A stretch of DNA of 64,000 nucleotides from IMG/VR virus record IMGVR_UViG_2623620505_000001; one strand, written 5' to 3'. The stretch is from a virus (taxonomy: Duplodnaviria; Heunggongvirae; Uroviricota; Caudoviricetes). The translations under genes were made by a program, and so were the position numbers. The notes below the pieces were generated by a model. The model was not told where the DNA came from. It did no database searches and was given only the letters and a program-made list of their open reading frames with translations. Shown piece after piece: positions 1 through 64,000 of this stretch (positions within the stretch are counted from its first letter, which is position 1; every line of letters starts with the position of its first letter).

Positions 1-60
1 GCTAATGTGTGCTGGCGGGATATAGGATGTGTGCTGACGGGAAAGCCTGGGTAGTTATCA
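1..60. repeat. incC: incC-type 19-bp iterons upstream of repA (partial, cut by window edge)
   Basis: Seen: two copies of GATGTGTGCTG(G/A)CGGGA-like repeat at 4-22 and 26-44, same family as the repeats after repA. Known: P1 oriR/incC iterons precede repA. Confidence 0.7.
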
Positions 61-100
61 CCACTTATAAAAGCTATCCACATAATTCGGAAAAAGTAAT

Positions 101-961
101 ATGAATCAATCTTTTATCTCCGATATTCTTTACGCAGACATTGAAAGTAAGGCAAAAGAACTAACAGTTAATTCAAACAACACTGTGCAGCCTGTAGCGT
201 TGATGCGCTTGGGGGTATTCGTGCCGAAGCCATCAAAGAGCAAAGGAGAAAGTAAAGAGATTGATGCCACCAAAGCGTTTTCCCAGCTGGAGATAGCTAA
301 AGCCGAGGGTTACGATGATATTAAAATCACCGGTCCTCGACTCGATATGGATACTGATTTCAAAACGTGGATCGGTGTCATCTACGCGTTCAGCAAATAC
401 GGCTTGTCCTCAAACACCATCCAGTTATCGTTTCAGGAATTCGCTAAAGCCTGTGGTTTCCCCTCAAAACGTCTGGATGCGAAACTGCGTTTAACCATTC
501 ATGAATCACTTGGACGCTTGCGTAACAAGGGTATCGCTTTTAAGCGCGGAAAAGATGCTAAAGGCGGCTATCAGACTGGTCTGCTTAAGGTCGGGCGTTT
601 TGATGCTGACCTTGATCTGATAGAGCTGGAGGCTGATTCGAAGCTGTGGGAGCTGTTCCAGCTTGATTATCGCGTTCTGTTGCAACACCACGCCTTGCGT
701 GCCCTTCCGAAGAAAGAAGCTGCACAAGCCATTTACACTTTCATCGAAAGCCTTCCGCAGAACCCGTTGCCGCTATCGTTCGCGCGAATCCGTGAGCGCC
801 TGGCTTTGCAGTCAGCTGTTGGCGAGCAAAACCGTATCATTAAGAAAGCGATAGAACAGCTTAAAACAATCGGTTATCTCGACTGTTCAATTGAGAAGAA
901 AGGCCGGGAAAGTTTTGTAATCGTCCATTCTCGCAATCCAAAGCTGAAACTTCCCGAATAA
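101..961 (+). CDS. repA: plasmid replication initiator RepA (iteron-binding)
   Basis: 286 aa ORF flanked by iteron arrays on both sides; N-terminus MNQSFISDILYADIESKAKELTVN matches my recollection of P1 RepA. Position upstream of parAB. Confidence 0.9.
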   Translation: MNQSFISDILYADIESKAKELTVNSNNTVQPVALMRLGVFVPKPSKSKGESKEIDATKAFSQLEIAKAEGYDDIKITGPRLDMDTDFKTWIGVIYAFSKYGLSSNTIQLSFQEFAKACGFPSKRLDAKLRLTIHESLGRLRNKGIAFKRGKDAKGGYQTGLLKVGRFDADLDLIELEADSKLWELFQLDYRVLLQHHALRALPKKEAAQAIYTFIESLPQNPLPLSFARIRERLALQSAVGEQNRIIKKAIEQLKTIGYLDCSIEKKGRESFVIVHSRNPKLKLPE

Positions 962-1247
962 GTGTGTGCTGGAGGGCAGCTGCATTCAAAAAATGTGTGC
1001 TGCCGGGAAGGCTTGTCCAATTTCCCGTTTTTGATGTGCGCTGGAGGGGGACGCCCCGCAGTTTGCTCAGACTTTCCCTCCAGCACACATCTGTCCACCC
1101 GTTTTTCCCTCCAGTGCACATGTAATTCTCTGTCTTTCCCTCCAGCACACATATTTGATACCAGCGATCCCTCCACAGCACATAATTCAATGCGACTTCC
1201 CTCTATCGCACATCTTAGACTTTTATTCTCCCTCCAGCACACATCGA
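961..1247. repeat. incA: incA copy-control iteron array (nine 19-bp repeats, 3 in one orientation and 6 inverted)
   Basis: Seen: repeats at 961, 993, 1034 (GATGTGTGCTGGAGGG-like) and inverted copies TCCCTCCAGCACACAT at 1075, 1106, 1136, 1168, 1197, 1229. The 108-aa ORF here is an artefact. Confidence 0.85.
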
Positions 1248-1518
1248 AGCTGCCGGGCAAGCCGTTCTCACCAGTTGATAGAGAGTGAAGCCTAGCTACC
1301 CGTTGAAGCAGGAAATCACCAAAATGATTCAGGCTACAACCTGAACATAGAAGAAATCCGCGTCCTTTATGCGTGGAGGATGCCAAAGCATGTTGTGACA
1401 CACTTGGCAAAGGAGTAAACATGCAGAGAATGCTATGTACAAGCATCTACGCATACATTATTATTTTATGCAGCATTTTTAATTAAATTCAAAAATACAG
1501 CATAAAGGATGACTTTCG

Positions 1519-2715
1519 ATGAGTGATTCCAGCCAGCTTCACAAGGTTGCTCAAAGAGCAAACAGAATGCTCAATGTTCTGACTGAACAAGTACAGTTGC
1601 AAAAGGATGAGCTACACGCGAACGAGTTTTACCAGGTCTATGCGAAAGCGGCACTGGCAAAATTGCCTCTATTGACTCGAGCGAACGTTGACTATGCCGT
1701 AAGTGAAATGGAAGAAAAGGGTTATGTTTTCGATAAACGCCCTGCTGGCTCTTCAATGAAATATGCGATGTCAATTCAGAACATCATTGACATATATGAA
1801 CATCGCGGAGTGCCAAAATACCGGGATCGCTACAGCGAAGCGTATGTGATTTTCATCTCCAATCTTAAAGGCGGTGTGTCAAAAACTGTATCGACGGTTT
1901 CTCTGGCGCATGCAATGCGTGCCCACCCTCATCTTCTGATGGAAGATTTAAGGATTCTGGTTATTGACCTTGATCCGCAATCTTCAGCAACGATGTTTTT
2001 AAGCCATAAACACTCTATTGGTATCGTAAACGCAACATCTGCACAGGCTATGTTGCAGAATGTAAGCCGTGAAGAGCTGTTAGAGGAGTTTATTGTTCCT
2101 TCTGTTGTACCTGGGGTTGACGTTATGCCTGCGTCGATTGACGATGCCTTTATTGCATCCGATTGGAGAGAGCTGTGCAATGAGCATCTACCGGGTCAGA
2201 ACATCCATGCTGTCCTGAAAGAAAATGTGATTGATAAGCTGAAGAGCGATTATGACTTTATCCTCGTTGATAGTGGTCCTCACCTTGACGCCTTCCTGAA
2301 AAATGCTTTGGCCTCGGCCAATATACTGTTTACACCTCTGCCGCCAGCAACTGTCGATTTCCACTCATCGCTTAAATACGTTGCCCGCCTTCCTGAGTTG
2401 GTGAAACTCATTTCGGATGAAGGCTGCGAGTGCCAGCTTGCGACTAACATTGGTTTTATGTCCAAGTTGAGTAACAAGGCAGATCATAAGTATTGCCATA
2501 GCCTGGCTAAAGAAGTGTTCGGTGGGGATATGCTCGATGTCGTCCTCCCTCGCCTTGACGGTTTTGAACGTTGCGGCGAGTCTTTTGACACTGTTATTTC
2601 AGCTAACCCGGCAACGTATGTTGGTAGTGCTGATGCATTGAAGAACGCGCGAATTGCCGCGGAAGATTTTGCTAAAGCAGTTTTTGACCGTATTGAATTT
2701 ATCAGATCTAACTGA
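1519..2715 (+). CDS. parA: partition ATPase ParA (Walker-type, type Ia)
   Basis: 398 aa; deviant Walker A region ISNLKGGVSKTVSTV; followed by parB and parS. Confidence 0.9.
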   Translation: MSDSSQLHKVAQRANRMLNVLTEQVQLQKDELHANEFYQVYAKAALAKLPLLTRANVDYAVSEMEEKGYVFDKRPAGSSMKYAMSIQNIIDIYEHRGVPKYRDRYSEAYVIFISNLKGGVSKTVSTVSLAHAMRAHPHLLMEDLRILVIDLDPQSSATMFLSHKHSIGIVNATSAQAMLQNVSREELLEEFIVPSVVPGVDVMPASIDDAFIASDWRELCNEHLPGQNIHAVLKENVIDKLKSDYDFILVDSGPHLDAFLKNALASANILFTPLPPATVDFHSSLKYVARLPELVKLISDEGCECQLATNIGFMSKLSNKADHKYCHSLAKEVFGGDMLDVVLPRLDGFERCGESFDTVISANPATYVGSADALKNARIAAEDFAKAVFDRIEFIRSN

Positions 2716-2731
2716 GGAGTAAGAAACCCCC

Positions 2732-3733
2732 ATGTCAAAGAAAAACAGACCAACAATTGGGCGAACCCTTAATCCTTCAATATTAAGCGGATTTGATAGT
2801 TCTTCAGCCTCTGGCGATCGAGTCGAGCAGGTATTCAAGTTATCAACTGGTCGCCAGGCCACATTTATTGAAGAGGTAATACCTCCGAACCAGGTAGAAA
2901 GCGATACCTTTGTTGATCAGCATAACAACGGGCGTGACCAGGCATCTCTTACGCCAAAATCATTAAAAAGTATCCGAAGCACTATTAAGCATCAGCAATT
3001 TTACCCTGCAATAGGTGTCAGACGGGCTACAGGGAAAATTGAAATTTTGGATGGTTCCCGGCGTCGAGCTTCTGCCATCTTAGAGAACGTAGGGTTGCGG
3101 GTTTTAGTCACGGACCAGGAGATCAGCGTTCAGGAAGCGCAAAATTTAGCGAAAGACGTTCAGACAGCATTGCAGCACAGCATTCGAGAAATAGGTCTGC
3201 GTTTGATGCGAATGAAAAATGATGGGATGAGTCAGAAGGATATTGCAGCCAAAGAAGGGCTGTCTCAGGCGAAGGTCACGCGTGCTCTCCAGGCAGCGAG
3301 TGCTCCGGAAGAATTAGTCGCCCTTTTCCCTGTGCAGTCGGAATTAACCTTTTCGGACTACAAAACGCTTTGTGCTGTTGGCGACGAAATGGGGAACAAG
3401 AATTTAGAGTTTGATCAGCTTATTCAAAACATATCCCCGGAAATAAACGACATCTTATCCATTGAAGAAATGGCCGAAGATGAAGTTAAAAATAAAATCC
3501 TGCGCTTGATAACAAAGGAAGCCTCACTACTCACGGATAAAGGTTCTAAAGATAAGTCCGTAGTTACTGAATTATGGAAATTTGAGGACAAGGATCGCTT
3601 TGCAAGGAAGCGCGTGAAAGGCCGTGCATTTTCTTATGAGTTTAATCGACTCTCAAAAGAGTTACAGGAAGAACTCGACAGGATGATTGGGCATATCCTT
3701 AGAAAGAGCCTCGATAAAAAGCCGAAGCCTTAA
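2732..3733 (+). CDS. parB: partition protein ParB (centromere-binding)
   Basis: 333 aa immediately downstream of parA, followed by heptamer/hexamer centromere. Confidence 0.9.
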   Translation: MSKKNRPTIGRTLNPSILSGFDSSSASGDRVEQVFKLSTGRQATFIEEVIPPNQVESDTFVDQHNNGRDQASLTPKSLKSIRSTIKHQQFYPAIGVRRATGKIEILDGSRRRASAILENVGLRVLVTDQEISVQEAQNLAKDVQTALQHSIREIGLRLMRMKNDGMSQKDIAAKEGLSQAKVTRALQAASAPEELVALFPVQSELTFSDYKTLCAVGDEMGNKNLEFDQLIQNISPEINDILSIEEMAEDEVKNKILRLITKEASLLTDKGSKDKSVVTELWKFEDKDRFARKRVKGRAFSYEFNRLSKELQEELDRMIGHILRKSLDKKPKP

Positions 3734-3744
3734 ACTTTCGCCAT

Positions 3745-3825
3745 TCAAATTTCACTATTAACTGACTGTTTTTAAAGTAAATTACTCTAAAATTTCAAGG
3801 TGAAATCGCCACGATTTCACCTTGG
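3745..3825. other. parS: parS partition centromere (box A ATTTCAC heptamers, box B TCGCCA, AT-rich IHF-like spacer)
   Basis: Seen: ATTTCAC at 3749-3755 and TGAAATCGCCACGATTTCACC at 3801-3821 separated by AT-rich spacer; matches known P1 parS layout. Confidence 0.85.
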
Positions 3826-3887
3826 ATTTTACCTTCCTCCCCTCCTCCCGAAAAAATAAAAAAATTGCTTGTCACGAGAAAGTCAAC

Positions 3888-3906
3888 AAGTGACTTTCAA
3901 TAAAAT
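3888..3906 (+). promoter_or_regulatory. putative Lpa-dependent late promoter (AAGTGACTT element + TAAAAT -10)
   Basis: Seen: AAGTGACTT tcaa TAAAAT upstream of the 575-aa late gene; same element+spacing recurs at 23298, 30250 and 43621(-). Inference that it is the late promoter type. Confidence 0.5.
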
Positions 3907-3936
3907 CTCTTCCGAAAAGGGATTCACACAAGTGCC

Positions 3937-5664
3937 TTGTGTTTAAGGAAGAGTAAATTGAGTAACTTACGCGAATACCAGAATCGTATTGCAGATATCG
4001 CAAAACGCTCTAAAGCTGTGCTTGGCTGGGCAAGCACTGCGCAGTTCGGTACTGATAACCAATTCATTAAAGATGATGCCGCGCGTGCCGCATCTATCCT
4101 TGAAGCTGCACGTAAAGACCCGGTTTTTGCGGGTATCTCTGATAATGCCACCGCTCAAATCGCTACAGCGTGGGCAAGTGCACTGGCTGACTACGCCGCA
4201 GCACATAAATCTATGCCGCGTCCGGAAATTCTGGCCTCCTGCCACCAGACGCTGGAGAACTGCCTGATTGAGTCCACCCGCAATAGCATGGATGCCACTA
4301 ATAAAGCGATGCTGGAATCCGTCGCAGCAGAGATGATGAGCGTTTCTGACGGTGTTATGCGTCTGCCTTTATTCCTCGCGATGATCCTGCCTGTTCAGTT
4401 GGGGGCAGCTACCGCTGATGCGTGTACCTTCATTCCGGTTACGCGTGACCAGTCCGACATCTATGAAGTCTTTAACGTGGCAGGTTCCTCTTTTGGTTCT
4501 TATGCTGCTGGTGATGTTCTGGACATGCAATCCGTCGGTGTGTACAGCCAGTTACGTCGCCGCTATGTGCTGGTGGCAAGCTCCGATGGCACCAGCAAAA
4601 CCGCAACCTTCAAGATGGAAGACTTCGAAGGCCAGAATGTACCAATCCGAAAAGGTCGCACTAACATCTACGTTAACCGTATTAAGTCTGTTGTTGATAA
4701 CGGTTCCGGCAGCCTACTTCACTCGTTTACTAATGCTGCTGGTGAGCAAATCACTGTTACCTGCTCTCTGAACTACAACATTGGTCAGATTGCCCTGTCG
4801 TTCTCCAAAGCGCCGGATAAAGGCACTGAGATCGCAATTGAGACGGAAATCAATATTGAAGCCGCTCCTGAGCTGATCCCGCTGATCAACCACGAAATGA
4901 AGAAATACACCCTGTTCCCAAGCCAGTTCGTTATCGCGGCTGAGCACACGGTACAGGCGGCGTATGAAGCACAGCGTGAATTTGGTCTGGACCTGGGTTC
5001 CCTACAGTTCCGCACCCTGAAGGAATACCTGTCTCATGAACAGGATATGCTGCGTCTTCGCATCATGATCTGGCGTACTCTTGCGACCGACACCTTTGAC
5101 ATCGCTCTGCCGGTTAACCAGTCCTTTGATGTATGGGCAACCATCATTCGTGGCAAATTCCAGACTGTATATCGCGACATTATTGAGCGCGTTAAATCTT
5201 CTGGTGCGATGGGGATGTTTGCTGGTGCTGATGCAGCATCTTTCTTCAAACAGTTGCCGAAGGATTTCTTCCAGCCAGCCGAAGACTATATCCAGACTCC
5301 GTATGTTCACTTCATCGGTACCCTGTTCGGTAACGTGAAAGTGTACGAAGTACCTGCTGGTATTTGTAAGAACTTAACGACAGAGAACATTCAGTTCAGC
5401 TCGATGGATGTGCTGTGCTACGTCCGTGATGAAAATCCGGGTAAAGCAGGCTTCGTGACTGGTGATGCTGTCCCGGCCATCCCGTTCCAGCATCCGACCA
5501 CTCCGGCGCTGGTCAACCGTACCACGCTGTGGGGTTCGGCTATCAACGATATGCACCCACGCAACGGCGCTGATTACTTCACTCGTGTAACGCTGACAAT
5601 GGCCAAAAAAGGCGGGCTTAACTTCATAAGCGGCGACACGATTGATGCCGGTGACTCTGAGTAA
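3937..5664 (+). CDS. late structural protein, probable major head protein (position of P1 gene 23); likely true start TTG at 3958
   Basis: 575 aa, downstream of a late-promoter-like motif, adjacent to parB as gene 23 is in P1. Function by position only. Confidence 0.5.
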   Translation: MCLRKSKLSNLREYQNRIADIAKRSKAVLGWASTAQFGTDNQFIKDDAARAASILEAARKDPVFAGISDNATAQIATAWASALADYAAAHKSMPRPEILASCHQTLENCLIESTRNSMDATNKAMLESVAAEMMSVSDGVMRLPLFLAMILPVQLGAATADACTFIPVTRDQSDIYEVFNVAGSSFGSYAAGDVLDMQSVGVYSQLRRRYVLVASSDGTSKTATFKMEDFEGQNVPIRKGRTNIYVNRIKSVVDNGSGSLLHSFTNAAGEQITVTCSLNYNIGQIALSFSKAPDKGTEIAIETEINIEAAPELIPLINHEMKKYTLFPSQFVIAAEHTVQAAYEAQREFGLDLGSLQFRTLKEYLSHEQDMLRLRIMIWRTLATDTFDIALPVNQSFDVWATIIRGKFQTVYRDIIERVKSSGAMGMFAGADAASFFKQLPKDFFQPAEDYIQTPYVHFIGTLFGNVKVYEVPAGICKNLTTENIQFSSMDVLCYVRDENPGKAGFVTGDAVPAIPFQHPTTPALVNRTTLWGSAINDMHPRNGADYFTRVTLTMAKKGGLNFISGDTIDAGDSE

Positions 5665-5724
5665 TCAGGGGAAGTTCTCCGTTTAACATAGCGCCCCCGT
5701 GCGGGGCGCATAACAGGGAAAGTT

Positions 5725-7314
5725 ATGTCTCAATATTCAATTCAACAGTCATTAGGTAATGCATCCGGCGTCGCGGTTAGCCCGATCAATGCCGATGCGA
5801 CGTTATCTACCGGTGTTGCATTAAATAGCAGCTTATGGGCTGGTATTGGCGTATTTGCGCGTGGCAAGCCGTTTACTGTTCTTGCGGTTACTGAGTCCAA
5901 TTACGAAGATGTTCTCGGCGAACCGCTGAAGCCGTCTTCCGGCTCACAGTTCGAACCAATTCGCCATGTATACGAAGCTATTCAGCAAACGTCTGGTTAT
6001 GTTGTTCGCGCTGTTCCGGATGATGCGAAGTTCCCGATTATTATGTTCGATGAATCAGGCGAACCGGCTTACAGTGCGTTGCCATACGGTTCTGAAATTG
6101 AACTTGATAGTGGCGAAGCCTTTGCTATCTACGTTGATGATGGTGATCCGTGTATTTCACCTACCCGTGAGTTAACCATCGAAACGGCAACAGCGGACAG
6201 CGCGGGTAATGAACGCTTCCTCTTAAAACTGACCCAGACGACTTCGCTCGGCGTGGTAACGACCCTGGAGACACACACTGTGTCTTTGGCGGAAGAAGCG
6301 AAAGATGACATGGGCCGCTTGTGTTATCTGCCTACGGCTCTGGAAGCCCGTTCTAAATATCTGCGCGCGGTTGTTAATGAAGAGCTGATTTCGACAGCGA
6401 AAGTAACAAACAAAAAATCGTTGGCGTTCACTGGCGGTACCAACGGCGATCAGTCGAAAATCTCAACCGCTGCGTACCTGCGTGCGGTTAAAGTGCTGAA
6501 TAATGCGCCGTACATGTACACCGCTGTTCTTGGCCTGGGCTGCTATGACAATGCGGCTATCACCGCATTAGGTAAAATCTGTGCAGATCGCCTGATTGAT
6601 GGCTTCTTTGATGTCAAACCGACATTGACGTACACGGAAGCGATCTCTGCTGTTGAAGATACCGGTTTACTTGGTACCGATTATGTAAGCTGTGCTGTCT
6701 ATCACTACCCGTTCTCCTGCAAAGACAAATGGACCCAATCCCGTGTGGTCTTTGGTCTGTCTGGCGTGGCGTATGCGGCGAAAGCTCGTGGCGTCAAGAA
6801 AAACTCTGATGTCGGCGGTTGGCATTACTCACCGGCTGGTGAAGAACGTGCCGTCATTGCTCGTGCGTCAATTCAACCGCTGTATCCGGAAGATACCCCG
6901 GACGAAGAAGCAATGGTCAAGGGCCGTCTCAATAAAGTATCTGTTGGCACCTCTGGCCAGATGATCATCGACGATGCTTTAACTTGCTGCACGCAGGATA
7001 ACTATCTGCACTTCCAGCACGTCCCATCCCTGATGAATGCAATCAGCCGTTTCTTTGTCCAGTTAGCCCGACAGATGAAGCATAGCCCGGACGGTATTAC
7101 TGCGGCTGGCCTGACTAAAGGGATGACCAAACTTTTAGATCGCTTTGTCGCCTCCGGCGCTCTGGTGGCTCCTCGTGATCCTGATGCTGACGGTACAGAA
7201 CCGTATGTGCTGAAAGTTACGCAGGCGGAATTCGATAAATGGGAAGTAGTCTGGGCCTGCTGCCCGACTGGCGTAGCCCGTCGTATCCAGGGCGTACCGC
7301 TGCTTATTAAGTAA
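5725..7314 (+). CDS. late structural protein, possibly tail sheath (position of P1 gene 22)
   Basis: 529 aa ORF co-oriented in late operon; assignment by position and size only. Confidence 0.4.
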   Translation: MSQYSIQQSLGNASGVAVSPINADATLSTGVALNSSLWAGIGVFARGKPFTVLAVTESNYEDVLGEPLKPSSGSQFEPIRHVYEAIQQTSGYVVRAVPDDAKFPIIMFDESGEPAYSALPYGSEIELDSGEAFAIYVDDGDPCISPTRELTIETATADSAGNERFLLKLTQTTSLGVVTTLETHTVSLAEEAKDDMGRLCYLPTALEARSKYLRAVVNEELISTAKVTNKKSLAFTGGTNGDQSKISTAAYLRAVKVLNNAPYMYTAVLGLGCYDNAAITALGKICADRLIDGFFDVKPTLTYTEAISAVEDTGLLGTDYVSCAVYHYPFSCKDKWTQSRVVFGLSGVAYAAKARGVKKNSDVGGWHYSPAGEERAVIARASIQPLYPEDTPDEEAMVKGRLNKVSVGTSGQMIIDDALTCCTQDNYLHFQHVPSLMNAISRFFVQLARQMKHSPDGITAAGLTKGMTKLLDRFVASGALVAPRDPDADGTEPYVLKVTQAEFDKWEVVWACCPTGVARRIQGVPLLIK

Positions 7315-7323
7315 GGGAATACA

Positions 7324-8139
7324 ATGAGCAAAAACTTTTTTCAATCCGGGGCATTTTTGGGGAATGGACTGTCTCGTTTCGCTTTGAACTCTGATCCTGT
7401 GCAGCTGATGGAGTCTGCCCGAGCAAGCGCTGAACCGCCAACAGATCCGGTTATTAATAATAATCCGGAACCGGCGGCACAGACTAACGATAACGTTCCA
7501 TCTGCCCAGGCTCCTGAGCAAATCCTGGAAGGGAAAGACGGTAAAGAATGGACCGTCGAACAGGCGCACCAGATGATTCTGGAAGCTGCAAATCGAAGTG
7601 CTATGCAAAATGCGTTGAGTGATGCGGCCGACGCCGTTTTCGCCTGGGCTGATAGCGGTGATCTGACTTTCGACTCCCTTGATGGTTTCGTTCAGGCTAT
7701 CGCTGGTATCTCTGATGACGACGACTCCGAAGTTACAGAAGAACAGGACGATGCCTATAACGAAGCATGGGCAAATGTTGCTGACTTCCTCGCAGCATGC
7801 GGTGTTGATGATGACCTGATCGAAGCACTGGCTGACGATGAAGACGACGACGCAGCTGCTGATGTTGGTGCCTCTATCGCTGGTTTAGATAGCGACGACC
7901 GCGACGAACTGGAAGCGGCGTTTGTTGTTGCTGGCACTTCTGATGAAATGCTGACTGAAGCATTTAAGAAGGTTGTTCGTAACGGTGAGATCAAACTCAT
8001 CCGTAAACGCCTGCGTAAAAAACGTCTGACTGCGGCTCAAAAATCGGCGCTGAAAAAAGCGCGTCGAAAAGCCCAGACCGGCGCGGCAAAACTTGCCCGC
8101 AAAAAGTCAATGAAACTGCGCCGTAAGCGCCTTGGCTAA
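7324..8139 (+). CDS. late protein with strongly acidic core and Lys/Arg-rich C-terminal tail
   Basis: 271 aa; acidic D/E-rich segment (DDDSEVTEEQDD, DDEDDDAAAD) followed by KLIRKRLRKKRL...KLRRKRLG basic tail. Confidence 0.5.
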   Translation: MSKNFFQSGAFLGNGLSRFALNSDPVQLMESARASAEPPTDPVINNNPEPAAQTNDNVPSAQAPEQILEGKDGKEWTVEQAHQMILEAANRSAMQNALSDAADAVFAWADSGDLTFDSLDGFVQAIAGISDDDDSEVTEEQDDAYNEAWANVADFLAACGVDDDLIEALADDEDDDAAADVGASIAGLDSDDRDELEAAFVVAGTSDEMLTEAFKKVVRNGEIKLIRKRLRKKRLTAAQKSALKKARRKAQTGAAKLARKKSMKLRRKRLG

Positions 8140-8145
8140 AGGAGG

Positions 8146-8170
8146 AGGCCGGAGAACTCCGGCCTTTAAC
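8146..8170 (+). terminator. possible stem-loop terminator after the acidic/basic protein gene
   Basis: GGCCGGAG aact CTCCGGCC stem followed by TTTAACTT (weak U-tract). Confidence 0.35.
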
Positions 8171-8174
8171 TTGA

Positions 8175-8756
8175 ATGGCACCTATTCCTTATGGGGTTTA
8201 CAGCCAGGCTGACGGTGTATCGCCATATCTGAAAGTTACTTTAACGAACTCTCAGTACCAGGTTACCGGATATATCAGCCAGGGAGCGGCAATGAACATG
8301 GCCCAGAATTGGGAAGCGCCGTTTACCGGTATGTCCATGGGATCTGTTGCTGGTGCCTTCAGTGGTTTTGCGCAGGTTGGTACTGAAACAACGTCGGTTG
8401 CCCGTTGGAACAGCTTAATGGTTTGGGAAGGGGGAACACCGCCGACTTTCACGCTGCCAGTAACTTTCATCGCTTTGTTTGACCCATTCACGGAGGTTTC
8501 AGGAGCTATCGCCGCATTGTCAGCGATGATTAGCCCGGAACTTAAAGATGCCAGTATTGGTGGTCGAATCCCGGAGCGTGTGACGCTAAACATTGGTCGC
8601 CGGATCAACATCATTGATGTCGCTATCCAGGACATAAGTTTCGATCTCGATGCGCCCAGGGACAGCAATGGACATTTCCTGAAAAACACCGTCAACCTCC
8701 AGTTGACCGGTTCTTCGATATATAACAGCTCCGATATTGTTCGGGCGTTCCAGTAA
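8175..8756 (+). CDS. hypothetical late/structural protein
   Basis: 193 aa ORF in co-oriented late cluster. Confidence 0.45.
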   Translation: MAPIPYGVYSQADGVSPYLKVTLTNSQYQVTGYISQGAAMNMAQNWEAPFTGMSMGSVAGAFSGFAQVGTETTSVARWNSLMVWEGGTPPTFTLPVTFIALFDPFTEVSGAIAALSAMISPELKDASIGGRIPERVTLNIGRRINIIDVAIQDISFDLDAPRDSNGHFLKNTVNLQLTGSSIYNSSDIVRAFQ

Positions 8757-8767
8757 AAGGATTTTAT

Positions 8768-9277
8768 ATGGGGCACAATAACACTAAGGGAAACCGTAAA
8801 TTTATTAAGGGCCGCTATACTGCCAACGCGGCCAAAGGCGAACGACTGGTATCTTCTGAATTCCAGCTCACTTTTGCAGGCCATGAAGATATCAGCGTAC
8901 TGGTTCGCACGTCGCAAATTCCTGAAATGACCCGCGAGGATGTGGAGGACTATGGTCCGAATGGTGTGAAGTTCAACCAGCACGGTCCAATTCGAAACTC
9001 AGGGGAAATCCAGGTCCAGTGCGTGGAGACTATCGAAGGCGATATTCTTCAGTTCATTAAAGATCGCATTGCGGCGAAGGACTATGTTGATATCACGATG
9101 GCTGCTACCCCTGAATCCAAATCTTCCGGGGTTAACGCTGTGACAAAAGCTGCTACAACAATTGAAATGTTGGACTGCAAAATCTACAGTGATGCAATCG
9201 ACTTTAGTACCGAAGATGTGACTGCCGCTGTGCGCCCGTCACTTCGTATCGTCTACAACTGGATTGAGTGGGATTAA
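8768..9277 (+). CDS. hypothetical late/structural protein
   Basis: 169 aa ORF with RBS-like AAAGGA upstream; followed by a strong intrinsic terminator. Confidence 0.45.
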   Translation: MGHNNTKGNRKFIKGRYTANAAKGERLVSSEFQLTFAGHEDISVLVRTSQIPEMTREDVEDYGPNGVKFNQHGPIRNSGEIQVQCVETIEGDILQFIKDRIAAKDYVDITMAATPESKSSGVNAVTKAATTIEMLDCKIYSDAIDFSTEDVTAAVRPSLRIVYNWIEWD

Positions 9278-9296
9278 GAGTCATCCCTTGTATTTT

Positions 9297-9321
9297 AAAG
9301 CTCCTTCGGGAGCTTTTTTAT
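9297..9321 (+). terminator. rho-independent terminator
   Basis: AAAGCTCC ttcg GGAGCTTT stem-loop followed by TTTTTTAT. Confidence 0.8.
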
Positions 9322-9393
9322 TTGGAGAGGAAAGGGTGCATTGAGGATACCTGACACACGAAGAGTGGCGAGGATCTCTCCTCGCCAGGTCTC

Positions 9394-9549
9394 TTACCTT
9401 TCAGATTCGTAGGCTGTGAAGACAGTGACCTCCGTCTGGCCGGTTCGGATTCGTACCTCGCAGAGGTCTTTCCTCGTTACCAGTGCCGTCACAATGACGG
9501 TTAAACAGATGACGATCAGAGCGATTAATATCGCTTTTTGCTGCTTCAT
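9394..9549 (-). CDS. hok: Hok/Gef-family type I toxin (51 aa membrane peptide); not in supplied ORF track (below length cut-off)
   Basis: Translated by hand: MKQQKAILIALIVICLTVIVTALVTRKDLCEVRIRTGQTEVTVFTAYESER; C-terminal LTRK.LCE.R.R....EV..F.AYES matches Hok family; AGGAG RBS 9 nt upstream. Confidence 0.75.
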   Translation of the reverse strand: MKQQKAILIALIVICLTVIVTALVTRKDLCEVRIRTGQTEVTVFTAYESER

Positions 9550-9607
9550 AGCCTGCTTCTCCTTGACCTTTTGGTCGGTAAGAGGCTAATCTACGTATGC
9601 TAAGCAT
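9401..9607 (-). CDS. mok: mok-like overlapping reading frame (translational coupler of hok)
   Basis: 68-aa ORF overlapping hok in another frame, as in hok/mok/sok loci. Inference from arrangement. Confidence 0.4.
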   Translation of the reverse strand: MLSIRRLASYRPKGQGEAGYEAAKSDINRSDRHLFNRHCDGTGNEERPLRGTNPNRPDGGHCLHSLRI

Positions 9608-9730
9608 AGATATTGCCTCAGATTAATGTTAAGCGTCTTGCAGGACGCGTAATGTTATCTGGGGCTTTCTTCTATCTGCTTTTCGGGTAATGCCTGAAGC
9701 AGATAGCCTCAAGCACCCGCAACGATTGTA

Positions 9731-9976
9731 TCAATGTCTGGCTTTTTTTCTATAGAAATCACCTGGAAGGGTGAATATCCACATCAGAAGAAATGTTGCA
9801 GCAAACATGATCCCTAATGGCCAGACCGCGCCAAAGAAAATCCATACTAAGATCTTCTCTGCTTGTTCTTTGCGGTCGATATCGACAAGCATTTTTCGGC
9901 TGATCATGTATACACAGAAGCCAATACAAACATATCCTGCAAAAGCGATCGCTAACTGTAAAAAATCAGATTGCAT
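9731..9976 (-). CDS. small two-TM membrane protein (track ORF 9731..10057 trimmed to internal ATG because upstream part overlaps repL)
   Basis: Hydrophobic segments LAIAFAGYVCIGFCVYMI and ILVWIFFGAVWPLGIMFAATFLLMWIF. Confidence 0.4.
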   Translation of the reverse strand: MQSDFLQLAIAFAGYVCIGFCVYMISRKMLVDIDRKEQAEKILVWIFFGAVWPLGIMFAATFLLMWIFTLPGDFYRKKARH

Positions 9977-10026
9977 CTCCGACCTCAAACTGAAAACGCC
10001 AGGTAACTCCAGATTAGAGCAATCTA

Positions 10027-10872
10027 TCACCCTCTGAATCCTGCCGGTATACCCCATTGTTCGTTATCTTTATTTTTGGCTAAAACCGCATTAAGAGCTT
10101 CGTTTACCGTCATGCAATGCGGCAGATTATCGAAGTTTGATACCCCGCCAATATCAGGAGAACGCTTGTTCTTCAGGTAAGCATATTTCCGCGCTGCCGC
10201 CTCTACTTTCTGCTTGAACTCATGTTTTTGTGCGCGTTTTTTGGATAACCGCAGATTGTCAGCCTTTGCTTTTGTCTCAGCGATCCATGAAGTCAATTTT
10301 TTGAGTCTGATCGTTCCGGCACCGCCGGAAACTGATCTTTTTGTTTTTTTAACTTGTGACTTCTTATTCTTTATTGCCACGTCATCCTGACATGGGGAGG
10401 GGGTATCATTTTGACATGGGGGTGTGGATAAAAAATTAAATAAAGCCAATGTCTTAGCGAGAACAGCTTTAACCTTGGTTGCCGCTGAAGAGATCTTTAA
10501 TTTGCTTTCAATCAGCGCATTTTTGGCTTGTTGTGCGAAGGCCAAAAAGGATGGTGTAAACCGGTACAGGTTAGCGCGACGTTCACGGTGATCGCCGATA
10601 ACAATCTCTACAGATAGAATTCCTTTGTTTACAGCTTCACGGAATGCACGAACGACGGTTGATTGGCTATAACCAGTTTCTGCCGCGATCAGGCGGTGGG
10701 GCTTGTGAATGAAGTATTCACTGGTTGTTGCCGCGAGATTTGCACATTGCGACAGGATATGCCCGGCGCTACGGGATAGACCGGAGTGTGTTACAAAGAA
10801 GGCCAATTCATAGCCAGAAAAAGTAAAATCGCTCATCGTTATACAGCTCAGGAAAGTGACTTTAGCCAGCAT
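10027..10872 (-). CDS. repL: lytic replication protein RepL
   Basis: 281 aa (size of P1 RepL as I recall), downstream of kilA and of a C1-operator-like site, as in the P1 kilA-repL operon. Confidence 0.8.
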   Translation of the reverse strand: MLAKVTFLSCITMSDFTFSGYELAFFVTHSGLSRSAGHILSQCANLAATTSEYFIHKPHRLIAAETGYSQSTVVRAFREAVNKGILSVEIVIGDHRERRANLYRFTPSFLAFAQQAKNALIESKLKISSAATKVKAVLAKTLALFNFLSTPPCQNDTPSPCQDDVAIKNKKSQVKKTKRSVSGGAGTIRLKKLTSWIAETKAKADNLRLSKKRAQKHEFKQKVEAAARKYAYLKNKRSPDIGGVSNFDNLPHCMTVNEALNAVLAKNKDNEQWGIPAGFRG

Positions 10873-10901
10873 TACAATGCTGGTGGTTCTTACTACGTCT
10901 G

Positions 10902-11702
10902 TTAGCGCGTTGCCGCGACAGGTACCAGCACACCAGCATCAAGCAATCGCTTCATCAGCCACTGCTGACCTTTGCCGGTTATACGAGTCGTGAAAGAAAT
11001 CCTGCTTCCATTGCTTGTATCGATCACGGTTTCTTTAAGGGTGAAATACCCACGGGATATGTATTCTTGTTTGGGGACGTTCCTGCGTTCACCGGTTGCG
11101 ATCAGAATTCCGTTATCACGCAACCAGGTGAAGAGATAGTTTTGGCCCAGGCCGAGCACTTTGGCATAGTTGCCGATTAGAACCCCGCTGGCGGTAGCAA
11201 CGCGTTCGGCGAATTCGACTTTAGGTGCATCCATCAGCATTTTTTGCTCCAGCCGTTGCTTTTGCTCTGCCAGGTCAGCAGCCAAACGGAGAGCTTCTGG
11301 GAGGCTCTTCGGAATAGCAGGTTGTAATCTTCCGGCTCGATAGTCGATAAATGTCTGGTTTACCTTCAGCCGAAACGCGGGAGAAATCCAGCCTGCGTAC
11401 TCCACTGCGAGCAATTCATGGGCAAAAGTGCCGCCGCCACGGCCTTCGAACGAAACTATGCAATTCTGCATAGTCTCTTTTTCAAGCTCTTCGATGAGCT
11501 GTTTGGCTGACAGCGTTCTTAGCCATTGAGCTGGCGCTTTATGGGCACCGAGTCCGCTCGCTCTGTGTAGAGCATTAAGGTTGTAACGGCCAGCGCGGTC
11601 GGTCGTAATTTCAACACCACAAATAACGGGCAGAGTGGTTGAAGGATCGACATTTTGATGAAGGTTTGATATATTCATATCCGCATTGAATGTTTGTTGC
11701 AT
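10902..11702 (-). CDS. kilA: KilA (KilA-N domain plus antirepressor-type C-terminal domain)
   Basis: 266 aa; C-terminal 130 aa clearly homologous to C-terminus of neighbouring Ant (LPEALRLAA.LAEQK...GKGQQWL). Confidence 0.8.
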   Translation of the reverse strand: MQQTFNADMNISNLHQNVDPSTTLPVICGVEITTDRAGRYNLNALHRASGLGAHKAPAQWLRTLSAKQLIEELEKETMQNCIVSFEGRGGGTFAHELLAVEYAGWISPAFRLKVNQTFIDYRAGRLQPAIPKSLPEALRLAADLAEQKQRLEQKMLMDAPKVEFAERVATASGVLIGNYAKVLGLGQNYLFTWLRDNGILIATGERRNVPKQEYISRGYFTLKETVIDTSNGSRISFTTRITGKGQQWLMKRLLDAGVLVPVAATR

Positions 11703-11772
11703 TTTTTCTCCAAATTTGCATCAACCTTCAATCACCAGCTCGAAATGGTGATTCTTTGCACTTAGAAAACGA

Positions 11773-11789
11773 AATTTATTAGAGCAAAT
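11773..11789 (-). promoter_or_regulatory. C1 operator-like site upstream of kilA-repL
   Basis: Reverse strand reads TTTGCTCTAATAAATTT vs known P1 C1 operator consensus ATTGCTCTAATAAATTT. Confidence 0.65.
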
Positions 11790-11866
11790 TTTTCTGACTC
11801 GATCCAGATCGGGTTGGACGATCTGCTCAGAAACCTGCCAGTTTGCTGGCAGGTTTTTTTCTTTTG

Positions 11867-12901
11867 TTAACCTATTGCTACTGGTTTTAACAAACCAGCA
11901 TCAAGTAGCTTGCGAGTTAACCACTGCTGGCCTTTACCCGTTAATTGTGGCGTCAGCCGTATCTGATAGCCATTTTCATCATCCAGCACCACTTCTTTCA
12001 CCGTGAAATACCCGGCGTTAATGTACTGCTGGCGCGGTACGTTTTTGCGCGCACCAAAAGCCATGAGAATGCCGTTCTGGCGCAACCATGAGAAAAGGGC
12101 GTTTTGCTTAAGTCCAACGACCTTTGCAAAGTTACCGATCAGGATTCCATTAGCCACTGATACCCGGTCGGCAAAATCGACTTTAGGTGCTGCGGCCACC
12201 AGCTGTTGTTCCAGATGCATTTTCTGTTCTGCCAACTCGGCAGCCAGGCGTAGGGCTTCTGGTAATGTTTGGGGGATCGATGGGGTAGGGGAGTTTGCCT
12301 GCTGTAATTCTTCCAGTTTGTCGATCAGCGAACGGCGGACCGCTTTTGACTCGCGCGCGGCAACTCGCAGGGCTTGTTTGTAGGTCATGGTTATAATATC
12401 TATTTCTGCGCCGTTTTTTTGACCTACGAAAATTTCGTAGGTTTCTCCTTCAAGCTCATCCTTAACTCTGGCAATGAAATCATTGTTGCGAACTGGTTTT
12501 TCGCTACATAATTTCCGTGCCTCATTGACCATCTTCAACAATGTTTGGCTGTCGATTGTGTCTCCGGTGTTGGGGATGACATTCAGGGCTGGTGCTGGCG
12601 TAGCTGAAGCAACAGGTGCTGGTTTTTCAACATTTAAATTATTACCGGTCATTCTATGTGCCTCCTTTCTCATTTCTGCTGCCACTGTTGCGTAACGTAG
12701 ACGTCCTTGTTCAATCAAATAATCCCTGATCTCGGCTATCAGTAGCCTGTTGATCACAGCCTTATCTGTTCGGGTATAAAAACGCCTGGTTATCATGAAA
12801 TAGTTGGCAATTGCGCCGGGGATCTCCCGTGTCGGCATACAGATTGTATGCAAGGCGATCGCTTCGGCTATTTCATTACGGGTGACGAGAGGTGTTTTCA
12901 T
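11867..12901 (-). CDS. ant1: antirepressor Ant (Ant1; in-frame internal start may give Ant2)
   Basis: 344 aa downstream of icd; shares C-terminal domain with KilA; immI gene order icd-ant. Confidence 0.8.
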   Translation of the reverse strand: MKTPLVTRNEIAEAIALHTICMPTREIPGAIANYFMITRRFYTRTDKAVINRLLIAEIRDYLIEQGRLRYATVAAEMRKEAHRMTGNNLNVEKPAPVASATPAPALNVIPNTGDTIDSQTLLKMVNEARKLCSEKPVRNNDFIARVKDELEGETYEIFVGQKNGAEIDIITMTYKQALRVAARESKAVRRSLIDKLEELQQANSPTPSIPQTLPEALRLAAELAEQKMHLEQQLVAAAPKVDFADRVSVANGILIGNFAKVVGLKQNALFSWLRQNGILMAFGARKNVPRQQYINAGYFTVKEVVLDDENGYQIRLTPQLTGKGQQWLTRKLLDAGLLKPVAIG

Positions 12902-13119
12902 AAACCCCCCTGAACGTCGGCAGAGAAGGGGAGGCTCCAGTAACTAAGTGAATTGCGCGAGTTAGTTGAAAAACGGGCAGTAAAAATGCAGGGGCCATCA
13001 GGCAATTGAGAGCGTGCTTCGTCTTCTGTTGCTGCGATAACGAAGTGATAGTGGTGTTTTTTACAGGAATAGAAACGCCAGATGAATTCTTGGCGTGCGC
13101 AAGGATTGGCATTAACCAT
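12898..13119 (-). CDS. icd: Icd (cell-division inhibitor, immI leader ORF)
   Basis: 73-aa ORF overlapping ant start; size and position as P1 icd. Confidence 0.6.
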   Translation of the reverse strand: MVNANPCARQEFIWRFYSCKKHHYHFVIAATEDEARSQLPDGPCIFTARFSTNSRNSLSYWSLPFSADVQGGL

Positions 13120-13129
13120 AGTTACGGCC

Positions 13130-13330
13130 TCACTAACAGGTTTAACAACCTGCTACCCGCTGCTAAACAGGTGGCAGGACGTGACGGGGTTAGCAGACTG
13201 GCGTTAGTGAAACCAGCAGGCCGAAGCCTCCCCATCACGCCCCACCATAATTTGGGCGTAACGCGGTTTTACGGACACAAAAATACCGCAATATCGGATA
13301 TCTGCGGTTGTCCGCACTAACATTCAGGCT
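13130..13330 (-). ncRNA. c4: region expected to encode c4-like antisense repressor RNA (exact ends not determined)
   Basis: Known: in P1 c4 RNA lies between the operator-controlled promoter and icd. Seen: operator-like site at 13434-13450 and repeated CTGCTAAC/TAGCAG complementary elements. Boundaries are inference. Confidence 0.3.
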
Positions 13331-13433
13331 GCTAAACCCGGTCGCAGAATTTGCTACGACGGCGGAACTATAAGCCTGAACGATTAAAAGGTCAATATGA
13401 TGCGAAAAGATAGCATTCGCGACTTAAAAATAC

Positions 13434-13450
13434 AAATTTATTAGAGCATT
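13434..13450 (-). promoter_or_regulatory. C1 operator-like site at immI promoter
   Basis: Reverse strand AATGCTCTAATAAATTT (1 mismatch to consensus). Confidence 0.65.
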
Positions 13451-13546
13451 GTGTGCTTAATAAATACACAATTGGATCTAATAACCTCTTTTTTTTAAAG
13501 GCGAAAATATGTACCCTAAATGAGTTATAAGGCAGGTGAGGTTATA

Positions 13547-14194
13547 ATGAGAAAACTATTACTACCGTTATTATTTATGGCTGGGACTGTTAATGCAGCA
13601 TCAAGCGTAAAGGAGATTTGTACCGATTATACGAAATACCTTGGGCACGTTTACGGCTTTGCTGTCAGTCAAGACGAATCCATGCGCAAGAAGTTACTGT
13701 CAGATATGAAACGCCTTAAACTTTCTGAAGCGATGGTGCAGCAAGAACTGTATAAAGTCGCAACCAACGAAAATGCTAAATATCAATATTCTCGCCTGTT
13801 AAATCCCGACGCAAACGAGATCAATCGAAGCTCTTTCGATTATATGGTAAAGGCATGCGAAACCGCTCCTGATTTTGCTATTCCTAGCTGGGGTGTGCTG
13901 GTGGCGAGCAATGCCGTTAATAAAGAAGACGTTGGAAGAAATGGCATTGACTCAATCAGAAATGCCCCTGGAATGCGCCATCAAAACGTGCAGGGTACGC
14001 TTGAAGAGCGGGCCAGGGGGCCGGGTACAAACTCCCCAATGGGAAACCTCTCACCAGAGGAATTGCAAGAGTATAACCAACGGATGGAGCAGTATGAGAA
14101 AGCGGCACGCGAACAAATGGAACAACAAAAGAACGGCTCACTTAATACCTTTCAGCAAGGTTTAAAAGCGCTTAATTTACCATATGAATGGTAA
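13547..14194 (+). CDS. secreted protein with signal peptide; candidate superinfection-exclusion (Sim-like) protein
   Basis: Track ORF 13520..14194 trimmed to ATG at 13547 with GGTGAGG RBS; signal peptide MRKLLLPLLFMAGTVNA; shares PGMR..VQGTLEERAR motif with Sit. Sim assignment is positional inference. Confidence 0.5.
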   Translation: MRKLLLPLLFMAGTVNAASSVKEICTDYTKYLGHVYGFAVSQDESMRKKLLSDMKRLKLSEAMVQQELYKVATNENAKYQYSRLLNPDANEINRSSFDYMVKACETAPDFAIPSWGVLVASNAVNKEDVGRNGIDSIRNAPGMRHQNVQGTLEERARGPGTNSPMGNLSPEELQEYNQRMEQYEKAAREQMEQQKNGSLNTFQQGLKALNLPYEW

Positions 14195-14255
14195 ATATAT
14201 TATGGATAACCAATTAAAATATTGATAATCGTTAATATCCAAAGGAGATAAATTA

Positions 14256-14732
14256 ATGCGCATCAAACGATTTTTTCTAATTCTTGCTTTGCTTACTCCA
14301 TTTTCATCAATGGCAAATGTAAGCAAATGGTCAACCGGCGAGACTCATGGTGTTCGTTCTTATGCTGTTTCCAGCAAAGATAATTATACGCTTACATTTG
14401 AGTGCGATGTTGGATTTAATAATACGGATCCCAATCAAGTAGGAACACGACTACTCACTCTCATGAAAACAGAACCTGGCGGTGAGTCATTTGATGCTAA
14501 AAAAGAACAAATAACGCTGAAAGTTGGTGATGATGAATATCCTATAAGTTCTATCGGTTCCTCTGTGGGTGATAGTTACTGGTATGGTTTTTGGTCAGAT
14601 ACCCCTGATATGGAAGTAAAAACATTCGATGCATACGTAGACGGAAAAAAAATTGCAACATTTACGCTACGTAAGGCCGCAGAGCTTTTCAACGCGGCAC
14701 CTGAAGATGGCTGCCTGAAGCGCGCAAAATGA
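14256..14732 (+). CDS. secreted protein (signal peptide MRIKRFFLILALLTPFSSMA)
   Basis: 158 aa, strong RBS AAAGGAGA, cleavable signal peptide. Confidence 0.5.
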   Translation: MRIKRFFLILALLTPFSSMANVSKWSTGETHGVRSYAVSSKDNYTLTFECDVGFNNTDPNQVGTRLLTLMKTEPGGESFDAKKEQITLKVGDDEYPISSIGSSVGDSYWYGFWSDTPDMEVKTFDAYVDGKKIATFTLRKAAELFNAAPEDGCLKRAK

Positions 14733-14766
14733 CCTGTCACAAATGACTACTCGTAGAATCGGTTAA

Positions 14767-15357
<591 letters not shown>

Positions 15358-15367
15358 GGGGGCTGAT

Positions 15368-15979
15368 ATGGGGCTTAATGTTGCTTCAGTAAAGTCTTAT
15401 GTATCTTCGGCATTAACGACGACATTATTTGGCTCCGGCGTTGGTGAGCGGGAAGTTGGCAAGCTGACGTCAATCATCATGAACAAAATGCTGTTCGCGC
15501 AAGGATGGCAGTTCTCTGTCGAAGTTGATGGTCTGGAGGGGGCAGACTTCTTTGCTAAAGACATTACCTACCACGATTACAGCATCGAATATGAAACGAT
15601 TAAAATCGGCGGAGGGAATATCCTTCAGCCAACGGAGCGTTCGCCTGGGCAGATAACAATGATGGTCAGGGATACCGTTGATGGCCTCGTTTTGGACTGG
15701 TTTAAGACGGCAAAAAGTCGGGTGATCAATCCGGACGGTACCGGGAATATACCGTCTAAATATTTGCTCAATGTGCGTATTTATCGGTTGCTGTCCTCCG
15801 GTTTAACCAAACTGGAAAATGAGATGACGGTATTCCCGGTCACTACCGGCGATGTCACCTATGCGCGGGATCAGGTTACGGAATTTAAGTCATTCCCAAT
15901 GACCTTCGCGTTGCACAGCACGTTTAACCAATCCTCAAGTTCTTTAGCTTCCCTTCTGGGCTTTAGTTTTTCGCTTTAA
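15368..15979 (+). CDS. hypothetical tail-module protein
   Basis: 203 aa, translationally close-packed in the block. Confidence 0.45.
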   Translation: MGLNVASVKSYVSSALTTTLFGSGVGEREVGKLTSIIMNKMLFAQGWQFSVEVDGLEGADFFAKDITYHDYSIEYETIKIGGGNILQPTERSPGQITMMVRDTVDGLVLDWFKTAKSRVINPDGTGNIPSKYLLNVRIYRLLSSGLTKLENEMTVFPVTTGDVTYARDQVTEFKSFPMTFALHSTFNQSSSSLASLLGFSFSL

Positions 15980-15993
15980 ATTAAGGAGCAAGG

Positions 15994-16875
15994 ATGCTTT
16001 TACCCCTTTTCCCGCTACCATCGCGGCCAACTGAATTAATCCAGTTCCGTCAGCCAAATATTGCTGATGCGATGCGTTTCAACTCGATAACACCGGAGGA
16101 ACAAGAACAGCAGACAACAGCGTATTTAAAAGCCTTGCTGGCTGAAGCTGCGAAACATGATCCACTGAAATGGACGGCACAGGACCGGATTACCGCGTTA
16201 TGGTGGATATTTACTGGCTCCCGCGAAACACCGATCGAGACATTTACCTACACCTGTAAACATTGCGGTAAAGAGCATTATTACGATTGCGATATGAATG
16301 CTCTGGCTGAAGATATCCAGGTCCTGGAAGTGGAACCGTTCATTGACGATATTGAGGTGTCTGTAGAGGGCGTGCCTTATCAATGGCGTATCGTGCCGCT
16401 TGATGGTTGGGCAATGGAAATGCTGGAGATGCGCCGAGCAGCATTGCCACCTGAAGACGACGCGGAATTCAAAGAAGCGATCGTTGATTTGCGTTTTTGG
16501 GAATTCGCTTATCAGTGTGAACTTTATAACGATGTTAGCGGTACTCGTGAAGAGCAGGCTGAGCGTCGTTATGAAACGATCAAACGGATGGCCATTGATA
16601 CTGAATTTATGAAGCTGGCGGCACACATCCGGCTGGCTCATGAAAAGCTCGAACATGGTTTACCGTGCTACATCGATAAAGGCGAAATGCGTCTTCGTCT
16701 CCCGCCGCACAAATGCCCAAACCAGGATACAAAGGAGTCCACAGAGGGTGCGTATACCCGTCTGTGGGTGCCCTTTCGGGCTACCGACTTCATTCCACAG
16801 GTGGGGATTGAAAAGCTATCAGACCTTAGTGTCCAACCTGGTTTTGTATGGGGGTATACCGATTCAGGACGCTGA
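15994..16875 (+). CDS. hypothetical tail-module protein
   Basis: 293 aa ORF preceding sit. Confidence 0.45.
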   Translation: MLLPLFPLPSRPTELIQFRQPNIADAMRFNSITPEEQEQQTTAYLKALLAEAAKHDPLKWTAQDRITALWWIFTGSRETPIETFTYTCKHCGKEHYYDCDMNALAEDIQVLEVEPFIDDIEVSVEGVPYQWRIVPLDGWAMEMLEMRRAALPPEDDAEFKEAIVDLRFWEFAYQCELYNDVSGTREEQAERRYETIKRMAIDTEFMKLAAHIRLAHEKLEHGLPCYIDKGEMRLRLPPHKCPNQDTKESTEGAYTRLWVPFRATDFIPQVGIEKLSDLSVQPGFVWGYTDSGR

Positions 16876-16956
16876 AAGGCTTACTGAATCCTATGCGTTT
16901 TTCCTGTTGGAGAAACTGGAAGAAAAACTTAAACCGAAACGGTAGGCGATAAGATC

Positions 16957-19900
16957 ATGGAAAGAAAAAACGCCAATATTGACGATGTTATAAGGACAGT
17001 TGAAACCGCCAGCGCGAAAGAGCTGGAAGAGCTTGCAGGTATTCGGGAAGCTGTTGAAGATTTGAAAGGGGAACGAGTTGCAACTGTTGATCCTGTCTCT
17101 CGCAGTGTGTCGGCATTAAATCGCACAATCGAAAATTCACGTCCTGACTTTGTGACCAATGTGCCATCAGTGGACTCTATTGTTGACGCAATGAAACGGC
17201 TTAATTTAGGGGACGTTTCTCGTATACGGGAGGACAAAGTCACTAACCGTGAACAGCAGGCTGCACCAACAGCGCACAATCCCCCAAATAGACGAAGAGA
17301 GGCAATAACAGAGGATGTTAAAGCACAGCGGTTAGAAACGGTCAAACTCGCTCGTGATTTGAAAGGGGAACGCGTTGCAACGGTTGACCCAGTATCTCGC
17401 AGTGTGTCGGCATTAAATCGAACAATCGAAAATTCCCGGCCAGACTTTGTGGCCAATGCGCCATCAGTAGACCCTATTGTTGACGCAATGAAACGGCTTA
17501 ATTTAGGGGACGTTTCTCGTGTAGTTCAGGAGGGCATTGCTCAACAGGAACAGCAGGCCAAATCAACTACACCAAAGGGTAAAAAAAGACGCAGGAAGGC
17601 TATATCAGAGGATATAAAGGCACAACGGACCGAAGCAGCCGAACACGCTCGCGAAATGTTCGATCAAAAAGGCGGTGCGCAAAAAAGCCAAAACCAACGC
17701 GATGCGCGTGGTCGTTTTATTGGAAAGTCAGGGAGTAAGGCCGCAGCGGAAGATGCCCGTGCTGAACGTGCTGAAAAGGCCAGGCGCAAAGAGGATGATG
17801 AGCGTCTAAATGCTGAATCAGGTTTATTAAAAAAACTGTCAAAAGTAGCTGAAGGCATAGGTAACCCTTCAGAGACTCGTGCCGTCGATGCGTTAGGTTA
17901 TGCCGTTGCTGGTCCATTGTGGGCAGCAGGGAAGGAGCTTGGCGGGATATCAAAAGAAGTTGGTGGATCGCTTAATGGCGCCAGAAAGTCTATTGCCGAT
18001 GTGATTCGTGGCAATGACGATAACAGCCGTAGAAAAGGTTTTTTTAGGCGTAAATCGCAAAATAGTGCCGATGTCGTTCAGGTTAACACCCAAAAACGGA
18101 CGGTTCAGGAACTTCAGGAGCAGACCAGCGAAATTAAAGAGGGCAATGACAAGATTCTCAGCGCCCTTGATCAGATAGCCAAAAACACCGGGAAAAAGAA
18201 GGGCGGCTTGCTGTCCAAACTATTTAGCCTGTTAGGGAAGGGGGCCGGTGGCGTCGCGTCGTTGTTAATGGGGCGTGGCATGCTGAAAAAAGCTGGAGCA
18301 CTCGCTTTTGGCGCTCTGGGGGCAAAGAAACTTGTAGGAATGCTACGCGGTGGTGGCAAGAAGACTATCGCCCATGAAGGTGGAGATTTGGCTGCCCGGG
18401 CAGCAGGTAAATTTGGATTAAAGGCAGTTGGTAAAGGGGCGTTACGCGCAATTCCCTTAGTCGGCACAGTGGCTGGAGGTATTTATGATGCGGTAACCGG
18501 TTGGAATGATACAGAAGCGCAACGTCGAGCGTTTGGGCTTAAATCAGGACAAGAGCCATCATTCCAGCAAAAAGCCGCTTATACGTTAGCCAATGTTCTT
18601 GATATGGGGGGACTGGTATCTGGTATTAGCAGCGCCATTGGTGAGGTTCTCAAATCACTTGGATTTGAGGATATCGGCAATATGTTGCAATCATTTTCGA
18701 CGGAAAGTATTGCCCAGGCCATTGATAGTGGGATTACCAACTTAGAAACATATATTTCTAACCTTGGCGACACCATTTCTACCAAGTTCGAAGATTACAC
18801 AGCAAAGATTGGTGATGCTGTTTCAGCATGGTTTAGCGATACATCTAATAAGCTGCTTGAAAAGCTGGATGCCATCAAAGACTTCTTTACTGTTGATAAC
18901 CTGAAACAGGTTTTCAGTGATGCAATTGATAGTGCAATTGATTTCATTAAGAACCCAGGGAAACACATTAAAGAGGCGGCTGGTAATATTTGGGATGGGG
19001 TTAAAAATTTACCTGGTAAAGCATTAGATGCAGCGGTTGATGCCGTTAAAAATACCCCTGCGGCAATGATTGTATCAAAAATACCCAATCCGATCGGCGA
19101 GGCTAATGCGAAAGAAATCACTCCGGAGTTAAAAGCTCCGGTTAATAGCCACCAGGAGACGTCTGATTCTAAAACTGAATCCGATGCCAAACAGAGTAAT
19201 ATTGCTACCCGCGTGATAAATGCGGCACTGGACACAGCGAAAGATAGCAATAAAACAGTTAAACAAACTGCTAATCAGATTATCAATGCAAATGCCGTAG
19301 AAACGGGCAATAGCGCGTTGCAGAAAATTGATAAAGCTATTGGTCAAAATAGCTCGTCATCATCGTCGCTTAATACCACTGGCACCAGGAATGACATTCA
19401 GAAAGCTGCGGATACTTACAACAATGGCAACTTAGATGTAAAAGTCGGAAGTCTTGGCGCTGAAGGTAAGGCAAATCTCGATAAGTTGGCTCCGTATTTT
19501 GCCGAACTAGAGAATAAATACGGTCTTCCAGAAGGCACTCTTTACGCGATTGCTGCAACTGAATCTGGTGGTAATCCGTATGCAAAATCCCAAACCGGTG
19601 CTCTGGGGATGTTTCAGTTCACGGGGATTGCTCGTGAAGAGACTGGCTTAGCTGAAGGTGAATCGTTTGATCCTGTGAAATCGGCAGAAGCTGCGGCTCT
19701 TCTCATGAGCAAGTATCTTAAGCAAGCCAATGGAGACTTAAACGAGGCCATCACTGCATATAATGCTGGGTTTGGCACTATTAATAAGTGGAAAAAAGGC
19801 ACCGGTGACTTATCGAAAGAAAACCGTGAGTACGCGATCAAGGTCAATACTCATCGTGCTCGCTATTTAGGTGGTGAAATCTATACACCTGGAGCAGGAG

Positions 19901-20646
19901 CACAGGGTGGGGCGCAATATGGAGTGAGGGGACCACTGCCTGATAACGCTGTTATCGATCAGTATACTGGCCTGGCGTTTACCCCTGGTGATAGCCCGTT
20001 TGAGAAAGGCGGTCTGGTCGACAAAATCGGCAATGCTGTTGGCGTTAACGATCTGGTCAACAAATTCATGAATGGCCGGGGGATGCGTCGGGAAGTCGTT
20101 CAGGGAACGCTAGAAGAACGTGCACGAGAGAAGGGGACCGCAACAGCAGCTGGCAATGTGTATGTTGATACTCCGATGCCAGTTGAAGAGGCGCGTCCGG
20201 TGGCCAACAACTCAAGTTACTTTGACCATCTCGGCGCACAAATGGGGATTGATGGACTATTCGATAAACTCCGCAACTCGCCGGGGATGCGGAAAAATAA
20301 TGCGCCTGAACCAGCCTCCACGTCCCAGGTGACGACTGCCGCCAACGATTTGCAGCAACCAACCGGTCGTATGCAGATAGACGGGCAGGTTATTAGTGAC
20401 CTTGGCGGTTCCGGTGCCAAGCCGACAATGCAGTTGGCTGATAATACCGTTTCACTTGATGGTGAAACGAAGCGGCTGTTTGCGCAGATGACCTCATTGC
20501 TTGCCAGGATTGAAGAGCACACCAAAGACTCGGCGAAAGGCCAGGGAACTGTCGTAAAGGTCAGCACGCCTCAGCCGGGCGTTATGCGCACGGTACCACT
20601 GTCAATTGATGATCCGTTGATGAATGACTACGCGAGAGTTGATTGA
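16957..20646 (+). CDS. sit: Sit-like tape-measure/injection protein with soluble lytic transglycosylase domain
   Basis: 1229 aa; Gly-rich linker region; SLT motifs ...ESGGNPYAKS..GALGMFQF... and AYNAG; position as P1 sit. Confidence 0.8.
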   Translation: MERKNANIDDVIRTVETASAKELEELAGIREAVEDLKGERVATVDPVSRSVSALNRTIENSRPDFVTNVPSVDSIVDAMKRLNLGDVSRIREDKVTNREQQAAPTAHNPPNRRREAITEDVKAQRLETVKLARDLKGERVATVDPVSRSVSALNRTIENSRPDFVANAPSVDPIVDAMKRLNLGDVSRVVQEGIAQQEQQAKSTTPKGKKRRRKAISEDIKAQRTEAAEHAREMFDQKGGAQKSQNQRDARGRFIGKSGSKAAAEDARAERAEKARRKEDDERLNAESGLLKKLSKVAEGIGNPSETRAVDALGYAVAGPLWAAGKELGGISKEVGGSLNGARKSIADVIRGNDDNSRRKGFFRRKSQNSADVVQVNTQKRTVQELQEQTSEIKEGNDKILSALDQIAKNTGKKKGGLLSKLFSLLGKGAGGVASLLMGRGMLKKAGALAFGALGAKKLVGMLRGGGKKTIAHEGGDLAARAAGKFGLKAVGKGALRAIPLVGTVAGGIYDAVTGWNDTEAQRRAFGLKSGQEPSFQQKAAYTLANVLDMGGLVSGISSAIGEVLKSLGFEDIGNMLQSFSTESIAQAIDSGITNLETYISNLGDTISTKFEDYTAKIGDAVSAWFSDTSNKLLEKLDAIKDFFTVDNLKQVFSDAIDSAIDFIKNPGKHIKEAAGNIWDGVKNLPGKALDAAVDAVKNTPAAMIVSKIPNPIGEANAKEITPELKAPVNSHQETSDSKTESDAKQSNIATRVINAALDTAKDSNKTVKQTANQIINANAVETGNSALQKIDKAIGQNSSSSSSLNTTGTRNDIQKAADTYNNGNLDVKVGSLGAEGKANLDKLAPYFAELENKYGLPEGTLYAIAATESGGNPYAKSQTGALGMFQFTGIAREETGLAEGESFDPVKSAEAAALLMSKYLKQANGDLNEAITAYNAGFGTINKWKKGTGDLSKENREYAIKVNTHRARYLGGEIYTPGAGAQGGAQYGVRGPLPDNAVIDQYTGLAFTPGDSPFEKGGLVDKIGNAVGVNDLVNKFMNGRGMRREVVQGTLEERAREKGTATAAGNVYVDTPMPVEEARPVANNSSYFDHLGAQMGIDGLFDKLRNSPGMRKNNAPEPASTSQVTTAANDLQQPTGRMQIDGQVISDLGGSGAKPTMQLADNTVSLDGETKRLFAQMTSLLARIEEHTKDSAKGQGTVVKVSTPQPGVMRTVPLSIDDPLMNDYARVD
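17059..17520 (+). repeat. two 165-bp imperfect direct repeats (about 90 percent identical, period 297 bp) inside sit
   Basis: Seen: 17059-17223 vs 17356-17520; encode duplicated 55-aa unit DLKGERVATVDPVSRSVSALNRTIENSRPDFV.N.PSVD.IVDAMKRLNLGDVSR. Confidence 0.85.
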
Positions 20647-21002
20647 TGGCCAACAATAACGAAATTGATCCTTTGCTGACGCTGGAGTTATCCGGCGTAA
20701 AAACGTATGAGTCCCAGGAGGAGGCCTGGGGCGCTCGTTTATATGAGTGGCTAAACACTTATCAGGGTGAGGTATACGGAGATCCGTCATGGGGCAATGT
20801 TTTACCGCTGTTTAAACACGAACCGACCAACTTGTCGCATGTTCAAATTGCGGTTGAGGCAATGCTGTTGCAAAAACTGACGGTAGATTTACCTGACATA
20901 CCGATTTCTGGCTTGTCAGTAGCCGAGGGAGATGCTTTTGATAAGTTGAAAATATCCATTCGTATCAGGGATATAACTATCACACAGGACGTGGTGCTAT
21001 GA
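20643..21002 (+). CDS. baseplate wedge protein (GPW/gp25-like)
   Basis: 119 aa, overlaps sit stop; size and position typical of gp25-like baseplate protein. Fold assignment is inference. Confidence 0.5.
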   Translation: MMANNNEIDPLLTLELSGVKTYESQEEAWGARLYEWLNTYQGEVYGDPSWGNVLPLFKHEPTNLSHVQIAVEAMLLQKLTVDLPDIPISGLSVAEGDAFDKLKISIRIRDITITQDVVL

Positions 21003-22432
21003 GTAAAACAACACCGACTAAAGACAGTATTCGTGCAGAGTTTGAAGAGCTTGTCGAGAAAGATTCATTCTGGTCGAAGTTTGTCGGCTCTCAATTTGTC
21101 TCGATGCTGACATTGTTTATTACCCAGATTGTCTACAGGTGCTTTCAGTATGCCGATGCGGCGCTGGCTGAAGGCTTTATATCGACCGCGACGCGGCGTT
21201 CCTCTATCCTGGCAGCGGCAGAAACGAATAGTTACGTTGGTACCAAGCCAACACCGTCATCGGGGATGATTGAGATCACCGCCACAAGTGAAGATGCCCC
21301 AGCGGTAATCCCCAAAAATATGCCTTTAATATCTGACGACCAGTACCCTTACATGACTATGGATGTATGCAGGTTGGTTGACGGCACCGGTACGGTAGAA
21401 GTGGCACAGTTGGAAATCCAGGAGGTGACATATACCGTTACGGCAGCCAAAGAATTTCTGGAAGTCGTGTTATCAAAGGCTCTCACTGCTGTCTGCTATA
21501 AGCTGGAAGTATTCGTGACGACCGATGGTAAGACCACGCAGTGGTCTTCCAGCACTATGTTCCGGTTAGCCGGTAGTAAAAGCCAGGTCTACGTTGAGTT
21601 TTATAAGCCATCCGAGCAGTTGGGGGTTCGATTCGGTGATGGGCTAATTGGGCAAATACCGCCAGAAGGCTCGACCATTACACTTAAGGTATGGTGCACC
21701 AACGGAGATATAACCCTGGTTGCTGGCCAAAACCTGACGCCTGTCGATTCTGCGGCTAATTTAGCTAATTTGATTTCAGTTAAGACAACGACACCCATAA
21801 CCGCAGGTACCGATGCCGAAACAACGGAGATCACACGTAATCGTGCACAATATTACCTTGCCTATGATGATCAGGTCGTATGGGGCGGGGACTATACGTA
21901 TTTTTTGGTGCGTAACATCCCGGGACTGTCCTGGGTAAAGGCATGGGGCGAAGGCCAGCAAGAGAAATTAGATGGTGCTTATAATGTTCGGAATATCAAT
22001 AAGATATTTATTTCAGGATGGCATCCAAACAAAAGCCAGTCAGAGCTTGAAGAAGTGATCCTGGCTGCCTTTAAGAAGGTGCCGAATGAGTTGAACAAGA
22101 AATTCTCGTATAAAGAGGTCAGAAAACTCCCCTTTAAGATCACTATCACTGGGCGGATATCGGCAAGCCTGACCATTGAGAACGTGACTGATGAGCTGAA
22201 GTCGGCACTGGAAACAAAATTTGGGCGTGACTCAACTTTCTTTGATCCGAACCGTGTCGGCAAGTACATCCTAATCAAGAAAAAAGACGTTTGGGCATTT
22301 ATCGAAACGCTGGGTTATTTCCGCGACTTTTATCTGGAATTTGTCGAGTGGAATGAGTCCAACGGCTTTTACGATTTCGTTTATCTGGATACAGAAAACT
22401 CCACCTTTAATATTTCGTATGAGGAGGAGTGA
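20999..22432 (+). CDS. baseplate protein (J-like; position of P1 bplA)
   Basis: 477 aa, start overlaps previous stop. Confidence 0.5.
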   Translation: MSKTTPTKDSIRAEFEELVEKDSFWSKFVGSQFVSMLTLFITQIVYRCFQYADAALAEGFISTATRRSSILAAAETNSYVGTKPTPSSGMIEITATSEDAPAVIPKNMPLISDDQYPYMTMDVCRLVDGTGTVEVAQLEIQEVTYTVTAAKEFLEVVLSKALTAVCYKLEVFVTTDGKTTQWSSSTMFRLAGSKSQVYVEFYKPSEQLGVRFGDGLIGQIPPEGSTITLKVWCTNGDITLVAGQNLTPVDSAANLANLISVKTTTPITAGTDAETTEITRNRAQYYLAYDDQVVWGGDYTYFLVRNIPGLSWVKAWGEGQQEKLDGAYNVRNINKIFISGWHPNKSQSELEEVILAAFKKVPNELNKKFSYKEVRKLPFKITITGRISASLTIENVTDELKSALETKFGRDSTFFDPNRVGKYILIKKKDVWAFIETLGYFRDFYLEFVEWNESNGFYDFVYLDTENSTFNISYEEE

Positions 22433-23268
22433 TGCAGCGTTCCTGGTTTAATAACCGGCTTACATCAGCTAAGCAAAAGTCATTACTTTATAAATCATTG
22501 GCTGATTTGGTTCAGTCAATGATGGACACCTTTGTTGACCCATGGTTGGAGCGAATTACCAACCGGAAGTCTATTTTCTCCATGAGCAAGGAGGATCTGG
22601 AGACTAGGACAAATGAACTTGGCCAGTTTTTTACTATCAGAACGTCGAATTCATCTTCCGTTCCGATGTTGTTACAACAGCGGTTTGATGAGATCCATTT
22701 TAAGGGTACTGAACGCCCTATAAACCAGACAATTTATCGCGAATTTAACGGTATATCGGTTTTATGGGATCCAATATATGCTCCGGTGGACTTTGAACGT
22801 CATCCCTATGGCACGGTCCTGATTCCAGAAAGCACACTGGAAACCACCGGCGGCACATTCGGCGAGATGTTTCTGACTTCCAGAGGAATGATCAGTATTC
22901 CCATAAACGACCTGGCCCGGACAATGGGTATTACTGGAACGATAGATCAGTCCGCAATTACAGAAGAAATTCTCAGAAAGTTTAATCAGTTCGTAAAGCC
23001 TCTACTGCCACTGCATATAGTGTTTGATGGGCTTACGCTCTATTTGTCGGTTGTTGTAAATGAACAGGCCGACATGATCACTTTGAATGAGATTTCTGAT
23101 ACCGAAAAAGCATTCTGCTGGTTTGAAACTTCGGATACAACTTCGCTTACTGAAGTTACGTCGATTAACGCCCCGATCACTGCAACGCCGGGCGGCACTA
23201 TTGTGAAAGCAACGCCTACGTTTGATCGCACCCGCGCAGATGATTTGCTGTTGGATAGCGATGCGTGA
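22429..23268 (+). CDS. baseplate/tail-fibre attachment protein (position of P1 gene 16)
   Basis: 279 aa, overlapping start/stop with preceding gene. Confidence 0.45.
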   Translation: MMQRSWFNNRLTSAKQKSLLYKSLADLVQSMMDTFVDPWLERITNRKSIFSMSKEDLETRTNELGQFFTIRTSNSSSVPMLLQQRFDEIHFKGTERPINQTIYREFNGISVLWDPIYAPVDFERHPYGTVLIPESTLETTGGTFGEMFLTSRGMISIPINDLARTMGITGTIDQSAITEEILRKFNQFVKPLLPLHIVFDGLTLYLSVVVNEQADMITLNEISDTEKAFCWFETSDTTSLTEVTSINAPITATPGGTIVKATPTFDRTRADDLLLDSDA

Positions 23269-23297
23269 CAATCACCCCGTCCGCAGGGCGGGGTGAC

Positions 23298-23316
23298 AAG
23301 TTACTTATCTTACAAT
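23298..23316 (+). promoter_or_regulatory. putative late promoter for R-S tail-fibre operon
   Basis: AAGTTACTT atct TACAAT, same element/-10 architecture as at 3888. Confidence 0.45.
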
Positions 23317-23346
23317 GAGGCTTCACAACATTGATTAGGGAAAATC

Positions 23347-23781
23347 ATGTCTGACGTCTCAACAAACCTCTATAAGAGTCAGTTGTTGGACTATTACTAT
23401 CAGCGGCGCGCTGAATCGTCCATTAACAAAGGCTCTCGATTTTTAATCAGCAAGGCCGTTTTCGGTACCAGTTCACTGGTTACTAAGAAAGGAGATGGCA
23501 CTTATGAGATTGGAGAACTGCCAAAGGCTTTCGATCTGGCAGAACTGACCAGTCAATTTTGCACCATCAACCTCGTCCCAACCTACTCAGGCGGGATAAT
23601 TACTGTCCGAATGGACCTTGATCAAAGTCAGTTGCAGGAAGGGAAAAACTACCCATTCAACACTCTGGTTGTTCTGGATAACGAGAATAAGCCAATCGCC
23701 ATTATTTGTGTCCAGGAAGACTCGCTGTATGTGGGCAAAACATATACCGCAGTTATGGCCATAAACTCGACTACAGCATAA
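23347..23781 (+). CDS. R: tail-fibre operon protein R
   Basis: 144 aa immediately upstream of S; by position. Confidence 0.5.
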   Translation: MSDVSTNLYKSQLLDYYYQRRAESSINKGSRFLISKAVFGTSSLVTKKGDGTYEIGELPKAFDLAELTSQFCTINLVPTYSGGIITVRMDLDQSQLQEGKNYPFNTLVVLDNENKPIAIICVQEDSLYVGKTYTAVMAINSTTA

Positions 23782-23792
23782 GGATATGCTTG

Positions 23793-25811
23793 ATGAATGA
23801 CGTTACAGTTGTTACATCGGTTACTTACCCATCACCCGAGTCGTTGGCTCTGGTGGCTGATGTGCAATACCACGAACCATATCTGTCAGCCGCTCTAAAC
23901 CGAAAATTCAGGGGAATTGTTGACCCGGGATTTTATGCTGGTTTCTTGCCTAAGCCTGGCGGTGGGATGAACCTGTTAATCACCTCAGTGGATGGAGATA
24001 AAACCGCTGGCGCGGCGTCAGTGGATATTGGTGAATTCTACCAGGTAACTATTCAGCATCGTAAGGATATCTCTCTTGCACTTAACGCAGGCAAGAAATA
24101 TGCAATTGTGCTGAAGGGAAGATACCTTCTTGGAGAAGATACCTATCAGGTGAATACCGCGTCACATATTCATGCAGCTGAATTTGTTGCCAGAACCTAT
24201 ACCGATTCATATCAGTTAGGTGATGGGGAACTGCTGGTTTGTACGGTGAATATCCCTGCTGGCGTATCTACCATTACTCAAGAGATGATTGATACATCCG
24301 AGCGTATCAACCGCACGATCGGCATTGATATTTCAGACTCTGTAACCAGTACCAGAAGTGATGTTGCTGCGAGTTCGCTGGCAGTTAAAAAAGCCTACGA
24401 TCTGGCGAAAAGCAAGTATACGGCGCAGGATGCAAGCACAACGCAAAAGGGATTAGTTCAGCTCAGTAGTGCCACTAACAGTACGTCCGAAGTGCTGGCC
24501 GCCACACCGAAAGCTGTCAAGGCTGCATATGACCTGGCTAACGGGAAGTATACAGCCCAGGATGCAACCACGACACAAAAAGGGATAGTTCAGCTCAGTA
24601 GCGACACCAACAGCACTTCTGAAACATTAGCTGCAACGCCAAAAGCGGTTAAAGCTGCATACGATCTAGCAGCCGGAAAGGCACCATCCAGTCATACACA
24701 TCCCTGGAATCAGATCACTGGTGTGCCAACAGCTTCATTGACAGCGAAAGGCATCACTCAGCTCAGTAGTGCCACTAACAGCACGTCTGAAGTGCTGGCC
24801 GCCACACCGAAAGCTGTCAAGGCTGCATATGACCTGGCTAACGGGAAGTATACAGCCCAGGATGCAACCACGACACAAAAAGGGATAGTTCAGCTCAGTA
24901 GCGACACCAACAGCACTTCTGAAACATTAGCTGCAACGCCAAAAGCGGTTAAAGCTGCATACGATCTAGCAGCCGGAAAGGCACCATCCAGTCATACACA
25001 TCCCTGGAATCAGATCACTGGTGTGCCAACAGCTTCATTGACAGCGAAAGGCATCACTCAGCTCAGTAGTGCCACTAACAGCACGTCCGAAGTGCTGGCC
25101 GCTACACCGAAAGCTGTCAAGGCTGCATATGATTTGGCTAATGGAAAGCAAGCGGCAGACGCTACGCTCACTGCTCTAGCGGCACTAGCTACCGCAGCAG
25201 ATAAACTCCCTTATTTCACAGGGGTTGATCGTGCCGCGTTAACTGCACTGACAAGTGTTGGACGTGCAATTCTTAGTAAGCCCAGTATTCAGAGCGTTCT
25301 TAATTACCTTGGTTTAGGGGAAGGCTCGGCGCTGCCCGTTGGTGTACCTATTCCATGGCCCTCAGCCACACCGCCAACGGGGTGGCTGAAATGCAATGGT
25401 GCAGCATTTTCTTCTGAAAAGTACCCAAATCTGGCAAAGGTTTACCCAACGTTAAAATTACCTGATTTACGCGGTGAGTTTATCCGTGGCTGGGATGATG
25501 GGCGAGGGATTGACTCTGGTCGCTCTATTTTAAGCGAGCAAGGATATGCAACGGAGGATCATGCTCACGGATTACCGTCAAAATCAACCGTAGCAACTGA
25601 CCGCTCAATTAATTTCTACTTTGACGAGGCATGGGCTACTAGTGGTAATACGGGAGTTATCAGATGGGGGAACACAAACGATGCAGGATTGCCAGCCCCT
25701 AATTATGGAACTTTTAAAACATATAAACAGTCCGTAGCTAATTTAGGTACTGCTGGCTTAGAAACCCGCCCTCGTAATATTGCATTTAATTATATTGTGA
25801 GGGCGGATTAA
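23793..25811 (+). CDS. S: tail fibre protein S (constant part Sc fused to currently expressed variable C-terminus)
   Basis: Track ORF 23706..25811 trimmed to ATG 23793 with AAGGA RBS. Repeated LAATPKAVKAAYDLA tail-fibre repeats; C-terminus ...ETRPRNIAFNYIVRAD shared with the silent cassettes. Confidence 0.85.
   Translation: MNDVTVVTSVTYPSPESLALVADVQYHEPYLSAALNRKFRGIVDPGFYAGFLPKPGGGMNLLITSVDGDKTAGAASVDIGEFYQVTIQHRKDISLALNAGKKYAIVLKGRYLLGEDTYQVNTASHIHAAEFVARTYTDSYQLGDGELLVCTVNIPAGVSTITQEMIDTSERINRTIGIDISDSVTSTRSDVAASSLAVKKAYDLAKSKYTAQDASTTQKGLVQLSSATNSTSEVLAATPKAVKAAYDLANGKYTAQDATTTQKGIVQLSSDTNSTSETLAATPKAVKAAYDLAAGKAPSSHTHPWNQITGVPTASLTAKGITQLSSATNSTSEVLAATPKAVKAAYDLANGKYTAQDATTTQKGIVQLSSDTNSTSETLAATPKAVKAAYDLAAGKAPSSHTHPWNQITGVPTASLTAKGITQLSSATNSTSEVLAATPKAVKAAYDLANGKQAADATLTALAALATAADKLPYFTGVDRAALTALTSVGRAILSKPSIQSVLNYLGLGEGSALPVGVPIPWPSATPPTGWLKCNGAAFSSEKYPNLAKVYPTLKLPDLRGEFIRGWDDGRGIDSGRSILSEQGYATEDHAHGLPSKSTVATDRSINFYFDEAWATSGNTGVIRWGNTNDAGLPAPNYGTFKTYKQSVANLGTAGLETRPRNIAFNYIVRAD
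24461..25140 (+). repeat. 300-bp tandem duplication inside S (2.3 copies, near-perfect)
   Basis: Seen: 24541-24780 identical to 24841-25080; unit encodes 100 aa of tail-fibre repeats. Confidence 0.9.
25297..25322. other. mix/cix-type 26-bp inversion crossover site 1 (at Sc/Sv junction, opposite orientation to sites 2-6)
   Basis: Reverse complement TTCCCCTAAACC AA GGTAATTAAGAA; resembles known gix/hix half-site pattern TTCC..TAAACC. Confidence 0.75.
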
Positions 25812-25816
25812 TTATA

Positions 25817-26428
25817 TCAACTGGCTGTAGAAAGTTGTTTTTCAGGCCAGTTGAGATCTGGTGCCGTGGTTAAATCCATCGCGTTCAGCTCGTCTATATA
25901 ATCTAGCACGGAGTTAAGCTGCGTGGTTTCTGCCTGCGTCAACTTCCGTCCAGCCCGTAATTTCAACTGAATCAGACTAATGGAATCCATCGCAGTATCA
26001 ATCAATGACTGACGTTTTGTTTCTGCTGCCTCTACAGCTGCACTATGTTGAGCCTCAGTATCAACCACCCATTTCTCTCCATCCCATTTGTCGTATGGTG
26101 TTAGCGGGGCGATAGTGGTTGTATTTTCCGGATAGTCACCCAACACCGTGATTTCTTCGGGATTCCCAGTGTCAATGCTATAGACAGTTTCGCCACGATG
26201 ATCTGGCACATACTCCCATGAACTTAAATCCTCTGAACGGAGAATCGCATAACCTGCTTTATGTGAGCCTGGAGCATCCAAACAAGAATTTGCCGGAATA
26301 CCAACGCCAACAGCAAGATATTCAGTTGATGCAGAAATATATTCCCGATTACCACCATCATAGTTATAAACGATAATGTTTCCTGCCTGTATGGCTATAA
26401 GTTCGCTATTTAATATCGCATTATCCAT
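25817..26428 (-). CDS. U: tail fibre assembly protein (U/Tfa family), inverted relative to S
   Basis: 203 aa; C-terminus ...LNAMDLTTAPDLNWPE resembles Tfa C-terminal motif; start overlaps stop of cassette B. Confidence 0.8.
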   Translation of the reverse strand: MDNAILNSELIAIQAGNIIVYNYDGGNREYISASTEYLAVGVGIPANSCLDAPGSHKAGYAILRSEDLSSWEYVPDHRGETVYSIDTGNPEEITVLGDYPENTTTIAPLTPYDKWDGEKWVVDTEAQHSAAVEAAETKRQSLIDTAMDSISLIQLKLRAGRKLTQAETTQLNSVLDYIDELNAMDLTTAPDLNWPEKQLSTAS

Positions 26429-26886
26429 TATGCTGCTCTCACAATATAATTGAAGGCAATGTTACGTGGGCGGGTTTCATTCCCCCCAGATAACTCCGTT
26501 CTGTATTGACTGGTAAATTTACCATTAATCGCTCCTTGCCGGACGGCGTTATCTGTCGACAACAGACTATCCCCCCCTCTGTCATTTGGCACCAATACCG
26601 TGTTATCCCACGCGTCCCATGACCGAATATTATGATAATGACTTCCTGTTAACCACCCCTGTATGCTTAAGATGACCCTTCCCGCATCCACACCTCGCCC
26701 ATCATCCCAGCCACGGATAAACTCACCGCGTAAATCAGGTAATTTTAACGTTGGGTAAACCTTTGCCAGATTTGGGTACTTTTCAGAAGAAAATGCTGCA
26801 CCATTGCATTTTAGCCAGCCCGTTGGTGGTGTTTCTAAGGGCCACGGAACGGGCACACCAACAGGCAGTGCAGAGCCTTCCCCCAA
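26428..26886 (-). other. silent alternative S C-terminal cassette B (promoterless; followed by U)
   Basis: Encodes GEGSALPVGVPVPWP...ETRPRNIAFNYIVRAA with unique central region; 5' end is mix site 2. Confidence 0.8.
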
Positions 26887-26903
26887 ACCAACGTTTTTAT
26901 GTG
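26878..26903. other. mix site 2
   Basis: TTCCCCCAAACCAACGTTTTTATGTG. Confidence 0.75.
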
Positions 26904-27370
26904 GCCCTTACAATGTAATTAAAAGCAACGTTGCGGGGGCGCATTGATATCCATGCCCCGGTAAAATTATCCTCTGCCGTCCTTTGAGTGCCTGTTATGG
27001 AGTTATCTGATGATGCTAGAACATAATCGCTATTATCTCCTGCTTTAGGATTAGCAGGGTTTCCAACAGTTATAACAGAATCAGCAGTAGCATAAGCGAT
27101 ACCTACTTTGACATTAGTAGTCAGATCGACACCGTAATAATCCTGCAAAGCTGTACGAATAAATGTTGCAGTCTGACCACTTAGCAATGAACGCCCTGTA
27201 TCAATCCCTCTCGAATCATCCCAACCACGGATAAACTCACCGCGTAAATCAGGTAATTTTAACGTTGGGTAAACCTTTGCCAGATTTGGGTACTTTTCAG
27301 AAGAAAATGCTGCTCCGTTACATTTCAGCCACCCCGTTGGTGGTGTGGCGGAGGGCCACGGAACAGGCAC
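26897..27370 (-). other. silent alternative S C-terminal cassette C (reading frame continues to mix site 3 at 27392)
   Basis: 157-aa ORF with conserved N/C ends; identical to cassette at 28376-28849. Confidence 0.8.
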
Positions 27371-27391
27371 ACCAACGGGCAGCGCCGAGCC

Positions 27392-27417
27392 TTCCCCTAA
27401 ACCAACGTTTTTATGCC
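27392..27417. other. mix site 3
   Basis: TTCCCCTAAACCAACGTTTTTATGCC; overlaps stop codon of next cassette. Confidence 0.75.
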
Positions 27418-27878
27418 GCCCTTACGATGTAATTAAATGCAATATTACGGGGGCGGGTTTCAGATGCTGTACGAACTGAGCGAGAGGCGTCGAATGTCCA
27501 GTTATAAGAGCCATAACCCTCAATAATTTCCGTTTCCTTTAGGCCTGTAGATAATACTTGACCATGTTGACTAAATGGCCCTGAACTAAGTACATCTCTA
27601 AAAAGCTGAGTACGCCCGAAAGAACCAACAATATTCTGAATTGCATCATTCTGTGCAGATAATAAATTACGGCCAGAGTCAATCCCCCGCCCGTCATCCC
27701 AGCCGCGAATAAATTCGCCCCGTAGATCCGGCAATTTATTAGTAGGGTAAACCTTTGCCAGATTTGGGTACTTTTCAGAAGAAAATGCTGCACCATTGCA
27801 TTTCAGCCACCCCGTTGGCGGTGTGGCTGAGGGCCATGGAACAGGTACACCAACGGGCAGTGCCGAGCCTTCCCCCAA
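27411..27878 (-). other. silent alternative S C-terminal cassette D
   Basis: 155-aa ORF, conserved ends, distinct core. Confidence 0.8.
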
Positions 27879-27895
27879 ACCAACGTTTTTATGCC
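27870..27895. other. mix site 4
   Basis: TTCCCCCAAACCAACGTTTTTATGCC. Confidence 0.75.
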
Positions 27896-28365
27896 GCCCT
27901 TACGATGTAATTAAATGCGATATTTCGTGGACGGGTTTCACTCCCGCCAGTATTACCAATACTCCCTCGAGAATGAAGTGTCGGTGATGGAATCAAATTC
28001 CCTCCTGTATTTGAGGCATCAAGCCCCCGTCCTTGTGTGTATGTTTTTTTGAAAATTGTCGCCAGCTCCCATTCATCTTTTGTGTCGTAACCATCATTGG
28101 CTACAACAATATGTCGGTGCTTTTCCAGCATTCCTGTCTGAATGCTCAATAAAGCACGTCCCGCATCCACCCCGCGCCCATCATCCCAGCCGCGAATAAA
28201 TTCTCCCCGTAAATCCGGTAATTTATTGGTGGGGTAGGCCTTTGCCAGTTTGGGATACATTTCAGAAGAAAATGCTGCTCCGTTACATTTCAGCCACCCC
28301 GTTGGCGGTGTTTCTAAGGGCCACGGAACGGGCACGCCAACGGGCAATGCTGAGCCTTCCCCCAA
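27889..28365 (-). other. silent alternative S C-terminal cassette E
   Basis: 158-aa ORF, conserved ends, distinct core. Confidence 0.8.
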
Positions 28366-28382
28366 ACCAACGTTTTTATGTG
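28357..28382. other. mix site 5
   Basis: TTCCCCCAAACCAACGTTTTTATGTG. Confidence 0.75.
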
Positions 28383-28849
28383 GCCCTTACAATGTAATTA
28401 AAAGCAACGTTGCGGGGGCGCATTGATATCCATGCCCCGGTAAAATTATCCTCTGCCGTCCTTTGAGTGCCTGTTATGGAGTTATCTGATGATGCTAGAA
28501 CATAATCGCTATTATCTCCTGCTTTAGGATTAGCAGGGTTTCCAACAGTTATAACAGAATCAGCAGTAGCATAAGCGATACCTACTTTGACATTAGTAGT
28601 CAGATCGACACCGTAATAATCCTGCAAAGCTGTACGAATAAATGTTGCAGTCTGACCACTTAGCAATGAACGCCCTGTATCAATCCCTCTCGAATCATCC
28701 CAACCACGGATAAACTCACCGCGTAAATCAGGTAATTTTAACGTTGGGTAAACCTTTGCCAGATTTGGGTACTTTTCAGAAGAAAATGCTGCTCCGTTAC
28801 ATTTCAGCCACCCCGTTGGTGGTGTGGCGGAGGGCCACGGAACAGGCAC
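28376..28849 (-). other. silent cassette C-prime (exact duplicate of cassette C)
   Basis: Predicted protein identical to 26897..27370; DNA identical over about 538 bp. Confidence 0.8.
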
Positions 28850-28870
28850 ACCAACGGGCAGCGCCGAGCC

Positions 28871-28896
28871 TTCCCCTAAACCAACGTTTTAGTCTT
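28871..28896. other. mix site 6 (outermost, next to invertase gene)
   Basis: TTCCCCTAAACCAACGTTTTAGTCTT. Confidence 0.7.
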
Positions 28897-28950
28897 AATC
28901 CCTACCTATACCAACGATGTATTTTTAACTAAACAAAGAGGTTGTTTTTC

Positions 28951-29523
28951 ATGCAAATTGGCTACATTCGTGTGTCAACAAATGACCAAAACACAGATTT
29001 ACAAAGAAATGCACTGAATTGCGCAGGATGTGAACTGATTTTTGAAGATAAAATAAGCGGAACAAAGTCAGCCAGACCAGGCTTGAAAAAGCTGCTCAGA
29101 ACGTTATCAGAAGGAGATACGCTGGTTGTCTGGAAGCTGGATAGGCTTGGCAGAAGTATGAAACACCTTATCACGCTTATAGAGGAGTTGCGGGAAAAAG
29201 GTGTTAATTTCCGTAGTCTGACAGACAGTATTGACACATCAACACCCATGGGGCGTTTCTTTTTTCATGTCATGGGTGCTTTAGCAGAAATGGAACGTGA
29301 ATTAATTGTTGAGAGAACACTGGCCGGACTGGCAGCTGCACGCGAACAGGGACGCATTGGCGGACGTCGCCCGAAGTTGACAAAAGAACAACATGAGCAA
29401 ATAGCGAGGTTGATCGAAAATGGCTACAGCAGGAAACAGTTGGCAATTATTTACGATATCGGTGTATCGACGATTTATCGTTATCATCCTGTAGAGAAGC
29501 GCCAAACTCAATCTGAGCTGTAA
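28951..29523 (+). CDS. cin: serine DNA invertase (Cin/Min/Gin/Hin family)
   Basis: Track ORF 28942..29523 trimmed to ATG 28951 (AAAGAGG RBS); N-terminal catalytic motif IGYIRVSTNDQ, C-terminal HTH; adjacent to the inversion sites. Confidence 0.9.
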   Translation: MQIGYIRVSTNDQNTDLQRNALNCAGCELIFEDKISGTKSARPGLKKLLRTLSEGDTLVVWKLDRLGRSMKHLITLIEELREKGVNFRSLTDSIDTSTPMGRFFFHVMGALAEMERELIVERTLAGLAAAREQGRIGGRRPKLTKEQHEQIARLIENGYSRKQLAIIYDIGVSTIYRYHPVEKRQTQSEL

Positions 29524-29958
29524 TTCTAATGCCGCGTCGGTGTAATTTATCTTGATAGAATAGGTACATTTATCGCGCGGCACATCAATTCGATGTATCT
29601 AGCGCCTGCTGACCGCTAATGAAAACTGTTCTCGAAATGTTGTCCCTAGTCCGAGACTAGGGTATCACCTCTGGAAAGCATACGCAGAACCTTTTTTAAC
29701 CCAGGGTGCCCAGTTTTTTTGCTGCTCGCCTTATTCGCAAAAATTAGCTCACATCCTGCGCTTTCAAGTGCTTTTCACTGCATAGCTGTGTTTTGTTCAT
29801 TTGTCTATATGCATACATAGCCTATTAACATATTTTCTGCCCACTATCGTTATTTATTGCAAGCTACAGGTTTTAATTAACAAAACCAGTGTGTGTGGAA
29901 ATCACAAAGTGCATACCGTTCTCAAATGTTGTTCAACTTACTGTTGTATAGGTAAAAA

Positions 29959-30222
29959 ATGACATTTTATGTACATATCGTGATGTTATCCCTTCTTGGT
30001 GGGGTGTATTCGTATTTGAGTGGGCTATGTGAAAACCGTTACGAGTCTTCATGCAAGAAATTGCTGGCCGAATGTATTTCCGCCGTACTTGCTGGCTTTA
30101 TTGGCATGTATCTCGCGGAATATAAGGACATGAATGAAAGCCTTCAGAGCTGCATGGTTCTTATTTTCAGCGCCAATAGCAGGCTTATTATTGAAGGTTC
30201 CAAAAGTCGGTTGAATAGGTAA
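29959..30222 (+). CDS. small hydrophobic protein (possible lysis-associated)
   Basis: 87 aa with two hydrophobic segments, in AT-rich region between invertase and lysis genes. Confidence 0.35.
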   Translation: MTFYVHIVMLSLLGGVYSYLSGLCENRYESSCKKLLAECISAVLAGFIGMYLAEYKDMNESLQSCMVLIFSANSRLIIEGSKSRLNR

Positions 30223-30249
30223 GTCTCTTATGCAACATAACCGGTTGAG

Positions 30250-30268
30250 AAGTTACTTTGCATACCAT
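30250..30268 (+). promoter_or_regulatory. putative late promoter for lysis/dar operon
   Basis: AAGTTACTT tgca TACCAT about 30 nt upstream of the GTG start with AGGAGGG RBS. Confidence 0.4.
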
Positions 30269-30296
30269 TACCTCCTGACAACGTAGGAGGGAACTT

Positions 30297-30626
30297 GTGC
30301 TTGACACACAGGAATTAGCTCCAGTTGCTATTGCGCTCCTGCTTTCAGTAATTGGTGGGATAGGCACGTTCCTGATGGATGTCCGAGACGGTCGCCAGTC
30401 TGGCAATTTGTTGGGATTGGTTACGGAGATCTTTGTTGCAGTGACAGCTGGCGCGGTGGCGTACCTATTGGGGCAACACGAGGGCTGGGAGTTATCAATT
30501 ACGTACTTAATGGTAACGATAGCCAGCAATAACGGTCATGAGGTGATTTCAGGGATGAAACGAGTGAATATCGATAGCATTCTGAATGTTCTTACAAGTT
30601 TGGTGAAAAAGGGAGGCGGGAAATGA
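30297..30626 (+). CDS. holin-like membrane protein (position of P1 lydA)
   Basis: 109 aa, hydrophobic helices, first gene of operon leading to darA. Holin role is inference. Confidence 0.5.
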   Translation: MLDTQELAPVAIALLLSVIGGIGTFLMDVRDGRQSGNLLGLVTEIFVAVTAGAVAYLLGQHEGWELSITYLMVTIASNNGHEVISGMKRVNIDSILNVLTSLVKKGGGK

Positions 30627-31066
30627 TTGGCTGGGGTGTATGCGTTCTTGCGTTAGCCTTAGCCGATCGCTATTTGCTAAAACGCAAGGACATCACGCAT
30701 TTAGAACTTGGTGATGTGGAAATTAAACCGGGTTTCATCCGGGTGCCGTTCAAATACCGGTCTAAATTCCCGTTTTTGCGCGGCGCAACGGTCAGATATT
30801 GGATCCGCGATGTTCAGAAGCCGACGACAGTGATTGAAGGCGAACAACGTTGTTTGACGTCGGCTGAACAGGGCGAAAACAGTGAATGGTTGTACATACC
30901 CACTGAATATATGGGTAAAGGAGAGCGACTGTGGCATTTCAACGTCATGGTTACGCATGGCGACTCGTTCATTAACCCGTTGTATCGGATTTTCCCTGTT
31001 ACTCAGCAAATCCGCAGAAGTTACGTAATAAATCTCGCACAGGATGTGTCAGATGACGAAAAATAA
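30623..31066 (+). CDS. hypothetical protein (position of P1 lydB antiholin)
   Basis: 147 aa, overlaps previous stop. Confidence 0.4.
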   Translation: MIGWGVCVLALALADRYLLKRKDITHLELGDVEIKPGFIRVPFKYRSKFPFLRGATVRYWIRDVQKPTTVIEGEQRCLTSAEQGENSEWLYIPTEYMGKGERLWHFNVMVTHGDSFINPLYRIFPVTQQIRRSYVINLAQDVSDDEK

Positions 31067-31655
31067 GTATGCAACGGTCGATTTTGACCAGGTTAATGAA
31101 AAGGGGCTGAAATCCCTTATCGCGGCGATCAATAAAACCGGTGTTACGGTAATTGAGGTTGACTCCAGCAACCGCGCAACAACGAAAGATGGCGTTAAAG
31201 TTAAAACCGCAAAGCTGGTTCTTAACGACGGACAAATTCTTGCCATACAGGTAAACGATACTGGCGATATATCGTCTGTGAGGCTGAATGGAAAAGCTAT
31301 TCCTAACGCTCAGTCGCCGGATATCAAGACGCTTGGTACCGTCATGGGGCAAGCGGCCCGCAAAAACTCCGCAAAATTCCAGAAATCACTGATCGCCAAA
31401 GCGAAACGTGTTGCCAATCCGGTAGACAAGAAACCGGCAGTAAAATCCAACTTTCAGCGCCTGCAAGAGGCAAAACAGCGGAATGCTCAGGTGGTTGCCG
31501 CTTATAAATCAGCGCAGAACTCGGTGTCTTTCAATCAACAGCAGATCACTGATTTGCGGGCGAAGCTGGATAAGGAGACAGGCCGACTCAATAACGAAAA
31601 GGCCCGAAATGGCGAACTCAAACGCCGTCTTAAGCAACTGAAAGCAGGAAATTAA
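31044..31655 (+). CDS. hdf: Hdf-like protein (homologous to a segment of DarA)
   Basis: Seen: ARKNSAKFQKSL in this ORF vs AEKNSAKFQRAQ in the downstream 639-aa protein, plus coiled-coil C-terminus. Confidence 0.6.
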   Translation: MCQMTKNKYATVDFDQVNEKGLKSLIAAINKTGVTVIEVDSSNRATTKDGVKVKTAKLVLNDGQILAIQVNDTGDISSVRLNGKAIPNAQSPDIKTLGTVMGQAARKNSAKFQKSLIAKAKRVANPVDKKPAVKSNFQRLQEAKQRNAQVVAAYKSAQNSVSFNQQQITDLRAKLDKETGRLNNEKARNGELKRRLKQLKAGN

Positions 31656-31656
31656 C

Positions 31657-33576
31657 ATGGAACAGTTCAATATCAATAAAGGGGTGACGATCAAGCCTGG
31701 GCTTGACGTGCTTCCCCCGCCAGTGACTGATGATGAATATCGCGCATTAATGGCCGGTGAGGACCGCTATCTGATGACGGAATCCAACACCCTGGAGGAA
31801 ATCGAGGCTACGTTCTTCTATGACACGCCGATCCACTGGTGTGCTACGGATTTACTGGAGGCGATTAGTTCTACTCGTTTGCAGTTACACCGGACCATGC
31901 AGGCATTTGTCCGGGCATTGAACCAGAAGCTGAATGGTACCGGAATCTCTGCGGGGAGTGATAAAACGGGGGATGTGGCCCAGAGCGGCGCGCGCGCGAT
32001 CGGCGGTGCTGAAATTGGCCGGGCACGTAACGTTAACGGGCTGCCGGTCCTGCCAGCCATTATTCCGCTCAGTGATGGTCAGACTATCAGCATTCTGTTT
32101 CATAGCCCGACAGCGGAAAACCGGATCACCAATAGCGATACGCTGGTTGCTTTCCAGTTCTTACTGAATAAAAAAGACGTTACTCACACCGTTGCTCCGA
32201 TGAGTGGACGTGATATGACGCTGGCGCAGGTCACCATGAAACTTGCCAACCTTGCAGAGAAAAACTCGGCAAAATTTCAGCGTGCGCAGAAGAAGAAAAA
32301 AGCCCTTGTTGATGAAATAACCCAACTACAGGCTGACAGTGACCAGAAAGAGGATGCCATGAGCGACCTCGTGGATCAGGTGGCAGCGGTAGAAGGGCAG
32401 AAGGTAGATCTGGAGCAGAAAATTAACGCTGTTGCATCGGAAGCGGATTCTCTTTATGAAGAGAATGAGCGTTTGCAGACGGAGATTGATCAGCTCAATC
32501 GCACTGGTGGGCGCGATACCATTGCTCCTGCGGGGATGACTGGTGGACACTCTCGCGCGATGACGGATCGCCTTGCCAGTATCAAAAATCGTATGCATAT
32601 GAACGGGGAAGTGACGCTCAGTAATGGTGCATCAATGAAGCAATTCATTGAGGACGGCGAAGGGTATATCCAGTTAACCGATTCGGATGGCAGCGTGTAC
32701 ATGATCAAGGCTAAATCCATACAGGGTGTGGACATGGCAGATGCGATCGGCAAGCTGTTTAAAGCCTATAAAGCGGGTAATGTATCGGAATACCTGGTCC
32801 AACCAGAAGAACATAAACCGGAAAACGTCGAACCTGAACCAGCGGAGGATACCGGTAGCTCTTCGCCTGAACCAGAAGTCTCTGTAGGTGCATATCGATA
32901 TGCCCTGCAAATGCGTCCGGCGGCCCCTGGCGCAATACCTGAAGGTAACAAAGCAATTCTGCCGCGCCCTGATGAAGGTGACCCGTATTATGAATATGCA
33001 CGCTACGGCATTGCTACTTACGATACCCCGCTTTCTGATCAGCAAATGAGTGAGTACGACCTGAAGTTATTGCCTCGCGAGGATTCTTTCGACTTCCTGG
33101 CGAAGACACTTACTAATGGTCCGTTTGGCAAATATGCACAAAAAGCTCTGGAGCTGGCCACCAGCTCACCAGACGAGTTCCGCGTAATGCTGAAAACTCA
33201 GTTTCAAAAAACTTTCCCCAATATTGCGTTTCCGGGGGGCGCTGGCACCGAGAAAATGGTGCAGAGCATGATCAATGCATTGCAGGCCGAAGTCGGTGAG
33301 ATTACTCAGCCAGAACCTGCCCCGGCACAGCCTGATGAAACGGTTAGCGAAGCAGATGCAGAGGCTAATAAAGCCATTGAATATCTCAATAACGTGATGG
33401 ATATGCAAAGCACTGACATGGCGGAGATCCGTAACGCCCGGGGTAATGTCCGGGAAGCGATTGCAGCCCTTCAGGCTGCCGGGCGTTTTGAGGAAAACGA
33501 AGAGCTGGTTAATGGCGCTGCTCGCCACTTGGCTGATCTGCTGGTAGCAATCCAGAAAGCGGGGGTAGCGGCATGA
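31657..33576 (+). CDS. darA: DarA-like capsid-internal anti-restriction protein
   Basis: 639 aa (size of P1 DarA as I recall); followed by ddrA/ddrB-sized genes. Confidence 0.7.
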   Translation: MEQFNINKGVTIKPGLDVLPPPVTDDEYRALMAGEDRYLMTESNTLEEIEATFFYDTPIHWCATDLLEAISSTRLQLHRTMQAFVRALNQKLNGTGISAGSDKTGDVAQSGARAIGGAEIGRARNVNGLPVLPAIIPLSDGQTISILFHSPTAENRITNSDTLVAFQFLLNKKDVTHTVAPMSGRDMTLAQVTMKLANLAEKNSAKFQRAQKKKKALVDEITQLQADSDQKEDAMSDLVDQVAAVEGQKVDLEQKINAVASEADSLYEENERLQTEIDQLNRTGGRDTIAPAGMTGGHSRAMTDRLASIKNRMHMNGEVTLSNGASMKQFIEDGEGYIQLTDSDGSVYMIKAKSIQGVDMADAIGKLFKAYKAGNVSEYLVQPEEHKPENVEPEPAEDTGSSSPEPEVSVGAYRYALQMRPAAPGAIPEGNKAILPRPDEGDPYYEYARYGIATYDTPLSDQQMSEYDLKLLPREDSFDFLAKTLTNGPFGKYAQKALELATSSPDEFRVMLKTQFQKTFPNIAFPGGAGTEKMVQSMINALQAEVGEITQPEPAPAQPDETVSEADAEANKAIEYLNNVMDMQSTDMAEIRNARGNVREAIAALQAAGRFEENEELVNGAARHLADLLVAIQKAGVAA

Positions 33577-33938
33577 CACTATCAGCTATTGAGTTAATGG
33601 ATCTCAGCGATAAGTTGGATGCTTTGATGTCCAAAGCGGCTACCGCGAGTGGCATGGAGTTGCTGGATATCAGCGATGAAATTGACCAGATCATGCAACA
33701 GATGGGGTACGGTGTGTCCGGTGGCAGTAGTGGCGAGGAAAAACAACCTTCGGTACATGATGGTGTGCCAAAACTGGTTGCTGATTTCCTGGCTGATAAA
33801 TTCGTCGATCAGAGCACCGATGCATTTATCGGTACCTTGCAGGATTTGAGTCAATATGTTGGCACATACATCGACCTGGACCAGGTTAAACAGCACACGG
33901 CGGCATGGATAGCCGCCAACATTAAAGAGGCAGCATAA
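33573..33938 (+). CDS. ddrA: DdrA-like protein
   Basis: 121 aa, overlapping start, dar operon position. Confidence 0.55.
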   Translation: MTLSAIELMDLSDKLDALMSKAATASGMELLDISDEIDQIMQQMGYGVSGGSSGEEKQPSVHDGVPKLVADFLADKFVDQSTDAFIGTLQDLSQYVGTYIDLDQVKQHTAAWIAANIKEAA

Positions 33939-33950
33939 GGCGTAACAGGG

Positions 33951-36938
33951 ATGAGCTTAAGCGATCAGGTGGTAATGGCCACCAGCATAGAAACGCTGAT
34001 CGAGCTGCTAAAGAACCTGCCCGGTTATGGGCGGGTTTCGTATGTGGTGACAGCGAAGGGAGACGAGGTAAAAACAGCGTTTGATATCGTCGATGCCTCA
34101 GCTCTTTTGGTATCCAATACTCTGGATGGGAAAATTAATCCTGACTATCCCCAGGAACTTCAGCCGCGCGACCGGACCCGCGCATCCAGCCTTCTTCAGG
34201 TTAACCAGATATCCAAAGATTTGCGGCCTGCTCAGCTTACTGATTCCGGTTTATCCAGCCATGGTGCGCCGATAATTGGTGAGGACAATGCCGTTGAGTC
34301 AGGTAATGGACGGACCATGGGGATCATCAAAGCCTATCAGGACGGCAATGCGGATCGGTATCGTGAGTACCTGATTGAACATGCGACCGAATTCGGCATA
34401 CCTCCTGAAAAGGTTGAATCAATGACGGCTCCGGTACTGGTGCGCCGCCGGTTAACTAAGGTTGACCGCGTTCAGTTTGCCAAGGACTCAAATATTTCTG
34501 ATCTTCAGGAAATGGCAGCCAGTGAAAAAGCTTTTGTTGATGCCGACAGCATAACACCGGCGATGATGGCGCTTTTTAACCCGTCAGAAAGCGGAGATCT
34601 GCTTAGCCGCAGTAATGACGCGTTTATTCGCGGATTTATGACGCAAGTTGGTGCCACACAGGCGGCTGGCCTTGTAATGGAAGATGGGCGACCAACGCGG
34701 CAACTTGTTGACCGTATACAAAACGCGATCTTTGCCAAGGCATATAAGGATGCGCGCCTGGTAAGGATGGTTGCAGAAGAACCTGATCCGGATATGCGTA
34801 ATGTTCTGACGGCGCTTAATGCGGCAGCCAATGATTTTGTCCAGATGCAGGCTTTATCAGGAGAAGCGCACAAGCAGGCTGTGACAACTATTGTTGATGG
34901 CATTGAGACAGCGGATAGCCTCGATAAAAAGGCGCTGGCGGCATTGAAAGATGCGGTAGACCTGGTAAGGCAATCGAAGGAGTCAGGCCAGCATATTACC
35001 GATGTTATTGCTCAGGGGGATATGTTCAGCGAAACGGCCCCGGAAGTGAAAGCACTCGCGTTGTTCATCGTCGCGAATAACCGTAGCGCGAAGCGTATGG
35101 CCACCGCCTTTAAGTTGATGGCTCAACGTATCAATGATGAGTTACAGCACCAGGGCCAGGCGCTGGGGGATATGTTTGGCGGTGGTGATGTGTCGTTACA
35201 GGATATCCTTCGCCAGGTGTCTCAGGAACTGGAAAACGAAGGCATGCAAGGGATATCCGGCGGTCTTTTCGAGTCCGTTTCCGGCGGTAGTTACAATGGT
35301 GTTGCTCCATATACCAGTTTGCTATTACATCGGGCATCCGGCATCAAAGACATTATTCATCTGATCAGGCTGCTTTCCCGTACAGATCCCCAGGATGAAC
35401 AGCTTGTACAAGTGCTTGCGCATTTTGTTCGAATGCCTGTTGCCGACGTGAAAAAATGGTGCCGATTATTCGGTATCAGCAATTCGTTACTTCGCGGCTT
35501 GTTAAATCACGCATCCTCCCTTGGGCGCGATGGCTTTGACGAGATAGCGCAGGCGATAAAAAACGGAGATATGCCACCAGCTATTGACTGGTTTTCCATT
35601 CGCCCAACCAGGGTGAAAGCATTCCTTAGCGCGGCGCATTCGGCATCACCATTGGCAGAAATGGTTCAGAGGTTGTCGCTCATATTCACAGACCATACCG
35701 CGTTGGGTGATCTGACTCTGGACGAGATGAAAGAAGCCTCCATTCAGTGGGCCGATCAACAAAATGAGGTTAACTCTGACTTCTTGCCAGCATTCAGGAA
35801 GGCCGTTAGTAAAGCTGATGATGCCCGTGGAATTCTGAGGGCATTTAAGGCATTGCAAAGTCAGGTTAATAAACATGTCGGTGATATCGATGGGGTAACG
35901 GCGGAAGGCAGGGATATCCTTAAAGAGCACGGCATAACGCCAGAGTTTATTGATGAGATCAGGACTGATATGCAGCGTGAGGTCGTATCGTCCCTGCAAA
36001 TCGTAGCCAGAGCGTTGGCGGATGCTAATCCGAAGAGTGCGGCCATTGTTAACCGTGTTATTGGTGATATTGAAGCATCGGAGGGCATGGGGGCGCTGAA
36101 ACTCTTCCTTTCGCGAGCGTTTAATCCTAACGGCAATATTCTCCCCGGCATTATTGGTGAGGCTAAAAAGTATGTCAGCGAAGAAGAACTTGAGCATCTT
36201 GACCAACTACTTAAGCGATTCTCATATAACCCGCAGACACGCTGGCAAATGAATCAGCAAAGTATGGGTTCGGTCCACGAGAAAGTGTTATCTGCCATGA
36301 ACAGTGCGATCGCCAACTCATCCGTATCTGAAGAAAAAGCTCTTGAGTGGGCCGACTCTTTTATCACGGAAGAAGTGGAAGAAGCCCGCGCTGGACAGAA
36401 TGGTGGGATAGACCTGCGCAAGGAACTTGCTGATATTTATCGCCTGACCGGCGGTAAAATTTCGACCTTATCAAAGGTGGTTCACCACCAGGGAAGGGCA
36501 TATGCAAATATTAATGGTGTTGTTGCTGTCAATTTGAACGATGAAAATGCAAGTGCACTGTGGCACGAGCTGGGTCATCATCTTGAGTACAGTAACCCTG
36601 GTTTGTTAGAGAAAGCCCGGTCATTCCTGAAGGCCAATGTTGAAGGGGATAAGCCATCTTTCGTTAATATCGGTGGGCGTGGCAAGCCTGAATGGTGCTT
36701 CAGATCTCGATTGAGTAATATTTATATGGCGAAGGTATACCCGCCAGCCTCAGTAAGTAACACCGGGAAAATTCGGCAGAAATCACCGACTATTTCCAAA
36801 ACGTCAGCAACGGAAGTATTCTCTATGGCTCTTCAGTTGTATCATGACAAAGAGGCCGCTGCCGCATCACTGATGAATGGTGACGGATTGCTGGAACTGT
36901 TATTAGGTGTGGCAAAGGAGCTAAATAATGCAGATTAA
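33951..36938 (+). CDS. ddrB: DdrB-like large dar-operon protein
   Basis: 995 aa following ddrA; by position/size. Confidence 0.6.
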   Translation: MSLSDQVVMATSIETLIELLKNLPGYGRVSYVVTAKGDEVKTAFDIVDASALLVSNTLDGKINPDYPQELQPRDRTRASSLLQVNQISKDLRPAQLTDSGLSSHGAPIIGEDNAVESGNGRTMGIIKAYQDGNADRYREYLIEHATEFGIPPEKVESMTAPVLVRRRLTKVDRVQFAKDSNISDLQEMAASEKAFVDADSITPAMMALFNPSESGDLLSRSNDAFIRGFMTQVGATQAAGLVMEDGRPTRQLVDRIQNAIFAKAYKDARLVRMVAEEPDPDMRNVLTALNAAANDFVQMQALSGEAHKQAVTTIVDGIETADSLDKKALAALKDAVDLVRQSKESGQHITDVIAQGDMFSETAPEVKALALFIVANNRSAKRMATAFKLMAQRINDELQHQGQALGDMFGGGDVSLQDILRQVSQELENEGMQGISGGLFESVSGGSYNGVAPYTSLLLHRASGIKDIIHLIRLLSRTDPQDEQLVQVLAHFVRMPVADVKKWCRLFGISNSLLRGLLNHASSLGRDGFDEIAQAIKNGDMPPAIDWFSIRPTRVKAFLSAAHSASPLAEMVQRLSLIFTDHTALGDLTLDEMKEASIQWADQQNEVNSDFLPAFRKAVSKADDARGILRAFKALQSQVNKHVGDIDGVTAEGRDILKEHGITPEFIDEIRTDMQREVVSSLQIVARALADANPKSAAIVNRVIGDIEASEGMGALKLFLSRAFNPNGNILPGIIGEAKKYVSEEELEHLDQLLKRFSYNPQTRWQMNQQSMGSVHEKVLSAMNSAIANSSVSEEKALEWADSFITEEVEEARAGQNGGIDLRKELADIYRLTGGKISTLSKVVHHQGRAYANINGVVAVNLNDENASALWHELGHHLEYSNPGLLEKARSFLKANVEGDKPSFVNIGGRGKPEWCFRSRLSNIYMAKVYPPASVSNTGKIRQKSPTISKTSATEVFSMALQLYHDKEAAAASLMNGDGLLELLLGVAKELNNAD

Positions 36939-37239
36939 AATCGCAGCGCCATTAGGCGGAGATGCCATTATCGAATTTGATGATAATGAAGAAGTTTCCG
37001 GGCGTTTAAGCATTATCTCCGGTGACATTACCGAGGACATGATCGCTGAAGCCATAGCTGGGGCAAATCCCAATAGCTATATGGGATTCGTTAACACCCT
37101 TGATGCTCCCGCAAGTGATGTTCTCCGAACGCTGCATCTTTACGCTGGCTGGTTTGTTGATTGGCCAGCAGTAGATGGTGGCGATGAGGACGACGACGAC
37201 GATGATTTTGGTGATCATGTAGACCAGATCGTATATTGA
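36928..37239 (+). CDS. small protein with poly-Asp C-terminal tract
   Basis: 103 aa ending ...DGGDEDDDDDDFGDHVDQIVY; last gene of dar operon before terminator. Confidence 0.45.
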   Translation: MQIKIAAPLGGDAIIEFDDNEEVSGRLSIISGDITEDMIAEAIAGANPNSYMGFVNTLDAPASDVLRTLHLYAGWFVDWPAVDGGDEDDDDDDFGDHVDQIVY

Positions 37240-37242
37240 AGA

Positions 37243-37268
37243 AATCCCGCCAATTGGCGGGATTTTTA
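37243..37268. terminator. bidirectional rho-independent terminator between convergent operons
   Basis: AAATCCCGCC aatt GGCGGGATTT perfect hairpin flanked by A-run and T-run. Confidence 0.8.
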
Positions 37269-37270
37269 CC

Positions 37271-38365
37271 TCACGAGAAACTCTTTTCTGATGTCAGCCA
37301 ACAGTGCTCGTGCATATCTCTTGGTGGTTTTTCGACAAATGCCTCTTCAGCCACATCCTGCCAGGGGATTTGTTTAGCCCATTCAGTTATAGCGTTATGG
37401 TTTGCCGAGAATAACGGTATTGTATAGGCCTTCAGCCAGTCTAATGTGCTGGAGTTGTGTTTTTGAGCGTGATGTTTCGCATGGTGTTTGGCGATCACGA
37501 TCGTAGGCACTACCCATTTACTACCGTCAGTCATTGTGAAGTGCATATTACGGGGAACAGATGACTTTTCCATCAACTCCCGAATCCCTGGGAATTTCCC
37601 CAAGATCAATCGGCGATATTCATCGCTATTGCGCCCACCAAACTCTTTGGCTTTGAATTCAAGATATGCTTCAGAAACGAGAGGTGAATCCTCTGTGTTT
37701 AGAGTTATCGCCGTGAAAAAACCAGCAGGATTGTTTTTACTATGGGCCAACCGGTGATGCGAATCATAAAAGTACCCTTTCTCGCGTTCCGATGGTTTCG
37801 ACAGCAACAGCAGGCGCGAGTCATAATTGGTTAAATTGCCAGTTATCACTGCATGAGCGCGATCGCTGATTTCCGCCGAGTTAATAACGATGAAAAGATC
37901 GTGCGGTCCAGTAAAACCAGCCAGAGACTCTTCGTTATTCAGACAATAGGTTATATAGACGCATCCCCATGTTTCACTGATATGCACCAACCCTTTGTCA
38001 GGGTGTATTCTGAAATAATTGCCAAGAAAAGTGTGTTTTTGGGTAACTCGCTCCCAATAACGGAACATATAGTCAATTATTGTTTTTCGACAATCGTTAA
38101 TCGCAGGAGAAACAACCACTGTACGGGAACACGAATACAGTATTGTTTGCAGGATGCTAATCACTGCCACAATAGAGGTTTCCCCAATACCATGTGGTGT
38201 GGTGGCAGTGATTTTGGCTCCGGTGTTCTTTATCGCGTTAATAATTTTTGCTTGATGAGGTGTTAACTCAATATCAAGCAACTCTTTTGCTGCCAGTTCC
38301 CAATTGTCTTTATACCGTTCTATCAGTGCTAACCAGGCAGATTCATTCTGTATACGATTAATCAC
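37271..38365 (-). CDS. terminase large-subunit-like protein, degenerate paralog of PacB (ATPase motifs altered, C-terminal part absent)
   Basis: Seen by aligning to the 494-aa PacB in this window: shared YRYDW/ERYKDNW, TPTWQQ/TPHQ; Walker A GHGTGKS vs PHGIGETS; Walker [10 protein letters not shown] vs LFIVINSAE. Confidence 0.7.
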   Translation of the reverse strand: MINRIQNESAWLALIERYKDNWELAAKELLDIELTPHQAKIINAIKNTGAKITATTPHGIGETSIVAVISILQTILYSCSRTVVVSPAINDCRKTIIDYMFRYWERVTQKHTFLGNYFRIHPDKGLVHISETWGCVYITYCLNNEESLAGFTGPHDLFIVINSAEISDRAHAVITGNLTNYDSRLLLLSKPSEREKGYFYDSHHRLAHSKNNPAGFFTAITLNTEDSPLVSEAYLEFKAKEFGGRNSDEYRRLILGKFPGIRELMEKSSVPRNMHFTMTDGSKWVVPTIVIAKHHAKHHAQKHNSSTLDWLKAYTIPLFSANHNAITEWAKQIPWQDVAEEAFVEKPPRDMHEHCWLTSEKSFS

Positions 38366-39266
38366 TTTCCACCTCTTCCGTGGTGTTTTCTTGCAGTTCT
38401 GTTAATGCAGCACGACATAGGTTCCGGGCATTGGCTATAGCCACACTTTTGACTTCATCCGTCATCGTGCAGGTAATGTACTGATCGAGTTCTTCAGCGC
38501 GGATGATGCTTTTGCCAATCAGAAACTGTATTTGCCATAGCAGATCGGCATCCATAATCAGAATTTCTGCCGGGCCTTCAGGGCCAGCCGGGAAGGAAAC
38601 ATAAGACTGTTTGCCCAGGCCGACAACTCGACAACTTGCTTCAAGAATTGCGCGCTTGAGGTCTGACTTTATAACGGAAACAGGTTGATTTTCACCAGTG
38701 ATTACGCCGTTGACATGGAAAGGCATGTAGCTTGAAATACGCTCTACTTTCCACACGCCAGCAAGCGATCCTTCATGCAGCACAATGGGGGTAACCGCGA
38801 GTTTCATCTCACCATATAACTGCTGGCAGATAGCTGGATTGCTGAATACATCTAAAGGCTCACATTCAAACAGCGGCGCAATCTGCATGAGGTCCATCAT
38901 GGTCATCCCTGGGGTACGAGCAGTAATGAATTTGCGCATACCAGTATCCATTGCGCTCCAGATTGCTACACCATGCTTTTTGCTCACTTCTTCAGTAAAG
39001 CCAAGGTGGCACATGATGGTTTTTTCGATAGCCAGATCAGAGATAGAAACCTTTTCGCCAGGTACTCCATCATTATTGATGGTCACTTCGACACTCTGGC
39101 CATTACGTAGGCGGTATTGAATGGTTTTAGTATTTTGTGCTGTCATAGTCTTTTCTCTGCTTAAAAACTGATGTATTGCGTCTTCAGGTGGGTTAGGAAT
39201 GTTTTCCCACCAGCGAAAGCAATATCTCGTGGTGTTCTGTTCGTTAAAAACGCGTGCCATTGCCAA
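38358..39266 (-). CDS. hypothetical protein co-transcribed with ssb and the terminase-like gene (start uncertain; alternative ATG at 39146)
   Basis: 302-aa ORF; stop overlaps start of downstream gene. Confidence 0.45.
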   Translation of the reverse strand: MAMARVFNEQNTTRYCFRWWENIPNPPEDAIHQFLSREKTMTAQNTKTIQYRLRNGQSVEVTINNDGVPGEKVSISDLAIEKTIMCHLGFTEEVSKKHGVAIWSAMDTGMRKFITARTPGMTMMDLMQIAPLFECEPLDVFSNPAICQQLYGEMKLAVTPIVLHEGSLAGVWKVERISSYMPFHVNGVITGENQPVSVIKSDLKRAILEASCRVVGLGKQSYVSFPAGPEGPAEILIMDADLLWQIQFLIGKSIIRAEELDQYITCTMTDEVKSVAIANARNLCRAALTELQENTTEEVESD

Positions 39267-39348
39267 CTTTGGCGTTTTTTAGCGAGTTCGTGCTTTTGTT
39301 GGCGTTTGGACCACCGCTTTTCTTTCAGTCGTTTTTTACTCATAAACT

Positions 39349-39837
39349 CTAAAACGGAATATCGTCTTCAAAGTCCATTGGAGGTTCGTTATTGGCGCTG
39401 CTCTGAGGTTTGCCGCCACCGCTGTATTGCTGGTGGTTTTGAGGTTGGTTTGACTGCCCCCAGCCATTTGAGGACTGTGAATCGTCGCGGCGAGTGCCGA
39501 TCATTTGCATGGTGCCGCCCTGGCTGACGATAATTTCCGTCGTGTAACGTTCTACACCGGCGTCATCAGTCCACTTACGGGTTTTAAGTTTCCCTTCGAT
39601 GTAGAGCTGAGAACCTTTTCGTAAATACTCACTCGCAATTTCAGCAAGTTTTCCGAACAAAACGACTTTATGCCATTCTGTTTGCTCTTTCTGTTGGCCC
39701 GTTTGCTTATCGCGCCATGATTCATTCGTTGCGATGCTGAGTCTTCCGACTGCGCCGCCATTTGGTATATACCTGATCTCCGGGTCTTGCCCCAGGGTAC
39801 CAATCAGGATGACTTTGTTTACACCGCGTTGTGCCAC
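39349..39837 (-). CDS. ssb: single-stranded DNA-binding protein
   Basis: 162 aa; classic SSB sequence ...[30 protein letters not shown]... with Gly/Gln-rich tail ending DFEDDIPF. Confidence 0.95.
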
Positions 39838-39856
39838 TTTTCTTACCTAATAAAAT

Positions 39857-39873
39857 AAATTAATTAGAGCAAT
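39857..39873 (-). promoter_or_regulatory. C1 operator-like site upstream of ssb operon
   Basis: Reverse strand ATTGCTCTAATTAATTT (1 mismatch). Confidence 0.6.
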
Positions 39874-40006
39874 AATGTATATCTTTGAAACGTGGCTAAC
39901 AAGTGATTTGCATTATCCTGTGCCTTCTAAAGGGATCGAGTCAGTCGGTATTGGCTGTGAATGAGTGTTTGTCCTGGAGCGTAAAAAATTCGCTTATGAG
40001 GTCTTT

Positions 40007-40564
40007 ATGAAGGGAAAAACAGCCGCAGGAGGCGGTGCAATTTGCGCTATCGCGGTGATGATTACCATCGTGATGGGTAATGGCAATGTGCGAACCAACC
40101 AGGCGGGGCTTGAGCTGATTGGTAACGCTGAAGGTTGCCGACGTGATCCATACATGTGCCCGGCGGGGGTATGGACTGACGGGATCGGTAATACACACGG
40201 GGTAACGCCGGGTGTGCGAAAAACCGACCAGCAAATCGCCGCTGATTGGGAAAAGAATATCCTGATCGCTGAACGCTGTATTAATCAGCACTTCCGGGGC
40301 AAAGACATGCCCGATAATGCCTTCAGTGCAATGACAAGCGCGGCATTCAATATGGGATGCAATAGCTTACGGACCTACTACAGCAAAGCGCGAGGCATGC
40401 GAGTAGAAACGTCCATCCACAAGTGGGCGCAGAAAGGGGAATGGGTGAATATGTGTAACCATCTCCCTGATTTCGTGAACAGTAACGGCGTGCCCCTGCG
40501 AGGTTTAAAGATTCGCCGTGAAAAAGAACGCCAGCTTTGCCTGACGGGGCTTGTCAATGAATAA
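40007..40564 (+). CDS. lyz: SAR-endolysin (T4 lysozyme-like with N-terminal signal-arrest-release helix)
   Basis: Track ORF 39965..40564 trimmed to MKGKTAAGGG start; Gly/Ala-rich weakly hydrophobic N-terminal helix AICAIAVMITIVMG then lysozyme-like domain. Confidence 0.85.
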   Translation: MKGKTAAGGGAICAIAVMITIVMGNGNVRTNQAGLELIGNAEGCRRDPYMCPAGVWTDGIGNTHGVTPGVRKTDQQIAADWEKNILIAERCINQHFRGKDMPDNAFSAMTSAAFNMGCNSLRTYYSKARGMRVETSIHKWAQKGEWVNMCNHLPDFVNSNGVPLRGLKIRREKERQLCLTGLVNE

Positions 40565-40855
40565 ACTCCGGCAGCTCCGCCGACTTTCGACAATGAAGTT
40601 ATCGCTGGCGGCGATAGTTTTTGACTCGATTTTCATGGCGGTATATGTGCTCAATGAGACGTGGCCACTGGAACCGCTATTGTATGCCGGGCTTCGGCTG
40701 TGCCTGACATTTTTGAGCATGGCTGCGAGATTGATGCAGCAGAAAGAAACCGCTTCAGATTGTCCACGCCGCGCGGTGCGCAAATATATGGCACGCAGGC
40801 GAAGGCGATAATAGTTAACGAGAACCCCGGCAGCTGCCGGGGTTATTTTTGGTGG

Positions 40856-43586
<2,731 letters not shown>

Positions 43587-43620
43587 TTAATTAGAATAAT
43601 TCGCATCGTGTTTGAACGGA

Positions 43621-43640
43621 AATTTAACACTAGTCACTTG
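43621..43640 (-). promoter_or_regulatory. putative late promoter for prt-pro
   Basis: Reverse strand CAAGTGACTA gtgt TAAATT, same architecture as at 3888. Confidence 0.45.
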
Positions 43641-43653
43641 TTAAGGATTACCA

Positions 43654-46600
43654 ATGAACAAGCTATCTATGGGGGTGTTTCGCTGTTCAAGTGTCAGCGA
43701 AATATTGAAATACATTAGGGCAATAACATCTCACCGAGCGCCGATTAAATACGGCGTGGAAAAGGTGGAAGGCAAAAGCTATGACCGACTGCGCCGTGAG
43801 GCGAATCAGAAGGCGATAGATTTGCTTAATTCGCTGGTGGACGGCGCGACACTGACAGATGAACAGCGCCAGATCCTGGCTGGGTACACCGGTGAAGGCG
43901 GCATTGGCGGGTCCGTCTCCGAATATTACACACCAAAGCCGATCGCTGAAGGTGTCTGGGAGATCATGAAGCTCTACGGCGCGGACGTAGGTAACACTCT
44001 GGAACCATCGGCGGGAACCGGCGTTTTTAATGAGACAAAACCGGTTGGTACGGTGATGACCGCGACTGAGATCAGCAGTGTTTCCGGTCGTATAAACCAG
44101 CTGTTGCACCCGGAAGACAGCGTACAGATTTCTCCGTTCGAACAACTGGCTGTAAGCACGCCTAACGATTCATTCGACCATGTTGTGGGTAACGTTCCGT
44201 TCGGTGGTCGTGATAACACACGCAACATCGATAAGCCTTACGCAGAAGAAACGGACATGGGTTCTTACTTCATGCTCCGCATGCTGGACAAGATAAAGCC
44301 AGGCGGATTCATGTGCGTGATTGTGCCGCCGTCCATTGTTTCAGGTTCAAACATGAAGCGGTTACGCCTGCGCCTATCACGGAAAGCTGAATTTCTTGGT
44401 GCCCACCGCTTGCCTACCGGTACTTTTGACGCAAACGGGACCAGTACAGTTGTTGATGTGGTGCTGATGCGCAAACATCCGGCAGAGATGGCTGAGAAAA
44501 TCCCCCTGGTGGATGAAAGCACTCTCGAATCGGCAAATGTGCTTTGGCCAACGTTTATTTCTGGCAAGTGGTTTGAAAAGGACGGCCGCCGGTTTGTTCA
44601 TGGCACCCAGGAAAAGGGCTTCCAGGGGCGTATTGAGGTTCGTGCCGACGGTCAGATTGATAACCAGGCTCTTAAAGCGAAGCTGATTCATCGTTTCGAA
44701 AGCCGTATCGACTGGTCTTTGCTCGATATGGCTGAACCGTCACCGACCGCAGACGTTGTTGGTGAAGGGGAAATGCGCCTGATTAATGGCGTATGGCAAA
44801 AATATGCTGGTGGTCGCTGGATTGAAGCTGATGCCGGGAAGGAACTTAAGATCGATGCTGCCAGTTATGGCGCGGATAGCTGGGAGGCTCTTCAGCGTAA
44901 CCTGACTACAACAGAAGGCCGTCTCGGCATGACATTTACCCAGATGGCAAATGTCCGCGATAAGTACACCACATCAATCAGCGACGATATGGTGCAGCTG
45001 GTGGACTGGATTAACAGCCAGCCTGAAAAATACCGTGAACGCTTGTATCGCGGGGCGATGATTGGCCGGATGTTAATTGAATATCAGGACATGAAGGCCG
45101 CCGGGCATAGTGCTGAACAAATCGAACAGCAGCGCCTTTCTCTGGTATCCCGTTTGCAGGCAGAGATTGACCGTTTTGGTAACCCCGGTCGCGGTCCGAT
45201 AGCGAAATTGTCGGGGAGCGGTGCGCGCGCCTGGTTTGCTTTCCGTGGTGCAATTAAGCTGGATGGCACTATTTCTGACGAGCTGACAGGGAAGCTGGTT
45301 ACGCATGATTCCAGCGCAAGTTATGACTCCACCAGCTATCAGGACACCCTGCGTTATCTCTATAGCGATCTCACCCGCGATCCAATCCAGCTCGATGATT
45401 TCCGCCTTGCGTTTACCGGCGAACTGCCAGCCAGTGATGAAGAGTTGCTTAATTTATTGGCCAGCACCCCTGGTATTGCGGTTTCACCGTATGGCGGGAT
45501 TGTTCCGTTCGCCCGCGCCACCAGCGGCGACATTAACGAGATAGTGGCTCCAAAACAGGAATTCCTCGCCACACTCCCCGACGGTCCAGTAAAGAACAAC
45601 GTCCTTAATCAGCTGGCAGCTATCGAAGAGAAGCGCATCAAGACGCCAGCAGAGAATATCCGGTTTAAGCTCAATAGCCGTTGGTTCGACCGTTCCGTCA
45701 TTCTGGAATTTTTGCAGGAAAACGGCTATCCGGATCTGCGCTATGTGCAGTCAGTGCAGCTGGAAGGCGACGAAATGGTTTCTGACACCTATCACGGTGG
45801 TGATGGTCTGTTCGTCGGGCACCGATACGGTGTCGTCCAGCGCAAGGATAAAGAAACAGGTGAGATTCGCTACGAGTGGGACCGTAAATCAGGTGAAAAC
45901 GCGACCGGGTTCCCGGCACAGCTGGAAAAGTATCTCAATGGTGCGCGTATCGGTGGCAAAGATAGCGCGGCGGCGAACGGCTACCGCGAGCAGATGGCAC
46001 TGCTTGAGGACCAGTTCAATAAGTGGATCAAGACGCACGATCGCTACGATGAGCTGGTTGCCAAATACAACGATGTGTTCAATAGCAATATCCCGTATGA
46101 ACACTCTGGCGATCCGCTTGGGTTGAAGGGATTAAGCGGTAAGCGCCAGCCATTTGATTACCAGAATAGCGAGGTGCGCCGACTGTCCGAAGATGGGCGC
46201 GGCATCCTGGGCTTCGGCACCGGGCTGGGTAAAACCACGACCGCGCTGGCGCTTGAGGCGTTCAACTATGAGAACGGTCGCTCCACCCGTACTGCGTATG
46301 TAGTGCCTAAATCAGTGCTGGAAAACTGGTATTACGAAGCAAAAGAATTCCTGAGTGAAGAGGCATTCAGTAACTACCTGTTCGTCGGTCTTGATGTGCT
46401 GATGGATGGCGATCAGATTCGCCAGGTGCAGGTGCTCGATGAGAACGGTAAACCTGTTCTTGGTACTGATGGCACTCCAGTTATGCGCGATGCTCTTAAG
46501 CTGGCAGATGAAGCCACTATCACGGCGCGGATGAACGCGATCCCGCACTCAAATTACCGTGCAGTCGTGTTTACCAAAGAACAATACGCCCGCATTCCGC

Positions 46601-49600
46601 TACGTGATGACACCGTAGATGAGCATGCACAGGATATGCTTTATGACTTCGTTGCCGCCGGACGCGTAGCCAGCGCAATGGACTCCGACTCCCACCGCAA
46701 AGAGGCCGCGCGTCGCCGGGTATTGTCGGAGTATTCAGATACCGGCACCGAAAAAGCAGAGAAGTATCCGTACTTTGAGGATATGGGCTTCGATAGTGTG
46801 ATCGCTGACGAAGGTCACAACTACCGCAATAGCTATAAAAATGGTCGCGAAGCGTCACAACTGGCCTATCTGCCCACCAGCGCGGTGGCGCAATCGGCGC
46901 GAGATATGGCAATTAAAAACGCGTACCTGATGAAAAAGAATGGTGGGCGCGGGCCGGTTCTCCTGACTGCAACGCCAGTCGTTAACACCCCGATCGATGC
47001 ATACAACATGCTTTCTCATGTTCTGCCGAAGGAATACTGGCAGAACATGGGGATCTACGGTCCTGATGACTTCGTTAAATTCTTCGGCAAGACCAGGCTG
47101 GAAACGGTACAGAAAATTAGCGGTGAAGTTGAAGAAAAAATGGCGCTGGTGGGCTTTGAAAACCTTGATGCGCTGCGCGGTATATTCCATCGCTGGGTAA
47201 CGCTTAAAACGGCGGAAGACGTTAAGGATACCGTGGAGATCCCGGAGCTGGACGAACACCAGCAGGATGCACCACTTACTGAAGAACAACTGGCGGCGTA
47301 TGAAGAATTGCGTCAGCAGGCGGAAGCGGCGGCCAAAGCCAACAATGGCGTAACGACCTCGGTCAATGAAGACGGCGTGATTGAGCACGAGAAAGCCCGT
47401 CCGATCTTCTCAATAATCAGGGATATGGACCGCGTATGTACTGACATGGACCTGTACTATCGCCGGATCACCTATCGTTTCCTGCCGGAGTACGCCGATG
47501 CGGTGCAGCAGCTGGCGGACAGTTTGCCTAAACAAGCCACCAGCGAAGACGACGACAGTGATGATTCAATCACGCAGCAATCGCAATACTCCCTGATAGA
47601 TAAGGGCGAGTTTATTCAGTTGCAGGTTCCGGAAGCGTTCGAGCAGGAAGTGAATAAGCGCCTGGCCAGGTTTGGCATTGACGAACAGACCGTAACTCAC
47701 CCCGTTACGCCCAAATACGCGAAGCTGATTGCCACGCTGAAGGAGTTTTTCCCGGAAGGTAAGCAAATCATCTTCACCGATGAAAAAACGCAGCACCAGA
47801 AGCTCAAGCGCATTATCTGCAATGCTCTTAACCTTGAACCTTCAAAGGTGGGGATACTGAATGCTCAGACGGTTGCCGAGGCAGGTAAAACCGGTAAGAA
47901 ACTGAAAGCGGTTAAACCGCCGAAAGAGTTACCGGATGAACCAACAGATGCACAGATAGCGAAATACAACGAGCAAATGGCTCTGTATGACGCCTATATC
48001 GCGCAGCAAAATGAAATGTCGTTGGGCGGTCTGGAAAAGATTGCAGCCGACTTCCAGGAGGGCCGGACTCCGATCATCATCTGCAACAAAAAGGCAGAGG
48101 TGGGTATCAACCTGCATCGAGGAACGACTGACATCCATCATCTGACGTTGCCATGGACTCCAGCCAGTATTGCGCAACGAAACGGTCGCGGTGCCCGAGT
48201 TGGCTCCAACCGTGCAAGCGTTCGCGTTCACTACTACTGCGGCAAGGGGTCTTTCGATGAATACCGACTGAAGACGCTGAAGCGTAAAGCAGGCTGGATC
48301 TCCGATATCCTCCGTTCAGATAAGTCAGAAATGGAGAACGCCGACGCCAACGATATGATCGAAATGCAGATGTATACCGCGAAGGATGACGGCGAACGTC
48401 TGGCAATGATGCAGGTTCAAATGGATAAGGCGAAAGCTGCGAAACGCGCTCGCCAGAAAGAACAGGCTACTATCGACCTTCAGAACTACATCAAGGCGCA
48501 GCACGCAGCTGGTGAGGATGTGGAGGTACTTACCGCTGAATTGGAGCGAAGCAAAGCGGAACTTGAAAAGACCACCGCCGACGTCGCCAAATTCAAACAG
48601 GCGGTAATGGCCAAAGCAGCTGATAACGCAGACTGGAAAGCCCGCTGGGGTAGCGTCCATCACACAGACCGTATGTTGTTAGCACAGTATCGCGCGTCGT
48701 TGAAAAGCGCCATTCAGCGCAAGGCTAATATCTCTCAGGCCATCTCCCGCTATGAGAAATTATTGAACCGTACTCAGAAGGCCGCGACGGATATCAAACG
48801 CCTGCGCCCGCTGGTGGAGGATGCAATAAATAAAGGCATTCTGGATGTTGATCCTGATCTGGTTAACCATGCGAATGAGTTCCTTGTTATCGGCGATCGC
48901 TCATGGCGTGTAGGCCAATACTATGATTGTGCCGGTGATATCGTTCGCATTAAGTCGCTGGACTTCGACAGCCAGCGCGCAGACGTGGAGATCATCTTTA
49001 CCTTCAAAGGCACCAAATCGGGTAACTGGGATGTGAAGACGCTGGATAAACAGGTTGATGTAACTCCCGATGAAGATGCTGTTATGCAGAAAATCAGTGG
49101 TGGCGTCTCCATCGCCGGGATTAACGACATCGTTTCCTGTGACGATTTCTACCGTTTCCAGCAGCGCGGCATGATCAAAATCACTGACTCATACGGCGTT
49201 CAGACTACAGAGTCAGGCTATAGCATTGATTTTGTTGGTACCTATACGGACCCACTGAAGCATGCGGTTTACCCGGATCGCCGTGACGGCGCGCTGAAGT
49301 CGTCAATTGCAAAATGGGTGCTTGGTATGATGTCGGAAGGGAATAACCGCCAGATCCGTTCGGCAGAAGCATTCCTGGTTGAACTGTTTGGCTCCAATTA
49401 TGGCGATGTAATCGCGTCATACGGAGATACGCTATCCCCTGAAGCAATTCAGGAGAAAATAGCGGATGCGATCGCCAGAATGCCGGAAAAAACAAGCCAG
49501 GGGGCTACTCGTAACGGGGATTCTGAACTTGAAGTCACCAATGCCATTTTCGGTACCAATGAGTTCCGGGCGTCAGATTATGAGATCACCACAGCACAGT

Positions 49601-50421
49601 TTGGCACCATTGGCATTTACAGCAATAAAGACGAGATCAAGCAGGCAATGGACGCAGCAAGCGCGCGCATCGCAGCAGAACGGGAAGCCAATCTGAATCA
49701 TGCAGTCGCCGCGCTGACTCAATCGTGGGTAACAGCAATCAGGGAGGCCGCCACCACAGGGAAAATCACACCTGCAATAGCGGATGTCGTAAACGACGGC
49801 TCTAAATTTATGGATGCCTATCAAATGGATGCGGTGAAGTTGCCATCAGCCTATGGTCAACTCAGCTATCGCATGACCTACAACCTGGTATCAATGTTTT
49901 CCGACCTTGCCATCCTTGGGCTGGTGGATCTTAACGAGGTTACGCCGGAATTGCTCAGCATGCGCAAGAATCATGTGGAGATATTGCAGAGAATTAACAC
50001 GGTTCTTGCCGGGCGCACCGATGAAGAGAAACAGGCCGACGCTGATCGGATAAACCTGGCCCTTGGCAACATCACGGAGGAAGAGATTGCCGCCAGAAAC
50101 GAGAAACAAGAAGAGTTATCATCAATACAGGGTGATGCCACCAGCATAGCTCAGTCTCTTGGTCTGAATTATCGCGTATCCACCGCCGACCTGAAGATGA
50201 TGTACGCACCAAAATTCGCCGCTGGCGAGGTATTTGGGCTTCAGGAAGCCTCAGGCATGAAAGGCGTTCTTTTCCGTGCGAAAGACGCAATCAAGGCGAA
50301 ATTCGGCGCTCGCTGGCTGCCAGCGAAGGCGAAGAACAGCGATTTCCCGGGTAACTGGTGGATTATCGAGACAAAACACAACGTGGCGGACGTTCTGGCC
50401 GTCATCCAACAATACGCATAA
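43654..50421 (+). CDS. darB: DarB-like giant anti-restriction protein (N6-adenine methyltransferase-like N-terminus plus DEAH helicase domains)
   Basis: 2255 aa; MTase-like motif VGNVPFGG; helicase motif II VIADEGHNYRN and helicase C motif; P1 darB position. Confidence 0.85.
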   Translation: MNKLSMGVFRCSSVSEILKYIRAITSHRAPIKYGVEKVEGKSYDRLRREANQKAIDLLNSLVDGATLTDEQRQILAGYTGEGGIGGSVSEYYTPKPIAEGVWEIMKLYGADVGNTLEPSAGTGVFNETKPVGTVMTATEISSVSGRINQLLHPEDSVQISPFEQLAVSTPNDSFDHVVGNVPFGGRDNTRNIDKPYAEETDMGSYFMLRMLDKIKPGGFMCVIVPPSIVSGSNMKRLRLRLSRKAEFLGAHRLPTGTFDANGTSTVVDVVLMRKHPAEMAEKIPLVDESTLESANVLWPTFISGKWFEKDGRRFVHGTQEKGFQGRIEVRADGQIDNQALKAKLIHRFESRIDWSLLDMAEPSPTADVVGEGEMRLINGVWQKYAGGRWIEADAGKELKIDAASYGADSWEALQRNLTTTEGRLGMTFTQMANVRDKYTTSISDDMVQLVDWINSQPEKYRERLYRGAMIGRMLIEYQDMKAAGHSAEQIEQQRLSLVSRLQAEIDRFGNPGRGPIAKLSGSGARAWFAFRGAIKLDGTISDELTGKLVTHDSSASYDSTSYQDTLRYLYSDLTRDPIQLDDFRLAFTGELPASDEELLNLLASTPGIAVSPYGGIVPFARATSGDINEIVAPKQEFLATLPDGPVKNNVLNQLAAIEEKRIKTPAENIRFKLNSRWFDRSVILEFLQENGYPDLRYVQSVQLEGDEMVSDTYHGGDGLFVGHRYGVVQRKDKETGEIRYEWDRKSGENATGFPAQLEKYLNGARIGGKDSAAANGYREQMALLEDQFNKWIKTHDRYDELVAKYNDVFNSNIPYEHSGDPLGLKGLSGKRQPFDYQNSEVRRLSEDGRGILGFGTGLGKTTTALALEAFNYENGRSTRTAYVVPKSVLENWYYEAKEFLSEEAFSNYLFVGLDVLMDGDQIRQVQVLDENGKPVLGTDGTPVMRDALKLADEATITARMNAIPHSNYRAVVFTKEQYARIPLRDDTVDEHAQDMLYDFVAAGRVASAMDSDSHRKEAARRRVLSEYSDTGTEKAEKYPYFEDMGFDSVIADEGHNYRNSYKNGREASQLAYLPTSAVAQSARDMAIKNAYLMKKNGGRGPVLLTATPVVNTPIDAYNMLSHVLPKEYWQNMGIYGPDDFVKFFGKTRLETVQKISGEVEEKMALVGFENLDALRGIFHRWVTLKTAEDVKDTVEIPELDEHQQDAPLTEEQLAAYEELRQQAEAAAKANNGVTTSVNEDGVIEHEKARPIFSIIRDMDRVCTDMDLYYRRITYRFLPEYADAVQQLADSLPKQATSEDDDSDDSITQQSQYSLIDKGEFIQLQVPEAFEQEVNKRLARFGIDEQTVTHPVTPKYAKLIATLKEFFPEGKQIIFTDEKTQHQKLKRIICNALNLEPSKVGILNAQTVAEAGKTGKKLKAVKPPKELPDEPTDAQIAKYNEQMALYDAYIAQQNEMSLGGLEKIAADFQEGRTPIIICNKKAEVGINLHRGTTDIHHLTLPWTPASIAQRNGRGARVGSNRASVRVHYYCGKGSFDEYRLKTLKRKAGWISDILRSDKSEMENADANDMIEMQMYTAKDDGERLAMMQVQMDKAKAAKRARQKEQATIDLQNYIKAQHAAGEDVEVLTAELERSKAELEKTTADVAKFKQAVMAKAADNADWKARWGSVHHTDRMLLAQYRASLKSAIQRKANISQAISRYEKLLNRTQKAATDIKRLRPLVEDAINKGILDVDPDLVNHANEFLVIGDRSWRVGQYYDCAGDIVRIKSLDFDSQRADVEIIFTFKGTKSGNWDVKTLDKQVDVTPDEDAVMQKISGGVSIAGINDIVSCDDFYRFQQRGMIKITDSYGVQTTESGYSIDFVGTYTDPLKHAVYPDRRDGALKSSIAKWVLGMMSEGNNRQIRSAEAFLVELFGSNYGDVIASYGDTLSPEAIQEKIADAIARMPEKTSQGATRNGDSELEVTNAIFGTNEFRASDYEITTAQFGTIGIYSNKDEIKQAMDAASARIAAEREANLNHAVAALTQSWVTAIREAATTGKITPAIADVVNDGSKFMDAYQMDAVKLPSAYGQLSYRMTYNLVSMFSDLAILGLVDLNEVTPELLSMRKNHVEILQRINTVLAGRTDEEKQADADRINLALGNITEEEIAARNEKQEELSSIQGDATSIAQSLGLNYRVSTADLKMMYAPKFAAGEVFGLQEASGMKGVLFRAKDAIKAKFGARWLPAKAKNSDFPGNWWIIETKHNVADVLAVIQQYA

Positions 50422-50454
50422 CAGGAGCGCCCGGTTCGCCGGGCGTCGCATAAT

Positions 50455-50895
50455 ATGGCCACACTATCTGATACAATAAAACCGAATAAAACATATCTTG
50501 AGGCGGTACTCCGTACAGCGTTGTTAGGAAAGACAGAAGACGAATACGTTGATTTCTTCCTGTCAGGGCTACGCGGGCGATTACTGAAAAATCCCCGCCT
50601 GTACCGCAGCTATGGTCCATACTGGCCGGAAATTAAAAAATTATTACTGGAGCGCGGTTATGGTAATTTCGGTCGTCTCGTTGACCGTGACGTTCGCAAA
50701 ATTTACCGTTATGACCGCCCGGCGCTAACACTCATAGCCGCGACGCTCTACAGCCAGGAGCGTTTTGATAATGGTCAGATATACTCAGCCTGGCATTTAC
50801 TGCCAGTGCCTGAAGAAGTTGACGACCAGGACTATGAGTTTGAGTCTTACGATTTGGAAGTTGAAGCCTTGGCACAGGCTGGAGAGAAAACTTGA
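50455..50895 (+). CDS. ulx: Ulx-like protein
   Basis: 146 aa between darB and lxc, as in P1. Confidence 0.55.
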   Translation: MATLSDTIKPNKTYLEAVLRTALLGKTEDEYVDFFLSGLRGRLLKNPRLYRSYGPYWPEIKKLLLERGYGNFGRLVDRDVRKIYRYDRPALTLIAATLYSQERFDNGQIYSAWHLLPVPEEVDDQDYEFESYDLEVEALAQAGEKT

Positions 50896-51140
50896 AAAAG
50901 CGATACTACACAGTAAAGCATGGGACGCTACGAGCATTACAAGAGTTTGCTGATAAGCATAACGTTGAGGTGCGCAGGGAAGGGGGAAGTAAAGCTCTGC
51001 GCATGTACCGTCCGGACGGGAAATGGCGTACGGTCGTCGATTTCAAAACTAACAGCGTTCCCCAGGGCGTCCGCGACCGGGCATTCGAAGAATGGGAGCA
51101 GATCATCATAGATAACGCATTGCTCCTGAATGCTGATTAA
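50892..51140 (+). CDS. lxc: Lxc/Bof-like C1 co-repressor
   Basis: 82 aa basic protein; size and position of P1 lxc. Confidence 0.55.
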   Translation: MKKRYYTVKHGTLRALQEFADKHNVEVRREGGSKALRMYRPDGKWRTVVDFKTNSVPQGVRDRAFEEWEQIIIDNALLLNAD

Positions 51141-51177
51141 ATCTTTGGCTATGCCTGGCTAAGCCAGGCATAGGAAT

Positions 51178-52317
51178 TTACACAGTATCAATGTGTCTGC
51201 TAAGGAATCTCCCGAACTGATTTGTTGACCCAAAATAGTTAGGATAAGCCTTTTTAAGAGATTTAATGTTGTTAGTGGCAAGCAGCACCGCAATTAATAC
51301 TTCAGGATCCGCATCATCCTTATTAAGTTCCTGGAGGGCTTGTTCCGATTCTTTTTTCCTAAAAGGTTTCACAGAAACAAGAAACTTTCCAGTATCCTTG
51401 CCATTTTTTGTTATGGCGTTTCTCATCCTCACCAAAAAGAATCCATTATGGTTTTTGGGCAGGCTTTTCTTTAGGTTTGCATCTGATGTCAGCTTCATTG
51501 CAAATGTATATGTACTTAATTTTGAGCGAACAGATAAAGCCTCCTCCAATGTTTTAAGCTCTGTTTGATAATTTTTGATGGTTTCATCATCAAGAATACA
51601 GGCACCTTCATCATGAGCAACTAGGCATCCAGAAAGATAAAAAAATCTTCTCCACTCAGGGTGACCTTCATTAGAAGTTTTCAGCTTAATATTTTCAAGT
51701 GTATCTATTATCTCCAGACTTGTTGCCCAAGCATGTTGGAGTTCTGTTCTTAGTTGTACTTCGATTTTAGTTTTACTCCACGGATTGTTACCGTTTTCTT
51801 CATCAAAACAACTATATGCAAGGTGAATGCCACTATATCCGCTTGGCTTTGGAGTTAAATAGTCATATTCCTTTAAGATTTTATGCTTGGAGCGACTTTT
51901 AACTAGTCGGTCTTTTAGTTTCTTTAGTTGTTCGATGTTTCTAACTATAGCTCTACATCCGCCAATATCCTGCATTCTAGTAAGGGCTATTGCATTATTT
52001 GTTGCGCCGCCGTCAAGACTTGGACGCTCCAGTTTATCAATTATTGTGCTAAGTCTTTTTAGGCGTCTTGCAACAATAATCTTATTCTCTTTATCAACTT
52101 TTTTTGCAGCCCTATCAAGATGATTTTTCATTAGCATCAATGGATATAAATGAAGCTCGCGGAAATTTTGAATCATTTTAATTGCTTCTTCTCGCTCTGC
52201 GCCCTCACAACCATGTCTAATTTTTCTGGCTGCTTTTTCTATTTGAGATTTCGAATATTTAAGTTCGCATTTTTGGCTTTGATATACTTCACTGCCCATT
52301 ACTAACATCCAGTTCAA
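51178..52317 (-). CDS. RelA/SpoT-homolog (toxSAS-type) nucleotide pyrophosphokinase, likely fused toxin-antitoxin defence protein (CapRel-like)
   Basis: Seen: RSH synthetase motifs DIGGCRAIV, KPSGYSGIHL, IEVQLRTELQHAWAT; AT-rich gene, TTG/weak start, no separate antitoxin ORF nearby. CapRel comparison is from memory. Confidence 0.75.
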   Translation of the reverse strand: MNWMLVMGSEVYQSQKCELKYSKSQIEKAARKIRHGCEGAEREEAIKMIQNFRELHLYPLMLMKNHLDRAAKKVDKENKIIVARRLKRLSTIIDKLERPSLDGGATNNAIALTRMQDIGGCRAIVRNIEQLKKLKDRLVKSRSKHKILKEYDYLTPKPSGYSGIHLAYSCFDEENGNNPWSKTKIEVQLRTELQHAWATSLEIIDTLENIKLKTSNEGHPEWRRFFYLSGCLVAHDEGACILDDETIKNYQTELKTLEEALSVRSKLSTYTFAMKLTSDANLKKSLPKNHNGFFLVRMRNAITKNGKDTGKFLVSVKPFRKKESEQALQELNKDDADPEVLIAVLLATNNIKSLKKAYPNYFGSTNQFGRFLSRHIDTV

Positions 52318-52411
52318 ATGATTAATGTGTTGTTACATATAATAACAAATCAAGCTAGAAATCAATGGGTATGAAAATGAAACATACCCATAATGTTACC
52401 TAACGTAACTA

Positions 52412-53053
52412 TTATAAATAGTTCTGTTTACCTGTTAATTCTCCTTGCGGCACTTGTTTTTGCGTTAGTGTTTGAGTTCCGCGAATTATGTTAATCAGGG
52501 GACTTAGTAATGATGGTTCCTGATGGGCCTCAACTTCTCCAGCCATTGCCCTGATGTAGTCGGCGCTGGCAACGTTGTTGTATTCCGTCGCAAAGCAACA
52601 TAGTAACGTCAGAACATGTTCTGTCGTTATTTCGCTCCAGTTGATGTTGAAAAATTCATCGCCTTTTTTATCGTGTTCGGAATCGAAGATGCTTTGGTGA
52701 AGGATGTATTTGCCGGATTCCTTGCGCGGTAACTTGATCGCTTTCTGGCGTTCCAATTCCTTGTAAATCTGCATTGCTTCAATCAGTACCGGTCTGCCGT
52801 TCATGAAGGGATCACGCAACCTTACACGCTGGCCAACTCGACCGGTAATAAAGCTGTTTTCCTCTTCCACCAGCACGATAAAACCCTTTTCCTCTTTTTC
52901 TCGCAATTCGCGCAGCAGCTGGAGTTCCATATCGCGGCGGCGTTCAGGGTAGCTGGTCCGCTCAGCCATTATCAGCTCATTGTTGATCCATGCAGCAGTC
53001 ATTGACGCCGGTTTGCCGACGCTCATTGAAACAACGCATATTTTCTTATCCAT
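52412..53053 (-). CDS. hypothetical protein (position of P1 mat)
   Basis: Track ORF 52412..53080 trimmed to MDKK ATG; backbone-like GC content. Confidence 0.45.
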   Translation of the reverse strand: MDKKICVVSMSVGKPASMTAAWINNELIMAERTSYPERRRDMELQLLRELREKEEKGFIVLVEEENSFITGRVGQRVRLRDPFMNGRPVLIEAMQIYKELERQKAIKLPRKESGKYILHQSIFDSEHDKKGDEFFNINWSEITTEHVLTLLCCFATEYNNVASADYIRAMAGEVEAHQEPSLLSPLINIIRGTQTLTQKQVPQGELTGKQNYL

Positions 53054-53241
53054 AGCGCCCCTACAAAAAAGAAAAGCCACCAGCGGCGGCTTAGCAATAC
53101 AACTGAAGGTAGCGCCCGGTACTCAGACTGTGCCGTCCATGGAATATTTGAAAAGGGATCCATCCGTACCGGGCGTGTGATGATTCTGACTCAAGTCACT
53201 TGTCAGTTGTCAATCATTTAAGATTAAAAATAATATATTTA

Positions 53242-53802
53242 TTAGTGCATGATGTTTGCCATTTCATAGGCGTCAGCCAGCAACTCCATCTCTGACTTGT
53301 TCAACAAGGTGAATTCTTTCTTGCCTCCTACCACGCCATCTGCATGAACAGGGACCAGCCAAGGGTATTTTTCTCTTACTTCAGCCGGTGCTGCATGCTG
53401 GTGGTGCCATCTGCAAAGGGGCAATTGCTTTTTGTGACAACCCGGCGCGGTACGACCGGAGATATGGTGCAGAGACACCTCTTCAGATATTACTCCATGC
53501 ATGTAGCAGGCAATGCAGGGGAGAGTGCCAAGAGCATTGGCGATGGTCCGTTCCTCCGCCGTCGGTGTTCGCCCCTTCAAGCCACGAGATTTTATTTTTA
53601 CCGCACTTTTCCGCGTTTTGCTGGCTGGTGGGCGCTCTTTCTGTTTAGCGATACGGCGGTCGATAGAATCCCGCATTTTCTGATATTGCGATTCTCGCCA
53701 GGCGGGGTCAGCCAACTTTTCCCGTTGCCGAGCGATCGCTCGTTCTCTGGCTGCCTTCTGCCACTCGCGGCGCTGTTCAAGTTTTTGTTCGATTGTTTTC
53801 AT
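53242..53802 (-). CDS. ref: Ref-like HNH endonuclease (RecA-dependent)
   Basis: Track ORF 53242..53880 trimmed to MKTIEQKLEQRREWQKAARE start (186 aa) as I recall for P1 Ref; Cys/His HNH-like motifs CIACYMHG...HH...CRWHHQH; C1-operator upstream. Confidence 0.8.
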   Translation of the reverse strand: MKTIEQKLEQRREWQKAARERAIARQREKLADPAWRESQYQKMRDSIDRRIAKQKERPPASKTRKSAVKIKSRGLKGRTPTAEERTIANALGTLPCIACYMHGVISEEVSLHHISGRTAPGCHKKQLPLCRWHHQHAAPAEVREKYPWLVPVHADGVVGGKKEFTLLNKSEMELLADAYEMANIMH

Positions 53803-53890
53803 ATGGCAAAAAAAAGGCGGCCTAATGGCCGCCAATGATGTCAAGGAGTGAAGTAATGGCAACGTCTTCGTAGTTGACAAAAACTGCGGC

Positions 53891-53917
53891 TAAATTATAG
53901 CAATCAATTAGAGCAAT
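53891..53917 (-). promoter_or_regulatory. two overlapping C1 operator-like sites upstream of ref
   Basis: Reverse strand ATTGCTCTAATTGATTG (53901-53917) and adjacent ATTGCTATAATTTA. Confidence 0.6.
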
Positions 53918-54020
53918 GGCAGATATTTTGTTTATCGCGAATCACATTTTTTCACTTCAGTACCTGTGTGCTATACTCCTTCTTGATTGATTGGATGCGG
54001 AATACAAACCCGCTCTTTTG

Positions 54021-54050
54021 TGCAGCCTGGCTCCTTGCCAGGCTTTTTTT
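54021..54050 (+). terminator. rho-independent terminator on + strand
   Basis: AGCCTGGC tccttg GCCAGGCT followed by TTTTTTTTAT. Confidence 0.6.
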
Positions 54051-54361
54051 TATTTCATCATGGAAGCTGTTAACGCTTTGGACCTTGCTGAACTGATTGA
54101 AAGGGCATTGTTTACCTTACCCAGGAGTTCGCCAAATTCCCCCATCACTCTAGTAAGCCCGCGCCGCGCTTCCTCCTCCGTTGCATTCATCACAAAATGT
54201 TCAGCACTCCGCATGCTTTTAACGGGGAACGCAACAGATATCGAGTCGATATCAGGCATCCTATCGCTCAACTTTACGGTGACAATGACAGATGGTGACA
54301 GAATATTAGTGCTTACAGACAGCACTACATATTTTCCGTCGATGTTGAAATCCTTTCTCAT
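54050..54361 (-). CDS. hypothetical protein between cre and ref (position of P1 cra/hxr)
   Basis: 103-aa ORF with C1 operator-like site just upstream. Confidence 0.4.
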   Translation of the reverse strand: MRKDFNIDGKYVVLSVSTNILSPSVIVTVKLSDRMPDIDSISVAFPVKSMRSAEHFVMNATEEEARRGLTRVMGEFGELLGKVNNALSISSARSKALTASMMK

Positions 54362-54377
54362 ATGCCACCATAAATAT

Positions 54378-54394
54378 CAAAGAATTAGAGCAAT
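54378..54394 (-). promoter_or_regulatory. C1 operator-like site
   Basis: Reverse strand ATTGCTCTAATTCTTTG. Confidence 0.5.
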
Positions 54395-54411
54395 CATTTA
54401 CGCGTTAATGG

Positions 54412-55443
54412 CTAATCGCCATCTTCCAGCAGGCGCACCATTGCCCCTGTTTCACTATCCAGGTTACGGATATAGTTCATGACAATATTTACATTGGTCC
54501 AGCCACCAGCTTGCATGATCTCCGGTATTGAAACTCCAGCGCGGGCCATATCTCGCGCGGCTCCGACACGGGCACTGTGTCCAGACCAGGCCAGGTATCT
54601 CTGACCAGAGTCATCCTTAGCGCCGTAAATCAATCGATGAGTTGCTTCAAAAATCCCTTCCAGGGCGCGAGTTGATAGCTGGCTGGTGGCAGATGGCGCG
54701 GCAACACCATTTTTTCTGACCCGGCAAAACAGGTAGTTATTAGGATCATCAGCTACACCAGAGACAGAAATCCATCGCTCGACCAGTTTAGTTACCCCCA
54801 GGCTAAGTGCCTTCTCTACACCTGCGGCGCTAACCAGCGTTTTCGTTCTGCCAATATGGATTAACATTCTCCCACCGTCAGTACGTGAGATATCTTTAAC
54901 CCTGATCCTGGCAATTTCTGCTATACGTAGCAGGGTATTATAAGCAATCCCAAGAAATGCCAGATTACGTATATCCTGGCAGCGATCGCTATTTTCCATG
55001 AGTGAACGAACCTGGTCGAAATCAGTGCGTTCGAACGCCAATGCCTGTTTTGCACGCTCACCGGCATCAACGTTTTCTTTTCGGATCCGTCGCATGACCA
55101 GTGAAACAGCATTGCTGTCACTTGGTCGTGGCAGCCCGGACCGACGATGAAGCATATTTAGCTGGCCCAAATGTTGCTGGATAGTTTTTACTGCCAGACC
55201 GCGCGCCTGAAGATATAGAAGATAATCGCGAACATCTTCAGGTTCTGCGGGAAACCATTTCCGGTTATTCAACTTGCACCATGCCGCCCACGACCGGCAA
55301 ACGGACAGAAGCATTTTCCAGGTATGCTCAGAAAACGCCTGGCGATCCCTGAACATGTCCATCAGGTTCTTGCGAACCTCATCACTCGTTGCATCGACCG
55401 GTAATGCAGGCAAATTTTGGTGTACGGTCAGTAAATTGGACAT
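54412..55443 (-). CDS. cre: Cre site-specific tyrosine recombinase
   Basis: 343 aa beginning MSNLLTVHQNLPALPVDATSDEVRKNLMDMF..., recognised as Cre; loxP 420 bp upstream. Confidence 0.97.
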   Translation of the reverse strand: MSNLLTVHQNLPALPVDATSDEVRKNLMDMFRDRQAFSEHTWKMLLSVCRSWAAWCKLNNRKWFPAEPEDVRDYLLYLQARGLAVKTIQQHLGQLNMLHRRSGLPRPSDSNAVSLVMRRIRKENVDAGERAKQALAFERTDFDQVRSLMENSDRCQDIRNLAFLGIAYNTLLRIAEIARIRVKDISRTDGGRMLIHIGRTKTLVSAAGVEKALSLGVTKLVERWISVSGVADDPNNYLFCRVRKNGVAAPSATSQLSTRALEGIFEATHRLIYGAKDDSGQRYLAWSGHSARVGAARDMARAGVSIPEIMQAGGWTNVNIVMNYIRNLDSETGAMVRLLEDGD

Positions 55444-55450
55444 TTAACAC

Positions 55451-55672
55451 TCAGATAATGGTTTTAAGTAAAGTGTACAGGATCGGCTCTGCCTTTACCT
55501 GTTTATGGTTCTCGTCATAGAAACGCCAGCGACCGCGCGTGCGTTCTATTTTCTCTTCACCGCGCGATAATGACAGTTGACAACTATCACGATCAAACCC
55601 TTTTGCCCGCCAGTAACCACGGTTTTTCTCAAGCTCAAGATGAGTGGACACTTTAGCAGCTGAATATCCCAT
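55451..55672 (-). CDS. small ORF in cre leader region
   Basis: 73-aa ORF between loxP and cre; coding status uncertain. Confidence 0.3.
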   Translation of the reverse strand: MGYSAAKVSTHLELEKNRGYWRAKGFDRDSCQLSLSRGEEKIERTRGRWRFYDENHKQVKAEPILYTLLKTII

Positions 55673-55861
55673 TTTTCACCTCTGATTGATTGGTGGTGCT
55701 AAGTGCGCTACGCGAAATCTGGAGCACAAACACTGCCAACATTTCACAGATTTTACGTAGCGCAACCTTGATCAAATGATCAAGTGATCACTATTTGACC
55801 TGATAAGGTATTGAACTGTATGGATTTACAGGTAAATTGATCATGTTCAATAACCCTTAAG

Positions 55862-55895
55862 ATAACTTCGTATAATGTATGCTATACGAAGTTAT
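55862..55895. other. loxP: loxP recombination site
   Basis: Exact 34-bp ATAACTTCGTATA ATGTATGC TATACGAAGTTAT. Confidence 0.97.
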
Positions 55896-55938
55896 TAGGT
55901 CTGAAGAGGAGTTTACGTCCAGCTGCGCATAAAAATCA

Positions 55939-55955
55939 AGAATTATTAGAGCAAT
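55939..55955 (-). promoter_or_regulatory. C1 operator-like site in immC region
   Basis: Reverse strand ATTGCTCTAATAATTCT. Confidence 0.6.
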
Positions 55956-56014
55956 AAATTTTGAGAGAAAAATCCCACTCCACCAGCCAAAAACTGGATT
56001 GTTTTTCATAGTTG

Positions 56015-56042
56015 TTTGACAATTGCTCTAATAAATTATAGT
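56015..56042 (+). promoter_or_regulatory. sigma70-like promoter with C1 operator in spacer, reading toward coi-c1
   Basis: TTGACA (56015-20), ATTGCTCTAATAAATTA (56022-38, near-consensus operator), TATAGT (56037-42). Confidence 0.65.
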
Positions 56043-56276
56043 TTTGCCGCCGTTTCGTAATACGACTTTGGATTCACTATTTAATGTGTCTTCAGCGTTG
56101 TAGAGCGGCTCAGAAGGAAATGAGCAAACAGGGAAACCTTATACAACGGCATTACAGCTATGCATTGCTCATCTTACACACAGCGCAATGTTGTTAGATT
56201 ACCCCAGCATGGATCATGGGTGAAACAGTAGGTCAGAGCTTCAGGCTCTGTGTTGTCAATACAGTGAGGCATAATT

Positions 56277-56486
56277 ATGGCTTTCATTCCACCAACCATC
56301 GACGACGTTAGACATTGCTCTAACGCTTTATCTGTAGACCCCGCCGAAACCGACGCTGCCCGCGCCATTGCTGAACACTACTCAAAGATATCCAATCAGG
56401 AGTACCGCATCACCCAAGACGACCTGGATGATCTCACTGACACAATCGAATATCTCATGGCCACTAACCAGCCAGACTCACAATAA
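56277..56486 (+). CDS. coi: Coi-like C1 inactivator
   Basis: 69 aa acidic protein directly upstream of c1. Confidence 0.6.
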   Translation: MAFIPPTIDDVRHCSNALSVDPAETDAARAIAEHYSKISNQEYRITQDDLDDLTDTIEYLMATNQPDSQ

Positions 56487-56596
56487 ATGCACTAATAAAT
56501 CTATTATTTTCGTTGGATCCTTCTATAATGGTGGCCAACAACTCCCAGTGTAATCCGCTGTGAGTTGTTGGCCATGTCAATTCTGGAGGAGGATCA

Positions 56597-57448
56597 ATGA
56601 TAAATTATGTCTACGGCGAACAACTGTACCAGGAGTTCGTCAGCTTCAGGGATCTCTTTCTAAAAAAAGCTGTTGCACGCGCCCAACACGTTGATGCCGC
56701 CAGCGACGGTCGTCCTGTACGCCCGGTTGTCGTTCTGCCGTTCAAAGAAACGGACAGCATTCAGGCTGAAATTGATAAATGGACTTTAATGGCGCGGGAA
56801 CTGGAACAGTACCCAGACCTCAATATCCCAAAGACTATTTTATATCCAGTGCCTAACATCCTTCGCGGTGTGCGTAAGGTTACAACTTATCAGACAGAAG
56901 CAGTGAACAGCGTCAATATGACCGCTGGCCGCATTATTCATCTGATTGATAAGGACATTCGCATCCAAAAAAGCGCGGGGATCAATGAGCACAGTGCGAA
57001 ATACATAGAGAACCTGGAAGCAACAAAAGAGCTAATGAAGCAGTACCCGGAGGATGAAAAATTCCGTATGCGCGTACACGGCTTTAGCGAAACAATGCTG
57101 CGCGTCCATTACATTTCCAGTAGCCCTAACTACAATGATGGTAAATCAGTTAGTTACCATGTGCCGCTGTGTGGTGTGTTTATCTGCGATGAAACTCTCC
57201 GTGATGGAATCATCATCAACGGTGAATTCGAGAAAGCAAAATTTAGCCTTTATGACTCTATAGAACCGATCATCTGCGACCGCTGGCCGCAGGCAAAAAT
57301 ATATCGCCTGGCAGATATTGAAAATGTAAAAAAACAAATTGCCATCACTCGCGAAGAGAAAAAGGTCAAATCAGCCGCATCAGTTACGCGCAGCCGTAAA
57401 ACTAAGAAGGGGCAGCCAGTAAACGACAACCCCGAAAGCGCGCAATAG
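56597..57448 (+). CDS. c1: C1 immunity repressor
   Basis: 283 aa (P1 C1 size); its operator consensus occurs at least 8 times in the window; between loxP and pacB. Confidence 0.85.
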   Translation: MINYVYGEQLYQEFVSFRDLFLKKAVARAQHVDAASDGRPVRPVVVLPFKETDSIQAEIDKWTLMARELEQYPDLNIPKTILYPVPNILRGVRKVTTYQTEAVNSVNMTAGRIIHLIDKDIRIQKSAGINEHSAKYIENLEATKELMKQYPEDEKFRMRVHGFSETMLRVHYISSSPNYNDGKSVSYHVPLCGVFICDETLRDGIIINGEFEKAKFSLYDSIEPIICDRWPQAKIYRLADIENVKKQIAITREEKKVKSAASVTRSRKTKKGQPVNDNPESAQ

Positions 57449-57472
57449 TTTCTATCCGGCATGGTCAATGAG

Positions 57473-58957
57473 TTATTCATTAAGCCATGCCAGAGCTTCA
57501 TCAACCTGCGCTTCGTCTTCGACGCTAAGCACTTCATCCTGGGGAACATAATCCGCCAGCATAGCGAAACAATATGTATCCCAATGGTCTGGTGAGTGCA
57601 GGTTGAGTTTTTTCTTCATATCCTCCTTACTCATCACCTTCCATTGACCTGCGGAGTTAATCCCTACAGGGATTTTCGACGCTTCCTCAATAGTTTCATT
57701 ACCCTTATCCAGTCTCATACGACCTGATTTTACGGCCTCTGCGGCTTGAACGTTGGCATAAGCACGCTTATCAAAGTACAGGCTCTTATCTTCACGGCTA
57801 TGCATCTTTTTACCCCAGCGTATACGCTGTACGGTAATACCATAATACTCGTACATCAGATCCGCCGTTGCTTTACCCAGGCCATCGCCGTCTATCGCTA
57901 TGGTGATATTTGGGAATCGCTCAGGATTACATTCTGCGAAAATTTTGGCGGCAAGCTGCGTTTCTGTAACGTCTGTGTATTCCAGCATTCGATAGTTGAT
58001 TACACGGCGTTTATTTCTCTGGCCGGACACCATCATGATATTGATAACGGACTTATCCCGTCCCGTACCACCAGCAACGTCCACACATGCAAGCCAGCCC
58101 CATCCTTTGGCAATCTTGACTTTCCGCCGCGTCGCACGTTCAACCTCATCACGTCCAAGAAGGAAGCCATCCTGTGATTTAGGGAATAGTCCGCGTACTT
58201 TAATCATGTACATAGGGTTATCACGCCCGCCGTACTCCGCCAGCTTCATTTTGATAAATGCTGGCGTTACCAGCGGTGATTCCTCACTGTTAAGCGTGAT
58301 CGCCGTATAAACGCCATCAGGGTTACCAGGACGCTTGGCCAGTTTATGGTGAGTATCGTAGAAATAGCCGCTTGGGCGTGTAGGCTGTGACAGTAATAAG
58401 ATGCGGTTATCCTGTCCGGTAAGAGCACCAGTGATGATACCGAAAGCTCTATCACTGACACCGGAGGCTTCATCGATAATATACAGAAGATGATCTGCGT
58501 GTTCACCGGCGAGAGCTTCTTCACTTCCCAGACGAAAGCCCTTCGGTACTACAGTCCATACACCTTTACCAGTAACCTCATAGAAAGCGGTTTCTGTCAG
58601 AACAAAATAATCAGCAAGCCATGGAAAACGGCTGGTGGCAGTAGCCCAGTTTATCTTGATGTACTTGAATATACCGGTCATTACCTGCTGAATTTTGTTC
58701 GCAACGATAATGGCGCGGGCACCGGGATACATGATTATGAACAACATGATCATGATAGAAGTCATGTCTGATTTCCCGGTACCGTGACCAGACGAAACAG
58801 ATGTCTTGCTACCCTGTTCCTGCACAGACTCAATAATCAGATCCTGCTGCCAGGTAGGTGTTTTGCCGAACAAAACATCAGCGGCCGCAATCCAGTCATA
58901 ACGATATAGCGCCACCAGCTCGCGCCAACGTGGATCCGTTACGCAACTTCTGGCCAT
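57473..58957 (-). CDS. pacB: terminase large subunit PacB
   Basis: 494 aa; Walker A SGHGTGKS, Walker [10 protein letters not shown]; downstream of pacA. Confidence 0.9.
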
Positions 58958-60150
58958 TAATCATCATCCCCGTATAGCTTGCGGGTAACTTCTTCGTCTT
59001 CCTCCTCGTCTTCGTCCAGGTCTTGTTCCAGCCATGGGTCGTTTGATACACCTTCAGTATCAACATCTCCATAACCGCCTGTATCAACAATATCGGCGAT
59101 TTCTTCCCTACGCTGCTCAATCCACAATGCGGCATCGGCGCGGCGGTTGGCGGCCCGTTCTCGCGCAACTTTGTCCAGATCTTCAAGAGAAGGGCCACCG
59201 ACGGCTGTTTGCCTTTCCTCATCATCGGTATTGGTCTTAGGAGCACGCAGATCGGCTTTGATTTGCTCCAGCATCAGGGGCGGTACTTTCCCTCCATGCG
59301 CCTCGATGAATTCAGCTGCCTCCAGCACTGACCAGTTGTTTTCACGCTTTCGTTCGTATGCCAGCTTAACAATGCCAGCTTGCCCCATAGACAAAGCGTG
59401 CTTTTCCGCCTCCCGGCTTTCTTTTCGATAGTTATTCCGGATGCTGTAAATGGTGTTGATCAGGCTGCTTATCTGCGCGGAACAGCTGTTTAGCATGCTC
59501 GCGATACGGTATTCAGGCGGAGTTCCTTCATCATCGTCTTTTTGCTGATCGCGCATTTCCTGAACCAAGCGAATACACGTATCCCTGGCGTTCTCCAGCA
59601 TAAGGAGATGAGAGAGAGACTTTTCCAGAAGAGTGGTTTCCAGAACATCAGCCCCGGACCGACGCAACATAGCGCGCGCGGCCTTCCGCGCTTCAACGTT
59701 ATCTATCAGGTAATCGCCAGCTTCGAATTCAAAGCGTTCACCATCATCATCCAGGGTGTCGCGTTCCAGGCGATCACGTAAGGTCCGGTGGGCGCGGGTG
59801 ATCACGTCATGATCATCAGAACGATCATTTATGCGCTTATTCTGGCGCTTCGCGTTCTCGACTGCGGCACTGACAACAGCATTAACTCTTTGTTTTTCAG
59901 CCATTTCAGCCACAATGTGATCACCTGCACGTTGATCATTAGCGTGATCAATGATCATGCTTTTTAGTGGTTTTCTGACAGGCTTATTTGGCTTACGGCT
60001 GTCCGCTGTTCCGGTGTCTTCTTTGAATGCACGGAGATAACGACGTGCGGTGTTTGGGTTGAGATTAAACTCGGCGGCATATTGTGCGATGGTGTAACCA
60101 CCATCTCGCGCCAGGCGAGCAAAATTCTTCTTGTGATCGTCCCAGGTCAC
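58957..60150 (-). CDS. pacA: terminase small/pac-recognition subunit PacA (GTG start)
   Basis: 397 aa, acidic C-terminus; contains GATC-rich pac site. Confidence 0.85.
59770..59960. other. pac: pac packaging site (two clusters of TGATCA/G hexamers with Dam GATC sites)
   Basis: Seen: TGATCA at 59799, 59810, CGATCA 59823; TGATCA at 59918, 59933, 59945, 59952. Matches known P1 pac organisation. Confidence 0.75.
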
Positions 60151-60236
60151 TTATGCTTCCTTTCGTATAAAACTCTTTTTGACGCGAGGGTAACGAAAGT
60201 CACATGTCAAAAGGCCCGGAACGGGCAAGCAATCAA

Positions 60237-60689
60237 TCAGATACGTGCGGATGTGGCATTACCGTAATGACGGTGCTGACGGACCACCTTATTGAAAAGT
60301 TGACGCGCCATCACCCAAGGCTGGTGCTCCCGGCGTTCCTTTTCGTCCTGCGTCATATAGAGTTCGTTCTGGAGTTTTTCATCAAACCGGCGCGGAGCGC
60401 GGCTGCGGCGAAAGAATTCAGGATTCAGAGAGTGGATCTGAAATCTACGTGGGCGTGTACTGTCATCAATCAAAACAGACGAATACTTAGACACAGCGAT
60501 AGCCTTTAAGCGCAGATAAACATCGCGCTTATCGACATCCAGATGCGGGTATTCCTTTTCAAGAATTGCTGCGAGTTCTTTCGCTGATAGAAGAGATTTA
60601 GTGCGGATCATGTAATCCGCAATCTCGTACGATGTTATTCGTGAGTGATTTATTTCCATGAAGTGGCGTCCCTGCCAGTTAAGTAACAT
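60237..60689 (-). CDS. lpa: late promoter activator Lpa (gene 10)
   Basis: 150 aa immediately upstream of pacA, C1 operator-like site upstream. Confidence 0.75.
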   Translation of the reverse strand: MLLNWQGRHFMEINHSRITSYEIADYMIRTKSLLSAKELAAILEKEYPHLDVDKRDVYLRLKAIAVSKYSSVLIDDSTRPRRFQIHSLNPEFFRRSRAPRRFDEKLQNELYMTQDEKERREHQPWVMARQLFNKVVRQHRHYGNATSARI

Positions 60690-60759
60690 CCTGTCACCTA
60701 CTGATTAGCCCATGTCAACTAATCAACGTCGAATATAATACCCTCGATTAAAGAAATAG

Positions 60760-60776
60760 CAATACATTAGAGCAAT
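60760..60776 (-). promoter_or_regulatory. C1 operator-like site upstream of lpa
   Basis: Reverse strand ATTGCTCTAATGTATTG. Confidence 0.6.
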
Positions 60777-60777
60777 T

Positions 60778-61821
60778 TTATCTAACGCTCGACGAGTGAC
60801 TTGTGATAGCGCCGACTCCAAGCGCGTAATCAAAGAACAATCGTTGATGCATCGCCAGCCTACCGTGCGTCTTCTCCCAATTATCGCGGTCACGCTCAAT
60901 ATCACGCTGGCATGACTGGCACAGAGGAATAGCATAAATGTCATGCGCGCATAATCGACTATGACGAACGATATAAGGCGTAATGTGAGCGCCAGCTCCC
61001 GCAGCTCCACAGCCACAGCATGGACGGGAAGCCACAAAGTCCATGTACTCGGGCAATTTTAGCGATTGAAGTTTTGGTATTTTGAAATGCGCCATATCTG
61101 GGTCGGAGTCAACATCCACAGGGCATACTTTTGCACGCATTGGCGCGGCGCGTTCTTCCATCATCTGAACATATGCTGTAGCGCGATCGTCATACGGGCG
61201 AATATCCGCCTCTTTCAGAGGTCCGCTATCCTGCGGAGTAGCCTTCATCTTATTTATTGATATGCGGCAGACTTCTTCCGGCATCAGGTGCATCATGTTG
61301 CGCATGAAAGCCCACCAGCACAGTTCCTGAATACTTAAATCATGGCCATCTGAAAGCCCCATTTCCTGACGGGCGACATCCAGTATCCAGTTAACGCGAT
61401 TATTATGCAGCGTTTCTTTCAGCTCATTAAAACCACGCATCCGGTAATGGTTATCGTGATGCCAGCACAACAACACCGCGCTCTTGTCTCGTTCAGCGTG
61501 GACAATATGGTTGTCACACCAACTACGATCTGCGGCCTGGCATTGACCCTCTTTCCTACGCAACCACGCCACCAGCGAGTCAATTCCACCAATACGGCGA
61601 AACAGTTCATCGCTGTTAAAAAACGGCTGCAACGCCTCATTTGTTGCCATGGTTTGCTCGGTAACAACGAGGCCGTCTTCCATGTGCTCGATTAACTCAC
61701 GCGGCACCGGCTCCATAATAAATTTACGGCCAGCCTCCACCAGCTTTCTGACCTCCTGATCCACTTTGAACGTGGCGAGGCCAAGCTCTTTCTGTACAAA
61801 GGGAGTAATTATGGCTTTCAC
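60778..61821 (-). CDS. pdcB: PdcB-like protein
   Basis: 347 aa between doc and lpa; position only. Confidence 0.5.
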
Positions 61822-61848
61822 ATCACACCTTTAATCACTGATTGGGCT

Positions 61849-62049
61849 TTATCTGCTGCCCGGCATTCTCTGTTTAAGCACAACCATTTCCTGACGGCAT
61901 AACACAGCAATAGCGGTCCTGACTCCAATTTGCTTACCAACCAGGTATTGCTTTACCTTGCGGCGGCTCACGCCATCAAGAAGCATCTTTAACGCTTCAC
62001 GGGACAACTTGTTGTATTTACGTGCCATTAATCTACTCCGCAGAACCAT
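61849..62049 (-). CDS. small basic protein (position of P1 pdcA)
   Basis: 66-aa ORF, start uncertain. Confidence 0.35.
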
Positions 62050-62413
62050 ACAATCTACGTAACGTGTCGGCGACAGAAGATACAGATATCTCGCCAGTCG
62101 CAGCGCCTACAGTAAGGTCTGCCAGTTCAGGTGAATCAAATACCTGCACCCCGTTACGGCGTAGAAATAGCAGCGCACTGTTTAGCGCGGTACGCTTATT
62201 GGCATCATTGAATATATGCCCTCTCGCTGTAGCCACCAGGTAGGTGGCGGAGACTTCGAAAAGGTCGGTGATCTCTTCGTAGGCAACTCTGGCCTGAACT
62301 CTCCCGATAATGGCCTCTGCCCTACCCGGATCAGACATTCCCGGCAGGCCGCCGTAGCGGCTTATATTCGCATCATGAAGCGCAACAAGTTCTTCCGGTG
62401 ATATATGTCTCAT
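62033..62413 (-). CDS. doc: Doc toxin (Fic-fold kinase)
   Basis: 126 aa MRHISPEEL...[23 protein letters not shown]; Fic-like motif; overlaps phd stop. Confidence 0.9.
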
Positions 62414-62634
62414 TATCGGTTAACCAGTTCCTTGTTGGTGGAGTCCAGGGTGTCAAACAGGGATGCAAATTCAGCATCCAGCGCCGCTTTTTTGTAGGCT
62501 TCGAAAGTAGCCTTGCTGACAATTACTGCTGGCTCACGGCCTCTGCGGGTGATTTCAACCTCTTCCCCGGCTTCAACATTGTTGAGCACTTCAGAAAGGT
62601 TGCCACGCGCGGTACGGAAGTTAATGGATTGCAT
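62413..62634 (-). CDS. phd: Phd antitoxin
   Basis: [73 protein letters not shown]. Confidence 0.9.
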
Positions 62635-62706
62635 AAACACCTCGTGTACTCGTTATGTGTACACAATTATAAACTTCACAGGCATAAAGCACCAGCACTT
62701 TGCAGC

Positions 62707-63096
62707 TTAAATAACCGGACAATCATCAAATTCCCCACTTCGGGCATCATTGATGACATGAGTGATCACACCAAAAACAGCATTACTGCCCGTGTATCCA
62801 TCGTCATCTACTGGTAACGCCTCTTTCTTCCCGGTGCTTAAGTCCTCCAGGTGCTGGCGCGGATACTTCCTGTATCTCTTTATGCGATATTCACCCTCCA
62901 TAGCGCACACAAGCAGAGAACCATCAACCGGAGTAAGCGAGGAATCAACCACCAGCAAAGCACCCTGCAATATTCCCTCACGGTGATGGCTATCAGCTGC
63001 CCGCATGAAGTAGGTCGCTGAAGGATGTCTAATTATCTGCTGATCAAGAGAAATTCGGCTTTCAACATAATCCGCCGCAGGAGAAGGGAAGCCCAT
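62707..63096 (-). CDS. humD: HumD (UmuD-prime-like S24 peptidase-fold protein)
   Basis: 129 aa with YFMRAADSH and LLVVDSS motifs resembling UmuD. Confidence 0.75.
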   Translation of the reverse strand: MGFPSPAADYVESRISLDQQIIRHPSATYFMRAADSHHREGILQGALLVVDSSLTPVDGSLLVCAMEGEYRIKRYRKYPRQHLEDLSTGKKEALPVDDDGYTGSNAVFGVITHVINDARSGEFDDCPVI

Positions 63097-63219
63097 AGCG
63101 TTTTACCTCAATGATACTGTTTATTCATACAGTATACATTGAAAAGGCATAGTTTGTGAAAGCGGGGTTTGTAGGCGCGCCACGCTGGGGGCTAATCACA
63201 TTTCTCCCCCATCTTGCCG

Positions 63220-63471
63220 TTATTTTTTTGGTGCATCCTCGTTCTGATACACCGGATCGCTCCCTTTTGGCAACTGGAGGCTTAACTGCCGGTAGTGCCG
63301 TAGCCGTTCCATGAAATAGGCGCGCAGGTTTTCCGGTTGCTCACGGGCCACCTGCTCTGCAATCACAGGTATATTCAGCCGTTCTTTGTAAGCAACGCCG
63401 CTGGCGGCAAGGTCTACGTTCACCTTGTCTCGCTCTTCCTGGCTTTTAGCTGCTATATTTCGATCTGACAC
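63220..63471 (-). CDS. hot: Hot (homolog of DNA polymerase III theta subunit HolE)
   Basis: 83 aa; [43 protein letters not shown] resembles E. coli HolE. Confidence 0.75.
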
Positions 63472-63503
63472 AAGAAACCTCCAGGAGTTAGTGGATCAGG
63501 CAC

Positions 63504-63854
63504 ATGCACAATAACGTTCTCAATGTTAGCCGTTCAATTCAGACAATCAGAGACTGCACCAGTGTGGTGGCATCAATCCCATTGCGAAACAGCATAGACG
63601 AACTGCAAATTCGTGTATTGAATCCGAATCAGGCTAATAAGCAATTGCGCTTTATTTTGACGCTGAAAAGTGAAACAGAGGGGATAAAGCACAGCGTAAA
63701 AGTGTTTTCTGAGGCCATTCTGCTTAATGGGAAGCTCCGGCATCTGGTAAGGCCAGAACGTCAATATCCTGACGTCCTGGCGCGTGAAAAAGACCTTCTT
63801 TCTGAAGTTCAGGATAGGGTGATCGATTTCGTCAAATGCTATCCCCTGCATTGA
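63504..63854 (+). CDS. hypothetical protein
   Basis: 116-aa ORF near window end; no recognisable motif. Confidence 0.35.
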   Translation: MHNNVLNVSRSIQTIRDCTSVVASIPLRNSIDELQIRVLNPNQANKQLRFILTLKSETEGIKHSVKVFSEAILLNGKLRHLVRPERQYPDVLAREKDLLSEVQDRVIDFVKCYPLH

Positions 63855-64000
63855 GGGCAGGTGTTCCCTTCCGCAAAGTAGGGAAAATTGCTATCAAGTT
63901 CATCACACCATCTGCGATGGTCGTAGCACCAAAACGCCTCCCACGGTGCACGGAAATACTTCATCCACCAGGACACTCGATCAGGTATATCTGCTGGTGG

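What the first reader, a model, noticed from the sequence alone, without database searches (positions are those of the whole stretch)
9394..9720. Hidden hok/mok/sok-like type I toxin-antitoxin locus between late genes and repL
A 51-codon Hok-family toxin (LVTRKDLCEVRIRTGQTEVTVFTAYES) is encoded on the minus strand but missing from the ORF track, overlapped by a mok-like frame (9401-9607). Upstream there is a 10-bp-arm inverted repeat (9673-9706) of the kind found in hok mRNA fold-back elements. The antisense Sok-like RNA would be on the + strand around 9560-9660 but I cannot place it exactly. I do not recall a hok locus in P1 itself.
Basis: partly seen in the sequence, partly recalled or inferred. 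Interest (0 to 1): 0.6.

Follow-up and report, generated by a model that had tools for sequence, protein, structure and literature searches.

The report
Intact hok/sok toxin-antitoxin in P1-like plasmid
This is a complete, ordinary hok/mok/sok "killer peptide plus antisense RNA" cassette in a P1-like phage-plasmid, where it replaces three genes of reference P1; databases already annotate it in hundreds of such plasmids, so it is real but not new.

Summary
Window 9394-9549 (-) encodes a 51-aa Hok/Gef toxin (Pfam PF01848, E=1.3e-21). The overlapping mok frame (9401-9607) and the 10-bp inverted repeat are also present. The Rfam hok/sok leader model matches 9544-9718 (-) at 114 bits (gathering score 59).

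Every canonical element maps:
- hok promoter and start (~9718)
- tac (9707-9718) pairing with fbi (9337-9349), with compensatory changes in 31 homologues
- ucb masking the mok Shine-Dalgarno
- an antisense Sok gene on the + strand (promoter 9563-9592, RNA ~9599-9669): a free 5' tail, a GC-clamped hairpin and a U tract

Reference P1 lacks the locus. A 693-bp module (9320-10012: hok/sok plus a small membrane-protein ORF) replaces pmgF-rlfB-rlfA. This module is in 254 PLSDB plasmids, against 99 with the P1-type module, and in 229 of 5,426 complete E. coli genomes. RefSeq annotates it as "hokD". The exact peptide occurs on at least 999 public contigs. Venturini et al. 2019 noted the substitution as "2 orfs including antibacterial toxin".

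The closest tested relative is hokW-sokW of Stx phage Sp5/933W. The most likely role is post-segregational killing, alongside phd-doc, which is also in the window. Real, known kind, low novelty.

The parts
9725..9752 (-). hok promoter: -35 TAGAAA, 16-nt spacer, TG-extended -10 TACAAT. The predicted start is ~9718.
   Evidence: Consensus scan. The -10 sits at the same place as TAGAAT of 933W hokW (alignment). Homology to other hok loci begins at 9718-9720.
9334..9718 (-). Full-length hok mRNA: the conserved transcription unit of ~385 nt. The exact 3' end is not determined and may run to the hairpin at 9297-9316.
   Evidence: BLAST against 46 hok loci: the conserved block spans 9720..9333. 86% identical to the 933W hokW locus over 9334-9730. 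MFE -155 kcal/mol, z=-8.
9707..9718 (-). tac (translational activator element), GGGUGCUUGAGG, at the 5' end of the hok mRNA.
   Evidence: Pairs with 9337-9349 in the MFE fold and in the RNAalifold consensus. Pairs with ucb in the Rfam model structure.
9672..9706 (-). Arms 9697-9706 and 9672-9681.
   Evidence: It is the 13-bp stem of the Rfam RF01794 consensus.
9661..9668 (-). ucb / mok anti-Shine-Dalgarno, AAAGCCCC. It masks the mok SD in the full-length fold and pairs with tac in the open form.
   Evidence: C55/C56/C58 pair with G103/G102/G100. (model helix 1-8 with AAAGCCCC). Invariant in 31 homologues.
9401..9607 (-). mok reading frame: 68 codons, SD GAGG at 9616-9619, ATG at 9605-9607. It is in the +1 frame relative to hok.
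   Evidence: The ATG is invariant in 31 homologues and is the same ATG as the annotated mokW.
9582..9586 (-). dcb, GCCUC, which pairs with the mok SD in the processed (open) form.
   Evidence: Rfam consensus helix GaGGC...GCCuC aligned to the window. The role is as described for R1 in PMC9841398.
9394..9549 (-). hok toxin gene, 51 aa, with SD AAGGAG at 9559-9564.
   Evidence: Pfam PF01848 E=1.3e-21. NCBIfam NF007279 Hok family, E=1.7e-13 at 50.2 bits, below that model's curated cut-off of 73. The exact peptide is named HokD / HokC/D in public sets on at least 999 contigs.
9366..9387 (-). 3' stem-loop (9-bp perfect stem) between the hok stop codon and fbi. Inferred to protect the processed mRNA from exonucleases.
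   Evidence: I5. Conserved with compensatory changes, columns 353-360/372-379. The role is inferred from R1 (PMC9841398).
9337..9349 (-). fbi (fold-back inhibitory element), CCUCAAUGCACCC.
   Evidence: 12 bp plus one bulge with tac, -19.8 kcal/mol. Compensatory U:A to C:G in 8 sequences, and G:C to A:U at the last pair in Photorhabdus.
9563..9592 (+). sok promoter: -35 TTGACC (9563-9568), 18-nt spacer, -10 TAATCT (9587-9592).
   Evidence: Read from the sequence. These blocks are conserved in all 31 homologues. The simple consensus scan missed it because the -10 matches only 3 of 6 positions.
9599..9669 (+). Sok antisense RNA, ~71 nt: free 5' tail, long hairpin GCCUCAGAU...AUCUGGGGC, then UUUCUUCU. 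It covers the mok start codon and SD.
   Evidence: Coordinates transferred from the annotated sokW of 933W. Fold -35 kcal/mol, z=-6.7. The same architecture is seen in all homologues, and the antisense strand is always more stable than the sense strand.
9297..9316 (.). Hairpin terminator shared with P1 (the end of bplB). A possible convergent terminator for the hok mRNA.
   Evidence: P1 homology ends at 9319, directly after its T run.
9320..10012 (.). 693-bp module that replaces the 1,826 bp carrying pmgF-rlfB-rlfA in reference P1. It holds hok/sok plus a small membrane-protein ORF (9731-10030/10057, -).
   Evidence: BLAST of the window against NC_005856. The module is in 254 PLSDB plasmids.

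Best explanation
Window 9334-9752 is an intact, canonical hok/mok/sok type I toxin-antitoxin cassette carried by a P1-like phage-plasmid.

Shown from the sequence:
- A promoter at 9752-9725 starts a ~385-nt hok mRNA at about 9718.
- Its 5' end (tac) pairs with its 3' end (fbi, 9337-9349).
- The ucb box masks the mok Shine-Dalgarno.
- A Sok gene on the opposite strand (promoter 9563-9592, RNA ~9599-9669) overlaps the mok start region.

Inferred from the R1 hok/sok paradigm:
- The full-length mRNA is stable but inert.
- Slow 3' trimming removes fbi, and tac re-pairs with ucb. This exposes the mok ribosome-binding site and the Sok target.
- In cells that keep the plasmid, abundant short-lived Sok pairs with the target and RNase III destroys the duplex.
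- In cells that lose the plasmid, Sok decays first. Mok is then translated, Hok translation is coupled to it, and the 51-aa Hok peptide depolarises the inner membrane and kills the cell.

The most likely biological role here is stabilisation of the low-copy plasmid prophage. It would act as a second addiction module beside phd-doc, which is also present in the window.
For: - Pfam HOK_GEF E=1.3e-21.
- Rfam RF01794 at 114 bits over the full model, 9544-9718 (-).
- hok, mok and sok coordinates coincide column for column with the annotated hokW, mokW and sokW of 933W.
- tac/fbi pairing appears in the MFE fold (z=-8) and in the RNAalifold consensus of 31 homologues from 9 genera. Compensatory changes support it. 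A cognate duplex of -15 to -24 kcal/mol forms in every homologue.
- The mok ATG is invariant.
- The sok -35/-10 blocks are conserved.
- The Sok strand folds as tail plus terminator hairpin plus U tract in all homologues, and is always more stable than the sense strand.
- The cassette is at least 99% conserved in 133 plasmid records, which argues for selection.
- The Hok peptide differs at 5 of 51 residues from HokW. HokW's toxicity and its neutralisation by sokW were shown experimentally (PMC8621323).
- The mechanism is as summarised for R1 in PMC9841398.
- phd-doc is present at about 62030-62640.
Against: - No expression or phenotype data exist for this copy.
- The sok -10 (TAATCT) is a poor consensus match with an 18-nt spacer, and the automatic scan missed it.
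- The mok frame is +1 relative to hok here, whereas it is in frame in the tested hokW. Coupling in this arrangement is therefore inferred from R1, not from hokW.
- The predicted fold of a 3'-truncated RNA changes the 5' end but does not reproduce the textbook open form exactly.
- P1-type elements already have phd-doc, so the extra benefit of a second killing module is unproven.
- Many chromosomal hok loci are known to be inactive.
Confidence: 0.85

Rival explanations
1. Same cassette and same molecular mechanism, but its main role is in the lytic cycle. On induction Sok is lost, and Hok damages the membrane and helps lysis and phage release, as reported for hokW-sokW of Stx phage Sp5. The location may matter: hok lies directly downstream of, and co-oriented with, the C1-repressed kilA-repL operon. 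Read-through transcription after induction could interfere with the convergent sok promoter.
For: In Sp5, mitomycin C abolished sokW RNA, HokW appeared in a RecA-dependent way, and a hokW-sokW deletion halved phage release (PMC8621323). The window cassette is 86% identical to that locus. kilA, repL, the small ORF and hok are all on the - strand with no strong terminator between them. Only a 5-bp hairpin lies at 9774-9759.
Against: The Sp5 effect was about 2-fold, and its trigger is unknown. P1-type phages have their own holin, antiholin and endolysin. Nothing here tests read-through or promoter interference. This role does not exclude post-segregational killing.
Confidence: 0.2
2. The cassette serves mainly as an abortive-infection or exclusion device against other phages. 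Infection shuts off host transcription, Sok decays, and Hok kills the cell before the invader completes its cycle.
For: R1 hok/sok on a high-copy plasmid reduced T4 plating efficiency and plaque size (cited in PMC8621323). [quoted passage not shown]
Against: That preprint found no enrichment of hok next to defence systems. The R1 effect was modest and needed high copy number, whereas this element is low copy. There are no data for this copy.
Confidence: 0.1
3. The cassette is an inactive relic, like several chromosomal hok loci, carried along by hitch-hiking.
For: Decayed copies do exist in the homologue set. One E. coli copy has a mutated tac (L012), and one has foreign sequence in place of fbi (L019). 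The 1-nt insertion that shifts mok into the +1 frame could in principle disturb coupling.
Against: The promoter, tac, ucb, mok SD and ATG, dcb, hok SD and ORF, 3' stem-loop, fbi, sok promoter and Sok terminator are all intact. The +1-frame arrangement is the one used by R1 itself (my recollection, not checked here). The module is at least 99% identical in 133 plasmids and outnumbers the P1-type module.
Confidence: 0.05

Closest known systems
hokW-mokW-sokW of Stx2 phages 933W / Sp5 (AF125520; tested in PMC8621323)
   Same: 86% nucleotide identity over the whole cassette, 9334-9730. The hok start and stop, the mok ATG and the Sok 5' end fall in the same alignment columns. Both carry the same ~18-nt extension of the Sok/sokT hairpin. 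The Hok peptides differ at 5 of 51 residues.
   Different: mokW is an in-frame N-terminal extension of hokW (70 codons). Here a 1-nt insertion (TTGACC in place of TTG-CC) puts mok in the +1 frame with 68 codons. The host element is a lambdoid integrated prophage rather than a plasmid prophage, and the flanks are unrelated.
hokD (relF) / hokC (gef) chromosomal and cryptic-prophage loci of E. coli and Shigella
   Same: The same subfamily: PGAP names this peptide HokD. The peptide differs at 4 of 51 residues from the Shigella flexneri HokD-type copies, and the cassette is 84-88% identical in DNA to the E. coli and Shigella HokD-type copies. The regulatory elements are the same.
   Different: Some chromosomal copies are decayed, with a mutated tac or a disrupted 3' end (L012 and L019). 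The copy here is complete and plasmid-borne.
hok/sok (parB) of plasmid R1, the founding member
   Same: The same architecture and the same regulatory logic: tac/fbi, ucb/dcb, mok-hok coupling, a cis-antisense Sok and RNase III (PMC9841398). From memory, mok overlaps hok out of frame in R1 as it does here.
   Different: The peptide is far more diverged: HokW and R1 Hok are 44% identical according to PMC8621323. Sok here is about 71 nt, against 64 nt recalled for R1, because of the longer hairpin.
phd-doc, the addiction module of phage P1
   Same: The same presumed biological job, killing cells that lose the plasmid prophage. It is present in this window too.
   Different: It is a type II protein-protein system, unrelated in sequence and mechanism, and lies ~52 kb away in the window.

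Membership tests
[quoted passage not shown] | A ~50-aa Hok/Gef peptide with an N-terminal membrane helix and the conserved TRKxLCE...EV.AF..YE C-terminal part | tested here: met
   Pfam PF01848 E=1.3e-21, 76 bits against a cut-off of 22, covering 41 of 42 profile positions. Aligned with 30 homologues.
[quoted passage not shown] | An upstream overlapping mok reading frame with its own SD, whose translation runs over the hok start region | tested here: met
   ATG 9607 with GAGG 8 nt upstream; 68 codons, ending 7 nt before the hok stop. The ATG is invariant in 31 homologues. Translational coupling itself is not testable here.
[quoted passage not shown] | The hok mRNA leader structure (tac stem, sokT hairpin, mok SD/dcb stem) as modelled by Rfam RF01794 | tested here: met
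   114.3 bits against a gathering score of 59, full model 1-157, E=9e-27. It is the only such hit in the 64-kb window.
[quoted passage not shown] | Long-range 5'-3' tac/fbi pairing, supported by covariation | tested here: met
   Present in the MFE fold. RNAalifold pairs columns 13-18 with 412-417, with U:A to C:G in 8 sequences. Duplexes form in all 31 homologues, and a second compensatory pair, G:C to A:U, occurs in Photorhabdus. Cognate duplexes are only slightly better than non-cognate ones (-19.9 vs -18.3 kcal/mol), because the element is highly conserved.
[quoted passage not shown] | A cis-encoded antisense Sok RNA: promoter inside the 5' part of mok, a single-stranded 5' tail, a terminator hairpin, complementary to the mok start region | tested here: met
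   Sequence features only. -35 TTGACC and -10 TAATCT are conserved. The start maps to 9599 from the sokW annotation. The fold is tail plus hairpin plus U tract, z=-6.7. The antisense strand is more stable than the sense strand in 31 of 31 homologues. Transcription itself was not tested.
[quoted passage not shown] | Hok is toxic, Sok neutralises it, and the duplex is cleaved by RNase III | not testable with these tools
   Shown for the homologue hokW-sokW (PMC8621323) and for R1 (PMC9841398), but not for this copy.
[quoted passage not shown] | Post-segregational killing or plasmid stabilisation phenotype | not testable with these tools
   Needs plasmid-loss assays.
Reference phage P1 gene set (NC_005856) | The locus is part of the reference P1 genome between bplB and repL | tested here: not met
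   Reference P1 has pmgF-rlfB-rlfA (1,826 bp) where the window has 9320-10012. P7 also lacks the cassette. Other P1-like records do carry it: MH422554, phi456 and vB_EcoM-Ro157c2YLVW.

The most novel reading that the evidence does not exclude
In P1-like phage-plasmids the hok/sok cassette may be wired into the lytic switch. It replaces rlfA-rlfB directly downstream of, and co-oriented with, the C1-repressed kilA-repL operon. The swap junction also cuts the C1 operator Orlf. After induction, read-through transcription could run against the sok promoter and lower Sok, so that Hok is released as an induction-coupled aid to lysis or as a fail-safe. In that case it would be more than a plain plasmid-addiction module. 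The fact that this variant outnumbers the reference-P1 arrangement would then reflect a fitness gain in the phage life cycle.
Probability: 0.12. Interest if true: 0.45.

Novelty: already known. Interest (0 to 1): 0.15.

Why it matters
It matters little beyond annotation. hok/sok is the textbook type I toxin-antitoxin system. This exact peptide is already named HokD in RefSeq and seen on about a thousand or more contigs.

The useful points are practical:
- Reference P1 is not representative at this locus. In PLSDB, records carrying this hok/sok module outnumber records carrying the reference-P1 module by about 2.5 to 1 (254 against 99).
- These elements therefore carry two unrelated addiction modules, hok/sok and phd-doc. 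That is relevant to the persistence of P1-like plasmids that spread resistance genes.
- Phage-style ORF callers miss the 51-aa toxin and the Sok RNA, as several deposited phage records show.

Tried and rejected
- **Chance ORF.** Rejected by the Pfam and Rfam scores.
Rejected. That stretch contains the sok promoter. The RNA starts near 9599 and ends near 9669.
- **The 9672-9706 inverted repeat as the fold-back inhibitory element.** Rejected. It is the 5' leader hairpin; the fbi is at 9337-9349.
- **Rfam hit as the antisense RNA itself.** Rejected. The RF01794 'sok' model aligns to the hok-mRNA sense strand and ends in the hok AUG. The + strand gives only 21 bits, at a shifted position.
- **Automatic promoter scan for sok.** It found nothing on the + strand. 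The promoter was placed by homology and conservation instead.
- **Pfam and NCBIfam on Mok and on the neighbouring 108-aa ORF.** No hits.
- **Fold of a 3'-truncated mRNA, 9372-9718.** The 5' end refolds once fbi is removed, but the textbook tac/ucb open form is not cleanly reproduced. I treat this as weak support only.
- **Literature searches for an explicit description of hok/sok in P1-like elements.** They found only indirect mentions.
- **Not run.** No large protein-homology search, structure prediction or metagenome scan was run, because the answer did not depend on them.

Full report
**1. The observation**

The six-frame ORF list contains a 51-codon ORF at 9394..9549 on the minus strand. 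Its product is MKQQKAILIALIVICLTVIVTALVTRKDLCEVRIRTGQTEVTVFTAYESER.

The 10-bp perfect inverted repeat is real. Its arms are 9697-9706 and 9672-9681, one base off the stated left end.

The peptide matches Pfam HOK_GEF (PF01848) with E=1.3e-21, at 76 bits against a cut-off of 22. It also matches the NCBIfam Hok models at low E-values, but below their curated cut-offs.

Rfam RF01794 ('sok') matches 9544-9718 on the minus strand over its full length, at 114.3 bits (gathering score 59, E=9e-27). It is one of only three gathering-level RNA hits in the whole window. One caveat applies. The model aligns to the hok-mRNA sense strand and ends in the hok AUG, so it detects the hok leader with the Sok target, not the antisense RNA itself.

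**2. Anatomy**

*hok promoter and transcription unit.* A promoter-like site lies at 9752-9725 on the minus strand: TAGAAA, 16 nt, then a TG-extended TACAAT. It places the start near 9718, which is position 1 of the Rfam model (GGGUGCUUGAGG).

BLAST of the region against 46 hok loci recovered from one genome per species shows that similarity starts at 9718-9720 and stops at 9333-9334. The conserved unit is therefore the transcript.

*Folding of the mRNA.* The 394-nt RNA from 9718 to 9325 folds at -155 kcal/mol, z=-8 against shuffles. The 5' end (9718-9707) pairs with 9349-9337 near the 3' end. This is the tac/fbi fold-back described for R1 (PMC9841398).

I aligned the window with 30 homologues from Escherichia, Shigella, Kluyvera, Citrobacter, Photorhabdus, Erwinia, Kalamiella, an unnamed enterobacterium and phage 933W.
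- RNAalifold recovers the tac/fbi helix, with U:A changed to C:G in eight sequences.
- A per-sequence duplex calculation gives a 5'-3' duplex of -15 to -24 kcal/mol in every homologue. In Photorhabdus a second compensatory change appears: GAGG/CCUC becomes GAGA/UCUC.
- Cognate duplexes are only marginally better than non-cognate ones (-19.9 vs -18.3 kcal/mol), because the element is so conserved.

In the full-length fold the invariant box AAAGCCCC (9668-9661, ucb) pairs with the mok Shine-Dalgarno GAGG (9619-9616). In the Rfam consensus structure the same box pairs with tac instead, and the mok SD pairs with GCCUC (9586-9582, dcb). Both mutually exclusive conformations of the R1 model are therefore encoded here.

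A 9-bp perfect stem-loop (9366-9387) lies between the hok stop codon and fbi. It is conserved with compensatory changes.

*Sok.* Phage 933W (AF125520) annotates hokW, mokW and sokW. Through the alignment, the hokW start and stop map to 9549 and 9394. The mokW ATG maps to 9607. sokW maps to 9599-9669 on the plus strand.

Upstream on the plus strand lie TTGACC (9563-9568), an 18-nt spacer and TAATCT (9587-9592). These blocks are conserved in all 31 sequences. The consensus scan missed them because the -10 matches only 3 of 6 positions.

The RNA from 9599 folds as a free 5' tail, then a long GC-clamped hairpin (GCCUCAGAU...AUCUGGGGC), then UUUCUUCU. The energy is -35 kcal/mol, z=-6.7.

The same tail-hairpin-U-tract layout is found on the antisense strand of every homologue. 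In all of them the antisense strand folds more stably than the sense strand. That is expected if G:U pairs are tolerated on the Sok strand, and it argues for a transcribed plus-strand RNA.

In Sp5, sokW RNA was detected with a probe that corresponds to window 9628-9599 (PMC8621323).

*mok.* The ATG is invariant, but the reading frame is not.
- In most homologues, including hokW and the hokC type, it is an in-frame 19-codon extension of hok.
- In the window lineage and two other homologues a 1-nt difference puts it in the +1 frame. Here it has 68 codons; in the two others (Kluyvera genomosp. 3 and Enterobacteriaceae bacterium G50) it ends 43 nt before the hok stop.
- In some homologues it is a 19-codon ORF.

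What is conserved is translation into the hok start region, not a Mok protein.

**3. Context**

The window is a P1-like phage-plasmid. Region 7300-11800 is 99.3% identical to MH422554 'Punavirus P1' and 97-98% identical to P1 and P7 outside the locus.

Reference P1 (NC_005856) matches 7300-9319 and 10013-11798. In between, it carries 1,826 bp with pmgF, rlfB and rlfA, where the window has 693 bp.
- The left junction lies directly after the T run of the bplB terminator.
- The right junction lies inside the C1 operator Orlf. The window keeps ATTGCTCTAAT and then diverges.

The 693-bp module holds the hok cassette plus a small ORF with hydrophobic segments (9731-10057). That ORF has no family match.

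The variant is nonetheless common:
- The 693-bp module is at least 80% covered in 254 PLSDB plasmids, and 133 records match at 99% identity or more.
- The P1-type module is in 99 plasmids.
- The hok module is in 229 of 5,426 complete E. coli genomes.

RefSeq annotates the locus as 'hokD: type I toxin-antitoxin system toxin HokD'. The exact peptide is on at least 999 contigs under that name.

The phd-doc addiction operon of P1 is also present in the window, at about 62030-62640.

**4. Mechanism**

Shown here: all cis elements of the R1 paradigm are present, intact and evolutionarily constrained.

Inferred from established knowledge (summarised in PMC9841398, and PMC8621323):
- The full-length mRNA is locked by tac/fbi, with the mok SD masked.
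- 3' trimming opens it.
- Sok binds the opened form, and RNase III cleaves the duplex.
- When the plasmid, and with it the unstable Sok, is lost, Mok and then Hok are translated, and Hok depolarises the membrane.

For a low-copy plasmid prophage the most natural role is post-segregational killing, redundant with phd-doc.

Two alternative roles use the same molecular device:
- Help with lysis and phage release on induction, as measured for hokW-sokW in Sp5 (about 2-fold).
- Exclusion of other phages, as reported for R1 hok/sok against T4 (cited).

An inactive relic is unlikely, given the intact elements and the tight conservation.

**5. Comparison with what is known, and novelty**

The closest tested relative is hokW-sokW: 86% DNA identity and 5 of 51 residue differences. 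The main difference is the mok frame.

The family is textbook material. A recent catalogue lists 44,248 Hok homologues, including thousands in phages and prophages (bioRxiv 10.1101/2025.08.07.668861).

For P1-like elements, two papers touch this region:
- Venturini et al. [quoted passage not shown]
- A 2022 survey lists rlfA-rlfB-pmgF as one of eight variable regions, without naming hok (PMC9603915).

One paper describes a plasmid that carries this module (LR882977) as having only the 'P1 addiction system' (PMC8085198; match). I found no paper that spells out the complete hok/mok/sok anatomy in P1-like phage-plasmids, or that notes its majority status. That is a small descriptive gap, not a discovery.

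**6. Verdict**

Novelty: already known. Interest: 0.15.

Noticed in passing
window 10013-10029 (- strand): The right junction of the module swap lies inside the P1 C1 operator Orlf (Op55). The window keeps ATTGCTCTAAT and then diverges (CTGGAG, where P1 has TATAAC). Repressor control downstream of repL may therefore differ from P1.
   Followed up: partly
window 9731-10057 (-), likely start GTG at 10030: A small ORF with hydrophobic segments (108 aa from the ATG; public records mostly call a 99-aa form) travels with hok in the 693-bp module. It has no Pfam or NCBIfam match. The GTG of the 99-aa form overlaps the repL stop codon (GTGA), which suggests translational coupling to repL. The hok promoter overlaps its 3' end.
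   Followed up: partly
window 9372-9381: GGATCTCTCC, in the loop and 3' arm of the hok 3' stem-loop, is exactly the 10-bp target duplication reported for an IS186B insertion in the P1-like plasmid pSvP1 (PMC6906374). IS186 therefore hit this hok 3' hairpin there, between the hok stop codon and fbi.
   Followed up: partly
alignment A1 (window 9549-9607 and homologues): The mok ATG is invariant, but its frame relative to hok differs between homologues: an in-frame 19-codon extension, a +1 frame of 55-68 codons, or a 19-codon ORF. The change is driven by 1-nt indels that also alter the sok -35 (TTGACC vs TTG-CC).
   Followed up: yes
window 9544-9718 (-): Rfam RF01794 is named 'sok antitoxin', but its model is on the hok-mRNA sense strand and ends in the hok AUG. 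The true antisense strand scores only 21 bits, at a shifted position. Hits to this family mark the hok leader, not the Sok gene.
   Followed up: yes
window 13167-13252 and 13321-13373 (-): C4 antisense RNA (RF01695, 70 bits) and its a1/b1 targets (RF03163, 55.5 bits), which belong to the P1 ImmI immunity region.
   Followed up: no
window about 60180-63149 (-): 97.9% identical to P1 humD-phd-doc-pdcA-pdcB-lpa, so the element carries the type II addiction module phd-doc as well as hok/sok. No tRNA genes were found anywhere in the window.
   Followed up: partly
L012 and L019 (E. coli chromosomal hok loci): These are decayed homologues. L012 has a mutated 5' tac (GACTGCATGTGG). L019 has unrelated sequence where fbi should be, possibly an insertion element, though this was not identified.
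   Followed up: no
L014 (Acinetobacter idrijaensis, 275-bp contig), L025 (Xanthomonas pisi, 431-bp contig), L050 (a gut MAG): These are near-identical enterobacterial hok cassettes on very short contigs (or, for L050, a short contig of a gut MAG) of unrelated taxa. L014 is 99% identical to the window. They look like assembly contamination rather than true hosts.
   Followed up: no
phage records OR339795 (phi456), MH445380/1, MH160767: Deposited P1-like phage genomes carry this cassette at 98.5-99.6% identity but leave hok unannotated or label it 'hypothetical protein'. MH422554 labels the hok ORF 'MokW'.
   Followed up: partly

Follow-up and report, generated by a model that had tools for sequence, protein, structure and literature searches.

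A linear motif common to the tape-measure protein Sit and the exported-type protein SimA-long of P1-like phage-plasmids

Why should a small protein of the exported type, encoded beside the immunity region of a P1-like prophage, carry a peptide that also occurs in the C-terminal part of Sit, the tape-measure protein of the same element? The 215-aa open reading frame (ORF) in question, here referred to as simA-long, occupies positions 13547 to 14194 (plus strand) of the window, i.e., of the whole 64,000-nucleotide stretch of DNA analyzed here, just where it had been placed by an earlier note made from the sequence alone. That note described the product as a secreted, Sim-like protein and suggested that it could exclude superinfecting phages by blocking the injection machinery with an imitation of a Sit segment. 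The window represents a P1-like (Punavirus) plasmid prophage of Escherichia coli. In the literature, neither the motif nor the full-length gene was found to be described beyond the name simA.

The sim locus and its full-length simA gene

The P1 gene order is kept in the window, with icd/ant on the minus strand followed, on the plus strand, by the sim slot, pmgC, tub, pmgB, sit, pmgA, and bplA. The region from position 13300 to position 14800 is 96.7% identical to phage vB_EcoM-Ro157c2YLVW; with P1, the identity is ∼96% over the first ∼390 nt. The simA-long gene is found at the sim locus, adjoining the c4/icd/ant immunity region (ImmI); the sim region is a recognized hypervariable, low-GC, mosaic hot spot (PMC9603915, PMC6906374). 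With respect to this position, in the sim slot next to c4/icd/ant, the designation “Sim-like” is apt. As a statement of homology it fails, as the protein shows no similarity to P1 SimC (BLASTP E = 28), and a tblastn comparison of P1 SimB and SimC with the 64-kb window revealed no homolog of either. P1 Sim (SimC) occupies the same slot, between c4/icd/ant and pmgC-tub-pmgB-sit, and is a small exported protein, as SimA-long is predicted to be; it has no sequence similarity to SimA-long and no GMR motif. P1 Sim is believed to keep superinfecting P1 from injecting its DNA (PMC8546580, which cites Devlin 1982 and Kliem & Dreiseikelmann 1989); it is non-essential (PMC10695390).

The first ∼45 residues of SimA-long and the region upstream of them show ∼95 to 98% DNA identity to P1 simA. 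In the alignment, this near-identity ends at positions 13655 to 13690 (plus strand), where the P1 simB-simC cassette starts, and the Met46 codon of simA-long stands opposite the ATG of P1 simB. The P1 simA gene (positions 9221 to 9379 of L001) comprises 52 codons and stops before most of the N-terminal domain and before the motif discussed below. The shared 5′ part and the alignment of the simB start with Met46 indicate that P1 simA is a 5′ stump that was left when the simB-simC cassette replaced the gene body. Judging from this comparison, SimA-long is the full-length form of P1 SimA, the 52-aa “putative superimmunity accessory function,” which shares the N terminus of SimA-long but lacks its body and motif. 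The annotation of P1 simA would thereby be corrected from an accessory gene to a gene remnant. Among the plasmids in PLSDB, ∼125 carry an intact N-terminal domain and motif and ∼140 carry only the simA stump; the same 215-aa protein is found there in many E. coli IncY-type phage-plasmids.

Upstream of simA-long, 97 bp before its start codon, the divergent c4-simA control region contains a C1 repressor operator (positions 13434 to 13450, minus strand) that has a single mismatch to the consensus and is, by the P1 annotation, the equivalent of P1 Oc4/Op51; the control region around it is ∼98% identical to that of P1. The 17-bp operator consensus has five matches with no more than two mismatches in the window (positions 11772 to 11788, 13434 to 13450, 39857 to 39873, 55939 to 55955, and 56022 to 56038), compared with 0.01 expected by chance, which fits a P1-type immunity network. 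A promoter scan upstream of simA-long found no convincing sigma-70 promoter on the plus strand and no terminator.

Immediately downstream, at positions 14256 to 14732 (plus strand), lies a gene for a 158-aa YfjT-family protein with a signal peptide (PHROG 3429), assigned by profile match and synteny. This protein, which has no match in PADLOC, is 57% identical to a protein from L010 that bears the PF27224 domain. In most related elements, simA-long is followed by a gene of the YfjT type, which is sometimes present twice; its product may therefore act jointly with SimA-long. Other alleles of the sim slot (L003, positions 9089 to 10147; L004, positions 9628 to 10662) encode an additional ∼350-aa “SH3 domain-containing protein” between simA-long and pmgC, along with further small ORFs. 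The slot acts as a cassette of small, probably exported proteins.

Translation of simA-long from the ATG at position 13547, which is preceded within a few bases by GGTGAGG, gives the 215-aa product; an alternative in-frame ATG upstream, at position 13520, would give 224 aa. The protein matches the phrog_3933 profile over residues 1 to 215 (E = 5.3e-137) and thus belongs to PHROG 3933, which goes under the NCBI name “SimA domain protein.” Its N terminus, MRKLLLPLLFMAGTVNA followed by ASS, accords with the earlier description of the protein as secreted: residues 1 to 17 (positions 13547 to 13597, plus strand) have the classical n/h/c form of a Sec/SPase I signal, with a V-N-A cleavage motif, as judged by inspection. 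There is no lipobox Cys, the pattern is common to all orthologs aligned, and AF2 assigns residues 1 to 15 a pLDDT of <50. On these features, SimA-long should be a Sec-exported periplasmic protein.

The signal peptide is followed by an all-helical N-terminal domain (residues 18 to 125, positions 13598 to 13921, plus strand), which is apparent from the alignment and for which AF2 gives a confident helical bundle (residues 19 to 125, pLDDT of ∼87 to 95); its invariant columns include C25, C104, and IPSW at 112 to 115. No fold or sequence relative of this domain was found in PDB or BFVD, sequence searches of PDB with the family profile and the motif profile gave no matches, and SimA-long had none in NCBIfam or PADLOC. 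An assignment to the PTP-like phytases (PF14566) was rejected, as the score of 26.7 bits falls below the cutoff of 27, the match covers only profile positions 46 to 132, and the catalytic C-x5-R loop is absent, with neither C25 nor C104 having an Arg at +6. Residues 74 to 101 (YSRLLNPDANEINRSSFDYMV) show a faint, non-significant likeness to the repeated helix of staphylococcal protein A (E = 0.84), which is probably due to chance. At the other end of the protein, the variable C-terminal tail (residues 170 to 215, positions 14054 to 14191, plus strand) is predicted to form one long helix, assigned by AF2 to residues 170 to 208 at moderate confidence; in other alleles this tail is swapped or missing. 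The peptide shared with Sit is located between the N-terminal domain and the tail.

The peptide shared with Sit

Sit is the P1 tape measure and bears the tail-associated muralytic activity (PMC9024508); it is unresolved in the cryo-EM structures of P1 (PMC12810830). In the window, this tape-measure/injection transglycosylase is encoded at positions 16957 to 20646 (plus strand) as a protein of 1,229 aa, recognized by homology to P1 Sit and by its SLT lytic transglycosylase domain at residues 847 to 956 (positions 19495 to 19824, plus strand; E = 3e-27). Positions 17059 to 17628 of the gene contain a tandem duplication (297-bp unit, 1.9 copies, 81% matches) encoding a repeated EDLKGERVATVDPVSRSVSALNRTIENSRPDFV... 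block, which explains the length of 1,229 aa versus 1,140 aa in P1 and 1,124 to 1,132 aa in close relatives. If Sit is a length ruler, then either a longer tail is predicted for this element or the duplicated N-terminal part does not determine tail length.

The peptide that had been picked out in SimA-long, GIDSIRNAPGMRHQNVQGTLEERARGPGT, corresponds to residues 132 to 160 (positions 13940 to 14026), and its two proposed counterparts in Sit, NGRGMRREVVQGTLEERAREKGT and GIDGLFDKLRNSPGMRKNN, were located at positions 20071 to 20139 and 20245 to 20301, all three within a few bases of where they had been reported. The claim of a close match to both Sit segments holds, but the matching stretch had been drawn too short: it runs from a short helix before GMR to ...MGN(L/V), about 40 to 46 residues. 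In BLASTP, residues 122 to 168 of SimA-long align with residues 1026 to 1068 of Sit with 22 identities in 47 positions (E = 1e-7), and residues 129 to 181 align more weakly with residues 1096 to 1140 (E = 0.019). The first Sit copy of the motif consists of residues 1029 to 1068 (GVNDLVNKFMNGRGMRREVVQGTLEERAREKGTATAAGNV; positions 20041 to 20160, plus strand) and encloses the first of the two segments. The second (residues 1097 to 1115, plus strand), identical with the other segment, is shorter and lies within a ∼45-aa insertion that is specific to the E. coli P1 type. In SimA-long, BLASTP, profile, and Smith-Waterman comparisons delimit the motif to residues 132 to 168 (positions 13940 to 14050, plus strand), with the core NAPGMRHQ at residues 139 to 146 (positions 13961 to 13984, plus strand) continued by VQGTLEERARGPGT..MGNL.

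This similarity is well above background. The Smith-Waterman score of 93 was reached in none of 1,000 shuffles (mean of 40.5 ± 5.7, maximum of 70), and the profile matches are reciprocal, from SimA-long to the Sit family PHROG 2533 (E = 8e-8) and from the Sit C terminus to PHROG 3933 (E = 1.6e-7). A six-frame translation of the 64-kb window contains the pattern N..G[ML]R at the three motif sites and at a single unrelated site on the minus strand. Membership of SimA-long in the Sit/tape-measure family was considered and rejected: only residues 129 to 171 match the PHROG 2533 profile, at positions 929 to 972, and there is no SLT domain. By these profile matches, SimA-long shares a module with Sit and is not a member of its family.

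The DNA encoding the motif copies differs, as had been noted before. The same codon is used at 5 of the 18 identical residues, and 55 of 93 nucleotides are identical; codon sharing between the copies is similarly low in 10 other elements. The 5 shared codons of 18 indicate that the similarity is old and has been kept at the protein level, and, with the similarly low values in other elements, led us to reject recent duplication and gene conversion. A few short identical runs around GMR (in L007 and L011) and agreement in Arg codon families offer too slight a basis for such a scenario.

The consensus G(V/I)xxLxxKFxNxxGMRxxVVQGTLxERAxGxG is present in every Sit ortholog examined (13 elements and P1). 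In a set of 1.84 billion 50%-identity clusters, just 16 represent the Sit C-terminal region. A distant tape-measure protein, P0031 (39% identity), retains the core as KARNAPGMRHQVATGSMADRAYGMGTSTMMGN, and two others with about 30% identity and a different muralytic domain, P0039 and P0041, contain (N)AEGLRHQ once or twice. In Sit variants with an exchanged SLT module, the motif module is unaltered. Such mosaics include some E. coli and Salmonella Sit proteins (fragments P0052 and P0055), in which a different SLT sequence is joined to the same C-terminal motif module just before PDNAVIDQ.TGLAFTPG.

These observations bear on an explanation of SimA-long modeled on Spackle, in which the helical N-terminal domain would bind and inhibit the SLT transglycosylase of incoming Sit, providing both protection from lysis from without and exclusion, and the Sit-derived peptide would be a mere tether or else a mimic of an intramolecular SLT-binding segment. 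The motif does not track the type of muralytic domain, however, and we regard this explanation as unlikely.

AF2 models of the motif regions are of low confidence in both proteins. In SimA-long, the pLDDT is ∼44 across residues 131 to 168; in Sit, the segment from residue 961 to residue 1229 has a mean pLDDT of 41 and low values throughout, with short helices in the motif and a single long helix close to the end. These models fit a linear motif in a flexible region of both proteins, low pLDDT being compatible with disorder and not proof of it.

Conservation of the motif and its possible origins

In a collection of 5.8 billion proteins, the SimA-long family accounts for 28 clusters (at 90% identity), which are exclusively from Enterobacteriaceae and of which some are named “simA domain protein”; the family occurs only in P1-like phage-plasmids from Escherichia, Salmonella, Klebsiella, Cronobacter, and Pantoea. 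The Pantoea ortholog, 42% identical and encoded by a P1-like contig of 94 kb from “Candidatus Pantoea alvi,” retains both the core and the extension that follows it, and the tape-measure protein of the same element bears NAPGMRHQVATGSMADRAYG. A search of the 5.8-billion-protein collection with a motif profile was uninformative, returning only three short fragments and missing Sit itself.

The earlier note had pointed to the absence of the motif from orthologs of either protein as a finding that would refute its proposal; the orthologs gave no such refutation. The core N-x-x-G-M-R-(H/Q)-Q proved invariant or nearly so in all SimA-long orthologs, down to 42% identity, and is present in all 13 paired Sit proteins as well as in distant tape-measure proteins. 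In alignments of 13 to 18 SimA-long orthologs (38 to 97% identity), N139 and R144 never vary, and conservation of G142, M143, and Q146 is 90% or higher. No segment of the protein is better conserved than the core N139-A-P-G142-M-R144-H-Q146, the majority-residue fraction being 0.85 for residues 139 to 146, 0.77 for the N-terminal domain (18 to 120), 0.64 for the linker (121 to 138), 0.50 for the extension (147 to 161), and 0.32 for the tail (162 to 215).

Conservation thus holds for the core, but not for the VQGTLEERAR half of the peptide, which is replaced in about half of the ortholog types. After GMRHQ, SimA-long proteins have either the Sit-like extension x-V-(Q/E)-G-(T/S)-L-x-x-R-A-(R/Y)-G-x-G-T..MGN(L/V) or, in approximately half of the types, an unrelated Cys-containing module that starts directly behind GMRHQ. 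A common truncated allele of 163 aa ends just past the motif, so the N-terminal domain and the motif together look like the retained unit. The database alleles P0008, P0017, and P0021 are frameshifted around residues 115 to 140, with the frame lost at or just before the motif; they may be true pseudogenes or assembly errors. Since the gene is often inactivated, in P1 and ∼140 PLSDB relics as well as in the frameshifted alleles, selection for SimA-long is not universal.

Such decay invites the view that the peptide is a by-product, a fragment of sit captured by illegitimate recombination at a hot spot and persisting without a function of its own in a gene that may be decaying. The sim slot is indeed a hot spot of mosaicism (PMC9603915, PMC6906374), its breakpoints coincide exactly with the edges of the motif, lying after GMRHQ and after ...GPG, and alleles that are truncated, frameshifted, or reduced to the P1 relic are frequent. 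Against these features stand the conservation of the core, the best-conserved part of orthologs that are 38 to 97% identical and come from five genera, and the synonymous sites, which are essentially randomized between the copies; a neutral insert would have degenerated just like the tail. A functionless remnant appears to us very unlikely.

Do the two copies of the motif change together? When the SimA-long and Sit motifs were paired within their own elements, the BLOSUM sum was 551, versus 501 ± 24 for permuted pairs (fraction at or above the own-pair value, 0.013), in a comparison that covers the seven elements with the extension and ignores shared ancestry. In Pantoea, both proteins have G-S-M, and in two Salmonella-type elements, both have G-x-G-V. 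Strict covariation with the second Sit copy within E. coli was rejected, because L030 and L043 pair RNAPGMR with INARGMR. Covariation of the motifs across genera is weak and at best suggestive.

Conservation in both proteins across genera would also be expected of a recognition signal that has nothing to do with exclusion, such as one recognized by a periplasmic protease, a chaperone, or an envelope protein of the host that both SimA-long and Sit need for their processing or localization. The role of SimA-long would then lie elsewhere, for example, in envelope modification or in defense against unrelated phages or colicins. The location of the motif in flexible regions is typical of recognition or processing sites, and the presence of other small secreted proteins at the locus (the YfjT-like and SH3-domain proteins) agrees with such a role. 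There is no resemblance, though, between N-x-x-G-M-R-H-Q and any known cleavage or targeting motif, and there was no match in Pfam, NCBIfam, PADLOC, or PDB. Moreover, a protein competing for this host factor would still hamper Sit, so that this explanation merges with exclusion by mimicry unless the factor is in excess. As a separate explanation, we consider it improbable.

Possible exclusion by mimicry and its relation to known systems

The reading that we put first, while giving it somewhat less than an even chance, is that SimA-long is a periplasmic superinfection-exclusion factor acting through imitation of a linear motif in the ejected C terminus of Sit. It would then be a functional analog of P1 Sim, to which it is not homologous. 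In T4, the C terminus of the tape-measure protein (TMP) is at the distal tube and becomes exposed after contraction, and tape-measure proteins are established targets of exclusion, T4 Imm being a TMP-binding protein (bioRxiv 10.64898/2026.03.06.709160). Contraction of the P1 tail would similarly make the Sit C terminus, with its SLT domain and motif, the first part to be released into the periplasm, where the motif would have to engage a partner, possibly a factor of the host envelope, the opening at the tail tip, or further chains of Sit. Resident SimA-long, displaying the same motif in the periplasm on a flexible linker, would occupy this partner or co-assemble with the incoming Sit, and the DNA of superinfecting P1-like phages would not be delivered. 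The dispensability of the VQGTLEERA half of the motif in many orthologs counts against mimicry. A fuller version of the proposal combines the periplasmic decoy bearing a tape-measure motif with a motif-dependent docking step in P1 delivery and takes the duplicated motif of E. coli-type Sit for a countermeasure that raises avidity; this combination is doubtful.

The passage of DNA across the periplasm and inner membrane by contractile-tailed phages such as P1 is still poorly understood, and an eight-residue motif shared by the tape measure's end and a resident protein offers a concrete experimental handle on P1 DNA delivery. If the proposal is true, it would be the first exclusion mechanism by mimicry of the injection machinery and would reveal a motif-dependent docking step, by contact with a host factor or the tail tip, in that delivery. 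Its confirmation would place decoy mimicry alongside the known means by which prophages exclude their relatives and would help explain the turnover of the sim locus in P1-like phage-plasmids, which in Enterobacterales commonly carry resistance genes.

Among known systems, T4 Imm resembles the role proposed for SimA-long in being a phage-encoded exclusion factor of a contractile-tailed phage that acts at the tape measure (gp29) during genome delivery. It differs in being an inner-membrane protein that docks on a helical-bundle domain of the TMP, shares no sequence with its target, and involves no mimicry. T4 Spackle and HK97 gp15 are envelope-located exclusion proteins, of the prophage or early class, that block a post-adsorption step via the tail lysozyme or the TMP. 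TP-J34 Ltp is likewise an envelope-located exclusion protein and blocks a post-adsorption step at the ejected tail-tip machinery (PMC3952083). No homology or fold match to SimA-long was found for Spackle, Ltp, or gp15. None of these three is known to carry a copy of a peptide of its target protein. For competition through a short linear motif, the colicins provide a precedent: their TolB-box and TonB-box, located in disordered segments, compete with the endogenous ligand for a host protein in the periplasm. The likeness is one of analogy only, as the sequences differ, and the colicin is an invader that acts as the mimic, whereas here the mimic would be the resident SimA-long. As a hypothesis, SimA-long can be placed among the prophage exclusion factors aimed at the tape measure, with mimicry as a new variant.

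What the first reader, a model, noticed from the sequence alone, without database searches (positions are those of the whole stretch)
25297..28896. Six-site Min/Cin-type multiple inversion system with five silent tail-fibre C-terminal cassettes
Six 26-bp gix-like sites (TTCCCC.AAACC AA ...) are present: one inside S in one orientation and five in the opposite orientation, each at the 5' end of a promoterless cassette encoding a different S C-terminus. All cassettes share the junction peptide GLGEGSALPVGVP and the C-terminal ETRPRNIAFNYIVRA. This is more complex than the two-cassette P1 C-segment and resembles the p15B Min system. Cassette stop codons overlap the next crossover site, so the array is extremely compact.
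Basis: partly seen in the sequence, partly recalled or inferred. Interest (0 to 1): 0.7.

Follow-up and report, generated by a model that had tools for sequence, protein, structure and literature searches.

The report
p15B-type Min tail-fibre inversion array
This is the Min multiple-inversion switch first described in 1990 on plasmid p15B, here on a P1-like plasmid prophage of E. coli 1303, which shuffles alternative tail-fibre tips onto one gene; it is real and well preserved but already known.

Summary
Six 26-bp crossover sites lie at 25297-28896, one in gene S and five in the opposite orientation (0.04 expected by chance). Each abuts an in-frame, start-less tail-fibre C-terminal cassette.

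The interpretation (Min/Cin type, resembling p15B) is right but understated. The window is CP009168.1, plasmid p1303_95 of E. coli 1303. Its sites use the published p15B mix half-sites, with one base different. The layout matches what I recall of p15B: one 1.58-kb module plus four small one-cassette segments, 3,574 bp in all. The invertase region, with a truncated second invertase gene (psi-win) and the holin genes, keeps one constant offset to p15B record X62121.

Corrections:
- Two silent cassettes are an exact copy (26873-27411 = 28352-28890), so there are five distinct tips, not six.
- That cassette type ends SMRPRNVAFNYIVRAT, not the quoted motif.
- The array holds a single tail-fibre assembly gene, antisense to S in this isomer.

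Related plasmids carry the same cassettes in other orders, always obeying the orientation rule of an inversion-only system. Two 97,393-bp plasmids differ in just this way. Inversion in this strain is untested, and the short-read assembly makes the recorded order and the duplication uncertain.

Verdict: already known; low interest.

The parts
23298..23316 (+). P1-type late promoter LPs upstream of R and S, the only identified promoter for the fibre operon
   Evidence: 36 nt spanning it (window 23289-23324) are identical to the region of the annotated LPs of P1 AF234172.
23347..23781 (+). Gene R (tail-fibre protein R, 144 aa)
   Evidence: ORF. Pfam PF26881 Phage_P1_tail_fiber_R on the called gene.
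23793..25310 (+). Constant part of S (Sc, 506 aa), ending at the core TT of site 1
   Evidence: Six Phage_fiber_2 repeats. Window 22767-24481 is 96.6% identical to P1 Sc/R.
24458..25148 (+). 300-bp tandem repeat, 2.3 copies, inside Sc
   Evidence: 97% matches.
25297..25322 (-). Crossover site 1 (Sc|A): TTCCCCTAAACC AA GGTAATTAAGAA
   Evidence: and direct reading of the sequence (my first extraction was offset by 2 nt). It differs by one base from p15B mixQ''R'.
25311..25811 (+). Cassette A (166 aa), currently fused to Sc and expressed as the tip of S (672 aa)
   Evidence: Collar domain. Tail-fibre PHROGs at E 2.5e-71. Similar to T4 gp37 and short-tail-fibre chains.
25817..26428 (-). Tail-fibre assembly gene (203 aa). 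Its start overlaps the stop of cassette B. It is antisense to S in this isomer.
   Evidence: Caudo_TAP at E 3e-30. Exact match to the Swiss-Prot entry named TFAB_ECOLX. TAATG overlap.
26428..26889 (-). Silent cassette B (153 aa), the other end of the large module
26878..26903 (+). Crossover site 2 (B|C): TTCCCCCAAACC AA CGTTTTTATGTG
   Evidence: Identical to p15B mixN''O'.
26897..27403 (-). Silent cassette C, copy 1 (168 aa, ends SMRPRNVAFNYIVRAT)
27392..27417 (+). Crossover site 3 (C|D): TTCCCCTAAACC AA CGTTTTTATGCC
   Evidence: Identical to p15B mixMr''N', mixO''P' and mixP''Q'.
27411..27881 (-). Silent cassette D (156 aa)
27870..27895 (+). Crossover site 4 (D|E)
27889..28368 (-). Silent cassette E (159 aa)
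28357..28382 (+). Crossover site 5 (E|C)
28376..28882 (-). Silent cassette C, copy 2, an exact duplicate of copy 1
   Evidence: 539-bp exact identity. 0 of 512 mismatches from core to core.
28871..28896 (+). Crossover site 6 (C|invertase flank): TTCCCCTAAACC AA CGTTTTAGTCTT
   Evidence: The right half is identical to the p15B L' half-site.
28951..29523 (+). min-type serine DNA invertase (190 aa, Ser9)
   Evidence: Resolvase plus HTH_7 domains. Gin structures at E 4e-92. 74% identical to P1 Cin. The exact sequence is on at least 1000 public contigs.
28969..29040 (+). Presumed recombinational enhancer inside the 5' end of min
   Evidence: 58 of 72 nt identical to the annotated cin enhancer of P1. 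Window 28975-29045 corresponds to p15B nt 6463-6533.
29655..29831 (-). psi-win: truncated cin-like invertase 5' fragment with in-frame stops
   Evidence: tblastn over aa 1-59, 61% identical to min. About 85% nt identity to P1 lydA-lydC-Pcin-cin 5'. Corresponds to p15B nt 7147-7408.

Best explanation
The region is a p15B-type Min multiple DNA-inversion system on the P1-like plasmid prophage p1303_95 of E. coli 1303.

How it works (inferred by homology):
- A late promoter (LPs) drives R and S. S consists of a constant part (Sc, 506 aa) that ends in a 26-bp crossover site.
- Downstream lie five invertible segments bounded by six such sites. One is a 1.58-kb module carrying two convergent tips (A and B) and one assembly gene. 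The other four each carry one start-less tip cassette (C, D, E, C).
- The adjacent serine invertase pairs the site in S with any site of opposite orientation. It cuts at the AA/TT core and inverts the DNA between them, probably helped by a Fis-bound enhancer in its own 5' end.
- Each inversion places a different cassette in frame behind Sc. A clonal lysogen population would therefore make phage with different receptor-binding tips.

With five labelled segments the reachable states number 240. With C duplicated, 120 are distinguishable, encoding five different S proteins.

Shown here: the sites, their orientation, in-frame fusion, the type of invertase, collinearity with p15B, and permuted arrays in relatives. 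Inferred: that inversion occurs in this strain, the enhancer function, and the host-range consequences.
For: - Six sites, against 0.04 expected by chance.
- Half-sites equal the published mix half-sites apart from one base.
- Segment sizes from site start to site start are 1581, 514, 478, 487 and 514, a total of 3,574 bp.
- All fusions to Sc are in frame.
- The invertase has Resolvase and HTH_7 domains. Its best solved relatives are Gin (E 4e-92), and it is 74% identical to Cin.
- min, psi-win, lydC and lydA map to X62121 with one constant offset of 22,512. Their identities to P1 are the same as the P1 record states for p15B (83, 89, 84 and 99-100%).
- The LPs promoter is identical to that of P1.
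- A simulation of inversions gives 240 states. This equals the 240 isomers reported for p15B (PMC2481393).
- In the eleven related loci typed, every cassette on the Sc side of the A/tfa/B module points one way, and every cassette on the other side points the other way.
- Two 97,393-bp plasmids hold the same nine cassettes in different orders.
- One assembly is broken at the array, with alternative junctions on separate contigs.
Against: - No reads or experiments exist for this plasmid, so activity here is inferred.
- Only five distinct cassettes are present, against the six I recall for p15B.
- The assembly gene is antisense to the S operon in the recorded isomer, and no separate promoter was detected.
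- The predicted alternative S proteins are not in the public protein collection as exact sequences. This is uninformative rather than negative.
- I could not align X62121 directly, and the original p15B papers are not held.
Confidence: 0.9

Rival explanations
1. The system is genuine, but the recorded order of segments, and in particular the second identical copy of cassette C, is an assembly chimera of coexisting isomers. The true plasmid may carry a sixth, different cassette where the copy sits.
For: - The genome was assembled from 454 GS20 and 101-bp Illumina reads, with gaps closed by PCR and Sanger sequencing (PMC4384141).
- Segments of about 500 bp that share about 230 bp of 80-90% identical sequence cannot be ordered by such reads in a mixed population.
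- The duplicate is exactly one core-to-core segment with 0 of 512 mismatches. In two other plasmids that carry C twice, the copies differ at 5 positions.
- p15B has one site with the ATGTG half and three with ATGCC. The window has two of each.
- PMC4134206 warns of artefactual duplications of this kind.
Against: - Carrying C twice is real in at least two other lineages, where the copies have diverged.
- The number of segments (five) and the total length fit an intact array.
- The finishing involved PCR across the region.
Confidence: 0.35
2. The array is a frozen relic. The sites and cassettes persist but no longer recombine in this plasmid.
For: - There is no direct evidence of inversion in strain 1303.
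- p15B-like elements are often defective prophages, and some P1-like plasmids have truncated invertases or arrays (PMC6906374; locus L006).
Against: - The invertase is full length and identical to a protein seen on at least 1000 contigs.
- All six sites and all cassette reading frames are intact.
- Close relatives with an invertase gene of the same length and position (573 bp in every record, 100% identical in L010) show permuted arrays.
Confidence: 0.07
3. It is a P1 Cin-type two-state C-segment switch, or an R64-type shufflon run by a tyrosine recombinase.
For: - The backbone is P1-like.
- The compact many-cassette layout looks superficially like a shufflon.
Against: - There are six sites, not two. 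There is one assembly gene, not paired U and U'.
- The invertase is oriented opposite to cin, and the cin-like gene is only a truncated remnant.
- The recombinase is a serine enzyme (Resolvase plus HTH_7), not a tyrosine one.
Confidence: 0.01

Closest known systems
Min multiple-inversion system of plasmid p15B (E. coli 15T-; Sandmeier, Iida, Arber and colleagues 1990-1992; GenBank X62121)
   Same: - Six 26-bp sites with the same half-site sequences.
- One large module plus four small one-cassette segments, about 3.5 kb in all.
- min lies next to the array in the same orientation as S, followed by a truncated invertase gene and lydC/lydA at identical spacing.
- Sc is repetitive.
- The backbone is P1-related.
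- 240 reachable isomers.
   Different: - One base differs in the Sc-side half-site (GGTAATTAAGAA against GGTAATCAAGAA).
- The window is about 258 nt shorter between p15B nt 1712 and 6463, probably in the Sc repeats (inferred from the offsets).
- There are five distinct cassettes with one duplicated, instead of six different ones (the p15B figure is from my memory of the 1991 abstract).
- The host strain is different.
Cin / C-segment of phages P1 and P7
   Same: - Same position in the genome, between S and the lyd genes, and the same late promoter.
- Sc is about 96.6% identical at its 5' end.
- The recombinase is a Din-family serine invertase, 74% identical.
- The enhancer region is 81% identical.
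   Different: - P1 has two cix sites, one 4.2-kb segment and two Sv/U pairs, with cin in the opposite orientation.
- Here there are six sites, five segments and one assembly gene, and the cin-like gene survives only as psi-win.
Gin/G segment of Mu, Pin/e14 and two-site switches next to Min-like invertases in other Enterobacterales
   Same: - Homologous invertases, 64-84% identical.
- The same 14-nt site motif (left half plus AA core, up to 2 mismatches) is found in these loci.
- The cargo is a tail-fibre tip.
   Different: In the loci sampled from other species, a typical arrangement is one inverted pair of sites 1.3-2 kb apart. Multi-site arrays were seen only with the 100% identical invertase.
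R64 shufflon (Rci) and the Rin shufflon of Bifidobacterium prophages
   Same: The logic is the same: many start-less C-terminal cassettes are shuffled onto one constant gene by inversion (PMC2481393, PMC6109161).
   Different: Those systems use tyrosine recombinases and short asymmetric sites. This one uses a serine invertase and 26-bp quasi-palindromic sites.

Membership tests
Din-family serine DNA-invertase systems (Hin/Gin/Cin/Pin/Min) | A recombinase of about 190 aa with an N-terminal resolvase catalytic domain (active-site Ser about position 9-10) and a C-terminal HTH | tested here: met
   PF00239 at E 2e-51 and PF02796 at E 3e-15. The motif YIRVSTNDQ places Ser at position 9. Gin structures 3uj3 and 4m6f match at E about 1e-92 over residues 1-185.
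Din-family serine DNA-invertase systems (Hin/Gin/Cin/Pin/Min) | 26-bp crossover sites: two 12-bp imperfectly inverted halves around a 2-bp core that is identical in the partner sites | tested here: met
   All six sites read TTCCCC[C/T]AAACC-AA-12 nt. [quoted passage not shown]
Din-family serine DNA-invertase systems (Hin/Gin/Cin/Pin/Min) | Recombining sites in inverted orientation on one molecule | tested here: met
   Site 1 is on the - strand and sites 2-6 are on the + strand.
Din-family serine DNA-invertase systems (Hin/Gin/Cin/Pin/Min) | A Fis-dependent recombinational enhancer in the 5' part of the invertase gene | tested here: inconclusive
   58 of 72 nt are identical to the annotated cin enhancer. 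One Fis-like 15-mer is conserved in min, cin and psi-win. Coding constraint confounds this comparison, and function is untested.
Din-family serine DNA-invertase systems (Hin/Gin/Cin/Pin/Min) | Demonstrated inversion of the segment | not testable with these tools
   No reads are available for strain 1303. Indirect support comes from relatives with the same cassettes in permuted order and from a split assembly.
p15B Min multiple-inversion system | Six mix sites with the published sequences | tested here: met
   Every half-site type in the window occurs among the p15B mix sites of PMC3241671 Table 3. The one exception is a single C-to-T change in the Sc-side half.
p15B Min multiple-inversion system | One large segment with two cassette-bearing ends, plus four small single-cassette segments, about 3.5 kb in all | tested here: met
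   Segments measure 1581, 514, 478, 487 and 514 nt, 3,574 bp from core to core. The site naming Ml''/Mr'', N, O, P, Q implies the same design. The 3.5-kb figure is from my memory of the abstracts.
p15B Min multiple-inversion system | min adjacent to the array, followed by the truncated invertase gene psi-win and the lyd genes | tested here: met
   psi-win lies at 29655-29831. A constant offset of 22,512 to X62121 holds for four landmarks, with identities to P1 matching the record's notes.
p15B Min multiple-inversion system | Six different variable 3' parts of S | tested here: not met
   Only five are distinct, because cassette C is present twice and identically. This may reflect the assembly. 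The p15B figure is from my memory of the 1991 abstract.
p15B Min multiple-inversion system | A P1-related plasmid-prophage backbone | tested here: met
   The window is CP009168.1, described as a 'bacteriophage P1-like plasmid'. It contains P1 genes R, S, 16, lydA, lydB and darA, and the C4 RNA.
P1/P7 Cin C-segment | Two cix sites flanking one segment that holds the pairs Sv-U and Sv'-U' | tested here: not met
   There are six sites, five segments and a single assembly gene.
R64-type shufflon | A tyrosine recombinase (Rci) acting on sfx sites | tested here: not met
   The only recombinase next to the array is a serine recombinase.

The most novel reading that the evidence does not exclude
The exact, site-to-site duplication of cassette C may be real. 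Arrays in sister plasmids hold from 2 to 17 cassettes, some with repeated segments. Together these could mean that arrays grow, shrink and exchange whole segments. The route would be Min-mediated or homologous recombination between sister or dimer copies in different isomeric states, so the invertase system would shape its own repertoire over time.

A linked point is that the single assembly gene is sense to the S operon in only half of the isomers. Half of the states may therefore yield fibres made without it. As far as I know, this cost or regulatory layer has not been examined.
Probability: 0.25. Interest if true: 0.4.

Novelty: already known. Interest (0 to 1): 0.18.

Why it matters
The array explains how one P1-like plasmid prophage can present several receptor-binding tips, and so reach different hosts, from one gene.

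In practice these arrays break or scramble assemblies and produce strings of 'phage tail protein' fragment annotations. Related sequence was found in 628 plasmid records in the collection searched. The recorded order in any single record should be treated as one isomer, or as a possible chimera.

Nothing here changes the accepted picture of Din-family inversion systems.

Tried and rejected
- **Original p15B papers.** I tried to read them (PubMed 1945872 and 2405394, PMC53420), the P1 genome paper (PMC523184) and a review that I believed to be PMC4384473. None is held. p15B facts therefore come from secondary sources, from the P1 record's notes, or from memory where marked.
- **Predicted fusion proteins.** An exact look-up of the four predicted alternative S proteins (Sc+B, Sc+C, Sc+D, Sc+E) in the 15-billion-protein collection found none. 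This is uninformative, because this Sc variant is unique to the record.
- **Promoters and terminators.** The pattern scan of 23200-30000 found nothing above the shuffled expectation. It gives no evidence for a separate promoter for the silent cassettes or the assembly gene.
- **Searching for the same record.** The plasmid and E. coli collections gave no full-length identical hit. The source was identified through the exact S protein instead.
- **Rejected readings.** A P1 Cin two-site switch and an R64-type shufflon were both rejected.
- **Cassette sizes of p15B.** I tried to deduce them from the coordinates in PMC3241671 Table 4. The stated random flank of 0-50 nt makes this too loose, so I did not use it.


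Full report
**1. What is in the sequence**

The window carries six exact matches to CCTTCCCCYAAACCAA. One is on the - strand at 25309-25324. Five are on the + strand at 26876, 27390, 27868, 28355 and 28869. Dinucleotide-preserving shuffles give 0.04 matches on average, and none of 100 shuffles reaches six.

Read as 26-bp units, the sites are 25297-25322, 26878-26903, 27392-27417, 27870-27895, 28357-28382 and 28871-28896. Each has a conserved half TTCCCC[C/T]AAACC, a core AA and a variable half. The outer edges are exactly the coordinates given in the finding.

The conserved half is the start of a reading frame that begins GLGEGSALPVGVP. At site 1 this frame continues gene S (23793-25811, 672 aa). 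At the other five sites it is a start-less cassette on the - strand. I label the tips A (expressed), then B, C, D, E and C.

- Each tip has a phage tail Collar domain followed by a variable part.
- Each matches tail-fibre families in PHROGs.
- Each resembles T4 gp37 and short-tail-fibre chains among solved structures.

Joining Sc to each silent cassette at the core keeps the frame and gives proteins of 659, 674, 662 and 665 aa.

**2. Corrections to the observation**

- Cassettes 2 and 5 are not different. 26873-27411 equals 28352-28890 over 539 bp, and the core-to-core segment shows 0 of 512 mismatches. There are therefore five distinct tips.
- That tip type ends SMRPRNVAFNYIVRAT. Only A, B, D and E carry ETRPRNIAFNYIVRA.
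- The stop codon lies inside the next site (positions 20-22) for the four small cassettes only.
- Cassette B is followed, with a TAATG overlap, by a tail-fibre assembly gene (25817-26428, - strand; Caudo_TAP, E 3e-30). Cassette A ends 5 nt from that gene's stop.

The segment between sites 1 and 2 is thus a 1.58-kb module: A, then the assembly gene and B converging on it. The other four segments (514, 478, 487 and 514 nt) hold one cassette each.

**3. The recombinase and its surroundings**

- 54 nt beyond site 6 begins a 190-aa serine recombinase (28951-29523). It has Resolvase and HTH_7 domains and Ser9.
- Its best solved relatives are the Gin invertase structures (E 4e-92). It is 74% identical to P1 Cin.
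- Its nucleotides 19-90 are 81% identical to the enhancer annotated in P1 cin.
- Downstream, on the - strand at 29655-29831, lies a truncated cin-like 5' fragment with in-frame stop codons.
- P1's late promoter LPs lies within a 36-nt stretch that is identical between the window and P1, upstream of R and S (window 23298-23316).
- No excess of promoter-like sites occurs inside the array.

**4. Where the window comes from**

The exact S protein occurs on one public contig, CP009168.1 (94,959 bp). Window coordinates equal record coordinates. This is p1303_95, described as a 'bacteriophage P1-like plasmid' of the bovine mastitis strain E. coli 1303. It was assembled from 454 and 101-bp Illumina reads, with gaps closed by PCR and Sanger sequencing (PMC4384141).

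**5. Comparison with p15B**

The six mix sites of p15B are tabulated in PMC3241671.

- The window uses the same half-sites: CGTTTTAGTCTT next to the invertase, CGTTTTTATGCC and CGTTTTTATGTG inside the array, and TTCCCC[C/T]AAACC at every cassette start.
- The Sc-side half differs by one base (GGTAATTAAGAA against GGTAATCAAGAA).
- The site names (Ml'', Mr'', N, O, P, Q, with flanks L and R) imply one two-ended segment plus four small ones. That is the design found here.

The annotated P1 record AF234172 quotes p15B (X62121) coordinates for several homologous stretches. Four of them map to the window with one constant offset of 22,512:

- the min enhancer, 6463-6533;
- psi-win, 7147-7408;
- lydC, 7483-7638;
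- lydA, from 7728.

The window's identities to P1 over these stretches are 83.1%, 88.6% with one gap, 84.4% and 100%. These reproduce the values the record gives for p15B.

Upstream, the offset is about 22,770. The window is therefore about 258 nt shorter somewhere between, most simply in the repeats of Sc (inference).

I recall from the abstract of Sandmeier et al. 1991 a 3.5-kb region, six sites, six different 3' parts, and a truncated invertase gene psi-win beside min. That paper is not held, so those details rest on memory.

**6. How it should work**

I modelled each junction as a site whose orientation is set by which side carries the cassette start. Inversion was allowed between any two oppositely oriented sites. 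From the recorded arrangement, 240 states are reachable. This is the number cited for p15B (PMC2481393). With C duplicated, 120 states are distinguishable, and five S proteins can be made.

The model predicts a strict rule. Cassettes between Sc and the large module must all point with S. Those beyond the module must all point against it.

**7. Test of that rule in relatives**

- At least eleven tip types (A-K) occur, in arrays of 2 to 17 cassettes.
- The rule holds in every locus.
- The large module occurs in both orientations relative to Sc.
- Two plasmids of identical length (97,393 bp) and about 99.3% identical flanks carry the same nine cassettes in different orders. p160070-MCR reads I H A|B D E C F G. 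pMCR_SCKP-LL83 reads G H D F C E A|B I.
- One assembly (strain 2022N21-074-17) is broken at the array and holds a 2.6-kb extra contig with alternative neighbours for the same module. This is the signature of coexisting isomers described for other invertible tail-fibre regions (PMC4134206).

These results show that this family of arrays rearranges by inversion in nature. They do not show it for strain 1303.

**8. How unusual it is**

Related sequence was found in 628 plasmid records and 1,402 E. coli genome records, many annotated with strings of 'phage tail protein' fragments.

Among one genome per species, invertases 64-84% identical to this one commonly sit next to a simple inverted pair of sites. 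The only multi-site case carried the 100% identical invertase.

The multi-site design is therefore special within the family, but it is the design already described for p15B.

**9. Open points**

(a) *The duplicate.* Two other plasmids also carry C twice, but with 5 differences in 512 nt. A second C copy can therefore be real. Here the copies are identical and the assembly method could not order such segments in a mixed culture. An assembly chimera, or a collapse of two near-identical copies, remains plausible at about one in three.

(b) *The assembly gene.* It is sense to the S operon in only half of the states and is antisense in the recorded one. No other promoter was detected. Whether fibres with tips other than B need it is unknown to me.

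(c) *The enhancer.* Its assignment rests on similarity within a coding region.

**10. Verdict**

The object is the known p15B Min system in a sister plasmid, so novelty is nil and interest is low.

Noticed in passing
window 29655-29831 (- strand): A truncated cin-like invertase 5' fragment with in-frame stop codons lies next to min. It has the position and orientation that cin has in P1. This suggests that the Min block replaced the C segment and most of cin.
   Followed up: yes
window 24458-25148: A 300-bp unit is repeated 2.3 times (97-99% identical) inside the constant part of S. The window appears to be about 258 nt shorter than p15B in this part, so repeat number probably varies between plasmids.
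   Followed up: partly
window 25817-26428 (- strand): The array holds a single tail-fibre assembly gene, translationally coupled to cassette B. It is antisense to the S operon in the recorded isomer and in half of all reachable isomers. How the other tips are served is unexplained.
   Followed up: partly
L007 (NZ_CP135665.1, 79572-94060): An array of 17 sites holds many exactly repeated segments: E four times, J three times, and D and I twice each. This is either a real expansion or a long-read assembly artefact of a mixed population.
   Followed up: partly
L003 and L004 (assembly GCF_052122915.1): The plasmid assembly is broken at the array. A separate 2,595-bp contig carries the same module with different neighbours, which indicates that isomers coexisted in the sequenced culture.
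   Followed up: partly
L006 (NZ_CP065023.1, 1367-14068): An array reduced to the A/tfa/B module with two sites. IS26 lies where Sc should be, so this relative has lost the constant part of S.
   Followed up: no
window 9544-9718 (- strand): An Rfam match to sok antitoxin RNA (114 bits), implying a hok/sok-type addiction module on the plasmid.
   Followed up: no
window 13167-13252 and 13321-13373 (- strand): C4 antisense RNA and its a1/b1 targets (Rfam, 70 and 55.5 bits). This is the P1 immI immunity region. No tRNA genes were found anywhere in the window.
   Followed up: no

Follow-up and report, generated by a model that had tools for sequence, protein, structure and literature searches.

A tail-fibre switch of the p15B type, operating by multiple DNA inversion (Min), lies within the window, that is, the whole 64,000-nucleotide stretch of DNA analysed here. 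The locus belongs to a P1-like phage-plasmid and the system is an already known one, the architecture of which has been described since 1990-92. Its left part is a late operon for tail-fibre genes. The Lpa-dependent late promoter LPs (23298-23316, + strand), which drives the R-S operon, matches the late-promoter motif perfectly, with the -22 palindrome AAGTTACTT, four intervening nucleotides and the -10 element TACAAT; it is the counterpart of the annotated P1 LPs and is found in all P1-like relatives. It is followed by R (23347-23781, +; phrog_2032), a constant tail-fibre structure or assembly gene 100% identical to R of relatives. The product gpR, to which RefSeq P1 and PHROGs give the name 'tail fiber assembly protein', is not a homologue of U/Tfa: it has no match to Pfam Caudo_TAP and coexists with U in P1. 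The fibre gene S (23793-25811, +) is an intact open reading frame of 672 amino acids that joins a constant part to tip cassette A and comprises Phage_fiber_2 repeats and a Collar domain (amino acids 517-564); its product matches the deposited protein AJF59414.1 exactly.

Tip cassette A, the variable 3' end of S (25310-25811, +), encodes a collar resembling the collar regions of T4 gp37 and gp12, and a head with an HxH motif, and matches the PDB entries 9cuy, 2xgf and 1ocy. Crossover takes place at mix sites, of which there are six, each of 26 bp, starting at 25297, 26878, 27392, 27870, 28357 and 28871. They have in common the core ...AC(C/G)TTGGTTT(A/G)GGGGAA with TT at its centre, and cores of the AAACCNNGGTTT type are enriched (8 observed against 2.2 expected). 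The site within S (25297-25322), which reads TTCTTAATTACC, TT, GGTTTAGGGGAA, is the only one on the + strand, the other five being on the - strand, and it opens the inverted repeats of ~230 nt common to S and every silent cassette. The silent tip cassettes all lie on the - strand: B (26428-26890, with an ORF at 26428-26886 and mixB at 26878-26903), C (26897-27404; mixC, 27392-27417), D (27411-27882; mixD, 27870-27895), E (27889-28369; mixE, 28357-28382) and F (28376-28883; mixF, 28871-28896), with which the invertible DNA, 3,574 bp in all, ends on the right. Segments 26891-27404 and 28370-28883 are identical, F thus being a duplicate of C, and the locus offers five distinct tips rather than six. 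The HxH head motif is common to A, B and E, a C-terminal ETRPRNIAFNYIVRA strand is common to all tips, and the homology between the 3' ends of A and B breaks off exactly at TAAT, the position of a would-be tfa start.

Downstream of the cassettes and in the same orientation as S lies min (28951-29523, +; phrog_125), which encodes a Din-family serine DNA invertase with Resolvase (PF00239, E = 2e-51) and HTH_7 (PF02796) domains, identical to UniProt Q05517_ECOLX. Its first 120 nt are 88% identical to the 5' region of P1 cin that contains the annotated recombinational enhancer, and may carry a functional one. The truncated invertase pseudogene psi-win (29655-29831, -) is recognizable by tblastn (61% to Min) and by alignment to the 5' region of P1 cin, the upstream region of which it keeps. 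The next late promoter after LPs, similar to LPdar (30250-30268, +), carries the late motif and reads away from the inversion region.

Between cassettes A and B lies tfa (25817-26428, -), a tail-fibre assembly (chaperone) gene for a protein of 203 amino acids. Its product matches PF02413 (Caudo_TAP) over residues 78-197 (E = 3e-30, 105 bits against a cut-off of 22.1) and phrog_105 (E = 1e-92), and is identical to Swiss-Prot/UniProt TFAB_ECOLX; a PDB sequence search with Tfa gave no match. The gene is directly 3' of cassette B and co-oriented with it, its ATG overlapping the B stop codon as TAATG, whereas the expressed tip A converges on it, with 5 nt between the stop codons of S (25809-25811) and tfa (25817-25819). 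A sequence-only reading of this DNA had drawn attention to precisely this arrangement, with S ending at 25811, the sole Tfa gene on the opposite strand and translational coupling to cassette B, and it is borne out in each respect. The same reading had named a separate, sense-oriented U-like ORF as one finding that would overturn it. Six-frame ORFs were searched with five diverse phmmer queries (the Tfa of the window, U and U' of P1, and two further Tfa proteins) and with a profile; at E <= 10, neither the 64-kb window nor NZ_MG288678, a complete relative of 97 kb, yielded a second Tfa-like ORF, and the annotation of the latter likewise contains just one tfa.

The closest known counterpart is the Min system of plasmid p15B of Escherichia coli 15T-, reportedly described by Sandmeier, Iida, Arber and colleagues in 1990-1992. 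It has six crossover sites, ~3.5 kb of invertible DNA and 240 isomers, as here. The two systems also agree in the constant 5' part of S with six alternative 3' ends, in R and a late promoter upstream and min and psi-win downstream, and in the identity of Tfa (TFAB_ECOLX) and of the invertase (Q05517_ECOLX). They differ in that S has 659-674 amino acids here, as against 739-762 for p15B, and therefore fewer repeats in its constant part, and in that two of the six cassettes in the window are identical. The C-segment of P1 and the G-segment of Mu, inverted by Cin and Gin, are similar in their Din-family serine invertase, the enhancer in the 5' coding region, the crossover inside S and the switching of host range, and P1 also has an R-S late operon with LPs. 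In contrast, they have two sites and two states with an own U behind each Sv, and therefore a co-oriented chaperone in both states, whereas six sites and six cassettes are served by one tfa here. That each Sv of P1 has its own U, as the earlier reading had assumed, can indeed be read from the annotated P1 record (Sv-U and Sv'-U'). Furthermore, cin is convergent on S in P1, whereas min here is downstream of S and co-oriented, and the tips of P1 and Mu are of another type, without collar cassettes.

The e14 P-segment (Pin) and simple collar-tip loci of other E. coli prophages resemble the window in tip type, Tfa family (~80% identity), the TAATG overlap and a related invertase (79-97% identity). 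They have only two states, however, and place tfa and a divergent tfa' (32-40% identity) convergently between the tips (e.g. in locus L002), so that each tip has a chaperone. Multi-site inversion joining a constant 5' part to alternative 3' ends is also known from the R64 shufflon, in which Rci acts on the pilV C-termini and some segments carry two convergent 3' ends; unlike the present system, it uses a tyrosine recombinase on sfx sites rather than a serine invertase, targets a conjugative pilus adhesin and has no embedded chaperone gene.

The consequences of this layout were followed by breadth-first simulation of inversions between mix sites. It reaches 240 isomers, in 120 of which tfa is co-oriented with S, and the distribution over the tips is uneven: tfa is in sense in none of the 24 isomers expressing A, in all 24 expressing B and in 24 of 48 for each of C to F. 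Cassettes A and B lie back to back, with tfa between them, on the sole double-ended segment, the four other cassettes being on single-ended segments. Since A and tfa are convergent within one invertible segment without a mix site between them, tip A is never expressed with a co-oriented tfa. As the counts over all 240 isomers demonstrate, the asymmetry in tfa orientation is built into the Min system and is not peculiar to the isomer in the window, which is one of the 24 with tip A expressed and tfa antisense. Every inversion open to this isomer uses the S site and turns tfa to sense, in agreement with the earlier proposal that the single tfa can be brought into sense only by inversion at that site. 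In silico, the five single inversions all yield in-frame S proteins of 659-674 amino acids and place tfa on the S strand at -1, 468, 982, 1460 and 1947 nt from the S stop.

The layout is not an oddity of this molecule: it is how the published p15B Min system is normally built, and it is conserved. At >=80% coverage, at least 95 plasmid records contain the module of variable end A, tfa and variable end B, with >=99% identity in 83 of these records, and the module is also kept in P2-like prophages, so that it occurs in two phage backbones; the region of a sister plasmid has been described as 99% identical to p15B min (PMC5786510). The junction between A and tfa (GGCGGATTAATTATATCAACTG) is identical in all P1-like relatives examined. 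Every multi-cassette locus has a tip followed by a co-oriented tfa that converges on another tip, and all but one (L017) have a single tfa. The latter was considered as a two-tfa variant and set aside as a probable assembly chimera, its modules joining head to head at two cassette 5' ends, which is impossible by mix recombination. Near-identical relatives contain the same segments in other orders and orientations and with other tips on S; inversion thus occurs in nature. Among natural isomers 12 have tfa in sense and 12 in antisense. The A-expressing isomer is found independently in L007, and loci L001, L088 and L090 express tips other than A with tfa antisense. The suggestion that lack of a co-oriented tfa is a property of the A isomer thus stands for A itself and has to be widened, C to F sharing this state in half of their isomers. 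In the virion-derived records vB_EcoM-673R5 and vB_EcoM-813R1, the fibre regions are fragmented and frameshifted and are uninformative on which isomers are productive.

Transcription of tfa was approached through its possible promoters. A late-promoter motif derived from the sequence 5' of R, and confirmed on the annotated P1 record, has just two matches, at 23298 and at 30250, each on the + strand. At up to 2 mismatches no late promoter was found in 23317-30239 and none facing into the invertible DNA, the same being true of 13 relatives, and no Lpa-type late promoter was found on the - strand rightward to 43.6 kb. Consensus-only scanning, which weak or unconventional promoters could escape, gave no convincing sigma-70 promoter for tfa, the best matches being 9/12 and matches being fewer than in shuffled sequence. 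One such 9/12 match, CTGGCA-N16-TAAAAT, lies in conserved coding sequence of B (26769->26742, -), 315 nt 5' of tfa and directed towards it. The promoter remnant at psi-win, which points to the invertible DNA, was also considered as an inward promoter for tfa and found unsupported: its -10 element has changed from TAAAAT to TAAAAC, with loss of the final invariant T. The stretch from the S stop to min has no predicted + strand terminator, and Min could therefore rise late; in the terminator scan nothing scored above chance. An Rfam scan of 23.0-30.5 kb gave no match. In the P2-like hosts that carry the module, a late operon of tail genes converges on this region.

P1, Mu, P2 and T4 cannot do without their Tfa/U chaperones, and T4 gp37 requires gp38, for which lambda Tfa can substitute. 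Whether tip A could be an exception can be judged from other prophages, in which A-, B-, C/F-, D- and E-type tips are each overlapped by a ~80% identical tfa. In simple two-state loci, A-, D-, E- and C/F-type tips are overlapped by their own tfa through TAATG or TGATG, and in L034, L041 and L045 A-type tips are translationally coupled to a tfa ~78% identical to that of the window. The fibre-binding N-domain of these proteins is 74-83% identical to that of the window Tfa regardless of tip type, which points to a general partner and not to one specific for B. Since every tip type, A included, is coupled to such a tfa elsewhere, it is unlikely that tip A needs no chaperone, and the suggestion that this variable domain might fold unaided is disfavoured. 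In the literature, P1 U scores as essential in a CRISPRi screen (PMC10695390), the fibre of Alteromonas phage A5 works without a cognate chaperone while a 'cap' chaperone is retained (PMC10579305), and the Tfa of Mu and Ur-lambda remains on the mature fibre, where it may contact the receptor (PMC10579305, PMC9608196).

The reading that we prefer is that tfa is expressed according to its orientation and that fibre assembly is affected as a consequence. The serine invertase recombines the mix site of S with any oppositely oriented mix site, and one of six tip cassettes is thereby joined, as an in-frame 3' end, to the constant part of S. LPs appears to be the only late promoter reading across the region and tfa to have no detectable promoter of its own; the late R-S transcript would thus be the only one to include tfa, at its distal end, and would do so only in isomers in which the segment lies with its B end first. 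Production of Tfa would then itself be phase-variable: 120 of the 240 isomers would make it, among them every isomer with B, none with A and one in two of those with C, D, E or F. Because all tips normally travel with such a Tfa, and because the chaperones of P1, Mu, P2 and T4 are essential, functional fibres would most likely be scarce or absent in isomers with Tfa off, except where Tfa is supplied in trans, by flipped sister copies or by a resident prophage tfa ~80% identical. The A isomer would represent a state of low yield or standby, from which a single inversion leads to any of five Tfa-on states. As a whole, we regard this reading as about evenly poised between right and wrong. The earlier dilemma, fibres without Tfa or a non-productive state, is sound insofar as a single tfa is common to all cassettes and never co-oriented with A, but it missed a third option, namely an unrecognized promoter or supply in trans. 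Against our preferred reading, there should be strong selection against losing half of the bursts, yet the layout with a single tfa is unchanged in two backbones and ~100 plasmids, which hints that orientation may matter little. Furthermore, scans by consensus could miss the 9/12 match in B or read-through on the - strand, and phage A5 provides a precedent for chaperone-independent fibres (PMC10579305).

If orientation indeed matters little, tfa may be sufficiently expressed either way and all 240 isomers may be productive, a possibility that we consider unlikely but credible. Tfa could stem from an unrecognized promoter, in B, at a mix junction or leftward from the min/psi-win side, or from flipped sister copies in the same induced cell, helped by late transcription that continues from S into min, which has the same orientation. 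Stable conservation of a single tfa and the 12:12 natural split are as expected of a neutral orientation. The match in B is a potential source, but its score is only 9/12, the sequence that contains it is conserved and coding, and shuffled sequence yields more such matches; the cin promoter region kept at psi-win is directed at the invertible DNA, but its -10 lacks the invariant T. The convergent late tail operon of P2-like hosts would fit, yet here no - strand Lpa-type promoter lies rightward to 43.6 kb, and in the A isomer transcription from LPs would run antisense through tfa and oppose weak sense transcription. Supply by sister copies is favoured by the lack of a predicted terminator before min, but inversion by Din-family enzymes is slow in Mu and P1.

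Rather doubtful, too, is the alternative that gp12-like collar tips trimerise without Tfa, the latter being either accessory, as a cap or co-adhesin bound to the tip, or a chaperone for B alone. Fibres of the A isomer would then be normal and Tfa-free, and tfa orientation would modulate assembly without gating it. The tie of tfa to B alone, both physical and translational, and the persistence of the layout without a second tfa are consistent with this, but in other prophages A, D, E and C/F tips are each overlapped by their own tfa, the N-domain of which does not diverge by tip. Moreover, the HxH motif in A, B and E and the common ETRPRNIAFNYIVRA strand argue that A is not structurally exceptional, and T4 gp37, the collar of which the tip resembles, needs gp38, replaceable by lambda Tfa. 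Tfa stays on the Mu and Ur-lambda fibres and the Alteromonas fibre works without a cognate chaperone (PMC10579305, PMC9608196), but U is essential in P1 (PMC10695390). A private defect of this molecule, with deletion of a tfa once belonging to A, or mis-assembly of the region, is effectively refuted. At their 3' ends, A and B cease to be homologous precisely at TAAT, as ancestral loss of tfa would leave them, and chimeric assemblies of such regions occur (e.g. L017), but the same A-tfa junction is present in all P1-like relatives examined, 83 plasmids have >=99% identity, L007 shows the A-expressing isomer independently, every junction in the window follows the pattern of the mix sites, and S is an uninterrupted ORF, the product of which has a deposited match.

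The remaining question is a regulatory and modest one and does not concern a new kind of system. Nevertheless, P1-like phage-plasmids bearing this Min module occur commonly in E. coli, Klebsiella and Salmonella; mcr-1 or ESBL genes are present on some of them, and their host range therefore influences the spread of resistance. If Tfa production depends on orientation, half of the lysogen isomers would release fibre-defective particles, which would bear on estimates of transfer rates, on engineering of host range via cassettes and on the reading of 'silent' isomers in assemblies. If Tfa is dispensable or modulatory, the system would illustrate how, in nature, a chaperone can serve as an optional part of the fibre. 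Finally, tfa orientation might be a deliberate second switch layered on tip choice, fibres with and without Tfa differing in receptor use or capping, or infectivity being gated as a standby; we consider this improbable. In that case A would always be Tfa-free, B would always come with Tfa and C to F would occur in both forms, and either the repertoire would rise from 6 to 10 phenotypes (8 here, C and F being identical) or infectivity would be gated.

The window belongs to a P1-like phage-plasmid, with R, S, lyd and baseplate genes 95-100% identical to those of P1, P7 and many IncY-type plasmids and a canonical loxP (ATAACTTCGTATAATGTATGCTATACGAAGTTAT) at 55862-55895. The Lpa-dependent late promoter LPs (23298-23316, + strand) precedes the tail-fibre genes R (23347-23781, +) and S (23793-25811, +), the latter encoding 672 aa with Phage_fiber_2 repeats and a Collar domain. 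The tail fibre assembly gene tfa (25817-26428, − strand; 203 aa, Caudo_TAP; PF02413 3e-30; phrog_105 1e-92) ends 5 nt past the S stop on the opposite strand, and its ATG overlaps the stop codon of the silent tip cassette B (TAATG); an earlier, sequence-only reading of this arrangement had all its coordinates right. Beyond B lie four further silent tip cassettes, C, D, E and F (−), followed by the serine invertase gene min (about 28951-29523, +) and psi-win, a truncated invertase pseudogene (29655-29831, −). The constant part of S contains a 300-bp tandem duplication (24458-25057, 99% identical) built of 132/168-bp sub-repeats that encode Phage_fiber_2 repeats, and S varies from 504 to 949 aa across annotated records of relatives.

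Each silent cassette opens with a 26-bp crossover (mix) site, (N)5AAAACG-TT-GGTTT(A/G)GGGGAA, matched in S by an inverted copy, TTCTTAATTACC-TT-GGTTTAGGGGAA, at 25297-25322. Inverted repeats of roughly 230 nt join S to every cassette. Whichever cassette was used, in-silico inversion with a cut at the central TT left S intact, at 659-674 aa. The invertible DNA, 3,574 bp, comprises four segments with one cassette each and one double-ended segment, in which tfa lies between the converging cassettes A, the tip currently fused to S, and B. When only oppositely oriented sites were allowed to recombine, breadth-first simulation reached exactly 240 arrangements, or isomers. The p15B Min system that Sandmeier et al. 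described in 1990 and 1991 reportedly has the same 240 isomers, 3.5-kb size, six sites and psi-win pseudogene. Moreover, the Tfa sequence is exactly that of Swiss-Prot TFAB_ECOLX, the invertase is exactly Q05517_ECOLX, and in a sister plasmid the corresponding region is reported to be 99% identical to p15B min (Zhou et al., PMC5786510). The locus is thus the known p15B-type Min system, described in 1990-92, and its Tfa is already a Swiss-Prot entry. Segments C (26891-27404) and F (28370-28883) are 514-bp direct repeats, 100% identical, with identity extending 18 nt leftward and 7 nt rightward, which leaves this element with five different tips and 120 different isomer sequences; the repeats also offer RecA a ready substrate for deleting 1.5 kb.

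A, tfa and B have no mix site between them and so keep a fixed arrangement relative to one another. Of the 240 simulated isomers, 120 had tfa co-oriented with S: none of the 24 with tip A fused to S, all 24 with tip B, and 24 of the 48 for each of tips C, D, E and F. The absence of a co-oriented tfa behind the expressed tip, the point raised by the sequence-only reading, is therefore real and holds for A throughout; it is not peculiar to the present isomer, and what had been read correctly is an asymmetry built into the p15B-type Min system as a whole. The statement that inversion brings tfa into sense is likewise true of every inversion open to the present isomer, all of which use the S site; single inversions place tfa -1, 468, 982, 1460 or 1947 nt from the S stop. 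Among 24 natural loci with readable orientation, tfa is in sense in 12 and antisense in 12. It is antisense in relatives expressing other tips (L001, L088, L090), in sense several cassettes downstream in L003 and L091, and directly coupled as S-B-tfa in L009 and L089. Possible − strand TTG (26886, 27878, 28365) and GTG (27370, 28849) starts sit at or just after the mix site of each silent cassette, so that in tfa-sense isomers translation of the cassettes in between might yield free tip fragments of about 150 aa and could also reduce polarity on tfa.

Among plasmid records, 95 contain the A-variable/tfa/B-variable module with a coverage of at least 80%, and in 83 of these the identity is at least 99%. 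All multi-cassette loci found through the Tfa protein carry a tip>tfa><tip module with one tfa, the apparent exception being L017, where two tfa modules abut in head-to-head orientation and the 5' ends of two cassettes overlap at the junction (8076-11152). Mix recombination cannot produce this junction, and we therefore reject L017 as a two-tfa locus; its sequence is probably chimeric, assembled from a population in which the segment lay in either orientation. A second lineage has the same module (Tfa about 83% identical, convergent cassette an E-type tip) and resides at least partly in P2-like prophages. One of these, L023 (8406-12704 and 12788-18363), combines a baseplate/fibre operon with a sheath/tape-measure operon; L017 has the same ORF layout, and the invertase of these prophage loci is 96-97% identical. 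Since the sheath/tape-measure operon lies on the other strand and runs towards the invertible DNA, late transcription could enter there from both sides, unlike in the P1-like backbone. The cassette array expands and contracts, numbering 4 to 17 cassettes, several of them exact duplicates, in otherwise near-identical plasmids (e.g. L003, NZ_CP135665.1, 1527-10485; L089, NZ_CP098199.1). In contrast to the single tfa of the window, simple two-state loci that draw on the same tip and Tfa families provide the other tip with a second, divergent tfa' (32-40% identity), and P1 does give each Sv its own U, as Sv-U and Sv'-U'.

Does tip A need Tfa? When 169 collar-type tips taken from 86 loci were clustered by their variable parts, every tip type of the window turned up elsewhere immediately followed by a co-oriented tfa that overlaps it (TAATG/TGATG): A-type at 77% variable-region identity (L034, L041, L045), D-type at 95% (L031), E-type at up to 97% (many loci), C/F-type at 79-91% (L079, L066), and B-type in all multi-cassette loci. 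Irrespective of tip type, the N-terminal, fibre-binding domain (PMC9608196) of these Tfa proteins shares 74-83% identity with its counterpart in the window. All tips have the collar block and a C-terminal ETRPRNIAFNYIVRA strand in common, A, B and E also an HxH motif. Tip A has matches in the collar regions of T4 gp37 (2xgf, 1e-15) and gp12 and in that of a short tail fibre of solved structure (9cuy, 1e-16). Together with the essentiality of P1 U by CRISPRi (PMC10695390), these data favour a generic Tfa serving all cassettes. Of the two outcomes foreseen by the sequence-only reading, A fibres made without Tfa or a non-productive state, the former is thus the less likely branch. That Tfa is dispensable or modulatory for these tips has a precedent in a chaperone-independent fibre that retains a cap-like chaperone (PMC10579305); we consider it unlikely here.

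Neither the window nor a complete 97-kb relative contains a second Tfa-like ORF, and the separate sense-oriented U-like ORF that would have overturned the sequence-only reading was looked for in the window and not found. The product of R is labelled 'tail fiber assembly protein' in RefSeq/PHROGs but lacks Caudo_TAP similarity, and P1 has gpR alongside U. The late-promoter motif AAGTNACTT-N4-TANNNT, confirmed with the annotated P1 promoters LPs and LPdar, matched with at most one mismatch between 23 and 31 kb only at 23298 and 30250, both perfect and on the + strand; none occurred on either strand between 23317 and 30239 even at two mismatches, nor, at one mismatch or fewer, in the corresponding region of 13 relatives. 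The whole window has three perfect matches (3888-3906, 23298-23316 and 30250-30268, all +) and seven with one mismatch, which agrees with the report of 11 late promoters in P1. A sigma-70 scan returned nothing but 9/12 matches, rarer than in shuffled sequence, one of which lies inside B in the right orientation for tfa (26769->26742). Psi-win, which has in-frame stops, keeps the upstream and 5' region of P1 cin at about 85-90% identity (alignment 29560-29960); this remnant of the cin promoter region points towards min and the invertible DNA, with a predicted -10 of TAAAAC vs TAAAAT in P1. Rfam gave no match. Expression of tfa irrespective of orientation thus finds no support in the sequence, and the scans used would allow it.

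We hold with roughly even confidence that the late R-S transcript from LPs is the only one to include tfa, in its distal part. Tfa production would thereby be phase-variable, and the window, one of the 24 isomers expressing tip A, would be in a Tfa-off state. Fibre assembly would then likely be poor or absent unless Tfa came in trans, possibly from flipped genome copies or from a resident prophage tfa about 80% identical. Evolution supplies the main argument against such orientation dependence, for a layout that halved the number of productive bursts should not have been kept, as this one is, across some hundred plasmids and both phage backbones. Orientation might instead be irrelevant, through an unrecognised promoter or a trans supply of Tfa, which we regard as rather improbable. 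A private defect or assembly artefact is effectively excluded by the conservation data and deserves very little credence.

The accessible literature on P1-like phage-plasmids, which excludes the original p15B descriptions, does not discuss the tfa asymmetry. A further difference from P1, where cin converges on S, bears on flipped genome copies as a source of Tfa: min follows S in the same orientation, and as no + strand terminator is predicted in between, late read-through from LPs could raise invertase levels in lytic growth.
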